From Botryllus schlosseri (lineage: Eukaryota), in NCBI GenBank assembly GCA_051294905.1, contig CM119372.1, forward strand, positions 31,250,001 through 31,314,000: a stretch of 64,000 bases of DNA, in the 5' to 3' direction. The translations under genes and the position numbers were made by a program. This document shows, piece by piece, positions 1 through 64,000 of this stretch. Position 1 is the stretch's first letter; the number at the start of each line of letters is the position of its first letter. The notes under the pieces were generated by a model. It had not been told where the DNA came from, did not search any database, and saw nothing but the letters and a program-made list of their open reading frames with translations.

Positions 1-2
1 GG

Positions 3-86
3 AAAGGAAAGAAAACGCAATATCTTGTAAAATGGTTTGGTTATCCGTCTAAATTTAATTCTTGGGTCTCGGATTTGTATAAATAG
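3..86 (+). CDS. C-terminal chromodomain of Polinton retroviral-like integrase (partial)
   Basis: Frame 3 reads KGKKTQYLVKWFGYPSKFNSWVSDLYK*, matching the chromodomain motif YLVKW-G----NSW found at the end of Polinton integrases. Confidence 0.85.
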   Translation, partial: KGKKTQYLVKWFGYPSKFNSWVSDLYK

Positions 87-95
87 ACACCGAAA

Positions 96-1172
96 ATGTT
101 GTTCAACCTAATTATGGATTCTGATTCCGTCTCATCTCGCATGTGTCAAGTCTCGAACAGTCTGAAAAACCAGATTGTGTTTATTGTACAGATTTGTATG
201 TTAGTGTGTGTAATCGTGTTTTCATTATATCAAATTTCTGTCGGGGTGGATCGTGAGATATATTTAACGCTACTGTCTTCTTCACTTGGGTATCTATTAC
301 CGAATCCATCACCAATCGTATATGTTGAAAGAAACAATAAAATGTTGTTGACTCTACCTTCGAATGCGAGTTTGGATAAATTTCCGAATACTAGCACAGA
401 TTTTCAAACGGAACTTTACAAAGAATTAGAAATGAATCGCCATGAGCTAGGATTATGTGAGCTAACCTTCCCCAATGATTTTCAACCGCGAATTGAAGTG
501 ACAGCGAAAAGTATCGGTTTTGAATTTGTCGATGCGAATGGATACACCGATCGGTATTATATTCCCGAAGGCTCGTATTACAGCATCGGTGAAATGTTAG
601 AATCGTACGAGAAATATTACATGGGGGACATTTTCATTTTACAAGGATTCGGAGACTTTAGAATCACATTCAGAAGATTAGTCACGAGTAAAAAAAGATA
701 CAAGCGGGGTGTACCCATAAATACCGATACCGCAGACTCTAGCGTCAAACACATACCCCGTACCACGCATGATTCACCCGAACCTTACGGATTGATACCA
801 CTTGGTTCTGTGTTGGATACAATAACATTTAGACGCGTTGTATCTCGTCGTCGCGGAGTGGTAGAATTTATCTTTACACCCGCGATAAAGTTGGAACGGA
901 TTGATAAGGTTTATGTGTATTGTGATCTGATACAACCAAGACCACACGGTAACAAGCTGCAACAACTTTTACGGGTGGTTACTGTAACCGCTAAACCGAA
1001 TGAAAACCAAATCAACATATTCTCAAAACCATACTTCTTTGCTTTAGCGAGAAACAATTTTAGAACAATACGAATTTATCTACGTGATGCGGCAGGCAAC
1101 CCTATTAAATTTCGAAAAGCACCAGTGACAGTAACCCTACGCTTCCGTCGTAGAGCTGTTGATTCAATATGA
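96..1172 (+). CDS. Small double-hydrophobic-segment membrane protein (aa 1-82) fused in frame to minor capsid protein/penton 1 (from internal ATG at 342)
   Basis: The N-part has hydrophobic IVFIVQICMLVCVIVFSLYQI...IYLTLLSSSLGYLLPNP, as in a small Polinton membrane ORF. From M83 it has penton signatures LTLPSN, ELGLCELTFP, VYVYCDLIQP, LLRVV, KPYFF, IYLRDAAG and VTLRFRR. Confidence 0.85.
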   Translation: MLFNLIMDSDSVSSRMCQVSNSLKNQIVFIVQICMLVCVIVFSLYQISVGVDREIYLTLLSSSLGYLLPNPSPIVYVERNNKMLLTLPSNASLDKFPNTSTDFQTELYKELEMNRHELGLCELTFPNDFQPRIEVTAKSIGFEFVDANGYTDRYYIPEGSYYSIGEMLESYEKYYMGDIFILQGFGDFRITFRRLVTSKKRYKRGVPINTDTADSSVKHIPRTTHDSPEPYGLIPLGSVLDTITFRRVVSRRRGVVEFIFTPAIKLERIDKVYVYCDLIQPRPHGNKLQQLLRVVTVTAKPNENQINIFSKPYFFALARNNFRTIRIYLRDAAGNPIKFRKAPVTVTLRFRRRAVDSI

Positions 1173-1840
1173 GTTACATCACGTTGTCTGGCACCAAAGG
1201 CGAATTCTCGGTGGTGTTACCGAATGAAATTATTTGTAATGAGCTTGCGTTGGTGGATATGAGTTTTGTCAGTGAATCTCTTGATCGAATTATAATCAAT
1301 CGTGATCAAGCACTCTGGGAGCTACATAATGAGAAAGATCGAATAGTAGAAGCGTACCTAACACCACTTGGGAATTATGCAAACAACCTCGAGTTGACGC
1401 GAAGAATATTATCTGAAAGTTTCAAACACTGTTTCACCGAAAGAATCAACGATGAACTTTTCCGAATTCGTTACTCGAAACGTATCACACTCCACCCCAC
1501 GGATATATTCACGAATTATTTCAGTGTAGTTGATCAAGTGTCGACACCAGTATGTAATGTCACGTCGATCAAACCTAAACCAACTCAACCCCACCACAGA
1601 TATCTTTTTGTGTATATGAATGTACTACGACATCATCCGGTGGGTGATTACATGAGTCAATTGCTTTGTGTGATCCAAGTAAATAAAGAGACGTGTATGA
1701 GACAAGAAGTTGTATATGAAAAACCGTTTTATTTCCCAGTGTCGATTAACCACGTCCGCGATATAAAAATCACCATCCGGGACCAATACGGTCAGTTAGT
1801 ACATGATATAGAGACCACATTGACACTCCACGCACGATGA
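1169..1840 (+). CDS. Minor capsid protein/penton paralog 2
   Basis: ELALVDMSF ... YLFVYMNVL..HPVGD...LLCVI...KPFYFPV...ITIRDQYG...TLTLH aligns by eye with the penton 1 core. Confidence 0.82.
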   Translation: MSYITLSGTKGEFSVVLPNEIICNELALVDMSFVSESLDRIIINRDQALWELHNEKDRIVEAYLTPLGNYANNLELTRRILSESFKHCFTERINDELFRIRYSKRITLHPTDIFTNYFSVVDQVSTPVCNVTSIKPKPTQPHHRYLFVYMNVLRHHPVGDYMSQLLCVIQVNKETCMRQEVVYEKPFYFPVSINHVRDIKITIRDQYGQLVHDIETTLTLHAR

Positions 1841-2232
1841 AAATAGTGACGTTAACCACTTCTATGCTTGGTGTTGATTTTGAACACAGACTACTCACCA
1901 TCAACAACATCCCGACGAGGTATTGTGAATTAGCCCTCATGGAGATCGATTTCTCTTTAACCGAACCGGTGATTGGTCAATATTTGTTTGTGTATTGTGA
2001 TATTATTCACCCTCACTTACTTGGAGATACGTTAGCGCGTTTATTACGAGTTATACCGCTGACACCCGGTGATGTCACGCATAATTGGGTAGCGACAAAT
2101 CCGTATTATTTCCCTGTTTCAAAAGATGTTGTAGATTCTGTATGTCTTTACCTCGGGGATGAGTTTGGGGAACCTATAAATATAATAAGTCGTTCATTGC
2201 AAGCTACATTTAACATTAGGAAGCGATTATGA
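1837..2232 (+). CDS. Minor capsid protein/penton paralog 3 (minimal, almost no central insertion)
   Basis: ELALMEIDF, ~8 aa, YLFVYCDII.PHLLGD...LLRVI...NPYYFPV...LYLGDEFG...ATFNIR: the same core motifs as pentons 1 and 2. Confidence 0.82.
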   Translation: MKIVTLTTSMLGVDFEHRLLTINNIPTRYCELALMEIDFSLTEPVIGQYLFVYCDIIHPHLLGDTLARLLRVIPLTPGDVTHNWVATNPYYFPVSKDVVDSVCLYLGDEFGEPINIISRSLQATFNIRKRL

Positions 2233-2600
2233 AAGTTGTTTTCACGTGTGATCATCATTCTGTCCATCGTCATTATAACCAGACAGGTGATGGTTATGGA
2301 TATTTTAGTGGTGGAGTTCAAGCCGGTTCCGGTATCGGGAGTTTGTTTAAATCACTCGGTCGTTTAGTGACACCTATTGCGAAATACGCTGGCGGTCAAT
2401 TGCTACGGACTGGAGGTGAAATAGCGAGAGATCTATTACGGGGTAACTCGATCAAGTCTAGTGTTGTCAAGAGAAGTAAACAAGCTGGCGGTCGAGTGAT
2501 TGATAAAATTTTAACCCCAAAAGCTATAAAAAGGAAAAAAACAAAGTCAAAGAACACTTCATCCAAACGTCGTCGTAAACAACAGGATATATTCGACTAA
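2229..2600 (+). CDS. Polinton virion core / membrane-active protein (adenovirus pVI/pVII-like)
   Basis: QTG-DG and QAG-SG glycine motifs, an amphipathic helix GIGSLFKSLGRLVTPIAK and a basic tail KRKKTKSKNTSSKRRRK ending DIFD. It lies directly before the major capsid gene. Confidence 0.8.
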   Translation: MKVVFTCDHHSVHRHYNQTGDGYGYFSGGVQAGSGIGSLFKSLGRLVTPIAKYAGGQLLRTGGEIARDLLRGNSIKSSVVKRSKQAGGRVIDKILTPKAIKRKKTKSKNTSSKRRRKQQDIFD

Positions 2601-2605
2601 GAACT

Positions 2606-3877
2606 ATGTTGATGCACGCGGGTTCCAGAGAATGCCATAACTCGGGATTAAACATATTTAGTATACCCCACACACAAACCAGTATTGAGGAATCGCAATA
2701 TGTCGTCGTCAAACCCCATAGTTTAGGTAATGTCATGGAAGTACAATTACCAAGGACGGATCGATATATGGATCTACAAAACACGTTCTTGAGATTACGT
2801 TTGAAGCTCACTAAACGCGATGGAACTGATTTAGCAAACGATACACAAGTGGGCCTGGTCAATAACATGTTGGATTCTCTTTTCAAACAAATCGATGTAA
2901 CTATTTCAAATGAGGTTATCACAAATTCGGATAATTGTCATGCGTACAAAGCTTATATCTCCCGGTTGTTGAATGATACACATGGTGCCTCGGAGAGTTT
3001 TGTGCAAGGACAAGGTTTTTATAAAGATGTCGCTGGATCTATGGATGTTCTTGGTGCAGCAAATACTGGATATGTTAAACGAAAAGACCTTACAAAAAAC
3101 AGCACTCCGTTAGAGTTGATCGGAAAAATTCGAATGGGTCTTTTTGAACAGTCTAGATGTATGTTGGATAATGTCGACATGAAATTAAAATTTACACGTA
3201 ACGAAGATAATTTCTGTCTGCTTGGTGACGCGGAAGATGTACAAATTGTTTTACTCGAAATGGAGGTGTATGTCAAACAGATGAAGATCGCTGAAAGTGT
3301 AAGCTTAGCACACAAGTCTGTATTACAGAAGAATACTGCCAAGTACCCCTGGATACGCTTACAAATGTCGACTCATACATTCGCCGCGGGTTTGTCGAAA
3401 ATTGATAGAGAGTTAGTTAGCGGCACCATGCCAAAGAAGATCGTAATTGGTTTAGTTGAGACCACGACATTTAACGGTGTTCGAGCCAAAAATCCATTCA
3501 ACTTTAAACACTTTGATGTTCAAAATCTTTCGTTAAGTGTGGACGGGCGACAAATTAACGGACGCGAATTTCATTTCGATTTTGATAAACACGGCGGACT
3601 CGAAGGTTATATGACACTATTCTCTCAGACAGGTCGCTGGGAATCCGAGGCACCTTTAAATATTTCACGCAAAGATTATGTCAATGGGTACACTCTTTTT
3701 GTGTTTGATTTGACACCTGATAATAGTTTGGGATGTTATCAACTTCATAAGACAGGAACTGTGCATCTGGTTTTGACTACATCGAAGCCTTTACCAACCT
3801 CCGTAACCTTGTTATGTTTGAAGGAGTTTCAACATCTTCTACAACTGAATCAAAAAAGACAAGTCGTCGAAATATGA
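2606..3877 (+). CDS. Major capsid protein (double jelly-roll, hexon/PY)
   Basis: 423 aa with Polinton MCP-type motifs: IFSIPHTQTSIE, YMDLQNTFL, VNNMLDSLFKQIDV, YKAYI, PKKIVIGLV, NPFNFKHFD, GYTLFVFDLTPD. Confidence 0.92.
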   Translation: MLMHAGSRECHNSGLNIFSIPHTQTSIEESQYVVVKPHSLGNVMEVQLPRTDRYMDLQNTFLRLRLKLTKRDGTDLANDTQVGLVNNMLDSLFKQIDVTISNEVITNSDNCHAYKAYISRLLNDTHGASESFVQGQGFYKDVAGSMDVLGAANTGYVKRKDLTKNSTPLELIGKIRMGLFEQSRCMLDNVDMKLKFTRNEDNFCLLGDAEDVQIVLLEMEVYVKQMKIAESVSLAHKSVLQKNTAKYPWIRLQMSTHTFAAGLSKIDRELVSGTMPKKIVIGLVETTTFNGVRAKNPFNFKHFDVQNLSLSVDGRQINGREFHFDFDKHGGLEGYMTLFSQTGRWESEAPLNISRKDYVNGYTLFVFDLTPDNSLGCYQLHKTGTVHLVLTTSKPLPTSVTLLCLKEFQHLLQLNQKRQVVEI

Positions 3878-4317
3878 ATACGTCTGAGATCGATGATATT
3901 CTCTATAACCACCCTGACACACAAAGTCTATATCTAGGAACTTATCCAGTAGATCAGTTACCGAAGAAACCAACTAGCGGAAAATTCGCTATCACCATTA
4001 ATTACGATGAGTCGAGTTTGCCTGGGTCTCACTGGGTGTCTATATACAGAGATGACGATACTCATTTTCATGATTCGCTAGGCTTCGGACCACTAAAACC
4101 TCAGATAATCGAATTCCTGGAGCCGGATGAATTTTCAGTGACTGGGAAACAGTTACAGAGTAAAACTTCAGATGTGTGTGGAGATCATGCTATCGCATTC
4201 TTGATAAAAAGAGCTCAAGGGTTTTCAACCGAGGAATACTTGGATAATTTTGGCGATGATAAAAAAGTGAATGATACGATTGTACGTGCTTCTGTGAAGA
4301 GTTTGATTTCAGAGTAA
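3874..4317 (+). CDS. Adenain-like cysteine protease (virion maturation)
   Basis: Probable start MNTSEI at ATG 3874, overlapping the MCP stop. Catalytic motifs are GSHW (His), HDSLG (Asp), KQLQ (oxyanion Gln) and VCG (Cys). Confidence 0.9.
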   Translation: MNTSEIDDILYNHPDTQSLYLGTYPVDQLPKKPTSGKFAITINYDESSLPGSHWVSIYRDDDTHFHDSLGFGPLKPQIIEFLEPDEFSVTGKQLQSKTSDVCGDHAIAFLIKRAQGFSTEEYLDNFGDDKKVNDTIVRASVKSLISE

Positions 4318-4321
4318 TAAA
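4316..4321 (+). promoter_or_regulatory. Putative polyadenylation signal for the viral structural gene block
   Basis: AATAAA overlaps the protease stop codon and is followed by GT/T-rich sequence. Confidence 0.55.
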
Positions 4322-4709
4322 CGAATGTGTAAATGTGTATACTTGTGATTCTTGTTGTGGTTGTGAACAGCAGACTATTCTGTAGGCGCGAAACAGCGAA
4401 GGTGTGAATAATCCGATCTGAAAGTATTATTCAGCTAGCAATCAATAGCGAGGAAAGAGAACACGATCGGTCATTTGACACGACTAAACTACGACATCAT
4501 ATATCATAATTTACGATCAAACTATTTCACACTGACTGGTCTAGTGTAATAATCGATAGTAGCACACAGCTGGACGGGAAATAATTCAGCGCGCAGGTCA
4601 TTCGGAATATAGGTCGCACGCACTACTTAATCCTCTTGCAAGCCACGTTTCCGTTTGTGCGGTTATTGTTGGTGACTATTCAACACCACGCGAGAGATGG
4701 TTGAAAGTG

Positions 4710-4970
4710 CGAATCACGATCGCACCCATAAGAACACATAGCGAGTCACCACAGATCCCGTAAGAATACATGGCGCATCACCGCCGCAGCCTATAGCAAA
4801 AAAGACGAGTCACGACCACGAGTTTTCACGGCGAATCACCGCCGCATCCATAAGCCACAATGGCGCATCACGACCGCATCCATAAGAACACATGGCGCAT
4901 CACCGCCGAGAGGGGGGTCTAAAAAGGCGCATCACCACCCCCGGTTTTCAGGCGCGTCACCACCCCGCCT
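4710..4970. repeat. Degenerate ~25-35 bp tandem repeats in the Polinton terminal region
   Basis: Recurring core (G)GCG(C/A)(A/G)TCAC(C/G), often preceded by CATAAGAACACAT; roughly 8-10 units. Confidence 0.85.
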
Positions 4971-5021
4971 ATACTACCCCATGCAAAAAACGTTAGTTCG
5001 CGACCGATCGTATATACTACT

Positions 5022-7769
5022 TGCGTCATGCACAGCTAAAATTCATAAATTACTTGTGGGCGTTCTATTAGACTCGGGCTCTTTCGAAAATTATATGGAC
5101 GAGTTGGTAGCCATTAAACTAGGATTTCTGCCACGAGGTCAGTCCACTACTATATCACTCGCGTCCAAGACAGCGACAGCCGAAGTTTCCGGCACCTTTA
5201 CTGTTGCTTTCGAAATGCTATCTCGAAACTATGTGGGTGTCACATTCGGGGTGGTTAAGGATTTGTGCGCTGATGTAATTCTTGGTCATGATTTCATGAA
5301 GAAGCACAAGAAAGTCATCTTCGAGTTTGACGGAAACGAAGAACCGCTGACAATACAAAGTCGATCGTGCGCTTTGTCCCCTGCTAAGGCAGAGCCTCTT
5401 CAGTTATTTCGGTTCCTAGATTCCAATTGCAAGCCTATCGCCACCCCATCAAGAAATTATAGTCGCGAAGATCAATCGTTCATCAAGGACGAAGTTAATC
5501 GCTTACTCGAAGGAGGAATAATTGAGCCTTCTCGTTCTCCTTGGCGTGCTCAAGTATTGGTTACGAAGGTTTCCAGGCACAAGAAAAGACTTGTAATTGA
5601 TTATTCGCAAACCGTAAACAGGTATACTCCGCTTGACGCGTATCCCTTGCCAAAAATTGAAACTATCGTAAATGAAGTGTCGAAAGGTAAAGTATATTCG
5701 ACTAGTGATTTGAAGTCTGCTTATCACCAAGTCCCGCTATCTTCATCTGACAAGCCGTTTACCGCTTTTGAAGCTTGCGGCTCCCTTTATCAGTTTTGCA
5801 GATTGCCTTTCGGTATCACCAATGGAGTGGCTGCTTTCCAACGTTTTATCGATTCGTTCATCGACGACTACAGTTTGAAGGGGACTCTGGCTTACTTGGA
5901 CAACATCACTATATTCGGCAAAGATGCCGCGGAACACGACGCGAGACTTCAAGCTGTCCTCAAAGCCGCATCTGATTGTCGACTAACGTTGAACGAGAAC
6001 AAATCCGTCTATAACGTGAGTGAATTGCGTCTATTGGGTCATCTGGTGTCGCACGGATCCATTAAACCCGACACAGATCATCTGAAACCGTTGATTGAGT
6101 TGCCACCCCCTAAATCGGATAAAGAGATGAAAAGGATCTTGGGTATGTTCGCATATTATTCAAAGTGGATTCCAAGCTTTTCTGATAAAATCAAACCAAT
6201 GCTTAGCAATTCAGTTTTTCCACTTAGTGGGCCTGCCCTGACCTCATTCAATGTTCTGAAGGAAGACTTGATAAACGCATCCCTTTGTTATATTGACGAA
6301 TCTGAACCGTTTGAAATTGAATGTGATGCGTCCAACAACGCTATTGCTGCTATTCTCAGTCAGCGAGGTAGACCTGTGGCATTTGCCTCGCGAACATTTG
6401 CTAAAAGTGAACTAAATTATCCTGCTGTCGAAAAAGAAGCAGCCGCAATCATGCATGCTATAAGAAAGTGGGGGTACCTTTTACATGGTCGTAAATTCCG
6501 ATTGATAACTGACCAAAAGGCCCTGTCGTTCATTTTTCAGAAAAAGCATCGCAGTAAAATAAAAAACACTAAATTGACACTGTGGAAGCTGGAACTTAGT
6601 GTTTTCGACTACGAGATTGTTCACAGACCAGGAGTAGAAAATATTGCGCCTGACACCATCTCTCGGATTTGCAGTCTAACGGCTTTGTCCACTGATTTAC
6701 GCGAACTTCACAACATTTTAGGACATCCGGGCATCCGTAGGTTGAGTCATTTTGTTAAATCTAAAAACCTACCCTATTAAAAGGAAGACGTCAAAAAGGT
6801 TTGTGGTAGCTGTAGACAATGCTCCGAATTGAAGCCTAGATTTCTCAACAACAACGAGCATCATAAACTTGTCAGAGCCACTCGCCCATGAGAACGCATC
6901 AGCATGGACTTCAAAGGCCCCGTGGCTGGGAGAAACAGGTTTTTATTGATTGTTGTGGATGAATACAGTCGGTTTCCTTTCGTGTTTCCATGTCGTGATA
7001 TGTCTACTCCAACCGTGATGCGCAACTTGAAGACGCTGTTTTCTCGCTCGTAGGAGTTCCCGAATATATCCATAGCGATAGAGGAAGCTCTTTTATCTCC
7101 AGAGATTTGATTACGTTTTTAACCAAACGTGGTGGCGCTACTAGCAGGTCTACTCCGTATCATCCTACTGGTAATTCTCAGTGTGAACGCATCAACCAAA
7201 CGATTTGGAGAACAATCAAATTGATTCTTGCTACGGAGCGGCTGCAGGAATCTGCGTGGGAAATGGTGTTGAATGATGCGCTACATAGCGTGCGATCGCT
7301 GCTTTGTACAGCTACAAACGCAACACCACATGAACGATTTTTTGGTTTTCCTAGACGCTCGATGATTCGACCCTCGATTCCTGATTGGTTACTTTTCGCC
7401 TACTCTGTGCTGTTGCGACGTTTCCATCGATCTTCGAAGTCTGAACCGCTTTGCGACCCGGTCGAGCTGCTTGATGTGAATCCTAAGTACGCGTTAATAC
7501 GCCACGAAGATGGAAGAGAGTCCACCGTGTCCGTGAGAGACTTGGCTCCGAACCCTACCACCATCGATGTGGAGAGACCGGAAGCGAGAGCCGATACGTC
7601 AAGGACTGAAATGATTCCGACATCGAATGATCGTGCCGAGGCGTCGGATGATAAAGAGCCCGAGAATGAGACGTCGTTATTAAAGGACAATTCGTCGGAT
7701 ACGCCAATGACGCGCCGATCTAATAGGGTTAGAAAGTGTCCGGAATGGTACGGCGACCGCGTAAAGTGA
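5022..7769 (+). pseudogene. Gypsy pol, disrupted in the integrase
   Basis: In-frame TAA at 6778-6780 and TGA at 6889-6891 (conserved W position in P-W-ER), plus a frameshift near 7045-7050 before VGVPEYIHSDRG. Confidence 0.9.
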
Positions 7770-7823
7770 TTTTGATGTGATAATGTGCCAATTTTGTATT
7801 CAATTTTATTTGGTGGGGGAGAT

Positions 7824-8011
7824 TGTGGTGATTCGTGTAGTCTTTTGTATTCAAGCCATCGTGCATCATGTAATCATTGCTTTTCTAATCATTAGTTTCC
7901 AATTCCTCTGTTACTTAAATCGCTACTGTTACTGTTACTGTTGTATTTGACGCCGAGATTTAAGTTAGTAAAAGCCAACGAAACAAGAGTCTTCTGTTTA
8001 CTGGTACGACA
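7824..8011 (+). repeat. Gypsy 3' LTR (~190 bp; end could be 8019)
   Basis: Starts TGTGGT just after the PPT, carries an AGTAAA polyA-like signal and ends ACGACA, an imperfect inverted match to TGTGGT. Confidence 0.7.
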
Positions 8012-8538
8012 TAGCGACATAATTAGCAACAATCTCAAACTCTTCATGTTTCATTCCTGATATGCAGAATAACCTTTAATAAAAAAAAACTCGAACTCGT
8101 CCTAATCATGAGTACTGAAAACTTCGAGCACAGAAAAATTTTTCAAGCGACTGTTAAGAACCAAAGGTTTGAACAACAAACAGCGAATAGGCTACAGGAC
8201 AGTCAATGAAATGTAATCAAACGATAAGGCTACTCAGAGGTGAGTCAGGATAATGAAATGTAATTGGTAAGGCGTTAGCGATAAGGATGATACCGATAAG
8301 GTGCGTAAAATTAAAATAAATGCAAAAGGAAAGAACCTCATGATAACAAAGAATTACAATATTTTGGTTTGCATTTACATTTTACTTGCTCGGAAACTGT
8401 TAGATTGCATTTGATGAACATTATGGTGCGAAAAATTTCTGGCCCCATTAAATTTGGTAACATTGGGATAACATCTCTACAAATGCGTGATCAAGTTTGA
8501 TGAAGCCTTGGTTGGAAATATTAATATTTAGTTTAGCC

Positions 8539-8852
8539 CACTGGTTCTCTAACATCTTTAGACACGCCCCCCCTTCCTTTATGACAGTGAATCTTTCGTG
8601 CCCCCCTTATCGTCATAGCACACAATGAAACAAGAAAGTTAGCAACATATAGTTTGCCGTGGTATGGAAGGTTATGACTGTTGATGAGAGAATTCTCCAA
8701 TACGAAATTCGGACTATACACCGAGCAACAACCATAAAACGGAGGTGAATCGGGCAAAGCGCGGAAAAGATTTCAGTTCATTGGAGCGTCGCGTCCCGTT
8801 CAGATGCTTTCACGCCGCCCAAGGGCGCACGCCCCCAGTTTAAGAACCACTG
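8539..8852. mobile_element. hAT-type MITE
   Basis: TIRs CA(C)TGGTTCT / AGAACCACTG with a perfect 8-bp TSD GTTTAGCC. Confidence 0.85.
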
Positions 8853-9117
8853 GTTTAGCCTACATTGTAATTCACAAAGTTTTCTGTTGCTACTGAAGTA
8901 TGGGAAACAGTTTAGCGTGACTGAATTATCTTGTTATAACGCCGCACGCATAGAACACCGATGTAAATAAGCTAATTATTACATGTGGTGACTGTTTACT
9001 AAGGCCTTAAGGCCCATCATCGTTATCCTGGGTCGTACTGGATTTTCACTGGTGCGACGAATAATGATTGATTAAATGATGATTTTATGTTGTGATTGTC
9101 AGGTTTCCATGAAAATG

Positions 9118-9276
9118 CAATTGAGATTGTAATTGAGCAAACTTCTGATCAAATTACAATTACAATTACAATTACACAAAATAGAAATGCTTCAATTACA
9201 ATTACAATTACAATTACATGAAAAAATGTAATAATTACATTCAGCTCAATTACAAATTACAATTGATCCAACTATG
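9118..9276. repeat. AATTAC-repeat non-autonomous element remnant
   Basis: Clusters of (AATTAC)n with inverted GTAATTG at the left. Confidence 0.6.
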
Positions 9277-9559
9277 GTGTTAAACGCATTCGCGCTCAGC
9301 TAGTAACTATATAAATATAAAGGTAAAATAGCTCTCGTCTAGTTTTTAGATCGCAGAGTTTGGACGGATAAATATCGTGGCAGTCTATAGAGAGTGCGGC
9401 ACACAACATATGGGTGAGACAAAGCTAATTTATTGCATCACCGAATCAACCTCTGCATTAAAATTCATTGTCTTTCGAAATGTGGGCAAAAGTCATTCTT
9501 TGGCTCGTAGGAAGTGATATATTTACGATCAATTGCTATTGTTCAATGTTGAATGTCGG

Positions 9560-9900
9560 CCCTTATTGAACCGACTCGTCCTGCGCTGTCCGCCACGACA
9601 CCAATGGACGTGGGTTCGAATCCCGGTTCTGACCAACTTCTGCGTGTCGGAGGTATCTCTGGGCTCATCATCGCCGACCTCACTACTACGTCGGTGCACT
9701 GAAAGTGAGTTGTGCTACAAGTCGATAGCAGAGACCACGATTGGGACGCATGGGAGCGAGGGAGAATGAAGAAATACGGAGAAAGAGATGAAAAGACGTT
9801 TCCAAGAATACAAAAAGCAAAGACGCTGAACATTATGAAATTCGTGTCGTGAAGCACCAGGCCTAAAAAGACGATAAGCTCCACTGTGATGGGCCCAATA
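9560..9900 (+). mobile_element. tRNA-derived SINE-like insertion in the pseudogene intron
   Basis: B-box GGTTCGAATCC at ~9613. The segment is absent from the paralogous intron at ~55858. Confidence 0.55.
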
Positions 9901-10033
9901 TACATAATACTTACCATAAGAGTGCAGTTTCATATAGGCTTTTATTTTAGATGCAGATGATAGCGACTATAGCACGTGGACATTTCGTGTAGCATTTGAC
10001 AGAAAGTAATAAACATGATCATAATAATTTTAC

Positions 10034-10323
10034 CGGTAGATTGCTGACTCTTCAAACTCATTGCTCGCTGTATTAGTTGAGACAGGAACAATGTAGAATC
10101 TCGATGCTCGCCTGCGTTCGTATGACTTGCTTCGAGGTAGAAATTATTGGTGGTTTCATTGACGACATTGTGATTCCCGGATATCACATTCATCCGTGAA
10201 CCTATGATACTCTGATCGACATAATCAGCTTTTGCCAACTGCGCGGTGTTGATGCTTTGTTCTGTGACCAATGATCAGCGTTCAATCATATCATTTTATA
10301 AATGAGACAATGTTGAAATTGCA
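10034..10323 (-). pseudogene. Pseudogenised copy of the NLR N-terminal exon
   Basis: Near-identical peptide to 55933-56245, but with CAA>TAA and TGG>TGA stops (MIER*) and a short in-frame deletion. Confidence 0.8.
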
Positions 10324-11355
10324 TGCTATAATTAATATATAAACTTCCAAACTAAGATTGTGGTTCTGTTGAGGTCGATTTCTTTCCATTTTGCAAGTTG
10401 TAGCGTCTTTCTAAAAAAGCTATTCATAGTAGCCATTGCTGGTGACGAGTAGAAGTACCAAGTGGAAATACTGCCACAAATCCATATACACAATAACAAG
10501 TAGAAGATGCGCTCTTTCAGACACAGAAAATCGGTTCAAGTATACAACCAGAAACTGACGGCTCTAGAAGTAATCAGATACGTACTACGTAGTTTGTAGG
10601 AGTAACTCTATACTTTTATTTATCTATAGACAGTGATAGTTTTTGAATATTTGTGTCCAACACAAAATTTTTAATGACGTCGAAAATAATTGTAAATTTC
10701 CACATTCTTATACTCTGCACACAGGGATGCGATTCTATCCAAATACTCCATCTTTCTTGAAAAATTGTAAGACGCAAAAGGAAAGCCGTTGCTTTCAAAA
10801 GTTGCTGCTGAAGTAGTGGAGTGGAGGAAGTCGGCTATAGCCGGAAACGTAACCACTTGAGTACATAGTGTGCGCAGAAAAAACTTTTTGAGGTGCTCCG
10901 AAAAAGTATATGTATTTCGTTACCAAACAGTTCTGCTTTCCATCAAGCCAATATCAATAGAGGTGTAATTTATAAACGCGGGTAAATCAGTCTGTATAGT
11001 AAAGATTTCAATTGTAAATATACCTGTCAGTTGATCTGTAACTGAATTTTGAATAACGTGTTTCCGTTTGGAACCAGATGCAGTCAGTAATGAAATACAA
11101 AAGTTTCGTCGCCAGATCATCTTATTCTGTGCTTCTTATTATTATCCTGTCACTTCTATACATCATCAACATTCTTGTTGGATTCCAAATTTCCAAAGTA
11201 TTATCATTCAAATATTACGAACTAGTTAGTAAAGTATTGATCAATTCACAATATTTTTCAAGTTTAGTCGAATGTCAAACATTACGCTACACGACTTGCG
11301 TTTACCCTAGAACTTGATGTTTGAAAATATGGTTGGCGGTACTAAACTTGAGTAT

Positions 11356-12113
11356 TGCTTTCACAACTACATTCATTGCAGTAAAGAATTTATTAACTCG
11401 AAGACTTTTCGTGTGCCCCTTATCGAGAGTTAACGGCACAATAATAAGCATACAGAGAGAGATTCAAACGAAAACCAAAAAGGCAAAGTATGACGTAATA
11501 ATACAATAATAAAAAATTAACGCTAGGCAAAGTTAGCTGTACCGGTAGTCATAACCAAAGAATATAGAATATAGAATTCTTTGGTCATAACAAGAGACGA
11601 GAGAAAATCAAATTATAGGCCTACTATAATACACGGAAGACAACACACCGACAAATAGCGGTATATATTAATGGGAAATTTTGAGATTATATGGATACTC
11701 TTTCTGCCGACATAAATCCGGATTGGTCAATTTTATTATGGTTGACTCCAAGACAGACAGATGGAAGGCAGATCTGCCTTCCGGTCCTGATCCGGATTTA
11801 TGACGGCAGAAAGAGTTTCTATATAATGTCAAAATTTCCCATTAATATATACCGCTATTTGTCTGTGTGTTGTCTTCCGTGTATTATAGTATAATTTGAT
11901 TTTCTCTCGTCTCTTGTTATGACTACCGGTACAGCTGACTGCCTAGCGTTCATTTTTTATTATTGTATTATTACGTCATACTTTGCCTTTTTGGTTTTCG
12001 TTTGAATCTCTCTCTGTATGCTTATTATTGTGCCGTTAACTCTCGATAAGGGGCACACGAAAAGTCTTCGAGTTAATAAATTCTTTACTGCAGTGAATGT
12101 AGTTGTGAAAGCA
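11356..12113. repeat. ~760 bp near-perfect palindrome (foldback-like element)
   Basis: Arms 11356-~11725 and ~11790-12113 are reverse complements, which explains the two identical spurious ORFs on opposite strands. The central loop is short. Confidence 0.92.
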
Positions 12114-15100
12114 GAACTTGATGTGTGGGGTGCTTTTCTTCTTTGCCAGAGAGTCAATGTGACGGTTATGTCAGGTTAAGACAGGTTATGGGTTACCATG
12201 ATGTTATATTTGTCCTAAGTGTAAAGCAGTTCCAGTAATACTCCCGCTACTCGTCACAGTGTCACTGAAATGATGCGTTCGCTAAGTGAGATGTCAGGTC
12301 GATGATACACAAAAATGAACAATACTGATATAGCTTTCACTGGGACCTGATTTATTAACTTGCTACCAACACACCAAGCATATAAATATAGCCTTTAGAC
12401 TCGTAATTTACCATTAAATCAAAAGAAAGGATAAATATTTCCTAACTATTAAAGGATCATAATCACAATCAAAATAATCAGCGGTTCTATTAAGACTTGT
12501 AGGCCTACAACTTGTGGATTTTCAAAACGTGGAACCATAACTAGAACTACTTACTTTTCCAAACTCTCAACTCAATCTAGAACTAGAACGAGAAGTAGGC
12601 GATACGAGCTTTAAAAATACCCAACTAACTAATTAAGGAAAACTAACTAATAAAGGTTGACTGTTTTATTTTCCAACCGCTCCGAAATTTCCTATTTTTA
12701 GTCTTTCAATTTTTTCGTGATGTGAAATGACATGTTACAATATTATGTCTTCTATCCATTACGTACGACATCATTGAGTGCTTTTCATTTCATTTTACGC
12801 CATTACTGACCGTGGGGTAAAAGACCAACAGGTGATAAGCACCAAATCAATTAACTAGACTGGTAGTTTGTACTAGTCTGGCTCTATTTTGTTCATCCGC
12901 ACCAGACAAACAGTGTACAATGTATAATAGATGAATGGGAGGGTGTCGAAACGACGAACTACGTTCCTTCAATTTATCTTGTATTCACCTCGGTTGCAAA
13001 CGACTGGTACCTCACGTCACCAGGATATGCTCCCCGCAGCCCTAACAAATTTGAGTATGTAGTTACTCTCGCCGTTTAACCGGATTTTTACTGTTGTTGT
13101 TTTCCGCTATAACTAGTTTTTTTTTTCACAATAGAGAAAACTTTCCTCTTTAGGACTGATATAAACATGATGTTTCTGTAGCTTTTGAGCTATATATCAT
13201 TACTCTACGACCAGCAGTTGCCGAGATATGCAATTTTACCCCCTCGCGCGCGGAAAGTGGGGGTTGCCGGCAGGAAAATGAGGGCAATACCCTAAATTCA
13301 TTTTTAGTGAAGTTTCAGAACTTTGGTCGGGATTTAAGAACCCCCTTTTTCGATTAAAAAAAAGTCATTTTCACTCCACCCTAACCTATATCCTTACTCT
13401 TTTCATTCGATTTCCTCACATTCGTCCTACAGACAACTCTGTCTCTGTTTTTTTGTACATGCGCCATATTTGAGCACGGATGACCACACACTTATTGATT
13501 TCCAGCTTCACTAAAAATGCAATTTTAAAGGAATTTCAATAAACTCTTCATCAAATTTGCAAGGAAAGACAAGACAGCCATTTATGGAGAACATATAGAT
13601 AGCACGTTCCGAAGATCAACGAGGTATTGGAGCTAAACGTCATCGTACACTATCAACATTATTTACCTGAGATCCGGGAGGATGATGACAATGACGCGGT
13701 CTCGCATTCCGAAATGCCACTGGGTAGATCTTTTCCTCCGTCAGCCATGATGCAGTCTACATGGTGGAAAATAACTCGTACAATACTGAAAGTGCATACA
13801 CATACTCACATAGGTAGCTTTTAACCTTCTTGAATTTGGTCAGTTGTCCTGCCAAGGGTCTCTTGCGAACTATAGACCTATGAGACATTAATCGTTTGGC
13901 ATTGCAACAGTGAAATGATTACAACATCCATAATAAATTGATGAATATGGTAGGGAAGTGCTTCTCAACCTTTTTAACCTCGTAGCGCCCTATCTTCGGC
14001 AGAAAATAGTTCACGACACCCTTGCAGTACGAGTAGGCTACCTCGAGTGGCCAGTAATGGTAAACTGCACCGCTGCAACACCAATGGATCGGGATGTCGG
14101 GTCCGACTTTAGAGTCACTTCCTAAGTGCTGTAGTTAGGCTCCTCCTCGCCATCCGATCTGTGAAATCGGTGTGTTACAAAAAGTGTTGAGCGAAAGTGA
14201 CCCGTGCTATAAGTTGGCATATCAGGAATCACAGCAAGCAATATCGGCCTTGTATAAAGGATAAAGACTACAGATGTCGAAATATCAAGGCCAACTCCGG
14301 CCAACCCTAATTGCCGATTAATGACCGGTTGTTTAGTTTCACCTTCCCGAATGCTACTACATGTGGGCGAGTTGTCGTTCCACCGCCATTGACGGCGGAA
14401 TCCCCGGTTTGCTTCTTGTTAGTAGCAAGTTATGAAGAGTAAGAGGATTATTTAAATTCTCTCCCCACGTCACTGTGTCCACAACATCCTTGCATAAAAC
14501 ATTTCAGCAAAAAAACCGATCAAAGATGAATTCAGGGAAAATAATGAAAAGAGCGAGGGAACGTACGACCACTATGTTACATCGGGCATTCGGCTGACTG
14601 GGATGCCAGGACCGTACTTGGTCCTACATCGAATTGTACATTGTCTGTATTGAGCGGTAAAAATATTCCTGAATATTTTTAGACAGCGACCTTGATTTCC
14701 TAATATGCTCGCGACACCTCTGAGCAGTCCGATCGGCACCCTATAGTGTGCGGCAACACCCAGGATGGGAACCACTGCTGTAGGGCGTAACCATTACGGA
14801 TATTATTAATAATGATCAATAAATGTACTTTGCGTAAGCTGCACCTTACATTGTGTCTACCACCAACCAGCGTGATGTCATTATTACAGAATTTTCACTA
14901 TAATAAACGTATATTTAACGTATTAAACCAACTTTACTGCCAACTTTACCGATTAACTGGCGACAGCCAACCATAACGAAAGTCACGAAGTCTCCAAATC
15001 AAATGTTTATGAGGTGAAAACTGAATATGGACTCGTCTATAATACACGTTTGAGATAATGCAGGGATGACAAACTGCCAAACCACGCCAATTTCAGTGAC

Positions 15101-15678
15101 TCACTTGTAGTTTTTAAACTTATAGGCCCTACAGATTTTCAGCAGAATGGCAATGAAAGTAGAAGTAACGAAATAGCTGACTTTAGTTCTAGAGACAAGA
15201 GGTCAAGATATGGTGGCCTAATGGAAGAAAGTTTTTTTCTAAGCTAATAAAATGTGTGTCTATGAATAGACAACATGTTCGATTTGTATCTAAAACCAGC
15301 GTTCAGGCTAAACATTGAGTAATAAATAGTCTTCATTATCGCCTCTTTTCCTGGGACAGACAAAGGCTACACTTGAACTACTGAAACAAAATTCTTCAAG
15401 TATTCCGCTAAACGCCAGATTTCAAATTTGTTATTGTAGGCGTTTGACAGTCAATTTTCCGGATTACTCGTATTCAACAACGTAAGGGGGATACGTTGTG
15501 GTCGCGTTATCCATTCCCTAAATTGCGAAATTGCAGCGATACTATAAGTAGGGCGATTTTTTGACATGTCAAAAAAATCAAAATTTTGTCAAAATTGTAG
15601 CGTTAGGTCAAAAAATGTCAAAATTGTTAACAAAGTCAAAATGTTTTGCAGCCTGCATTTCATTTGTATCGTATAGAT

Positions 15679-17070
15679 CAGTGATTCCCAACCTTTTTCG
15701 TCAAACCGCCCCCTTTTGGAGCTCCACGCCGATCATCGCCCCCCAAATATAGGGAACCAAAAAATGGACATACAATCTGGGATCAACGGCGAGTTGACTA
15801 ATAGAAAGAGGTCAACTTTTCGACTCTACCTCGAAATCACACTTCTACAGCTAAATGTTCGTGAATTGACTGAAGAAAAGGTCATTTCTCCGACTTGACT
15901 CCCATCAGGACCGTAACAGCACTTCGTCAGCCCCCCCCCCCCCCCCCCAAAAAAAAAAAAGTTGGTGTTGGGCCACGATAGGGTGATAAACCAAACCCTA
16001 GCCCCTCTCAACCAGTGGGCTTTTTGTCGTTACATATCAGCTATACCCTATTTCATGTACTGTCTGGTGAGTCACCGTACTTCGCCTGAACGCGCGAATC
16101 GCGGCAAATTTATATAATTCATGTTTGAATCGGTCAATATAGTCGGGAATTGCATATATATTTCCATCAATTTTTTATCCTCTCTCTGCTCAAGTAATCA
16201 CATTTATCGGTAGAGCTGAGTGTGCTGTGTTGGAAAAGGTAGTAACCCTAAACACATCTTCGGGTGGACACTTTGTTATATTGACTTCGTTACATGATGC
16301 TATTTTGTGACCTCCTATATCTGCTATGTCAAAAGATATGGATATCACCAAAACGTACCGAACTAAAATACGCATATTGTTTCAAATGGGTGTTTCTTTC
16401 GTGGCATATATTTTTCCCTGCGGGGTGGCATTGGTCTTGTAGGGTTCAGATCGCCACGACAGGAACATTCGACGCCAGCCATTGAGGCGCCTAAGGACAA
16501 TTACACATATATGTATATCGAAGTTTTCGGTCAGCACAAGGGCATTCCTTTTCGTCCAAGGTCTTTTCGCTGCTGATCGTTCTGGCACACTTCTCGGAGT
16601 CGCATGTTACATGGCCTATAACTTCATAGGCATTGGTGCGTCGCGGCGCAGTAATGGCCGACGCCGAAGTCTCCATTTCCTAAATCGTGCGTATTTTTGT
16701 TGGGGGAAGGGCACCCCGAAATCAAGATATATGACAATATGAAATCGCGTGCAGAGCTAAAATTTTTTTAAATCGTTGCATGAATTCCTAATAAAATACT
16801 CTATAATTTATGATAATTCACGAAATAATTTGGGGCCCCCTTCGAGTTCGGCCCCCCAATTGAGGGTTTTGGGTGTGACAGTTACGGTCCTGACTCCAAT
16901 ATAGCCGTTTTAACGCGCCATCGCCCCCTATCGCCCCCTTTGTTGTTTTCGCCCCCTATCGCTCCCTTCGTCCGTTTTCGTCCCCCTATCGCCCCCTTCG
17001 TTATTTTAGCCCCCTAGACCGCCCAATCGCCCCCTGGGGGGGGCGATATCGCCCACGCTGGGAACCACTG
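15679..17070. mobile_element. Nested hAT-type MITE (level 2)
   Basis: TIRs CAGTGATTCCCA/TGGGAACCACTG, TSD GTATAGAT, subterminal TCGCCCC repeats. Confidence 0.9.
15906..16892. mobile_element. Nested hAT-type MITE (level 3)
   Basis: TIRs CAGGACCGTAAC/GTTACGGTCCTG, TSD ACTCCCAT/ACTCCAAT. A related copy ends at 22582 and a fragment lies at ~59744. Confidence 0.85.
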
Positions 17071-20000
17071 GTATAGATGTTTGCACTGTGGGTGAACTTA
17101 TCATTGATATTTTACAGCTTGTAGCCCAATTTATCGGCCTACCGTTGTAGAAAGACCAGACCGTGAATCATAAACCGCCAAATGAAACAAATACGTTGGT
17201 ATGGTATTTTGCTCAGCGTACCGCAATATCCTAACTGAAGCAAGTCTGCGTGGACAATGGGCATTGGTTCTTATATCAACAAGCGCATGATGAAAAATTG
17301 TGATGTAGACAAGTTGTCAGAATGAAGCAATGCGGTGTGTCAATAGCCGTATACTGTACGCACAACTTCAGTGTTGTCAGCCAACAACTGCTGCTGTTGA
17401 ACGTTCTTTCTCCATTGTTGGCAAGATACTTAATAAGGACAGACACTTTCTACCCGAGAATGTAGGAAAGTATCTTTCGTTGTACTACAACAAATTTTAA
17501 TTAGTTCTCCCATAATGCGTGACGTAACTACTGGAATTCTTCATAGGTTCTGATTTAGGTAAAATCAGTTTTTTCATGTAAAATTTGTCAGTTTTTAAGT
17601 GAAAAAAGTTAGCTCAGGCCTAACTACTTCTTAATGACAGACAATTTCAACCAGAAATGAAGATAAGTAGTACAATTCTAAGATTTTTTTGGAAAACACC
17701 TAATTTACATACGTGAACTCAAAATTTGGACCAAATTAAGTATTTTTAATTTAAAAAAACGTCAAAATTTGGATTTTTTAGGTCAAAATCTTTCGTTTGT
17801 TAGGTAAAAAAATCATCGCCCTAACTATAAGATGTTTGGTCATGCTGAAGTATTTAGAAAGGAAATCGCTAAGTTTTCTACTTATTTGCACAAGCCAAGT
17901 TGAAATCATTTCTTCGACTGCTAAAGTACTTTATCGGAGCTGATTTAGCTCGTCATCGAAGGCAAAATGCTTTCCAATAAGTAATATATTGTTTTTGTTG
18001 ACAAATACAAGCAATTACAACTAAATGAATACTAGTCCATCCTCAAGATTACCGGACCACGACTGACCTATCGATCTCGCCTTCCATGACATGCCACCCC
18101 ATTTTCATCGCTTGCTTTTTTCTATACTATCTTCTATACTACCTTCCTATCTTTCATTGTATCGCATTTTTGTGGTCTTTTGAACTGATAACATTGCTAA
18201 TAAACCAATGATGAATGATGATGAGGATACGGATGGAATGTCAGAAAAATTCGTCGGTTTTGGAGTAATAGATGCTACATTGCGTTTCATTCTTTCCGCG
18301 CATATCCATATATAATTTGAAAACCCTATATTATCGAAGTTTGAGTGGCTTGGTATTTCTAATTCGGAAATTGAAATAACATACTTTCATGGAAGTGCAA
18401 TGCGGAAATTGTATTCGGATATAAATAGCCACCTACAACAAAATTAAAACAAATGCGCCATTGATATCAGTGCAATTTTGAATTGCCTACCAAACTGGTT
18501 TGAATGAAACGCATAAGTTTGAACTATGTCCGGTTCCACCTATGCATGGCAGTCTTTTGTTACGCATATGTCTTTCATAATATCGGACAGCATTATATGC
18601 GCCACCAGCAACCCGCTCCTCAATGCTTTCAGGTGCACTGTCATGGAGACGCATTTGCCGCATAGGCTACTTGTGATCTCACTATAGAGATTGTAGGATC
18701 TCTATAATCTCAATGTGAGACCCCTTATGAAGTGAGTCACTAAAAATTACTTATTGGTAAGAAAGGCTCATAAGTCGCAACAAGCACACATCCGGACTCA
18801 ATATTAAGGATACATAGCTGTGAAGTCTGTGACTGAGCACAATCTACAATATTGTTGTACGTAGCAGTGACCCGACTTTCATTAGGGACCAAGCAGCCTT
18901 TGAAATAATATAATCAATAGATCATTCATCATAACAATATTAATGTCAACCCATGAGAGGCTCGAATTCGCTTTACCTTAGTTTTCATAAAATATTATTC
19001 TTCAACACGTAGGCTACATACCCCGACAATACAATCATATGACGCTAGAATTTTCATCCTAATCACTCTCTGCATACATCGCAAATATAATTCGCTAACA
19101 CACATAGGTTACATGTGACATGATGTCAAATGTCGAAATAACCGGCGAAGGTATAGCGTTTTCTCTCCTATATCTTTCTTATTATAGGTTTCCTCGATAT
19201 TTTCATTAACTTCCTTAGATGGTACTTGGTCGGGTGTGAGCACAGTGGCGTTGGGAAGAGAATCCCAGATGAACCTGCGACGCTACGGCTCTTGCTACTG
19301 CCAAGAATAAAACCGAAGTCTCCACTTCGTCGTGATTGTGGAGGCTCAAGCCTTATTAGCTCTGATGCGACTATACGGAGCATTAATGCAACAGAATTAC
19401 CCTCGGCCTACCAGTGCTGCCGAGATATTACGTTTCCTGGGAGCAGAAGTATAGCTAACCAAAGTGTTATAAGGTTTAGCTGGCTGGCTATTTAACCTGG
19501 AAGTCCTGTTTCTCTTGGGTGCGATCTTCTTAAGACACAGATAATACGCTAGACATACGAATATATTTCAGACGTTGATGCAAGTAGGTTTAGCAAATGA
19601 ATCTGTTTCTTGAGAAAATCGCACCCAGGTATAGGCTACCTGTATAATGTACAGTACATCAACTCCGCGAACAATCTGCGGACAATCTGAACAATTTACG
19701 TATCAATTTGGCAGGGAAGCTAGAAGCGAACTGGATACTGTGCGTTTTCGCCTGCTGCTGATGCGGCGTGGCGAGTAACACGAAAAGATTTTTTTATAGA
19801 AGACGGTACACTTCTGCAAAATACAATCGTTTTTAAGACAGTTTTACAATTACACAGCAAGCAAATCACAATTTCTGGTGCTCAAACTATGCATAAACGA
19901 TACATGCAGTGGCTGTAACGCTCAACTATTTATCTCTTATTGCAAGTACATGAAGGTACACCATTGGTATACCTTTCTGGTATGTTACCCCTTACCCGAC

Positions 20001-21929
20001 TCTAGTGTTATCTTTCAGAGTTTATAGGTCTAAAATATATCAAGAAGAAGTTTAATGATTTCTCTGTTTACGCCAAGTTTCCCGTACGCTGTTATGCCAT
20101 TATGTACCCTTCTCTCACTGATACCGTTGCTATGGAATTTAGCAAACGTCGATTCACGTGGAATTCAAAAGAACGATCTACATTTGCGGGCAACTCCAGG
20201 CTTTTCGACAGCCACGGTAACATCTTATCTCAAATTTCGAGACTCATGCATTCATAGAAACATTCCATTATTGCAGACTAATATAGCGTGCATATAAATT
20301 GTCGATGTCCGCGATGTCAACATGGCTTAGGGATGTCACAATATTACTGGTCGATGCCATACATATATTTTGGCATATCATTGAGCAATTGATGTCATGA
20401 TGTACTTTAGCGATGACATGATGTACTTTAGCGATGACACGATTTGGGGATACGTCTATGTTACGCATGTGGCGTGAATAGTACGGATTGCCTCAATCTA
20501 CTTCAATACCCGATTGTGGTCGTGATAAGTCGTTAATACGTCGGTCCTCAGCAATGCCAGCAGTATTTTTCGGACTCTGATTTTCAAATTTACAGACGGA
20601 GCCGGATGAATATGAAATCCGAAATTTCAGAATACGCACTTCTCTGAACTCAATACAATTAAAGATCCAATCCACAGATCCAAGCTGATATAATCCCACT
20701 GCAAGTTCTCCTTATATGGTTCATATACATATTAATTATCGAAGATTTGTTGTGGACCTGTATACATCCTTATCGTAACATCGCATATGACATCGCTCTT
20801 CATTATTTTATTGCTTGCCCATATCCGCGGAATTTATTCTCCCTTTGGAATTCAGCCTAATCGTACCGTGTTGCTCACGGGTGGGTGTTCATCAATCCGT
20901 TTGGCGTCGATTCATATCTGTTGATATTGTGTTTCGAAGTGTTAAAATAACAATATCAATAAACCAGTGGTTTGTAACCTTTTAGCGTCACCCTAGCAGT
21001 TCGAGTATCATACGGCTGGGTAAAGTGGAGTAGTGTTACGTTGTACCTCTGCAACACTAACAGGCTGCGGATACGAGTTCGACGGAGGTCGACTCCAGAA
21101 TCCCTTCCTAAGTGCCAGAGCCGGATTATCTAGGCTCTCCGCGCCATCCCAATTGCGTAAGTGGTGTTCTACAAAAGGTTTGGAACAAAAGTTCGGTCAT
21201 CAGTCTGATGCGAAATGTCGAAATACCACGAACGTTGTGCATAATCTGGCAAGATGATGATTAAAAAATAAAATCGGGTATCAAATTACGTCATGTCATT
21301 GTTCTACCCGGTTCTGACGGTGGTGAGTAGGAAAATAGGTCAACACTTTCGAACAGACCTCAACATAATGATGAAATTTCCCGGGTTAAGACCTTTTGTT
21401 CACTTATCACCTTCTCACATGCGTTCCAACGGACTTGACAGTAGAGGCCTATAGGTTTAATTTTTCGCAGCAGCAAGTTCTACACCATCGGAGGTTTCTC
21501 TGAGATTCACCTGCTCCCCTACGTCGCTATGATTACATCGTGCTTGCAAAAAGACCCAGAGATAGCCCCGACCAAGGACGAGTTCAAAGAAGAGAATGAA
21601 TGAACGAGGAACCCTAAAATAAGAAAGACAAAGATCGAACACCGTTACATCGGGCATTAGGCTGAGGGGATGCCAGATTGAGAGACCGTACTTGGTCGTT
21701 TCGATATTCTACCATCCAGGATCGAAACAGCGCTTCCTCAGACCTCCCATCACGATATAAGTTTTCGCCGCTACTTCTGAGCGAGTTTTCTTATACTCAT
21801 CAACATCAGACAGTTTGTTTATATTACCTGATAGCGCCAGCGCGAACATTTTCTGTAATTTGTGATTGAATCGGTCAATATTATCGGAAATTGCATATAT
21901 CTATATATATATTGCAATGAATTATTTTT

Positions 21930-21969
<40 letters not shown>

Positions 21970-24926
21970 CACGTAATCAGATTTGCCGGCAGAGTTGAGT
22001 GAGGTGTATGGTTTGAAAAAAATAATTAAAAATAATATTAAAATTAAAAATCGCCCAAACGTAGGCCTACTTATCTAAAGACGCATACGATTTCAAATTG
22101 GTATTTCTTCATTCGAAAATCACTTTTTCTCTGCTAGACGGCATTTGTCTTGTGGGGTTAGGATTACCAGGACAGGAACATTATGTGCCAGCCAATTAAA
22201 CAGATATGTGTAATTGTATATATATCGGAGTTTTCGGTCAGTATCACGACCGTCCTTTTTAGCCAAGGTTTTCTCGCTGCCGATCTTTCTTGCACACTTA
22301 TCGGAGTCGCATGTTACGTGTTACATGGCCTAAAACTTTATATGTTTGGGTGCGTCGTGGCGCGGTAATGGCGACGCCGAAATGCCAATTTCTATAAATC
22401 ATGGGTATTTTGGGGGGAAGGGTACGCAGTAATCAAGATATTTGGCAAAAGGTTTTTTGATAAGTTTTTCAAAAATTTTCAAAAATATCCTCTATAATAT
22501 ATTTTCATTCACGAAACATGTTGGCACCCCTTTGAGCTCGCCCCCTCAATTTGGGGGTTTGGGTGCGGCAGTTACGGTCCTGATACTATCTGCTCATTAC
22601 ACCGGTCGAGAACCGCCGCAATAAACGGACAGGCAATAGCCCATACAATCATTTTTTGTGCTATGGATTATTGAGTATAGCAGCAATCATAAACTACCAA
22701 GCATGCGCATGCCTAGGTGCAGCCGTGCGAGTGTAGCACACAATTGAAATTATGAAGTAGTTATATTCTTATACCAAAAATTGACCCCGCAAAGCAAAGT
22801 AGGCCTATCATTGTTTAAAAACCTACAATAGGAATAGGGTTGGACACCAATTCACCGGTATGATGTATAGACAGATTTATTCAGCGATTAGAACGAATCG
22901 CCCAATTACAGCCAGTATAGTAGCAAAATCGATATCCGACCATTTCTGGACATCTGAGTGGGGTGGTTTCCGTTTCGTTTGATGGGTGTCGTGGTAGATT
23001 TTTGATACTACTCAATAAAAATGTGGTCGTTAAAATTCAAGTGCTGCTTGTAACGAAGTAATAGTAGTTCATTTCGAAGATCGATAACATTTTCATACCA
23101 GAGATTCGTCTTTTCTCCATTGTTTATGGGCTAATTAAGCTACCAATTGGAATTTCTCGCGTAGCCATGTGGTTTGAGAACCCACACTATAGTCGGTTCA
23201 CGAGTGGGTATAGCGCCGGTTTCAAAATAACATTGTACAAATTTGTTGGTTCATGAAACATCGTGTGGCAAAGTAGTGTTACTCATTTCAGATCGCATTC
23301 TTTCAGAATAGCGAAACTGACGACAGAAAATGCTTTATCAATATGACCCTGTATTGTGACAGAAGTTACCAAACATCATTTCAACTGTATTCATAATATT
23401 CCTGACGCTTTTCTTTGTTTGCCGTAGCTGTCTTCTCCTAGTCAATTTTTATCATTGTATTGTTGTGATGTATATATTAATTATTTCGCTCTAAGGCATT
23501 CATAATATAATCAACACAATATGGCATTGATTCCTTCTCCAGCGCTGTTATTCACGAGTCTTGAGTCTTGCGCTTGCGTGCAAACTTTAATTTCTATAGA
23601 AACTAACTTGTTGCCAACTATTATATACGCTTCGGGCGTTTCCGGGTTGCGTCTGGTATTGTATCAGAGGGAGTTGGATTTATGAATGGTAGTCACATTG
23701 GAAAATTATGGGAAGCCTCTTGTCGGTACATGAATCGAGTGGCTTAATCCAGTGATATAAACGTGAGGGTCGCAACCTCAAATGGCGTAGTGCAAAAGTT
23801 TTGCGGGCGTCGCGACCATTGTTTTTATCTGATGACAGATTATTTTTAACAAATAAGAAAACTTGATGCATTTTCATATTTCAATAGAAATACAATCAAC
23901 ATTGTCATTGTCACTGTGTCAAGTTAATGATAAATAGTCAGAATGACTGTTAAACAACGGAATTCTGACGTGTCGTCGCACCAACGTTTCTGGTGTGTGC
24001 TCGTGGTAATATAGGATGGACACTGGACACATTATGCGTTGCGTAAAAGCTGCATTCGACCCAGGAGGAAAGTTATAAACCTATGATTTATTTTTCATAT
24101 CTAATTTCATTGCGAATGTATATTTTTATATGGCATTTAAAATCTTGATCGAGGATATGCTCCTTGTATCAGTGGTTTTTAAACTTTTTAGACCACGAAA
24201 CAAATCTGGCTTTCATGAGCATCTCGCGACCCAATTCTCACACATCGAAATGAATGCGCTTTTAATGTTTGTATGCTACGTTTGTATGCACTTATGAATA
24301 GAGCAGGTACAGATACAGACCAACAGTTTTACTCAACGCAGTTCAACGAAACGTGTGTGAACCACATGATTTCAAATCCGGGTACATTGATTTTCCTCTG
24401 TTAGTCGCATTTCATTGCAAGGCACAGATTGCACGGACGATACTATTCGGAAATGAGGTGCTGATCATTTCGACGACCGGGTATATCAATATGGAAGGTT
24501 TTTTCACTCATACAGTGACAGTCATTTTGGGCCAACGTTTTATCACCGAGGATCTTAAACTAGTTTGCTCCGTCTCAGTGTTTCATTCTATAGATTACAC
24601 TGGTCAACAATATGAAAGAAATATTTGGCAGAACATCTGAGAGCTTGAACCGGATTGAACTCAAAACTGAAGAGTGAACACAATGACTTAGACTCGGACG
24701 TGACCCTTTATTCAGTCAGACTTGACTCGGTGGTGAATTGAAAATGACTCGCCTTGACTCGAGTCAAAACTATAAATGTGAGATTGACTTGTTACTCGAA
24801 ACCTTGTTACTTGGTTACAACCCTGGTGCGCGCCTCCAAATCGACATCTGCAAGTGCAGCGTTCACGTTTATCCTTTGGCATCGCTTCATTTAATTCATT
24901 ATTTCTCAAATCTTCCCCGTCGCGTA

Positions 24927-25881
24927 GGGGAGATGTGGTACCGATGGATCAAAAATTGGAAAATGATCGCTGGCCCCAAAATGTTCACCCGAAAACAGCA
25001 GATCTTTTGCTGGCTCAGCACTTTGATACAAGCTCTACCTATCGCGCACATATACATGAATATCCGTCTTTTCAAAAATATTTATGGACGTTCAAAATTT
25101 GTTGCTCGAACGTATCATCGGTCCCCACCCGGTGGGTCCAATGGCACACGACCCGGGGACCTATGACACATATACCCTAAAAAGTCAGATGTGACAACTT
25201 TTTTTGCTCAGTATTATAATCTAAGCTAGAGCAAGTCAAAGAAGAATGTTTGGTCGCAAATATCAAAAAATAGAATAAATAATAACTCAAATGTTGTCAT
25301 AAAATCACGTTTGGATTTATGCTCGAACTTATAAATTTGAGGGTACATACATATTGCCCTAAAATCGACAGTGTGACTTCCAAATACCTCGTTATAGCGA
25401 TAAAACATCATATGCAATTATAACATAAAGAATTTCTGTACGTAGGCATGTTTCATTTGTTTCATGATTAGTATGCTTAATTATTTTGCTTGATTTGGCT
25501 ATTGTATCATCGGTCCCCCCTACGAATTTTACACATGAATCGAAAAAAATTCCACTCAAGGAAGGTACTGAAAAAAATAGATGCCATTATATAGCCTGAT
25601 ACAAGCCCTACACTTCACAATAAAAATGATTGCTGGTTTGTTCGTGTTGAAGGTTACAAAGAAAAATGTATATCTCGATCTAAATTTAGTTTACACCCCC
25701 CAAAACAAAAAACATCTGTGAGAGACCCCATAGCTCGCGCTCGTCTAATTTTTTTGTATGTGAAGAAAGATTTTGCCAGCATGCAATTGTAGACAAGTTC
25801 ACGGAGTGTAATCATGGAATTATCATAGAGAATTTTCAAAGTATTTTCGGTCCCAGTGATCCATCGGTACCACATCTCCCC
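24927..25881. mobile_element. TIR MITE with TA flanks (Tc1/mariner-pogo-like)
   Basis: Perfect 25-bp TIR GGGGAGATGTGGTACCGATGGATCA with TA on both sides. Confidence 0.8.
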
Positions 25882-26823
25882 TACCACTAGTGTGTCTTTT
25901 ACCACACGGCGTACCACTAACTTGTTTTTCACTCCAGGTCGTACCACCGGAATTACTTATTTTACTTGAATGTACCGGTGTTTGTTATTTATTCCTGTTA
26001 TTACTATGCGGCAACACCAACAGATAGCAAGAAAGCACATGTAATGAGACAACTGCAACTGTTTCTTATGCAGAAGCTCGCCAATCTGAGGTACGACATT
26101 ACTCACAGCACTCTTCGCGTACCACCTAAGAAGCTCTCGTGTGTCACTGTGGTACGCATATCACACTTTGAGAACTACTGGCTATAATTATTCATTACTT
26201 AATTTGCTCCACTCACATAAGTACCAGTCCCATTTTGTGATGAACATTTTTCGAACCGCTATATGGGCCATCGGTGTTGTGCTGATGACGAAATTACGAG
26301 TATGACAAATAACCACGTCCCAGAATAGAGTACTGCACGGCATATATCTCGCATACCGAGGTTTGGCGCGTTACATATGAACAATTCGAACGTGTTTAGT
26401 TTAAAAAAGGTGGCGCCAACGAGGTAACAATTCTTAATGGTTTGAACGATAACCGTAAAATGTTGTGAATTCAGCCAAACGTATTAGCATAGCGTTTTAT
26501 AAAATACATCGGAGCCGGAGCTACTTTTTAAACAACCGGCTCTGGCTCCGGCTCCAGTTCCGGCTCCATCAGCATTTTATTTAGAGCTCCGGCTCCAGCT
26601 CCCGCTCTGCTGAAAATACACGGCTCCGGGGCTCCGGCTCCTTGCTCCGGCTCTAAAGCCCCGATCTTAAAGCACTCAACTACAAACAGTTGGTCCGACA
26701 ATTCCTATCTGCATATGGAAAATTTGGAACAAACATAAACATAAAAGTTCACTTCCTGTTCAGTCATCTTGATATATTTCCTGATGATCTTGTTGATTAG
26801 CAAGGTTAGAGGTTCCACCAGGA

Positions 26824-28237
26824 CAGGGGTGGGCAACCTTTTTGCTATTCACGGTCGCATTTCTATTACTTATGTAGCCTACGGCCGCATTCCTGTGCAT
26901 AAGCCGTAATCAACTAACTGGGCGTCAAATACCCATGTTATAACGTCCATGTCCATTTCAGTTGAACTCCAGACTTATCTAATTTCTCATATCGGCTTAC
27001 TATACACACCCAAATCGCGAGTGGCCATGTTTTGAATAATCAACCTGAAAGTGATGGTCGCGCAAAGCGTGGAAATTTTTTCAGATTCACAATTTAATTT
27101 CGCCATCATTATCAGTATATACTCACATATTGCAATCAAATATTTATCCTTTATCATCCCATGTGATCAGATCCACTGGTGGAGTTGATAGAGGTAGTGT
27201 CTTCCGACATTTAGAGCAGTTGTTATTGCGCCTGAACCATAGTGGTTCCGAACCTTTGTGGGTGTCGGGACCACATTTCAAACTTCATAGTTCGAATGGA
27301 GCCGCATGAAAACACTCAAGTATAGGCAACTTATAACGAAAATTTAAATGTAGCTAGCCTACCACTGCTCTCACCATCCAGCTAATTCAAAAGCATGCAC
27401 ATATTGCACTTGGACTTCTATAGATTCTATATCGGTTATTATAACATTGATACAAGCAAATTGGCGAGTACTATAATGTCGTGATGTGATAGCTCTTCAT
27501 ACATTCCTGCACTTTATGCACAAGTTTGCGGGGAATCATACGCTGAGCAATGTTGGATTTCTTGCAATTTACACTTGTTTATGAGCCTTTACTTTGATGT
27601 TAGTAAAATTGTGTCAAAATTTACTCCTCACAGAGACGTTATATAAAGGTGCATGACCAACAGAAACTCAGATACATCGTTGTCTGACGGGTATATATTC
27701 ATCCATGCGATTGACGCCAATCTGCAAGAATTATCTTTCCCAATTTTCAGAAGCGGCCTTGGACGGCTTTAGACATAACTAATGTCCCCCATTTTAGCCT
27801 TCATATACAGAAATTGCCTATAGCTATTCATAGAAACAAGCAACAACTGTCCGCTATTATATTTTGTGGCATATATTTAGAGGTCAATCAGAGCCGCAAG
27901 AATGCTTTCTTGGAGTCGCATGTGGCTCTGAGAGCGGCGGTTGGGAATCACTGGCCTAAACGCATCAGAAACAATTTTTTTTCGTGAGAAGCACACTATA
28001 ACAAGTTGGTATTTATCTGCTGTTCGCGTCTGTACTGTGGGGCTCCGATTGCAAAGGGCACTACCATGAAGTATAGCATTGAATCGCGCGCAGCGCGAAG
28101 AAAACTTCAAGATTATTTAAAATTCAATGATTCAAAATTTCAATTTGCCCGTTGACGGCCGCCAACACATACTGATTAAATTACGTGTCACGGTCGCACA
28201 AGTTTCCTTCTATACGGCCGCCGGTTGCCCACCCCTG
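26824..28237. mobile_element. hAT-type MITE containing a nested MITE (27238-27953)
   Basis: TIRs CAGGGGTGGGCAACC, TSD CACCAGGA/CACCAAGA, empty site visible at ~37890. The inner element has TSD GCCTGAAC/GCCTAAAC. A related copy starts at ~42800. Confidence 0.88.
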
Positions 28238-29057
28238 CACCAAGACATCAAAATAACAAAACGAAGATATTAGAGCAGATGAGATGAACATATTATGACC
28301 GATCATAGCTAGAACCTTTCGAGAACCAGCACTAAATTGCTTACAGGCGAAAATCGTACAAAAACAATTGTGCTTTAAAATAAATTAATATTATTATATT
28401 CCAACTGATTATTTCAAATTTACAATAGGTGGTTGACGTAAAACTGATTGAATTAATGCCATGATGTTTGAGTATCTAGATAAATATTTATATACACACA
28501 TGACTGGAGTTAATTGATGTACATGATATCCGTGGAAGTCGATAACTATGTTAAATCTAATGCCCCTGAATACAGTGCTGTTGCATTATTTTGAATTAAA
28601 AGAGTCTTCTGTGTGTAAAAAATAACAAGTAGATTAAGATTTAAATTTCTAAACTTTAAAGAACGACTGAGCCGATTTTCTATCCATCCATTGCAGCGAA
28701 AATGGGAGATTTTGGTCAAAATAGCCCCATCGGTTATCTCCGAAACAAGAGTCTGTTTGAGAAAACTAAGGTCATATTCGGAATCAGTGCCCTTCAGAAT
28801 CCTTAAAACCACTCTTACTCTGTCTGCCTAAAAATATGTATTGACCCGTGTTATTAATAATAAAAAAAATAAACCTCAAAGAAACTCACGAGAAAAACGG
28901 TTAATGTTTCTGGCAAAGCGTTTGAAAGTAGCTGCCCAAGAATAGACGTGCCACCGACCATAGAACGGCGAGAAGACTAGTAATCACATAACCACGGCTC
29001 TTGATTGGCTAATCGGCTATGCTTCAATGATCACGACAGCAGCAGGTTGCTGATCAG

Positions 29058-29560
29058 CAGTGATGTGCATCGGACGTGCTCGGTAAGTATTCGGACCGAA
29101 TTTCGAATAATATTCTGACAGTCGGATCGGATTCGGATTCTATTGCAGACTTTGTTTCGGATTTTTTCGGATAGTTGTAACTTCTATTACGGATATTTCT
29201 GGATAGTTCTGACCAGACGTAACTTTTGATTTCATTCCAAAAGAAAAAGATCGTCAGCTCGGCAACCAAACGCGGACATTGAACGCCTTATGAAATGACT
29301 GGTAGCACTCTAACGTTGTTCTGTCAAAGGTTCAAGCACATAGAAATCAGCTAACCGTAACAATGGCCATTGTAATGGATATTTGCTAACTTTAACTTAG
29401 CTCATGATATTCAATTGGGATTTTTCGGATTCTGGTCGACATTTGTCGGATTAGCATGGATATTTGGATGAGATTCTTCGGATCCAGAAGGATAGTTTCT
29501 CATAGTCTCAAGCTGTCGGGCGGATTTAGATTCTCAGAATCCAACATCCGCTCATCACTG
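29058..29560. mobile_element. hAT-type MITE rich in TCGGAT motifs
   Basis: TIRs CAGTGATG/CATCACTG, TSD CTGATCAG/CTGATTAG, empty site in the homologous sequence at ~56672. Confidence 0.88.
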
Positions 29561-30936
29561 CTGATTAGGGGCTCAAGAGTCTGATACCGGTGGGGATTCT
29601 TACAGCGCATTGTTGGTAGCTTGGCAGACGATGATTTAAGAATATTTCAGGATATGTTGAGGTAGGAAATACATGATGAACAAACAACAGCTGCTTCACA
29701 AACACCTCTACAGCATGACCGCTTTATTGTGAAGCCTACATGCCTTGTTTTCATCGAGCGAAAGCAAAGGCGCTTATGAAAGTGTCGAACGAATTCCTCG
29801 TTTCAGAAAGTTCGAAAACTAGTTTCCTTCCGGATAAGGACAGGATTCTAGATTTCTGGTGGATGAATGAGCCTTTCTGATTGTTTACTTGGATATTTTC
29901 TCCGACAAATTCGGACCAGCGTAGGTTCATACCGAAAGTTCATAGCACTCTTAATAGCAAACTTCGACGCATTGATGCCGAGGTATAATTAATAAGATAT
30001 AGTGGGCAGGAGCATCATTATTTTATTTAAAAATTTATCAAATCAATACTCCTCACAAGATTGTTATGTAATGAAAAGATAGGATGGTGCCGAAACGGCT
30101 GGGAGTATAGACTTTTAATCATAGGCTACCCACCAATAGAGGCTTGGTCTCGAGCAGGATTTTCTGGGACTAGATTTTAAAATTATAGACGAACTCAAGA
30201 TCCAGATTGGATTAGAGTCCCATTTTATCGAACAATACCTAATCCGGTCTCGGAATCCGTGATTGATCTGGACATATTCGAGAGCTGTACAAATCAACAA
30301 TAGCGTCGTAAGTGGGCGCACATAGGCCTACTCCACGTTAAAAGTTAATGCAGAGCCAGTCCAGCGAATGATTGCCGAGTTTATTAATCACAGTCTGCAA
30401 GCAACTATGCACTTCTCAAAAACAATCTCTTTGGTTGGCAATACCGAACCGTGTGCTAAACGCAACGGGTCAGCTTTGCCGACTTAATATATCAACAGCA
30501 TAAACTGTAGCACATTGCCAAATAATGCGTTGAAAAGTGTTTCCCGTTATAACGGTGGTCCCTATTTTTATTTTTTATTTTGAAAGCAAGTTGTATTGAA
30601 TTGAGCTGAATGTTTGGTTCAAACCGAGGCAGTATATGTCTCATCAGTGAATGCAAGATCATTTTAATATCAGATAAAGGTTAAGATAGTCTGAAGATGA
30701 AAGAACCACACAAGTGTAGTCGAGGTATGATGTTGAAATCCGAAGTATTGATGGTGAATGATATCAAAATGTTTAGTATATTTTTGAAGCGAAAATGCTG
30801 TCAGTAGTTTCTCTGAACCCTGGAATGGTATACTACCCGTTTTTTGTTTGTATATTTGCCAATATTGAATTAGTTTCTCGTGCACCCCAGCGATTCTAGC
30901 CACTGCACTCTGGACACCAAATATATTGTGCTAAAC

Positions 30937-31484
30937 CAGTGGTTCTTCACCTTGTTTCACCCAGCGCCCCTTTCATAACTTTTCATGGTCTGGCGCCCCC
31001 ATATTTTAAGAACTGACGATGGGGTAGCGGTCCAACGTCCAAGTCCAGTTGTTTTTTCGGGTTTCGATTTGACTATTGGAAATATTTCACGTTTGAATCC
31101 CCCCCCCCAATTCCCCGATGACCAGTCGACCAATTAATGATCCAATAATTGTATGCTCTATTTTCAGGATTAAAGCAAGGTTCTCATCACAACTGTTGTG
31201 TACGGGCTCCGAGCCCACTGTACACAGCCCGATTTGGTAGCTCTCGGAAACAAGGATATTTAGTTAATCATTTTTGTCAGATAGCATTTCAATCATGTCT
31301 ACTGTACAAATGGCTCTCACTTTCAAGGACTTGGTATCCTTGTATCCCTATGACAACTAGTACACCATCTGTTCCGTTACGCAATTTTCTTTTGCGCCCC
31401 CACATATCGCCCCCGAGTGTTACTGCCCCCTTTGACATCCAAATCGCCCCAAGGGGATGCTGGCGACATGGTTAAGAACCACTG
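30937..31484. mobile_element. hAT-type MITE
   Basis: TIRs CAGTGGTTCTT/AAGAACCACTG, TSD TGCTAAAC/CGCTAAAC. Confidence 0.85.
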
Positions 31485-32469
31485 CGCTAAACGGGAGGGG
31501 ATTCAACCCAGTATATTTGCACGAACGCTTGAACCTGGGTCATGGTAAAACGGGACAATGGCTTTACATTTGAGGCTACCAGTGTCTTTTGTAATGACAT
31601 TTCATTTAAACCTGTCGGTCAATTATCCTATGCCTTGAACTAAATATATGCCAACAAAATTCCGTAGTTTTCTATATAACTTATATTTCAATTTTGTTAT
31701 TTGTATTTATTTACCTTTCTATTGACAAAACGTGAATAAATAAATTGTGATGAAGCTTTTATTGCTAGTTAAGCTATTTATTATTAAGAGCCATAAATCG
31801 ATCTTGTCTCGATATTGATATTTGTGCAGCATTTTCGATAAAACCAAATGATCACGAAATGCATCATGATCAAGTTTAAAGGCCGTGAGAAATATTTCTT
31901 CGTGCGCATTATCTAGAGAGGGCTGACGCCAAGAAAATAAAACTGAAGTCGCTCGTCAAGATGCTTCATTTAATATTTATAAATACTACCAACTAGCAAT
32001 ATATGTTCTCAAACTACGTTTCTGTTTATGTAGCTTCAACCATCATATATTTGTGTTTTGTTCGAAAGCTTATATGTATCGCAGTGAATTTGACTCGTGC
32101 TTTGTAGTAGGAGTGCACTCATTCTTATATGAACCGTATATAGTTATATATATTGTTGGCGGCATATATGTTAAATTCACTCTTCCCTGTTATACCTCAT
32201 ATGTAGCCTACTGGATATAGAATCAACTACTCCCGATGAAGTAGATCCGATGCTCAACAGATCACTTCGTCGTAACTTTATCTCGTAATTATTTAAATAA
32301 TAATATGTAGGCCTATAGGGCCGAACATACATATATCCCACTGATACTCATTATATATTATAAATTATAATTCTTTGATGAACTTATCTCGCATACTGCA
32401 TGCAATCAATTGACATGTGACTTGTAGAATTTTTACTCCATATAGTATATTATTATGTGTCACAATAAA

Positions 32470-32501
<32 letters not shown>

Positions 32502-32614
32502 GGACTGTGACGTATCAGCGTTTTTCACTATAGGCGTCATTTTGTACACGGCGACTATGAGAACCAGTTTTACAATTAGTTGTCATGACCAATCCAATAT
32601 TTGAACCTCTTTAG

Positions 32615-32803
32615 GAGAAGATGCAGTAGTCATATGGTTTGGCGCTAATGATTCGGAATTAAAGAAGTTCAAACAGCACATGCCGGTGGAACAGTACGCG
32701 TCAAACTTGCGTACGATCGTCGATCATTTTTCATCGTTGGGTATTCCGAGGACACAAACTTTTATTGTATCTCCGCCGACAGTCGATCCAGAGGTGAAAT
32801 TTT
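32615..32803 (+). CDS. IAH1: Internal exon of an SGNH/GDSL esterase, IAH1-like (other exons not found)
   Basis: After a TTTAG acceptor it reads EDAVVIWFGANDSELKKFKQHMPVEQYASNLRTIVDHFSSLGIPRTQTFIVSPPTVDPE, i.e. block III GAND plus QH.P.EQY..NL and SPP as in IAH1. A GTGAGT donor lies at 32804. Confidence 0.75.
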
Positions 32804-35800
32804 GTGAGTGGTGTCGCTATTGTATATCATCTCCGACGGAAACAGACTGCACATGTTATATGTTAATCTTCAATTGCGTTCGTACTTAAGCAATCATTTC
32901 TAATGAAGCCTTCTCGGTTAGGCTGTTCCGACTGCTTTATAAGGCGTAACCGAACCACAGATTGTTCGTTATTTACATTGTTGCAAAATTAATTGTAAAT
33001 CCTACGCTCTTCCTTACTAACCTTACTTTCGTCCTACGTCAGTGGTTCCCAACCGGGGGGAATTCCCCCCTTTGGGGGAATTTTGAAATTTTTAGGGGGG
33101 AATCTGGCTTTAATTTTTTTAGGAGAAATCTGGCTTTGGCAGTGTATCGGAAGATACACTGGGTTCACAAGGTTTTTAGATTTTTATGGTATAGAACTGT
33201 TCCTTGCAATTGTATATTTGTTAGGCGGATTTCAAGCTAGGTGTATGTTTTAATGCCTTCCGTATATATTACACCCCTTGATACAGTGAGGCTCACGAGA
33301 CGATTTCGTTGGGTCTGCGACAGCCTCTCGACCAAATTGTTACTAAGCAGGGAAACATCAAGCCGAATTCAGCACCAGGCCGCTAGTGAAATTGTTTAAC
33401 TGTTTAAGCCAACATATGAGCTAACGTGAAAAACATACGGTACCAAATTGATCGATTCAACTCAAGTCCATAGCAAGCGGACTTGGTGACTTATTTTTCG
33501 TCAGCGGCTACTCGACCGGTCAAAAACAGTTCAAATTTGACTGTACTTTGCCAAAGTTTAGTGCGGTCCGCATTCGCCATAGTTCGGACATATCTGAATA
33601 TGTTTGGCCATTAATTGCTCAGTCAACAAATGGTTGCGCGTTAAAAAGCCCATTTTTTTAGTAACAGCTTAGTGTCCTATATGTTGTCGACACAGGCATA
33701 TCTCACGCCTCAGTGAAATTGATTCACGTCACAATTTCCATTTGACTACAGGCAATTTGACGGTAATTTTTGACCGGCTTGCCGAGCATTAAATTTGGTA
33801 AAACGGATATCAATCGAAAGCTGACTCTGCACTGATTACGGAAATATAAATTTTATTCCGCTCGTGGCCCTGGAACTCCCACAATCAGCCTCGAATTTTT
33901 CATTGTTATGGAGATTGGCATTGGGACGCAACAATGCTGTCTGGCTCTTTTTCTCTTTAGCTACTCTCTCGTTTCGTCAGACAGCATTGTTGCATCCTGA
34001 GATACTCTCTCATTTCGCCAGACAGCATGGTTGCGTCCAAATGCGAATCTCCATAACGATGAAAAATTCGAGGCTGATTGTGGAGTCCAGGGCCACGAGC
34101 GGAATAAAATTTATATTGTTCGTAGCTTTGTACTATATGTCTCGTATGCCGCGACACGGCCAATCAAGGTTTCAAGGCTTCCTCAGTGGAAAATAGTACC
34201 GAAACAATAATTCTCCTTACCAAATTAACTTTCAGTTGCGAGCAGTGTATAATTTCAGTACTCGAAAAAAATCGTATATTACTACTCGACTCGAATCATT
34301 AAAATTAATACTCGATTCAGATTCGAGTACTTGAATCATTGTGCCCTGCCCCAATTACAATCGACCAATGACTATGGGATGGTGAACTCGCATCGCATCA
34401 ACCAATCGCAAGATATTATATTGAAGAACAACTGAAGAATTATATCATGTCTTGCATTAAATTAGGATCTGTGCGATTGTGCTGGACTTTGCCCGATGGC
34501 ATGTTGAACCTATATAGCTAATCGAGTCAGAAGTAAATCAAAATATCCATGCTGACCATATCGATGTTGATTACATCAAGACTTTCACTGGATCTACTAT
34601 AGGCTGAGTGATCCGTAATCAAATTTCATAGCAAACCCAAAAAGGGTGCAACATTTAAAATAAGGTTGACAAGCACTTCTAGAGATTATAATAGCAGACA
34701 TTTCTAGGAGCAGTTCTACTTGGCATTCGGCAACGTCTGGTTTTACGAGAGATGAACCGACTTAATGTATTCATGTCCAAATCTTTTCCCCAATGTAATG
34801 TCTAGATCTAAATCATTAAATTCATTCGAATACTGCCCTTATCTAAGTTCAAATCCATTTTCAAATCCATGTCATTACCCGGATTGCATATCAGACGTTT
34901 TCATTTGAAAAAATCAATCCACCAATTACAAGTTTATGAGGCGTATAATATGGGTATGCAATTGATGTTCCAACGGAGTATATAGGACATTTCGGACACT
35001 TGAAAAGCGAAGAAAAAGTATGTAGACCTGACGATTACAAAGTACTTCATTATTGTAGGGCGGAGATAACAAAGTTGGATTAGCAATGAAGTCGATCATC
35101 GCGGTCGTCAGGATTTATCAACCCAAGATTAGGGAAACCGGTTGATCGCAGCGCATAAAGTCAGAGTTATTCTCATGATTTAACTAACCGGAACAAACTA
35201 TAGATAACTAACTATAAAAACTGCGTACACTGCGTACCATTCCTACGCACAATTATTCCCGATAATGACCGTGCCGATTGTATCCTAGGTAATGGCTTCA
35301 CTAAACAAACAATCAAGGAATCATGAACGCACCATTGCAGAGCGATATCAATATTCTATAATCCGTTTCTTAGCTGTACCGTATAAATTGGACACGACTA
35401 TTATTTCGCGATGATGATAATTCTACCAATACAGTGGCTGTCGCCGTATCGTTTTCAGCAGGCTGCTGTTTCGTTCAACAAATTGACAATTGACAGCCCA
35501 CAACGCGTTTTCGCATTATGATGCAACAGATAACGCCACTTGATTGAAAACTCGGGACACCTCGACTAACCATCGTGCGTAACCTTTTCCAACTTTACTC
35601 GTCGCGATTAGCAGTTTTTAGTCACAGGATTTAGCATTCTCCCGGATCAGCTAACTTTATTATCTCCACCCGTAGTCGCTTTAAAGCACATTTGCACCAC
35701 ACCATTATGAAGCAATGCATGATATTTCATTCAAAATCCAGAGATGAAGCTTTAAGCACATTCTAATATATGTGGAAGAGCTTCTTGAAGGCGTAGAACT

Positions 35801-36412
35801 TCAATATACAATTGAATAGTACATTCATAGTGAAATGAACCCCAATATTTTCGGCTGACACTCAGGGGTAATCGTCAGCAACTAGTAGAGAAATGGAAAG
35901 AACATTGAATATCAACAATCGTGATTCAAAATATGACGTCATTAACACATGTTGGTACACTATTGGATATAACGGTTCAATTATTATTTAAATATTAATC
36001 GCAATCTACTGGGTGTAACGCTGTCCATATTCCCTCCGACAAGAACTCTTTGGTTGATATTATACTGTCTTGATAGATAGTAATTGATGTATATATTCAG
36101 CGTTATAATCGCTGATCGGTATGTTATGTAAACATCACCTATATATGAAACAGAAAACTTTTGATGGAAAATTTTGATAATTGTTTCCGACGATTTTGTT
36201 AAGCATCCAGTGATTGCCATGAGATCAGGCTGAAGCGATATTTTGGTAATAATCTATCGTTATGCCATACATTGGGAGAAACAAAAAAAGCATAAAACAG
36301 ATATAACACATAAAACACCCGCGCCTGTTGTGCGTGCTCTATACCCACGGTCCAGAGTCGACTTTGATTTCCGAAGTTCACAGATTGCTACAGACTTATT
36401 ATTCAACATGAT

Positions 36413-37182
36413 TAGGGCATTTTTTTTGACATGTCAAATAATGTCAAAATTGTAAACAAAGTCAAATATTTTTACAACCTGCATTTCGTTTGTATCGTAG
36501 ATTTTGCACTGTCGGGGAACTTATCATTTGACATTTTACAGCTTGTAGCCTACTTTGTAAGCCTACCGTTGTAGGACGGCCCATTGCCTGCTCATTGTGA
36601 ATCATAAACATTCAAATAAAACAAATAGGTTGACTTGGTGTTGTGCTCAACGTACTGCAAAATTCTAACTGAGGCGAGACTGCGTGGGCATTGCATGTTT
36701 TTTTTGTATCAAGAAGCGCATTATGAAAAATTGTGATGTAGATACCTTTGTCAGAATGAAGCAACACGGTGTGTCACCAGCAGTGTACGCACGTACAACT
36801 TCAGTGTTGTCAGCCAACAACAGACACTTTCTACCCGAGAATGTAGGAAAGTATCCTTACTTGTACTAAAACCGATTTTAATTATTCCTATCATATAGTA
36901 CGATATGTAAATACTGGAATTCTTCATGAGGCCAGATTTGGTTGAAATCAAGTTTTTTCATGAAAATATCTGTCAGTTTTTTAGTCAAAATAGTTTTTTT
37001 CAGGCCGAACTACTTCGTAAGGACAGACAGTTCCAACCAGAAATGAAGATAAGTAGACAATTCTAGCATTATATGGGAAACACCTAATTTACAAACGCCA
37101 GGTCAACATTTTGTCAAATTTAAGTTTTTTAAGGTCAAAAAATGTAAAAATTTGGATTTTTTAGGTAGAAATAATTGCCCTA
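36413..37182. mobile_element. hAT-type MITE, uninterrupted copy of 15549-17823
   Basis: TAGGGCA/TGCCCTA termini, TSD AACATGAT/AATATGAT, internal homology throughout. Confidence 0.88.
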
Positions 37183-37298
37183 AATATGATATTTAAAATA
37201 GAACAAGATTGAGTTAAATCGAAATCAAAGTACCCACGACATTGTTACTACAATGTGGTGACACATTGGAGTCGAATTAGTCCGGTATTCTTGAATAA

Positions 37299-38690
37299 CA
37301 CTGGTCAACACATATTTTTAGGCAGACAAAGTAAGAGTGGTTTTGGGGGTTCTGGAGGGCACTGATTCTGAATATGTTTTTTTCAAATTGGCTCTTGTTG
37401 TGCAGATAACCCATGGGGCTATTTTTACCAAAATCTCCAATTTTCGCGGTAATGATGACTAGATGTAAAGCCGGCTCAATCGTACTACAAAGCCGAGAAA
37501 ATCAATCTACTTGTTATTTTTACACACAGAAGACTCTTGTCAAAATATAGCAACACCACTATATTTAGGGGTAATAGATTTATCATAGTTACAGATTTTC
37601 ATGGATATCATGTGCATAAATAAACTCCAGTCATGTACATAAGTAATTAACTAGATACTCAAATAACGTGACATTAATTCAATTAGTTTTACGCCAACCA
37701 CATATTGTAAATTTGAAATAATCAGTTGGAATATAATATTGTTGATATATTTTACATCACTATTTTTTTTGTAAGATTTTCGCCTGTAAGCTATTAGTGC
37801 AGTTTCTTAAAAGGTTCCGGTAATGGCTGACATAATATGTTCAATTGTTCATCTCATCTGCCCTGATATCTTTCTTTTGTTGTTCTGATGTCTTGGTCGA
37901 ACCTCTCCCCTTGCTAATCAACAAGATGATCAGGAAATATATCAAGATGTCATAGCAGGAAGTGAACTTTTATGCTCATGTTTGTGCTCAAGTGTTCGAT
38001 ATGCAGATACGAATTTTCGGACCAACTGTTTGTGTTTGGGTGCTTTATGATCATCTAAAAAGTTTTAACATCTTAGGAGAAATTACATGCAGTGAATTCC
38101 TTCCTAATGTGAAATTGGAATCTTTCATCGATATTCGACTATACCAGATACCAGATTTAAGCTACTAGGTATACCCACTTTATTGACCCAGCGGAAAATT
38201 ATCCATTTACCAGTCAAAAGAAAGGAGACGCACATGAGTATTGTAGTTAAGCCTTCCAAGGACAAATTTTATAGTTTATACTCCTCTTTAATCTTGGTAG
38301 AATGACCAATTGATACAGGAGCATATGTATTTCCGTGTGCAAAAGTACAATTTTTAGACTTGACAACCTGCTTTTTTTGACAAACAGATATTTCGCATCA
38401 TGTCATGTTAATATTGATAGAATGACTGAGAATAACACGTGGGGTCTCCATAGTCAATTAGTTATTTATGCGCCGTATAAAATTAGAAAAAAACGACGAT
38501 TTTTTTCCTACCAAGTGAAATATTTAAGGGTGAATACAGTAATTTGGGGAATTTTTAGGGGTATAAATATCTTCTGACAAAGAGCCAATCCGACATAACT
38601 AATGTAATATTCGTAATCAGCAACCTCAAAAACCCCAGAAAAGGCTCTCAGATGTTCAGCCTAGAAAAAAAATCATTTTGTTGATCAGTG
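37299..38690 (+). mobile_element. Chapaev3-like non-autonomous DNA transposon
   Basis: CACTGGTCAACA...TGTTGATCAGTG termini with TAA on both sides. CAC/GTG ends and a TWA TSD are Chapaev3 hallmarks. Confidence 0.7.
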
Positions 38691-39156
38691 TAATAATCAG
38701 ATTTATAATACACATCCAAATCGGATTCTATAGGGAGAAAAACATATTTCCGATTCAGAATACCACGAATGCGGCGGTCGGAACCTGAAACAAAGTATCG
38801 AATAACTCGTTAACAAATTAATAAATTAATATTCAGATATGACGTTATTGTAACATTAGTGCAAATGTGTTCAAGATAGATTTATGACGAAATTTGGCCA
38901 AATATCGAAATCATCGAGAGATTCATCACTTCCATCGAGCACTGAGCACACGCGCAGGCCTACTATATGACTGCTATTATATGAATATAGAATATAGATG
39001 CTATAAAATTATAAAATATTATTTGTGCTACTGTGCTACTATGCTACTGCAATGATCAAAAATATAGGATAAGTTGAAGTTCATTTGTAAGTCAGACACC
39101 AATATATTCACAACAGTACGAAAACCAGGATATTCATTTAAGGATTTTCCTTTTCA

Positions 39157-39262
39157 ATGATGATGATAACGATGATGCTTATCAACATGAAGTTGACGAT
39201 GCTTATCATGCTGCTGCTGATGTTGATGATGTTAGTGGTGATGATGATGGTGGTGGTGATGA
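39157..39262. repeat. Degenerate (ATG/GTG/CTG)n trinucleotide repeat
   Basis: Directly visible low-complexity triplet run. Confidence 0.8.
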
Positions 39263-39618
39263 TCTCTCATCAATCCACTGTCAAGATACCACCATATATC
39301 AAATGCACGTTTATAGTCTGCAAACAAAATATGCTTGATAAAAATCAGGCCTCCATTATAAGATGAATGGTGACGGTGAATCATAGGTGTAAGAAACAGG
39401 GTGCTTGCTCCGGGTTAGACCACAAAATTTATGAATGCATCTGTAAATTCAATGTAATATTGTCGAATCTACTTTACAAATGTAATGCTTTCTATATTTC
39501 TTGTAGATACGACAAGTGTGTGAGTCACGCGATTTTGTCGCTGTTGGCAATTTGTAGACAACAGAATATATCGGAGTACATCTCTTGGACCAGCGGGAGC
39601 TGCTGGCAGAATTTTTAC

Positions 39619-39644
39619 CTAATTCGGTGGAAGGTGTATTGAGA
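39619..39644 (-). CDS. Possible short terminal exon of the NLR-like gene
   Basis: Pyrimidine-rich acceptor CTTTCTGTCCTTTCAG. A phase-1 join gives LSIHLPPN*. Speculative. Confidence 0.3.
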
Positions 39645-40649
39645 CTGAAAGGACAGAAAGGGGTGGTACACAAAAACAGAACCTCACTCAGAATTATATC
39701 GCGGTCATAAGTCCTACGTACCTACGTGCATACCTTTCTGCGTTCCTACGTGCATGTATAATTTGAATTAAAATGTTGTACTCCTTGTATACCACGGTAT
39801 AAGTTTCGTGTGCCATGGGTGTATATTCACACCCGTATATCAGGGGTGATACCCGGATGCAAATACACACTCTTTCTGTTAAGAGTGCAGGCTCTATTAG
39901 TGACGCATGTGAACAGTATCGACAATATCATGTCTAAATAACGCTAGTGATTGGGAAATGATTTTAATTGTGCACTTTCGCAATCACTAACTTGGAATCC
40001 TCTGCTCACGGAAATACCGAAACTCTATTTGAGATCGTGTCTGATACAAGGATCATGGCACGTTCGATGGAGTGTCTTAAATATATATGGGAATAGCGTT
40101 TGCCCGCGCATACATGGGCTCATAATAACACGTCAAATCTGCATTATAATGATATTCCAGAGTATGAGCACCAACGTTCTGGAACTCGAACCGGAGTTTA
40201 AAACAGCATAGCGAACGAGTTTACTCAAGTGATTCAGAGAACGGTCGATCGGTAATGTATATCTTGACCAACGCTTTAAATTCAAGTTCGAGTTCAACAT
40301 ATGTCTCTGCATAAACGACTTTCAGTAACAACATATACCACAATGTTGTTTTGTATTTATGCTGTTTGGAAATTTTGTTAATTTTACACTATTTATACAC
40401 CATGTATATATTCCTTTTATGATTACTGAAGCTTCTACTTAAAGCACAGCCCAATTTGGATCTGACATTTTGTAAGGTATCGCTATGACGATATCATGCC
40501 AATTAGGAGCCTATAGATAAACCGTCGATACATAGGAGTAGATTCTGGAGTCGACCCGGCCGGACTTGGAACGTATACCACCACACTACTCGCAGACGCG
40601 AATAATAAGAAAATATGTTGGACAAGGAGTAATCAAGTGCTTCACTCAC

Positions 40650-40839
40650 GTTCTATAATGTTCATATTGATATTTTGACCGGATGAATTCAATTCAATCG
40701 TTTTCAAAGCCTTCTCACTGTGCTTGTATTCCGACTTCTCGTATACCAATGTAAGAATTCCCGGATTACAATTCACCGTGAGCGACCGAAGGTCGTCGAT
40801 GGAAACGTCGTATTCCAATATGCATCTGAGGAATTCAAC
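40650..40839 (-). CDS. NLR-like gene, C-terminal exon
   Basis: Acceptor CACGCAG, peptide VEFLRCILEYDVSIDDLRSL...NIIE, donor GTGAGT. Phase-compatible with the upstream exon. Confidence 0.6.
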
Positions 40840-41720
40840 CTGCGTGAGACGAAAACTTGCTGAAAAACTGCAGTGACTACATTGCTCCGACATGATTTGA
40901 GAGGAGCCAGCATTGCACTCGAACATACTGTCATTGTTTACATAAAAGACAAAATGTGTAATTTTTGCTTTCATTTACCAAGTATATGTCTATCTGCTGA
41001 ACTAATTATGAATATTCATAGAATCTTTCCCATTTTCTTCCATCAATATAACGCACAGGCTTCACCAATCCGCGACTGGTTTTGGATTTCGAAAAAGAAA
41101 ATGATGATGGATATTGAATATTTATATGATGAGAATATTTTCAGTTTTCGCAACGATGGGCAAGGTATATTAATATAATCTCATACGATCATACTCATCG
41201 GTCTGTACTATATATGTCCTTATCGACAACAGCAGCGTGCTCGCAATGTCGCACTGGATGATAGCAATTCGCCACGAGCTTGTTGAAGGGGAGATGGGCC
41301 AAACTCAAACACTGACCGACCTGCTCACTAAAACACGGTGCAACTTCTCTTATTTTGTGCACAGTATTATTGAATATCTAACTGTAGACTTACCGTTTCA
41401 GATTGAAATACCAGCATAGTCCCTATAGTGGGCAACTGTTTGGTTTCCGAGAGCAATGAAAAACCCATGTCTCATCTGCTTTCAAACTATTGATGTCAGC
41501 AGGAAATACAGTGTTTGTTTGTATTACGCAAGGGGATATCATAAAATACTCAATAACAACAGGTATGGTCAGAAGTCTTGTCGCAGGAGGTTTTTGATGG
41601 GTAACGCATCTTATTGTCGAATCTCAACGGAATGACTGTTAATAAGGCAGCCTTACTCCAGAGGCAGACAAACATTTGTTAGCGATCTTGGAATAAATCA
41701 TGATAAATTCCACTCAATAT

Positions 41721-42124
41721 TAGGGTTACCATATTTTGGGATCCGGAAAGAAGGAAACTTTTTTTCAAATCACAAAAGTTAGATTACAGGACTATAGAAA
41801 ACTGCTGGTTCAAAAATATTTACGGGTACTCCTCCTATGTTGACTAAAAAAGGGTCGTCTATCCAACTCGGGTCCCGAATGACCCACTTTACAATAATAC
41901 TACAGTGGTTTTGACTAAAATAGTCCTATACTCCCGAAAGTCCAGCTCGAACATCCAAACTCCCGTGATTTATTGCGGTTTTAGTTGTACCAGTCCAGTG
42001 ACCTGGCTTTCAAAGCTATAAAGGAGAACTAATTTCCAAAAAGTAGGACATTAAGCTTCGGAGGACATTTTCAATTTCTTGAAAAAGTAGGTCAAATCGT
42101 GCTAAAGGAGGCATGGTAACCCTA
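41721..42124. mobile_element. hAT-type MITE
   Basis: TIRs TAGGGTTACCAT/ATGGTAACCCTA, TSD CTCAATAT/CCCAATAT. Confidence 0.85.
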
Positions 42125-43758
42125 CCCAATATCAACTCGTTAAATCGAGTGCTCATCATTTTATCTGAGTTTTATAAATCTTTATTCGCGTTTCTTCAAT
42201 ATGCTGAGTTAATATGTTTTTGCCCCAGTTAGAAAACAAAGCGAGAACGGTCTTGAGTGGCATAGTATAGTAGAATCTTCGCCAAAACGTCTATTGCAGC
42301 TGGGTGGCCTCTACCAAGTTATAAAGTGACCAGTTACCCATTTTGAGTTGGTGACCCTTGATATAATGGTAGTTGGTACTTGGTAGTAATGTTCAGCGGT
42401 GCATCAAACTTGAAAATAGGCTATACCTAAGCAGGCGCTGGGTTTATTCTTGCGATATTCATATGCTCAGAGGCAATCAGTGTGGAAGTACTTCTACTTG
42501 TTCATGGTACTTAAGTGTACTAGGCAAGAGGACGCCAGCTCAAACAGCGTCGCGGACCACTGACCGCATGACTTCAATATCGAGATAAAAATAGGCAACG
42601 CAGTTTAACAATTACGTTTTGATAACTCTACGTCAGAACAACGCTGTGCTCTCTACCATGGGCGACGGCCTTAGTTACCACGAAAGACATAACATTCCAT
42701 TGCAGAAATACAAATACAACAAATATTATCATGATCATCACTTTCATTCTATTTTGAACTATAAGCTGCGCACGTTACCTGACAATACTCTTAAGCAACT
42801 AAAGCAGAGATGGCCGACTTTTTTGCTATTCACGGCCGCATTTCAATTACTTATGTAGCCTACGGCCGCATTCTAGTGCAGAGTCGTAATGAAATAACTG
42901 GAGGCCAAATACCCACGTTAAACTGCCCACGTCCATTGCCGGTGAACTCCGGACTAATCTATTTACTGATACAGGCTTACTAACTACACTGAAATCGTGA
43001 GTATCCATGTTATGAATAGCCACATGGATTCGTTTTCTAGTTGCGCGAAGTACGTAAATTTTTTCATATTCATAAGTGAATTTCGTCATTGATATCGGTA
43101 TAGTTTCACATAGGACTATCAAATATTTATCTTTTCTCAGCCAATGTGATCAGATTCAACGGCAGAGTTGATGCAGAGGGTGTCTTCGCAAATGTAGGGA
43201 AGTTGTTAATGCTGTGCTGCATCTTTGGGTGGGCCAATTGTTATTAGTCCCATTTGTTGCATGTTGTTATTTCTTGACCTCCCATCAGTATTGTTGGTAT
43301 ATTGGTGTTGGTGACCCCGGCTATAGGCCTACTAGGCCGATACTATACTATATGTTTTCAAAATATATTTCCCCTTTTACCTAACCACTTTTGAAGCAAA
43401 CTACGCTTCGATATAATCACTTCATTTTGGTCGTGAAGATGCTTCTTGCAATTTTGCAAGTAGCCCATTCACTACTGAAACTATGCGAAGTATACATGTA
43501 ATTTGCTGTCGAAACGACAGACTTTGATACTTTTGAGGCCTCCCATTGTTAGTTAGCGTAGAATTAGCACATGTTTGTTATCACTACTTTTACTTGTAAT
43601 TGAGTAAAAATTAATGACATAAAATCCTATTTCTACTTTGATCAGATCTCCGAATGCGGAAGTTCGACATATGCATCCAATACATTATAAAGTTCTAGTC
43701 TAAAATTGCCCACCTCATTTTGTTGACTCGCTTTCAGGATAGATCTGAAGTCACTCAC

Positions 43759-43863
43759 ATCCTTTGCCCTGAACATCCGATGTATGTTAACAATGATGTC
43801 GAAATCGGGGATTTCATCACTGGTGAAATTATTACCAGACACAGCAATATCCAGGTGTTTCAC
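43759..43863 (-). CDS. NLR-like gene, LRR-like exon (105 nt)
   Basis: TTGCAG acceptor, VKHLDIAVSGNNFTSDEIPDFDIIVNIHRMFRAKD, GTGAGT donor, phase 0/0. Confidence 0.65.
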
Positions 43864-44173
43864 CTGCAACATGAACCAAGGTGTATTTCAACATCCAAAA
43901 CACTGACAGCCGAACAATCTAACTTGGTATTGCTGAACAGAGGCTTTTATAGATGACCAATCGATGTGTTCTTCTTTTGTGCAATCAAGCAATATGTTAT
44001 TCATCTAAATGCAATATGAGGTATCTGAGACATCAATCACCGGCAATAACGTCAGGCAAAGCCTTTTATCAATCCAAATATGTCGATATGTCATATGTTG
44101 ATCAAGCGGTCAACCACGGACCTACCTTATACGTTTCGTGAGTTATTGATGGAATGAAATATTTACATATGGG

Positions 44174-45449
44174 CAGAGGTGGTCAAAGTAGTCAAGAAAG
44201 CTACTCAAGTAGAAGTAGAAGTAGCGACGGAAAAACCTACTCAAGTATGAGTAGAAGTACTTTTTCCATAAGCAACCTAAAAGTACTTGAAGTAGAAGTA
44301 GAATTGACTGACTTTAAATCTACTCAAGTAAGTAAGTAGTTGTGAAAACGATAGTAATTCGTTCGCATTGATTGTCAAAAGCTGCAAATTGAACTATGCG
44401 AAAGGTGCAGAGCTTGATTCATATTGATGCATACCAGGAGGTATCCAATTTTCGACAGCATAAGCGTTCGTCCGCATGATGGGATAAAATGATAGTATTG
44501 ATATGGAAATGCGCTACTAATCCTCTGTTAACTCGAACAGCACGTTTTAGAAATTATCATAATATGTATGGCACCCTCCCCCATATCAGTTTGGTCGAAG
44601 AGCAATACGGAGAAGTTGTATCGGATACGGTGTAAACATTTTGCGCGATTAGTAAACATTAATATAAAAAAATATGGTGGATCGTAAAAATGCCATATTG
44701 TGTAGCTTTATTTCCGGAAATTAAAGGCCTTATAACACTTGCTTTTATACTTAAACATGTATGTTCTCCAGACAAAAGAACTGATACTAATTAGAACTCA
44801 AAGTATGATACTGGGAATTGAAAGTGAAATATAAATACTACTACTAAAAGCGGAAAATGTATTTCATGTCTTTAGTCCAGAAAGTTTCAAAAGGCTGTAT
44901 GCTAAAACAGGTCTGAAGCTAAAAAAGTCAGAGCCCACTTTTCCAGATTAGGACGCGCCATGGACTGCTAGACTACGATATAAGCAAATGCTAGATTATG
45001 AAACATCAGTTTCAAACGTTATGATGGGCCATATATACTGTGATGAAATATTTCATATGGGTGGCAATGCGGTGTGAAGGGAACCACGCAACGCGCTACC
45101 TAAATTATATTCACCGATACTTTCGTGAAATCATATAGGTCACTCCATATCCACTGTGCGCGAAGCGTGACGGAAATTCCGGGCTTTTCTCAACTTTTAT
45201 GAAAATTCATTGTAGATATTCCGTGAAAACAGCCGCGTAATTCCTCAGGCTATCTTCCTGATTGGAGGATTAAACTACTTCTACTTGACAAACTGGAAAT
45301 ATCGAAAAGTAAGTAAGTAGATCACAAAATATTATGGAGTAGAAGTAGAAGTAGCCAAAATTAGTTCTACTTGAGTAAGTACTAGAAGTAGAGGAAAACT
45401 ACTTGAGTACTTCCAAAAAGTTTAAGTACTTGGTTACTGACCACCTCTG
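44174..45449. mobile_element. hAT-type MITE with AAGTAG subterminal repeats
   Basis: TIRs CAGAGGTGGTCA/TGACCACCTCTG, degenerate TSD CATATGGG/CATATATG. Confidence 0.8.
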
Positions 45450-45640
45450 CATATATGGAGCATGGACGCATGGTATACCAAATCTTATCTCATGATCCGA
45501 TCCCTACCATATTTGAAAACTTTAAACAGCACAGTATGCGATCTCTTTGCAATGGCATAGCCAGCCCTCTGCAGAGATACTGAACCGCATTATGGTCTTG
45601 TATTCCAAGTCTGGAGTGTCACTATGTCTAGACTCGAGAT

Positions 45641-46964
45641 CAGGAGTGTCAAACATACGGCCAGCCAGACGATTTCATCCGGCCCGCGAAGCATTCCGAG
45701 TAAATTGAAAAATACTTATATTATCCAACACATGTGTAAGAACAAATCTTCAACTTCTTTTATACAGTAGACACTTCCATTAAATACTCCGTTAAGACAG
45801 CAAATGTCGAGCATCTTCGATGTCCATAGCCACATTATAGCCACACGACTGCGGACGGGGTGTTGTTATTTCACTCTGGTTGCGACTAGGAACGACTCGA
45901 CGGCATTGACACCCAATTTCGAGAAGGAAGTGGTTGAAGTGCACGCTGAGTTCAAGGTTTTATAGGGGAAAATCGAACAAAAAGTAGTTCTTCATAGAAG
46001 CGAAAACGCCAATGCAGAACCGTTACAGGCAGTTTACATGTAGAATATATTTGGTACACAAAAAATAGATATTCAAATTTCTGTGGTTGCACTGCTGTGC
46101 CACTTCCGACTCCAAAGATCCCCGGACTCCAGAGAAACCCGTAGCGCGATTTAACAATAACAAAAAATACATTCCAACGTCTGTGGTTATAGTTGAATCT
46201 CTTGTATTCCTCACAACGCATGCGCCGGGCTAACGCCAGATCAAGTCTAAAGCCAGGTAAGCAACGAGCAGAAAGATATGCCAAGTGTCAACATCGTCGT
46301 TTTCGCCACTGTTTAAGAGGTTCATAAACTGTGTTCAACCAGCCAATCATCGTATCCATTTTCAAACAGGCAGCATGGAATGCAAGGAATCGGAAAATAC
46401 AAGGTGACCCGCTCATCAGTACGAAACGGAGTTGGCACTCCTTCTGGCGCAGACTCGAAAGACGAACTCCGCGACCGAAAGAGCAAGTAACGGGAGAAAC
46501 TCTTCATAATATGATAGAGAAATCAAAAAGAATAAAGAACGCGGCGCTCGCGCGATATACGTTTAACTAAAACCGCGCGTATTCCGGCCAGTGGGTATTT
46601 TTCGCTCGATATAATGTTGTGATTGCAGTATAGGCTATCTTGTTTTAAGGCTTCAAAAAGCCGCCTCTCTATTTGATCCATTTCCTTTCCCATCGTGGGA
46701 ATGTCTTGTGCTGTAAATGCAATAGACTCAATGTACCAGCCAGTCATGGTATTTTTGGCCAATTGCATTGTACGCGAATAAAGGTATTGTTGGTTGTTAG
46801 AATAAAATCTACTATGACTCGTGGTGCAATGTAATATATATATTGTTATGATAATTATATATATGCTTTTAATAATAAAGTATAAAATCATCGACTCATC
46901 CAACCCGCGAGTGATTTGAAGGTTTGAATCCGGCCCGCGACGCAATTTTAGTTTGACACCCCTG
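45641..46964. mobile_element. hAT (Buster-like) MITE
   Basis: TIRs CAGGAGTGTCAAAC/GTTTGACACCCCTG with GGCCCGCG subterminal motifs. A related copy at 48127-48972 has TSD ACGTAGAT/TCGTAGAT. Confidence 0.85.
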
Positions 46965-47237
46965 CTCTTGATATACTCGGGCTATAGATAACCCTCAATT
47001 CTTATTGCAAAGGCAATATTCTAGTAAATTCGTCAAAGCCTACTTAGAGCGTAATAAGCTCGATGTTAACCGGATTTGACTAAACCATTCCGTTTCCCCT
47101 TCCTCTTCTATTGCAAGTGTATGCTGGATTGGTATCGTATAGGCAAGTTATAAATTTATGGAATATACTATGTATCTATCCAGCTTGTAGTCGTCCTCTA
47201 AACGATATTGAGTGTCCCTGTTCTGAAGTCCACTGAC

Positions 47238-47393
47238 CTTTTGTAGTTTAATTCCAGATGTCTCCCGTAAATCGTCCAGCGTGGTGTACAGTTGTTGGTC
47301 GCAGAGTATTTCGATCAATGCCGGCTCAAATAATTGTTCAAAAAAGATTACGACATCGAGCATGTGAACCTTTTTGAAGCGAAGATCCATTCG
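47238..47393 (-). CDS. NLR-like gene, internal exon (156 nt)
   Basis: TTTCCCAG acceptor, RMDLRFKKVHMLDVVIFFEQLFEPALIEILC...KLQK, GTCAGT donor, phase 0/0. Confidence 0.6.
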
Positions 47394-49043
47394 CTGGGAA
47401 ATCAAAATTAGTCATTTGACAAGCCACAATGTTCGATGATGTTCTATTCTTTTTCAGGACGTAATGAATCGAATAATGAGTATATAGCCGCAGCATAAAA
47501 TTACACGGGAACTGATGACTTTTATGAATCTCAAAATTAAACAACTGAGACCCCAGTTTATTTGCGTTTCTAGCTATTATGAAGGGCGTGGTCTGAGTTG
47601 CTTTTCCAAAATCAGATTGCTGACTCAACTTGAAGTAAGTTGAACATCGTGCTCAATTGCCGCAATGTGGGTGTCTTCATTGTATATTCCTACGCGCGTT
47701 ATATTTACGTTAGTGTATCGGTAGATCGTTTTCTTCTATAGTACACAATGATACGGCTTGGCAGAATACAACTATATCTATGGGTTCGTCAATACCATTA
47801 CATCATTTACATGTTTAAAAACTAATTATATTATGCTTCAGGATAAATCACTAGACATGATTCGCCGTTGAGATAGATTTCCACCATATAATTGTTAGCA
47901 GTATTGGTATATACAGGCTTGTTATTAAGCATGCATGTGATATCTCACCTCTTTATTGTAACTTGCCATGGTATTTCCGTGGATGGTGATGGAGTTTATT
48001 TCGTTCTTCAGCGTGATGCTACAATTATGAGATTTAACTCGTACTTGGGCAACCTGAATATTTCAACGATTAGATTCTTAGTCCAAAAATAATAGCAAAT
48101 ATTATGACGGGAGATATCACGTAGATAAGGGGTGTCAAACATACGGCCCGCCACAAGATTTTATCCGGCCCGCAAAGCACTTCTGAGTATATTGAAAAAT
48201 GCTAATGTTATCCAGCACATTTCTAACAACGTTTTAGTAACAAATACTTCCATTAAATGATCTCTCAAAACAGCAAATGTCGAATATGTCCATTGTCTAT
48301 AGGCCACATTATAACCACCCGACGGCAGAGTTGCGGTTCCAAGACACCATTAGGAACAGGTCGGTGGCGTAGACATGAACACAAAGCAAAACCGCCAATA
48401 TGAAAATATTATATGCAGGATAGATGGAGAATATAACAGTTAACAAAGAATCCGTGTTCGCAGTGCTGTGCATTAAGCTTCTGACTCAAAAGATCCCCTG
48501 CGTCCAGGAAATCCCGAATGGAGATCTAATAATGCCGAACAAAATTCCAATGACCGCTTTTACAATTGGATCTTTTGTATTCCTCCCAAGTCACAATACA
48601 TACGGAGAGTTAACGACACATTACAACTTAAAAAATGGGAACATAGAAATCTGCCAAATTATATCGTCGCTAGAACCGTCCCTTTAGCGGTTTATCACTC
48701 AATTCAATTGACCGACCATCGTATTTTCGCCAATTCCGTTACTTGCGTATAAAGATGTTGCTAGAATAGAGCATCTACGGTCCGTACATTGCGGACCGTG
48801 ATATAATGCAATATACGATTATACAAATAAGCTTGATAATAAAACATGCAAGTGAAAATCAAGGGGATGGATTCAGACGTAAAAGTTTGGAATCATGTGA
48901 CTATGGTCTGGCCCGCGAGCCATGAAAAGGTTTGAATCCGGCCCGCGATCCAAGTTGAGTTTGACACCCCTGTCGTAGATGCTTCGAGATCATTGACAGA
49001 GTAGATACCTGCGGTCAATCGACATATAGCAGTGACCTTAAAC

Positions 49044-50149
49044 TAAGGTTACCATATTTCTGTGACTCAAATTCCGGGCACTCTTTAGCGCCGACTAGTG
49101 GATTTGAAAATGAGTTATGAGCACACTGCCTGTCAATATGACGTCACATTAGCAAATTTGCTTATAGACCAGAGGTGGTCACGATCCAGTTCAGGAGTAT
49201 GTGGCTGTGTGTTGTGTAACCGGGACCGAAACCCACATTTTTCAGCCCCTTCCTGTCCAAATAAACAATTATTTTGGTCCCACCATAGTGTATTCAATTC
49301 AACTTTTTTTGGGGGGGCTGCTATATGCATCTGGTCGTTAAAATTTTTGAATGAATTTTGTCAATAATATTGGTTCTTCCATATTACTAAATAGTTTTAT
49401 CCACTCTCCGCCCACATGATCAGAGTTAGAGGTAGAACTGGTGGAGGATGATGACTTAGAAAATGAAGGGAGCGTAATTGTACATCGTTAAGTCATGTTC
49501 ATGTCACACCGATAAGATTGTTTTCAGCCGTATGCCATTGTGCACCACGGATCTCTATAAACACCTCACATCCAGTGTTTCCAGCCCTTAATGGTTGCGA
49601 CTCCATCTCCAATTTGAAAATGTTCCGTGGCCCAGATCAAAATTTGACGAGCTGATTATTAAAAGAAATCAGCACCTTTGCCCAGACTTACTCACGGGCT
49701 ATTTTGGAAGCTGATTACGTTCAATATCTTGGCGAACCCCAGAATAAAGGCAAACGACCACCACGTTTGGAACCAATATCTTTGAATAAAGCATTAAAAC
49801 GGCCTTAACCATTTCTAGGAATATATCGTTATTCTCCTACAATTGCGAATACAATTAGGCTTATTTCAGTGAATGAAGGTTAATTTTATGTATATTTTAT
49901 TGCAGTTTTTGCGAGGTTGGTGGTCCCATATTAAAATCAAGAAATGTGATGGTAAATCACGCGCAGCGCGAAGAAACATATCATGTAGCATAAATATTCA
50001 TAAAAATAATGTTATTATGTTGATTTACGAAAAAATTGTGAGCCTGCGTCAAGCCTTCAAATTTCCGGACATTTAGGCATATTTTAGAAATTCATCCCGG
50101 ACGCAAGTTTGAACAGTGACAGGGAAACTCCGGAAGTATGGCAACCCTA
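49044..50149. mobile_element. hAT-type MITE inserted into the left TIR of another MITE (~49030-51737)
   Basis: TAAGGTTACCAT/ATGGCAACCCTA termini and perfect TSD CCTTAAAC. The host element is homologous to 60636-61473. Confidence 0.8.
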
Positions 50150-51840
50150 CCTTAAACACGCGACCCGCGAGACCTTTTTGTGCGGCCTGCGTCGATATTT
50201 TGGATTTTCAATTATGAGACAATATTTAAGCTCCACATATATTTTTATCTGATTTGAAAAGTTATAATTTACTCTAAATTTGGTTCAAAAACCGACAGAC
50301 TACAATAACACATATTTTTCAAAAGTAATCATGCGATGGAAGATCATATACGTCACATTGCCTATATTTATGATGATAAAACATGACCAGCAGGTGATTC
50401 GTCACAAAAAATTGTGACTTGGACTCGACCTATCGTAGTATTACTCCAACTCGAACTGACTTGATGACAAAATGAAGATGATTTGACCGGACTCCGAGTG
50501 GCCTGGCTACAAACAATGGTCGCAACAAACTAATCGCGTGCCATGAGGAATATTGTAATAGTTCAAAAAGTCGTAGATTGGTGTCTCGCCATCTAAGTAA
50601 GTCGTTACGGCTACCATTGGCATTCTGTAGCCCGCTTAATGTAATGTTATTTACATCTTGGGCACAATGGTGGCGAGCAACGTAGTGGTACGCTCCAGTG
50701 TTCACCATTGAAACACAAATGGATTGTTCGCCGATTGGACAATTCTATTACTACGACACATTGATTATTATATTTATGTTGTTATTTATCTGTTCCAACA
50801 TTTGAAGGGAAATCTGACGCTGTTTTGATTTGACTTAATAGGCAATGACGTGATCACTAGCCTTTATTAGGAGTATACTTGAAAACCAGGATTAGGCAAC
50901 ACTGCTCCAATGCTGTGATATCATCATATCAATCATTGTAGAATTCCAAAATATTCTAGCTATAGTTGCGGCACATCAAATGTCCGCTAGCTGCATATCA
51001 ATAATAATAATAATCGTCATATTATATTTTCATCTGCCCAAGACACACACACACACAATGTACAATGCGATATACAAGACACACAATGCGATGTAATGAA
51101 CATATAGGGGGATGCCGAACGACCAACCACTTTGGGTCGCTAGAACTGGCATCCACCTCGACCTAGTGCCCGATGTCACAGTCTTCTTCGATGTTATTCT
51201 TTCTTCGTCGGTCCTTTTTAGAAGATATTTCTTGCTCTTTTTCTTTCTTTATCGGGGCTTTTTTGTCGCTGTAAGAACAGCGGCACGTGGGATGAGGAGC
51301 CGAGAATAACCTCCTACGGCGGGAAACGAACCCAGTCCGCCTGCGTAGATGGCGCCGACGTTTACCATTACGCTATCTCCCCGCTTTTTTGATGATCTGA
51401 TGCATCCTCTCGCATGGTGTCTATATCTCATAATTTTGGCAAAATATGCTCACTGTCTACCAAGTAGGCTACAAGAATGTTTTACAAATACTTATAAATG
51501 TGATGTTTTAGTGCCCAGCCTAAGTTGCTATAGTGGTAAATCACATCTTTGGAATGCGCACGGGATGTCAGTCAGCTGGGTCGGCTCACTTTCCATCGGA
51601 CAATTTTATCCCGTCAAGTAAGGCATAGCCTACTTCGCATGACATTGAATCCCCATATTATAATTGATGCTGCGGCCGGCGGCGTTATCAAAAACTGGGA
51701 AATTGGCCCGCGAGCAGATTTGAGTTTGAGAACCTTGACTTAGAGTAACGTAAGTGAAGTATTAACCAAGTTAATTGTCTTCTAGGATAAATCTTAAACG
51801 TGAAGCAGAGAGACTTCAGGCTATGTATGACATAACTCAC

Positions 51841-51945
51841 TTTCCAATCGAAATATCCCATTTTAGAGCCATTCCCTTGATATCCAAGAATCGGACGAAG
51901 CGTAATCGAAGAAAGGGTGTTATGTCGTAAATCCACATTGTCGAC
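51841..51945 (-). CDS. NLR-like gene, LRR-like exon (105 nt)
   Basis: TTCAG acceptor, VDNVDLRHNTLSSITLRPILG...DWK (LxxLDLxxNxL-like), GTGAGT donor, phase 0/0. Confidence 0.7.
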
Positions 51946-52711
51946 CTGAATCGAAATAGCGGTAAACTTAGTATTTCTCGATGATTTTAAAAGTCAAATA
52001 TGGGTCAACGGAACTTTCCAACATGAAATGTTTTATGTGGGTGCGAAGATACCCATCTTTGGTTAGGGATGGGGGGCGCAGGACGATAGTGGTGGAAATA
52101 CCAGAGATTTGACTATTTTAAAACTAATTCATGAATTGTAAGCATTTTTATGCGACAGTATTAAGGTAGTTTGTGTTATTATAATACCGCTTACAGCTCA
52201 TGTATTTGTTCTACATCAGTGTTGAATGACATAACATAAGTCACCGTGGTCGAATATTTATAGAGAATATGAAATAATCACGCTTAAATCATTCAATATT
52301 TCCTCCTGCTTCTTTGTTAGTGGTATAGGGGCGGATAAAGTTCATAGTAAACTTGGTGTAGAATAAAATATTACAAACAAAAAAGTGGACACAATGACGT
52401 CCATGTGTATATCGCAAACAAGACAAGTTACAGTTGTTTTCAAAAGAATGCGACCTCCATACAAGTACTTTGTTTCAAACATGTGATAAAACAAAAACGG
52501 TGAATGAAGTCCGGGAGGCGTCAGTTTGATTGAAAACAGACACACTGCCTGACAATTTAAACTGCAAATTCCCACTTCAATTGCGTTTTATTATAATTAT
52601 CAAACGCTGCTAATAATCATCGTAACATTGCGATCCGTTACAAATGCATGTTACGAAACGTATTGTTAGGTCGAGTCACGTAGGCCATTTCATGGTAAAA
52701 CATACACGAAC

Positions 52712-53019
52712 TCGGCGATCCCCCATGCTTCTTGCTATTAACTCCATCAGCTCATCGGACATGTTACAGTTGCAGAAGTTCAAATCGTCGAGACCGTCAC
52801 TTCTTGCTGCTAGCGATCCAACGACGTGGGCTTCGTCGCGACTCAGCGGAAAGCATGACGTGTTGATGACGGAAAGACGTTGTATCAGGTCGACGCAGTT
52901 AGATTCGTATATTGAAGTGTATAGCTCCATGCGAATATATCTCTGGTCGAAATAGTTCTGAGTGCTGTCTAGCTGACAGTGAATCGAGTGTGCAAGAATT
53001 GTTTTTTTCTTCTCCCGAT
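52712..53019 (-). CDS. NLR-like gene, HD2/first LRR exon
   Basis: TTTCCGCAG acceptor in phase 1 with the NACHT exon. Peptide includes ELYTSIYES, PLSRDEAHVVG and LDDLNFCNCNMSDELMELIA. Confidence 0.78.
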
Positions 53020-53794
53020 CTGCGGAAACGTATACAATACCGATTTTGCGGTATTCAAATTCATGGTATTTGTCGGTTACAATGGTGATTTGCACTAGGC
53101 CCACGTTCCTTATTTTTGATTCTGTGACTGCCGACTTGTAGCACGGCCCACTTCTAGTATTTTGTAAGACATCGCTTACGCGGACGAGATAGCGAGGAGG
53201 AGCCTAGATAAACATCCAACCCTTAAATATAAATTCAGAAGTCGACCAGATCCATTCGTGTTGTAACTGTGGATTATACCACTACGATACCACTACGCTA
53301 TCTCGCCACTATATAATGCCGTATTATTTACATATGTGTAATAAACTAAATAAATCGGGCGAACGAAAGCTGTAGGCTGCATGGTGACACTTTATCGGGA
53401 CGAATGTGGGCACATGACTTGGGATAACTTCGGACACTAATCGATATATAAATACGTGATTAGTCGAATGATACAGAAACCAGGGATGTTGAGATATGGC
53501 ACGTCGCATTTATTCCGCTCCGCACTATTTCGGTTTCATTCAGAGGTGGCCAGTAACAAATTACTTCTACATTTCCGAGATAATCCAGTTGATTTGCCTA
53601 ATACCACTTACATAAGTAGTTGTGTTTTTGAATACTTCCACCACAATGTTTTCAGGCAGAACAACTTACTTTTTACAACTTGGATTTTTAAAACTAGTAT
53701 TTAGTTTTGAGATGAATTTTACGGGTGACATTGTTAAAATACTCGGAAAAATCCCCTATATCCCGGTAATGGAACATTGTTGTTTGTAGTATTC

Positions 53795-54058
53795 ATGGTG
53801 TTTGTCGACTATGGTCAGTTATACACCTGACCAGACCATTTTTCTTCATTTTTAGTCCGTATAGACACCGGACTTGTAGCACGGCCCACTTCTAGACTTT
53901 TTAAAAGACACCGCTTACACGGATGAGATGGCGAGGAGGAGCCGAGATAAACCTCCAACACTTAGGTAGGAATTCTGGAGTCGACCTCGGTCGGACTCGA
54001 ACCCGCAACCCATTGATGTTGCAGCTGTGGATTATACCGCTACGCTATCTTGCCACCC
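53795..54058 (-). mobile_element. tRNA-derived SINE (family copies also at ~14045-14220 +, ~21020-21190 +, ~40510-40590 -, ~53130-53310 -, ~59860-60118 -)
   Basis: Minus strand has A-box-like TAGCGTAGCGG and B-box GGTTCGAGTCC, followed by a shared body with GGCTCCTCCTCGC(C)ATC. Confidence 0.8.
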
Positions 54059-54201
54059 GGTAACTGAATGTATTTGATACACTCTGCCATTTCAGGTAGC
54101 TGAATAGCTGTCATGGGTCGGGTCGGGCATTTGTCATAAAATCGATTCCTATAGCCATCCTATAGTTTTCAATCAGCTGAGTATAGATGTCATGATCAGA
54201 C

Positions 54202-55602
54202 CTTTGACAAGCTCAGATGGTGTTTCCATGTAGACCAAGCCAGTAACGAATCGTCGAACCACTGACCATCGTTCCGCATGAAGACCTTCTTTATCAAAGG
54301 CCCGGAATCTGTTAATCTCCATCTCCGCTACAAATCTCGCTGCCAGGTATTCTTGGATGCTTTGGTTGCAGAAAAAGAATTCGAAATCACCTTTCATCAA
54401 ACGACGGCTGAGCAGATTTTCACCCGGAACTTTTGCCATTAAATCTTCAACGTCGTCGGCGGACAGTTCATAATGTTCCAAATCAGCTATCTTGAAGATA
54501 GCTCTTCCTTCTTGCATGCCTTGAAAGGACATCTCTTTCAATTTGTTTACTACCGACGGGATGTCTTCGCATTTTCGTATGTTTTTTACGTGTTCAAGAG
54601 CTGCGATGATCCTATCGTACAGCTCTGTGATTGTAGCCGGAGGAGGTCTGCGTGGATCTTTTCCCATTACAATCGCCGTTAAAATTAGGAAGACCGGTTG
54701 GGACATTATACGGAGCAATCGTGGCGACATTCTTTCAAGTCTTTCCCAAAGGCAGACTCCGTTTTCTCCAAGAAGGGAAGTGAATAGTCCACGTGCGTCT
54801 GGTAGGGTGAAACCATTCAACATAATAATATCCTGCGGTCGGGCTTCCGGCGGTAATTCCGAGATCCTGCATTCACGTGAAGAAACGAAGATTTTGACGT
54901 GCCGAAGGATATTCCGCGCTAAAATATTGTATAGAATTGTCCAGGTGCTGTATCTGTCATGTTTTCTGATGCTTCGAACTTGGCTGTCGTAAATAGTGAA
55001 CCTTGCTTGATCGAGCCCGTCAAGAAATAGAGTTGCTTCGGATTGATTTTCGTCCAACCACTCGAATGCCTGATCTTCTTCGGATTCAGTTTTGTAAAGT
55101 CCGTCGAATAGAAATTTTGACGGCTTGATATCGCTTTCGTCTTTAACGTCTCTCAATTCAATAAAATGTACCATCTTCTTTCCCTCGAACTGGAGATTTT
55201 TGTTTTTGCCAGAAAGTAAGCCAAGAGCTTGTCGAGTTAATCTACGTGTCAGTGTCGTTTTTCCTGATCCCGCTGATGCGACGATGGCAGTAATACCAAC
55301 CGTTTCAGACGGCTCCAGTTTCCCCCTCCGCTCTATCGACGCTATTACCTCGTCAATTTGGATCGGTTTACTTTCAGTCCCATCCTGGTACTTGAATCTG
55401 ACTTCATTTATCAGTTGATTTTGTACAGCTACATCGCTTTCATAACGACCTCTGTAGTAGGTGGCAACGTCAACCGTACGCATCTGCGGGTAAACTACAA
55501 AGCTCGTCTCTTGTAGACCGTTGTGCTGGAAGTCATCAATAATTCTCACCGAAGAGCGTTCGTCAGCATTAACGTTGACGATCTTTATAAGTCCCTCGAC
55601 GT
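54202..55602 (-). CDS. NLR-like gene, large NACHT exon
   Basis: Walker A ASAGSGKTT, Walker B LFLDGLDQ, sensor VSSR, LNGF, QPVFL and winged-helix QSIQEYLAA. The TTGCAG acceptor at 55603 and GT donor at 54201 keep the frame. Confidence 0.93.
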
Positions 55603-55932
55603 CTGCAACAAAATATTATTCGGTGTTATACGCATTCTCGCGCTCAGCTAATAACTATAAATATGATGTTAAAAATAGCTCGTCTAGTTTTTAGATCGCA
55701 GAGTTTGGACGGATAAATATCGTGGCAGACTATAGCGAGTATTTGCGACACACAACATACGGTGATACAAAGCTAATTTATTGCCACACCGAACAAACCT
55801 CTGCATTGAAATTCATTGTCCTTCGAAATGTGGTCAGAAGTCATTCTTTGGCTCGTATTTTGCGACTATAGTACATGGACATTTCGTGTAGCATTTTACA
55901 AAAATGAATAAACATGACAATAATGATTTTAC

Positions 55933-56245
55933 CCGTAGATTGCTGACTCTTCGCCAAATTTTTGTCGGAATGAATCAAACTCATTGCTTGCTGTATCAGT
56001 CGTTGAGCCAGAAACAATTTGGAATCACGATGCTCGCCTGCGTTCGTATGACTTGCTTCGTGGTAGAAAATATTGGTTTCGTTGACGACATTATGATTCC
56101 CGGATATCACATTCATCCGTGAACCTATGAAGCTCTGATCGACATCACCTTCTGCCAACTGCGCGGTGTTGATGCTTTGTCCTGTGGCCAATGACCAGCG
56201 TTCAATCATATCATTTTGTAAATGAGACAATGTTGAAATTGCATT
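55933..56245 (-). CDS. NLR-like gene, N-terminal exon with RHIM-like motif (in-frame ATG at 56209)
   Basis: Donor ACGG|GTAAAA joins in phase 1 to the NACHT exon (QQST-D-VEGL). The exon is conserved in the duplicate at ~10.0-10.3 kb. Confidence 0.75.
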
Positions 56246-57151
56246 CTATAATTAATATATAAACTTCCAAACTAAGAATGTGGTTCAATTGAGGTCGATT
56301 TCTCGCCCTTGTGCAAATTGCAGCGCTTTTCTAAAAAAAATGGTCAAAGTAGTCATTGTTGATGGTCAAGTACCAAGTGGAAGTACTGTCACAAATCCAT
56401 ACACAATAGGGTTGTCCAAAATTTGGAAAATCTTAAAAATGCTCCGTGATAGTTTCTCATTCTATAGATTATTGATTTAAAAAAATGAGCCTGAAAGAAG
56501 CTCACAGGAAAGCCGTTAATGTTTTGATCAGCGCGTTTGAAAGTAGCTGCCCAAGAATGGCCATGCCACCGACCATAGAACGGCGAGAAGACTAGTAATC
56601 ACATAACCACGGCTCTTGAATCTTGATTGGCTAATCGGCAATGCCTCAATGATCACGACAGCAGCAGCTTGCTGATTAGGTGGTCAAGGAGTCTGCTACA
56701 GGCGGGGATTCTGAAAGCGCATTGTTGGTACGTTGGCAGATGATGATAAGATTATTTCAGGACATGTCGAGGTACGAAATACATGATGAACAAGCAACAG
56801 CTGTTTCACACAAACATATACAGCATGACCGCTTTATTGTGAAGGAAACGTCTGTAGACTGCATGCCGTGTTTTCATCGAGGGAAAGCAAAGGCGCTTAT
56901 ACAAGTGGCGAGCGAATTCCTCGTTTCAAAGAGGTCCATTATCATTGAATATCAAACAGCACGGATGACCACACACTTATCGATTTCAAGCTTCACTAAA
57001 AATTCAATTGTAAATGAATTTCAGTAAACTCTTTATGAAATTTGCAAGGAAAAACAAGCCAGCTAACTATGGAGAACATATAGATAGCATATTCCGAAGA
57101 CCAACGAGGTATCGGAGCTAAATTTCATCGTACACTATCAACATTATTTAC

Positions 57152-57233
57152 CTGAGATCCGGGAGGGTGATGACGATGACGCGGTCTCGCAGTCGGAAGT
57201 ACCACTGGGTAGATCGTTACCTCCGTCAGCCAT
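57152..57233 (-). CDS. Candidate first coding exon or uORF exon of the NLR-like gene (MADGGNDLPSGTSDCETASSSSPSRIS)
   Basis: ATC-ATG-G start, CAG|GTAAAT donor and an upstream TTTCAG acceptor. The same 82-nt frame is kept in the duplicate at 13667-13748. Its phase does not join directly to the next exon identified. Confidence 0.4.
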
Positions 57234-58821
57234 GATGCAATCTATATGATGTAAAATAACTCGTACAATACTGAAAGTGCATACACATACTCACATGGGT
57301 AGATTTTTATCTTTTTTGAATTTGGTCAGTTGTCCTGTCAAGGGTCTCCTGCGAACTATGGACCTATGAGACATTAATCGTTCGACATTGCAACTGTGAA
57401 ATGATTGCAACATCCATAATAAATTGATGAATACTGTAGGGCAGTGGTTCTCAACCTTTTTGACCTCATGGCACCATCTCAAAGGAAGAAATTAGTTCGC
57501 GGCACCCTTGTACTACGAGTAGGCTATCGCGAGTGGCGAGTAGCGTAGTGGCAGTCTTTCTCAACCAGCGCACCGATTGGCTTGCTCAGCGGTGCCGCTA
57601 GTAAATGTGGTAAACAAGGTTAACGTATAACAAAAATTAGGAAATCCAAATTCTAGGTGTGTGCATAATAGATAGTTCTGTTATTTTCACCCGCTTAAGA
57701 CACACAATGTACACTGCGATGCAATAAACTGATAGGAGAATGTCGAAAAGACCAATTCCGGTCTCTCAATATGGCACCCCCTCAGTCTAATGCCAGTGTT
57801 CGACCTTTATCTTTCTTATTATAGGCTTCCTCGATATTTTCATGAACTTCTTTAGATGGTCCTTGATCAGGTGTGAGTACAGTGACGTAGAGAAAGAGAA
57901 TCCCAGATGAACGTCCGACGCTACGGCACTTGATACTGCCAAGAATCAAACCACAGCCTCCACGTTATCGTGATTTTAGAGGCTCAAAGCCTTATTAGCT
58001 GTGATGCGACTATACAGAGCATTATTGCAACAGAAATAGGCCTACCCGCGGCTTATCAGTGCGCATAGGCTACCTGTACAGTGTACAATGTAGGCCTACA
58101 TCAACTCCGCGAACAATCTGCGAACAATCTGAACAATATACGTATCATTTTGGCAAGGAGACTAGAAGCGAACTGGACATTATGCCTTTTTCGCCTGCTG
58201 CTAATGTGACGTGGCGACTAACACGAAAGTTTTTTTTTATAGAAGACGGTACACTGAAAAAAAAATTTACCTCGATTTACCGCGAAATGTCTGGAAGCAG
58301 GGTAACAGCCATGGTAACAAGTTATCTCAAATTTCGACACTCATGCAAACAAAAAATATTCCATTATTGTATACCTAAAATAGCGTGGATATAAATTGTC
58401 GATGTCCGCGATCTCACAACCGCGCAACCGCGCGAGTTTATCACACAATTAAATGCTGAAGTAGTTATATTCTTACACCAAAAATTGACCCCGCAAAGCG
58501 CGGCATCAGTTTTCAAAAACCTACAATTGAAATAGGGTTGGCAACCATGTCACCGACATCATGTATAAACAGATTTATTCAGCGATTCCAAAGAAACGCT
58601 CAATGACAGCCAGTATAGTAACAAAATCGAGATCTCACCATTTCTGGGAATCGGAGTGGAGTGGTTGCCGTTTCAGAATCGCGTGATAGATTAAAGTTAT
58701 TTGCAACGACCAGGAACATCTTCTTCGGAAAACTTGTAAAGTCGGTCAGATCGAGCTCGGGCCGCTATAGCGTATTCATACGCCCAGTCCTATCTTAAAC
58801 CCTTATTCGGAGGATCTAAGC

Positions 58822-60353
58822 CAGGGGTTCTCAAAGGGTGGGCCAGAGGAGCAATTTGAGGTGGGCCACAGAGCTATTTGAAAAATTGTTGAATTAGTGA
58901 AAGTTTCTATTTCTATTTGTTATGTTCATTGTTCAAAATATATTCAAATTATCGTATTATACGTAGGCTATACATGAAACTTTTTATCCGGCTCTGATGA
59001 GACGTAGTGGCGAGTATGGAGTCACAATACACAAGTCGAAAATGGGAAAATAGAAGGGAAACGGTGGATTTTGTGTCCGGCTATGACAACCTACGGCCAC
59101 TAACCAACAGCAACTAAAATAATTTCGATTACATAATAACTGATTGTTAATGCTGAAGTAACCAAGCATTGCGACAGTGTCATACATCGTATGCCCTTGA
59201 AAATGGTGTGCATAAACTCGGACTGAAGTGCATTTTATATAGATTTACGATGCTTCGGCATATCGTATTATTGTAACATGAAAAGAGCCACAATTGAATT
59301 TATCATCAATTATCAACTTCCTGTGGAAGTATACGGCAACAGCGTAACGAATTGTAATAGATTGAGGATTTAGCGCAGCACATTTATATTTGGAGTCGGT
59401 CTAAAAACTCCGGTCTTGAAGTCATTGAACAAAATGTAACAGCAACACGAATTGGTTGTATCATTGGATTTAATGTTCTGACATCGCAACTTCAATAGGT
59501 ACAAGACATAAGCCTACTATGTACAATTGTACATTGTACAGCTGGCATATTTAAATTGAATTCTTTCTCAATTTCTCTGTAGTAACCTATTCACCAAAGA
59601 ACTATTTGAAGCGGGCCGAGAATGGTTATGACATTCCCCACCATACTTGAACCAAAACCCCAATCGCGCACTGAATGCGGGGATTGGATAATTCGGTTTC
59701 GCGACAGCGGAGGTACATAAGAGTTAGCCTATATACGATGTTCCAGGGCCGTAACTGTGGCACCCAAAACCCAAATTATGGGGGAGCTCGACGGGCCTCA
59801 AAATGATTTTGTTGGTCGTCTATTGGAGGATTGGTTGGTTGGTTGGTTTCGACGTGTTCATGGTGTTTGTCGACTACTATGGTCATTTTCACCAGGCCGG
59901 TTTTCATCATTTTTTTTATTCCGTAACTACCGACTTATATCACGGCCTACTTCTAGGCTTTTTGTAAGACACCGCTTATGCGGATGAGATGGCGAGGAGG
60001 AGCCTAGATAAACCTCTAAGTGTCAGGTATAGGAATTCTGAGGTCTATCTCCGTCGAACTCGAGCCCGCAACCCACTGGTGTTTCAGCCGCGGATTATAC
60101 GACTGCGATCCCGCCACTGAGTGTATTGGAGTATAGATTTGTTCAACTTGAAAATTTTCGTCGCGCTTCACATGATTTCATATGTCCCTACAGGCCTTCA
60201 TTTAAATGTGAGTAGTAAGAGCAAATGTGCATATATTAGAAAAATCGGTATATCGGCGGCGGCGACTACCACACACATTGAACAGGAGGTGGGCCACAGA
60301 ACATTTTAAAACCCGAAATTGGGTCACGGCCAAAAGAAGGTTGAGAACTCCTG
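58822..60353. mobile_element. hAT-type MITE with nested SINE and MITE fragment
   Basis: TIRs CAGGGGTTCTCAA/TTGAGAACTCCTG, perfect TSD ATCTAAGC. Confidence 0.88.
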
Positions 60354-60635
60354 ATCTAAGCTATGGGCTCTAATACTATAATATATATTATATATCATAG
60401 GTAAATTAGCAGTGATTGACTACATCGTCTCAGAAGCAAACAGGCTGTGTGCCACGGTAATCAATTCAGTTATCATTTGTAATGTGATTATTGTGCAGTC
60501 GCGCTCAACGGAGTAGGCTATAGGCTGATTTCAACTTCACATGAGCAAATTTTTGATATTCTTGGAACATTTAGAGCAATTCCCTCGTGTTCCAAGTCAT
60601 TTATTACTTCATAGCTTTGACAGTGTAGCCTAAAG

Positions 60636-61473
60636 CAGAGGTCTCAAACACGCGGCCCGCCAGATCATTTTGTGCGGCCCGCGACGACATTTTAGATTTT
60701 CATCAATTTTACAATATATAAGTGCCACATATATCTTTTCAAGTTTTAAAGTGAAAATTCGCTCTTAAATTGCTCCGAAAGCCTGAAACTATTCATCAAA
60801 CTTCACTATCCGCGCCCACCGCCCATGATGATAAACCCTGACCCTTAGACGATAGTCGTTTACAGCACTATGCTTATAGACGACTCGTGACTGAAATCTG
60901 TGAGTAGACTTGGACGCGACCTTTATTAGAATTACTCGGACTCGGGCTGACTCGATGGCGAAATGAAAATGACCCGAGTGGACACGGAGTCATGGGAATA
61001 GTAATAGATCAGAAGATCGCAGGTCGAATCCTGGATTGGGCTACACTGCTAAACCCCAAATGCTGTGATATCAGATCAATCTCTATTATCAATCTGTTAA
61101 ATTCACAATATTTATAGTAGCTGCAAAATTATAACGTGATAGCTTTTATGATAGCATTATATATTTTTCCGCTCACATGGCATCTATATCTTATAATTAA
61201 TATATATCAAGTACAACAACACTTCTATTCAAATAGTTATAAATGTGATGATTTTTTTCATGCCAGGCCTAAATTGATACAAGAGTAAATAACATTTTTA
61301 TGATGTGTGTTGAATGTCAGTCTGCTGTATCGGTACACTTTCAATAGGACAATTTCATCCCGTCAACTAAGGGCTACTTGGAAAGACATGGAATACCCTT
61401 ATTGATGCTGCGGCCCACGGCGTCGTAAAACTGGAAAAGTCGCCCGCGAGCACATTTGAGTTTGAGACCACTG
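60636..61473. mobile_element. hAT (Buster-like) MITE
   Basis: TIRs CAGAGGTCTCAAAC/GTTTGAGACCACTG, TSD GCCTAAAG/GCCTAAAA. Confidence 0.85.
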
Positions 61474-64000
61474 GCCTAAAACTTGGTGCGCTGGGTAGCT
61501 GTTCTTATTAGCTGGCGAACTACGCTGCCTAAGACAGACTTATTAGATGCAATATAGGTTGCCCGGTTCGCCCTCAATTAGGCTACCCTAAATCAACACA
61601 ATTTAATTCAATTCCAAAACTGATCAAATTTAGCATGGCAGGACAGAACGACTCCGTGTTCTCTGTAGTCATCGTAGGATTAGTCTCAGTACATAGTACT
61701 TTCATATAAATTGATGTGCTGTTCAATGTTTCATGTTATTTTCAAATAAGTTTGGGGGGAATTTGTCAGCAATGTAAAATAATCAACAACTGGAATGCGG
61801 ATTCAACCTTGGCGTAAGATATATCATATGTGTACTATCAGTTGATGTGCTCTTTTTGACATGACGATGAGTGCAGGGGGGTCAGGGGGCGCAATTCTTT
61901 TTTATCGTCGCCAAGGGGGCGCATGTCCGAAAAGGTTGAGAATCGCTGTCCTAGGCTATGTAACATCGAAACAAAATGCGCTCTGCCAAACATAATATTG
62001 GCAGACTTGGCGTTTAAGAGAATACTGGTTGCTAGGACATGATGAGACAGCGTGGAAAGTGCAAAATCTACACTGTGTAAATGCAAAGTAAGTGTAAAGT
62101 GTTAATCAGTGGTTCGTAACTGGTGTTCCTTGCAACACTATTAGTTCCCTGAGCCAGTCTGAGAGGCTCCCGTGAGGTCAATACACACGATCAACTCTCA
62201 CATATAATTTGTGATATGATACGCCCATCTTGGTCATCATTTGTTGCAGACACTTATAATTTGGCCGGATCAGTGGTCGAATTGTCACGGTTGTTGGACC
62301 GTGCCGTGTGCAGTGGCGCACGCATGGAGATCTGGGTTCTATTTCGGAAATCAGTCCTTCTGAAATGCCAATTTCATCTCCATCTTCATCTCCTCATTTG
62401 TAATCAAGCAATTAGTGTCACCCCGCTACGTTTCGGACGAACAATACGATGACACTTTTCAAGGCGAGTAACCCTCGATTTTCTGAACTGGAATCTCAAA
62501 GGGAACAGCAGAAAGCACATTGATTTGCTGTGGATATTCATTATAATGCTTTCGTTTTGTGTGAAAATTATATTTAAATGGTTTTGTTCTATTTACACGA
62601 TGTTGAAGCACAGTTCATTTTGTGCTACAGTAATCTCATAGCGATGTGTTATCTGTGTAGTTGATGTGTGTCGTGGTAGGATTTTGTTACTACTCAGTAA
62701 AAATGTTGCCCGGTAAAATTCAAGTGTTGCTTTTATCGAAGTAACAGCAGCTCATTTCGAAGATCAATAAAATTGTCATATCAGAGATTCGTCGTTTCTT
62801 CGTTGTTTATGGCCTAATTAAGCTACCAATTGGAATTTCTCGCGTAGACATGCGGTTTGAGAACCCACACTATAGTCGGTTCACGAGAGGGTATAGCGCC
62901 GCGGTTTCAGAATAACATTGTACAAATTTTTGGGTTCATGAAACATTGCGTGGTAAGGCAGTCTTACTCATTTCAAATCACATGCTTTCAGAAGCGCGAA
63001 AATGTCGACAGAAAATGCTTAATCAATATATGAGCCTGTATTGTGACAGAAGTTATCAAACATCATTTCGAATGTTTTCATAATGTTCCTGACGCTTTTC
63101 TTTGTTTGCCGTAGCTGTCTTCACCTAGGCATTTTTTGTCATTGTAGCCTGTTGTGGTGATGTATATATTAATTCTTTCGCTGTAAAGCACCCATAATAT
63201 AATCAACACAATGTAGCATTGATTCCTTCTCCCGGGCTGTTATTCACGAGTCTTGATTCTTGCGCTTGAGTGCAAACTTTAAATTCTATGGAAACGACGA
63301 GCGTTCGGGCGTTTCCGGGTTGCGTCTGTGAATGGTATTGTATCCAAGGGAGTTGGATTTATGAATGGTAGTCACATTGCAAAATTATGGGAAGCCTTTG
63401 GTCGGCATATATCAAGCGAGTGGCTTAATCCAGTGATTAAAACTTGAGGGTCGCACCCTAAAATGACGTCGTGCAAAAGTTTTGCAGGCGTCACGAAAAT
63501 TGTCACGATGATAGAATTTTTGAACAAACGAGATAAATATGTGGCATTTTTCATATTTCCATATAAATACAATCAATATTGTCACTGTATCACGTTAATG
63601 AGAAATAGTAAGAATGACTGATAAACAATGGAATTTGCGCGTGACGTCGCACCAACGCGTGTTGCAATAACTAGGGACCCATATGATCTCGAAACACCTG
63701 TTTCAAATATTCCCGTACTCGGACGTTTCCACCGCTCTACTAAAGCATCCCAAAATGTTCTCCGTAGGCGTGAAGCAATACCGGGAATACACCGTTCTAT
63801 CATAAATGCGAATACCATTAGATTCATTACTGTAAATTATGCGTAGCCAAAAAAACTATGGCGTGCGACACTTATTACCACGCTCTCTCCCTCCCTCCCT
63901 CTACCGTGCTCGAGTAGGCTATTTTCCACGCAAGTTAAATCTTGCCATAGAAACCAATGTTTAAGACAAATCTCACCATGACATCGAACCAACTTGTGTA

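Follow-up and report, generated by a model that had tools for sequence, protein, structure and literature searches.

We describe three adjacent genes (ORF1, ORF2 and ORF3) in a complete integrated Polinton of Botryllus schlosseri that share a single jelly-roll core, differ mainly in the size of the insert that this core bears, and are best explained as the products of old tandem duplications of the Polinton's penton gene. All three very probably function as penton paralogues. A single jelly-roll base closes the five-fold vertex in the double jelly-roll viruses known so far, and in solved pentons the insert carried in the D-E loop projects outward. Many eukaryotic DNA viruses are believed to descend from Polintons. 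With a full insert, a reduced insert and no insert encoded side by side in one genome, the trio provides a natural series for studying the function of the insertion domain.

Three penton-like genes with a common core and graded inserts

The window, by which we mean the whole 64,000-nucleotide stretch of contig CM119372.1 that was analysed, contains between positions 342 and 2232 three consecutive intact ORFs on the forward strand, which encode proteins of 276 amino acids (ORF1, 342..1172), 223 amino acids (ORF2, 1169..1840) and 131 amino acids (ORF3, 1837..2232). Each junction from one ORF to the next, as well as the junction between ORF3 and the following ORF4, is a four-base ATGA overlap of stop and start. 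The frame of ORF1 is open from position 96, and we adopted the ATG at 342 as its conserved start because orthologues in two other families begin with MLLTLPSNAS and MTLLVLPSNSS, and because the extension from 96 is missing in another copy (301 versus 361 amino acids from stop to stop).

The original prediction held that these three consecutive ORFs have a common N- and C-terminal core, and pairwise BLASTP comparisons bear this out (E 1e-10 to 8e-14). ORF1 and ORF2 are 30% identical (E 1e-10), ORF1 and ORF3 33% (E 8e-14), and ORF2 and ORF3 32% (E 3e-11), with approximately 80 C-terminal residues common to all three. The predicted N-terminal motif, EL[AG]L.[ED]..F, reads ELGLCELTF in ORF1, ELALVDMSF in ORF2 and ELALMEIDF in ORF3. 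When families rather than single sequences are compared, the ORF2 family aligns along its entire length, 220 columns, with the ORF1 family (hhalign probability 99.6, E 2.3e-24), and the ORF3 family aligns to the ORF1 family over an 81-column C-terminal core (profile comparison, probability 99.3, E 1e-20). A word-index search for homologues returned 20 matches for ORF1, 2 for ORF3 and 1 for ORF2, and the N- and C-terminal motifs of ORF1 are common to 19 full-length homologues.

The inserts lie between the strand of the N-terminal motif and the YLFVY/VYVY strand. They measure about 140 residues in ORF1 (residues 48-187), about 107 in ORF2 (residues 37-143) and 7-8 in ORF3 (residues 42-48), in good agreement with the graded series of about 144, 110 and 8 amino acids that had been predicted, and the description of ORF3 as essentially a bare core likewise stands. 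On the forward strand of the window, the insertion domain of ORF1 corresponds to 483..902 (residues ~48-187), with model secondary structure and the penton alignment placing it at the position of the D-E loop, and the insertion of ORF2 corresponds to 1277..1597 (residues ~37-143), as judged from sequence and profile alignments.

The host of the three-gene set is a complete integrated Polinton of about 15.3 kb, in which the genes follow the order pPolB, ATPase, two small ORFs, integrase, ORF1-3, ORF4, major capsid protein (MCP) and protease. Its identity as a Polinton, also part of the original prediction, is upheld by a PolB-type ORF, an rve integrase, terminal inverted repeats of 660 bp and a capsid module. 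pPolB is an ORF of 1099 amino acids with the Pfam domain DNA_pol_B_2 (PF03175) and is located upstream of the window; the P-loop ATPase, the two small ORFs and the integrase are also upstream of ORF1-3. The window holds the 3' end of the rve-type integrase gene (1..86, forward strand), which starts upstream in a frame that opens at L022:9016, ends near window position 83 and is recognised by the INT profile (E 1.8e-170); an orthologue of this integrase carries the Pfam rve and Chromo domains.

Downstream of the penton-like genes is ORF4 (2229..2600, forward strand), a small Gly-rich protein of 123 amino acids with a basic tail, which is kept at the same site between the pentons and the MCP in all six in-genome loci and in most metagenomic relatives. 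The putative double jelly-roll MCP (2606..3877, forward strand, 423 amino acids) is syntenic with the MCP genes of related Polintons, and its nearest ESM Atlas clusters (score 0.98) have PF21738 (DJR-like_dom) on 14-30% of their members, which we treat as a lead only. It is followed by an Adenain/Ulp1-like cysteine protease (3874..4317, forward strand, 147 amino acids from the conserved start) with the residue order H...D...Q...C, which is kept at the corresponding position in relatives. The element closes with its right terminal inverted repeat (4362..5021), the inverted match of which to the upstream C2:31239751-31240410 is 99.5% identical over its 660 bp; this comparison places the end of the element at 5021, and the similarity to another copy of the element stops at 4982. 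A Pfam search with six window proteins gave no match except a sub-threshold one to DUF4049 for ORF2. None of the listed records that contain the stretch is annotated as RNA, and in the one run known to be RNA, 15 of 12.9 million reads fell on the element, all of them matching in part and with no joints.

Predicted folds of the three proteins

The AlphaFold model of ORF3, built from an alignment of 16 rows, is all-beta (pLDDT 87, pTM 0.82). In a VIA search of 48,161 chains, its top six matches were all pentons, aligned over 119-129 of the 131 residues: those of Sputnik (Z 11.6), PBCV-1 P1 (Z 11.4), mavirus (Z 11.3), EhV-201 (Z 10.3), PBCV-1 P1v1 (Z 9.9) and fowl adenovirus (Z 8.9). Next after the pentons came an iridovirus capsid chain (Z 7.1) and generic jelly-rolls (Z 6.4 or less). 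Foldseek returned no match for the ORF3 model in the PDB at E 0.001 or better, with mixed jelly-rolls as the best rows and PBCV-1 6ncl_a6 at TM 0.54; in BFVD, the best match was an uncharacterised adintovirus protein of 161 amino acids, from a virus associated with Drosophila (E 1.7e-8, TM 0.80). The ORF1 model is of moderate confidence (pLDDT 64). It has the Sputnik and mavirus pentons as its top Foldseek matches (E 5.7e-5), and the VIA search gave five pentons at Z 8.1-9.1, with Z 9.1 over 233 residues for Sputnik and Z 8.9 over 224 residues for mavirus; given alignments of this length, the match to the virophage pentons takes in the insert. Virophage pentons (Sputnik 3J26 chain N; mavirus 6G41 and 6G42) are the best structural matches of both ORF1 and ORF3, at a sequence identity of 8-12% to these ORFs.

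The assignment of ORF2 as a probable penton draws on its full-length profile homology to ORF1 and on a lead from the Atlas, in which the nearest cluster with a common Pfam family has PF21507 on 26% of its members (score 0.95, a lead only). None of ORF1-3 matches PF21507 (Sputnik minor capsid protein V18/19) in Pfam at E up to 1, and when the penton-family alignments A3 and A1 were used for profile searches of the PDB sequences, no match rose above chance (E 0.93 or more). The original prediction had taken all three ORFs for penton-type single jelly-roll paralogues, and this is sustained by structure for ORF1 and ORF3, the two that were run through AlphaFold and Foldseek, with ORF3 folding as a penton jelly-roll, and by the profile homology for ORF2.

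According to the available part of PMC6048507, the mavirus penton consists of a jelly-roll and an insertion domain of 139 residues between strands D and E, which the ORF1 insert of about 140 residues resembles. The inserts of ORF1 and ORF2 are at the place equivalent to this D-E insertion. As far as its model indicates, ORF1 is a penton of the D-E insertion-domain type, and ORF2 is inferred to carry a shorter homologous D-E insert. ORF3 falls outside this type, with a loop of 7-8 residues only, as in PBCV-1 P1. The gene context is also that of a penton, since ORF1-3 are in one module with the packaging ATPase, the maturation protease and the MCP, the fold of the latter being an Atlas lead only. 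A complex prediction for ORF1, ORF2 and ORF3, with ORF3 as partner, gave a score of 0.01 in a run without controls, and we base no reading on it.

Retention within the genome and distribution among relatives

Searching the genome with ORF3, with 150 of 562 candidates scored, we found at least 90 matches with an identity of at least 91% over at least 126 residues, of which 88 are without a stop; the same 150 scored candidates include 12 further matches at 59-61% identity and a third group at about 36-38%. The nearly identical copies, at least about 90 in number, can serve as within-genome replicates for evolutionary tests. Among the 20 best, ORF1 is intact in 20, ORF2 in 19, ORF3 in 20 and ORF4 in 18. 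The pairwise dN/dS over 18-20 copies is 0.15 for ORF1, 0.21 for ORF2 and 0.22 for ORF3, and among copies it is 0.02 for ORF4 and 0.03 for the MCP; the 20 copies were picked as the best ORF3 matches and are therefore a biased sample, and mutations after insertion also inflate the ratios. The copies are under purifying selection (0.15-0.22 for the three ORFs), which speaks against the neutral evolution that would have counted against the original prediction. The inserts are under weaker constraint than the cores in both ORF1 (dN/dS 0.21 versus 0.08) and ORF2 (0.37 versus 0.15).

The three-gene order was found in all six complete loci, which come from all four Polinton subfamilies of the genome (a shortened copy, L078, with the MCP and protease only, was excluded from the locus counts). 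Across three subfamilies, orthologues are 44-56% identical for ORF1, 32-50% for ORF2, 36-62% for ORF3 and 48-80% for the MCP, and the length of ORF2 differs among families (223, 219 and 259 amino acids). A search of the genome with the MCP of a single-penton relative revealed no closer single-penton family; the best matches were to the same families, at 33-38% identity.

Outside this genome, a search of 1.84 billion proteins with the ORF3 profile gave 2,781 matching cluster representatives (E up to 0.001), and the family of the ORF3 core is therefore large. In most of the best 150 of these 2,781 representatives, the match is at the C-terminus of proteins of 240-300 amino acids; 11 among the best 150 are single polypeptides with two core domains, and in 6 of these 11 the bare core comes first and is followed by the long form. 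We retrieved 50 related metagenomic loci by ORF1-like patterns, scanned them with profiles of the proteins of this genome, and counted penton ORFs in the 17 loci that cover the whole interval between the integrase and either ORF4 or the MCP. One penton ORF was present in 16 of the 17 (in a gap of 679-1238 bp), two were present in one (L038) and three in none, whereas this pipeline recovered all three penton ORFs in five of five in-genome control loci. Two points limit the count: the loci were retrieved by ORF1-like patterns, and in three pairs of loci the spacing is identical or almost so, which means that these may be copies of one element. The expectation that three-penton cassettes are not routine thus holds outside the clade of this genome (0 of 17 metagenomic loci). 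At least two penton ORFs occur in L043, a contig without an integrase. The penton of the single-penton relatives is an ORF1-like full-length protein with an LPSNAS start. A scan of viral_contigs with the penton-family alignment A3 found no relative.

A quick maximum-likelihood tree built from 53 rows, many branches of which are long and weakly supported, splits the nine paralogues from 27 metagenomic pentons with a support of 96. ORF1 forms a clade with support 100 and ORF2 one with support 89, ORF3 reaches support 99 for two of its three sequences, and ORF2 and ORF3 group apart from ORF1 (support 86). Duplicates found elsewhere are each other's sisters (the halves of P0049 with support 100, and L043a and L043b within one clade), which argues for independent origins.

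The three-penton set is unusual among relatives, but it has been foreshadowed in print. The paper defining the Polinton penton (PX), PMC4028283, contains neither the stem 'duplicat' nor the stem 'paralog' in its text. The available part of a preprint (PMC11071296) mentions 'duplicate Pentons' in two adintovirus genomes and insert-less Pentons in three, leaving their co-occurrence unstated, and also reports that most adintovirus Pentons share the D-E insert organisation. We found no discussion of multiple pentons in the available portions of PMC11161782, PMC11131425, the adintovirus preprint and PMC12220804, and virophages are described with one penton gene in PMC4028283 and in the accessible text of PMC6048507. 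Nor did we find in the literature a conserved three-gene penton cassette with graded inserts. The pentons of Polintons and adintoviruses have the same fold as those described here, but there are three ordered paralogues in this element versus one in those.

How three pentons may share the vertices

The insert at the D-E loop position is graded from a full domain in ORF1 through a reduced one in ORF2 to none in ORF3. We propose that all three paralogues are kept as working virion proteins and that, as the original prediction suggested, the particle would use more than one type of vertex subunit. The reading that we favour, with a probability of about 0.4, has each paralogue forming a pentamer of its own, with the pentamers placed at different vertices, as in PBCV-1. 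One type of vertex would then have a special task, such as the packaging and release of the genome, or attachment. In PBCV-1, according to the available part of PMC9617893, eleven of the vertices are closed by P1 and the unique one by P1v1, the variant with a large D-E insertion; at a sequence identity of about 10%, the jelly-roll bases of the two are nearly identical, and they form separate pentamers. P1, with its short insertion, and P1v1, with its large one, are like ORF1-3 in that one base is combined with differing D-E insertions. However, in the giant virus PBCV-1 the paralogues are two in number, unlinked and of solved location, whereas here there are three adjacent genes of about 30% identity.

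More broadly, and with odds that we put tentatively at less than even, the twelve corners of the particle would not all be alike. The bare pentons of ORF3 and the crowned pentons of ORF1 and ORF2 would be sorted to different vertices or mixed in rings, so that a specialised vertex for packaging, release or attachment could be made from penton paralogues alone, without a fibre gene. Together with the tandem duplications that arose independently in other members of the family, some of them fused into one polypeptide, this would mean that small eukaryotic double jelly-roll viruses have repeatedly specialised their vertices by duplicating the penton. To our knowledge, symmetry-breaking or mixed vertices have been solved so far only in the giant virus PBCV-1 and in the tectivirus PR772. 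Our literature search found no description of Polinton particles, including the virions of this Polinton group; the conserved penton trio makes a concrete prediction on particle architecture, namely symmetry-breaking or mixed vertices.

At about 30% identity, the cores of ORF1-3 are far above P1 and P1v1, which leaves room for mixed rings. In such an arrangement, which we consider a doubtful but real contender, two or three paralogues would join in one five-fold ring, in the manner of PR772, whose penton base combines the N-terminal domains of three P5 subunits with two copies of the insert-less P31 (as given in the available part of PMC6750898). The bare jelly-roll of 131 amino acids in ORF3, beside longer paralogues, mirrors the pairing of P31 (126 amino acids) with the longer P5 in PR772 and PRD1, as the same portion of PMC6750898 describes them; the cores of ORF1-3 have retained common motifs together with their identity, and ATGA-chained genes would favour co-expression. 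Against this, P31 and P5-N of PR772 are described as highly similar in sequence, whereas ORF1-3 are much more diverged. Moreover, PR772 is a bacterial tectivirus in which P5 bears its extension, a stalk and knob, at the C-terminus instead of as a D-E insert, and in which co-assembly has been shown by cryo-EM.

It is unlikely that a single paralogue, probably ORF1, closes the vertex and that ORF2, ORF3 or both are accessory jelly-rolls, which might act as a turret layer stacked in the particle, as peripentonal cement, as assembly factors or as decoys against competing elements. Such a division of labour would fit with ORF1 being the form closest to single-copy pentons, as the single penton of relatives is ORF1-like, with the clustering of ORF2 and ORF3 apart from ORF1 at support 86, and with the presence of an archaeal virus jelly-roll turret protein (4ind) among the weak matches of ORF3 (Z 5.2). 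Yet the alignment of ORF3 with true penton bases over 119-129 of its 131 residues is well above that with other jelly-rolls, and insert-less pentons are on record in PBCV-1 (P1) and in some adintoviruses (available part of PMC11071296).

Less likely still are alternative particles, in each of which one paralogue would occupy all twelve vertices, with the choice, made through expression level or cell type, changing the specificity of attachment, much as exchangeable receptor-binding cassettes would. The main difference among the paralogues is indeed the outward insert, which evolves faster than the core; however, the ATGA-chained, promoter-less spacing of the genes shows no sign of separate regulation, and the insert-less ORF3 is without an obvious binding domain. 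That one working penton is accompanied by two redundant copies drifting to loss is very improbable: the dN/dS of ORF1-3 (0.15-0.22) does exceed that of the MCP (0.03) and of ORF4 (0.02), but the ratios are well below 1, ORF1-3 are intact in nearly every copy examined, and their order is kept in four subfamilies that have diverged to 48% MCP identity, so that the interpretation of the trio as neutral duplicates is largely refuted by intact copies, low dN/dS and retention across subfamilies.

Penton duplications outside the Botryllus element

Among the 150 best cluster-representative proteins retrieved from public databases with an ORF3 profile, eleven carry two penton cores, that is, two copies of the penton jelly-roll domain, in a single polypeptide (P0031, P0064, P0035, P0036, P0048, P0104, P0029, P0030, P0049, P0111 and P0127), and in 6 of the 11 a bare core is followed by a long-insert form. 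The double cores reflect either duplicated pentons that have fused naturally or gene calls that read through. Tandem pairs of full-length penton genes are also present on two metagenomic Polinton contigs (L038:3324-5272 and L043:123-1582), and in the tree both duplications appear to be independent of the one that produced the three genes studied here.

Linkage of the late genes and ORF4

Successive late genes of the Botryllus element are linked by ATGA stop/start overlaps, at window positions 1169-1172, 1837-1840 and 2229-2232, with a further overlap in the upstream part of the same element (L022:8676-8679), and late genes are linked in this manner in the other Polinton families of this genome as well. 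In a eukaryotic host, such an arrangement hints at polycistronic expression by termination-reinitiation. The overlap at 2229-2232 leads into ORF4 (window 2229-2600, plus strand), which encodes a small protein, rich in Gly and ending in a KRKK...RRRK tail, shows the strongest constraint among the module genes (dN/dS 0.02), and is found in most relatives at the same position between penton and MCP. In kind, the protein resembles the "membrane-active capsid core" class of PMC11071296.

Element boundaries, neighboring ORFs and copies in the genome

The Polinton is complete, with a length of ~15.3 kb, and is bounded by terminal inverted repeats of 660 bp, the left one upstream of the window (C2:31239751-31240410, on the same contig) and the right one at window 4362-5021. 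The completeness of the element and the 99.5% identity between its two repeats suggest that this insertion is recent. Across the genome, 150 of 562 candidates from an ORF3 search were scored, and ~90 of these matches represent near-identical Polinton copies (ORF3 protein identity of at least 91%), which are distributed over all large contigs. Nearly all of these copies are intact, and at least three further Polinton subfamilies are present, so the amplification of a Polinton in this 495-Mb genome has been massive and recent.

Upstream of the window, between the left repeat and pPolB, lies a 215-aa ORF on the opposite (minus) strand (L022:549-1196), for which no Pfam match was found. Directly adjoining the right repeat are two ORFs (window 4981-7769), one of 599 aa that is similar to retrotransposon pol and one of 168 aa; the first residues of the pol-like ORF fall inside the repeat, and the same residues recur at the left end of the element. 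The sole other long ORF in the window encodes 436 aa on the minus strand (54173-55483).
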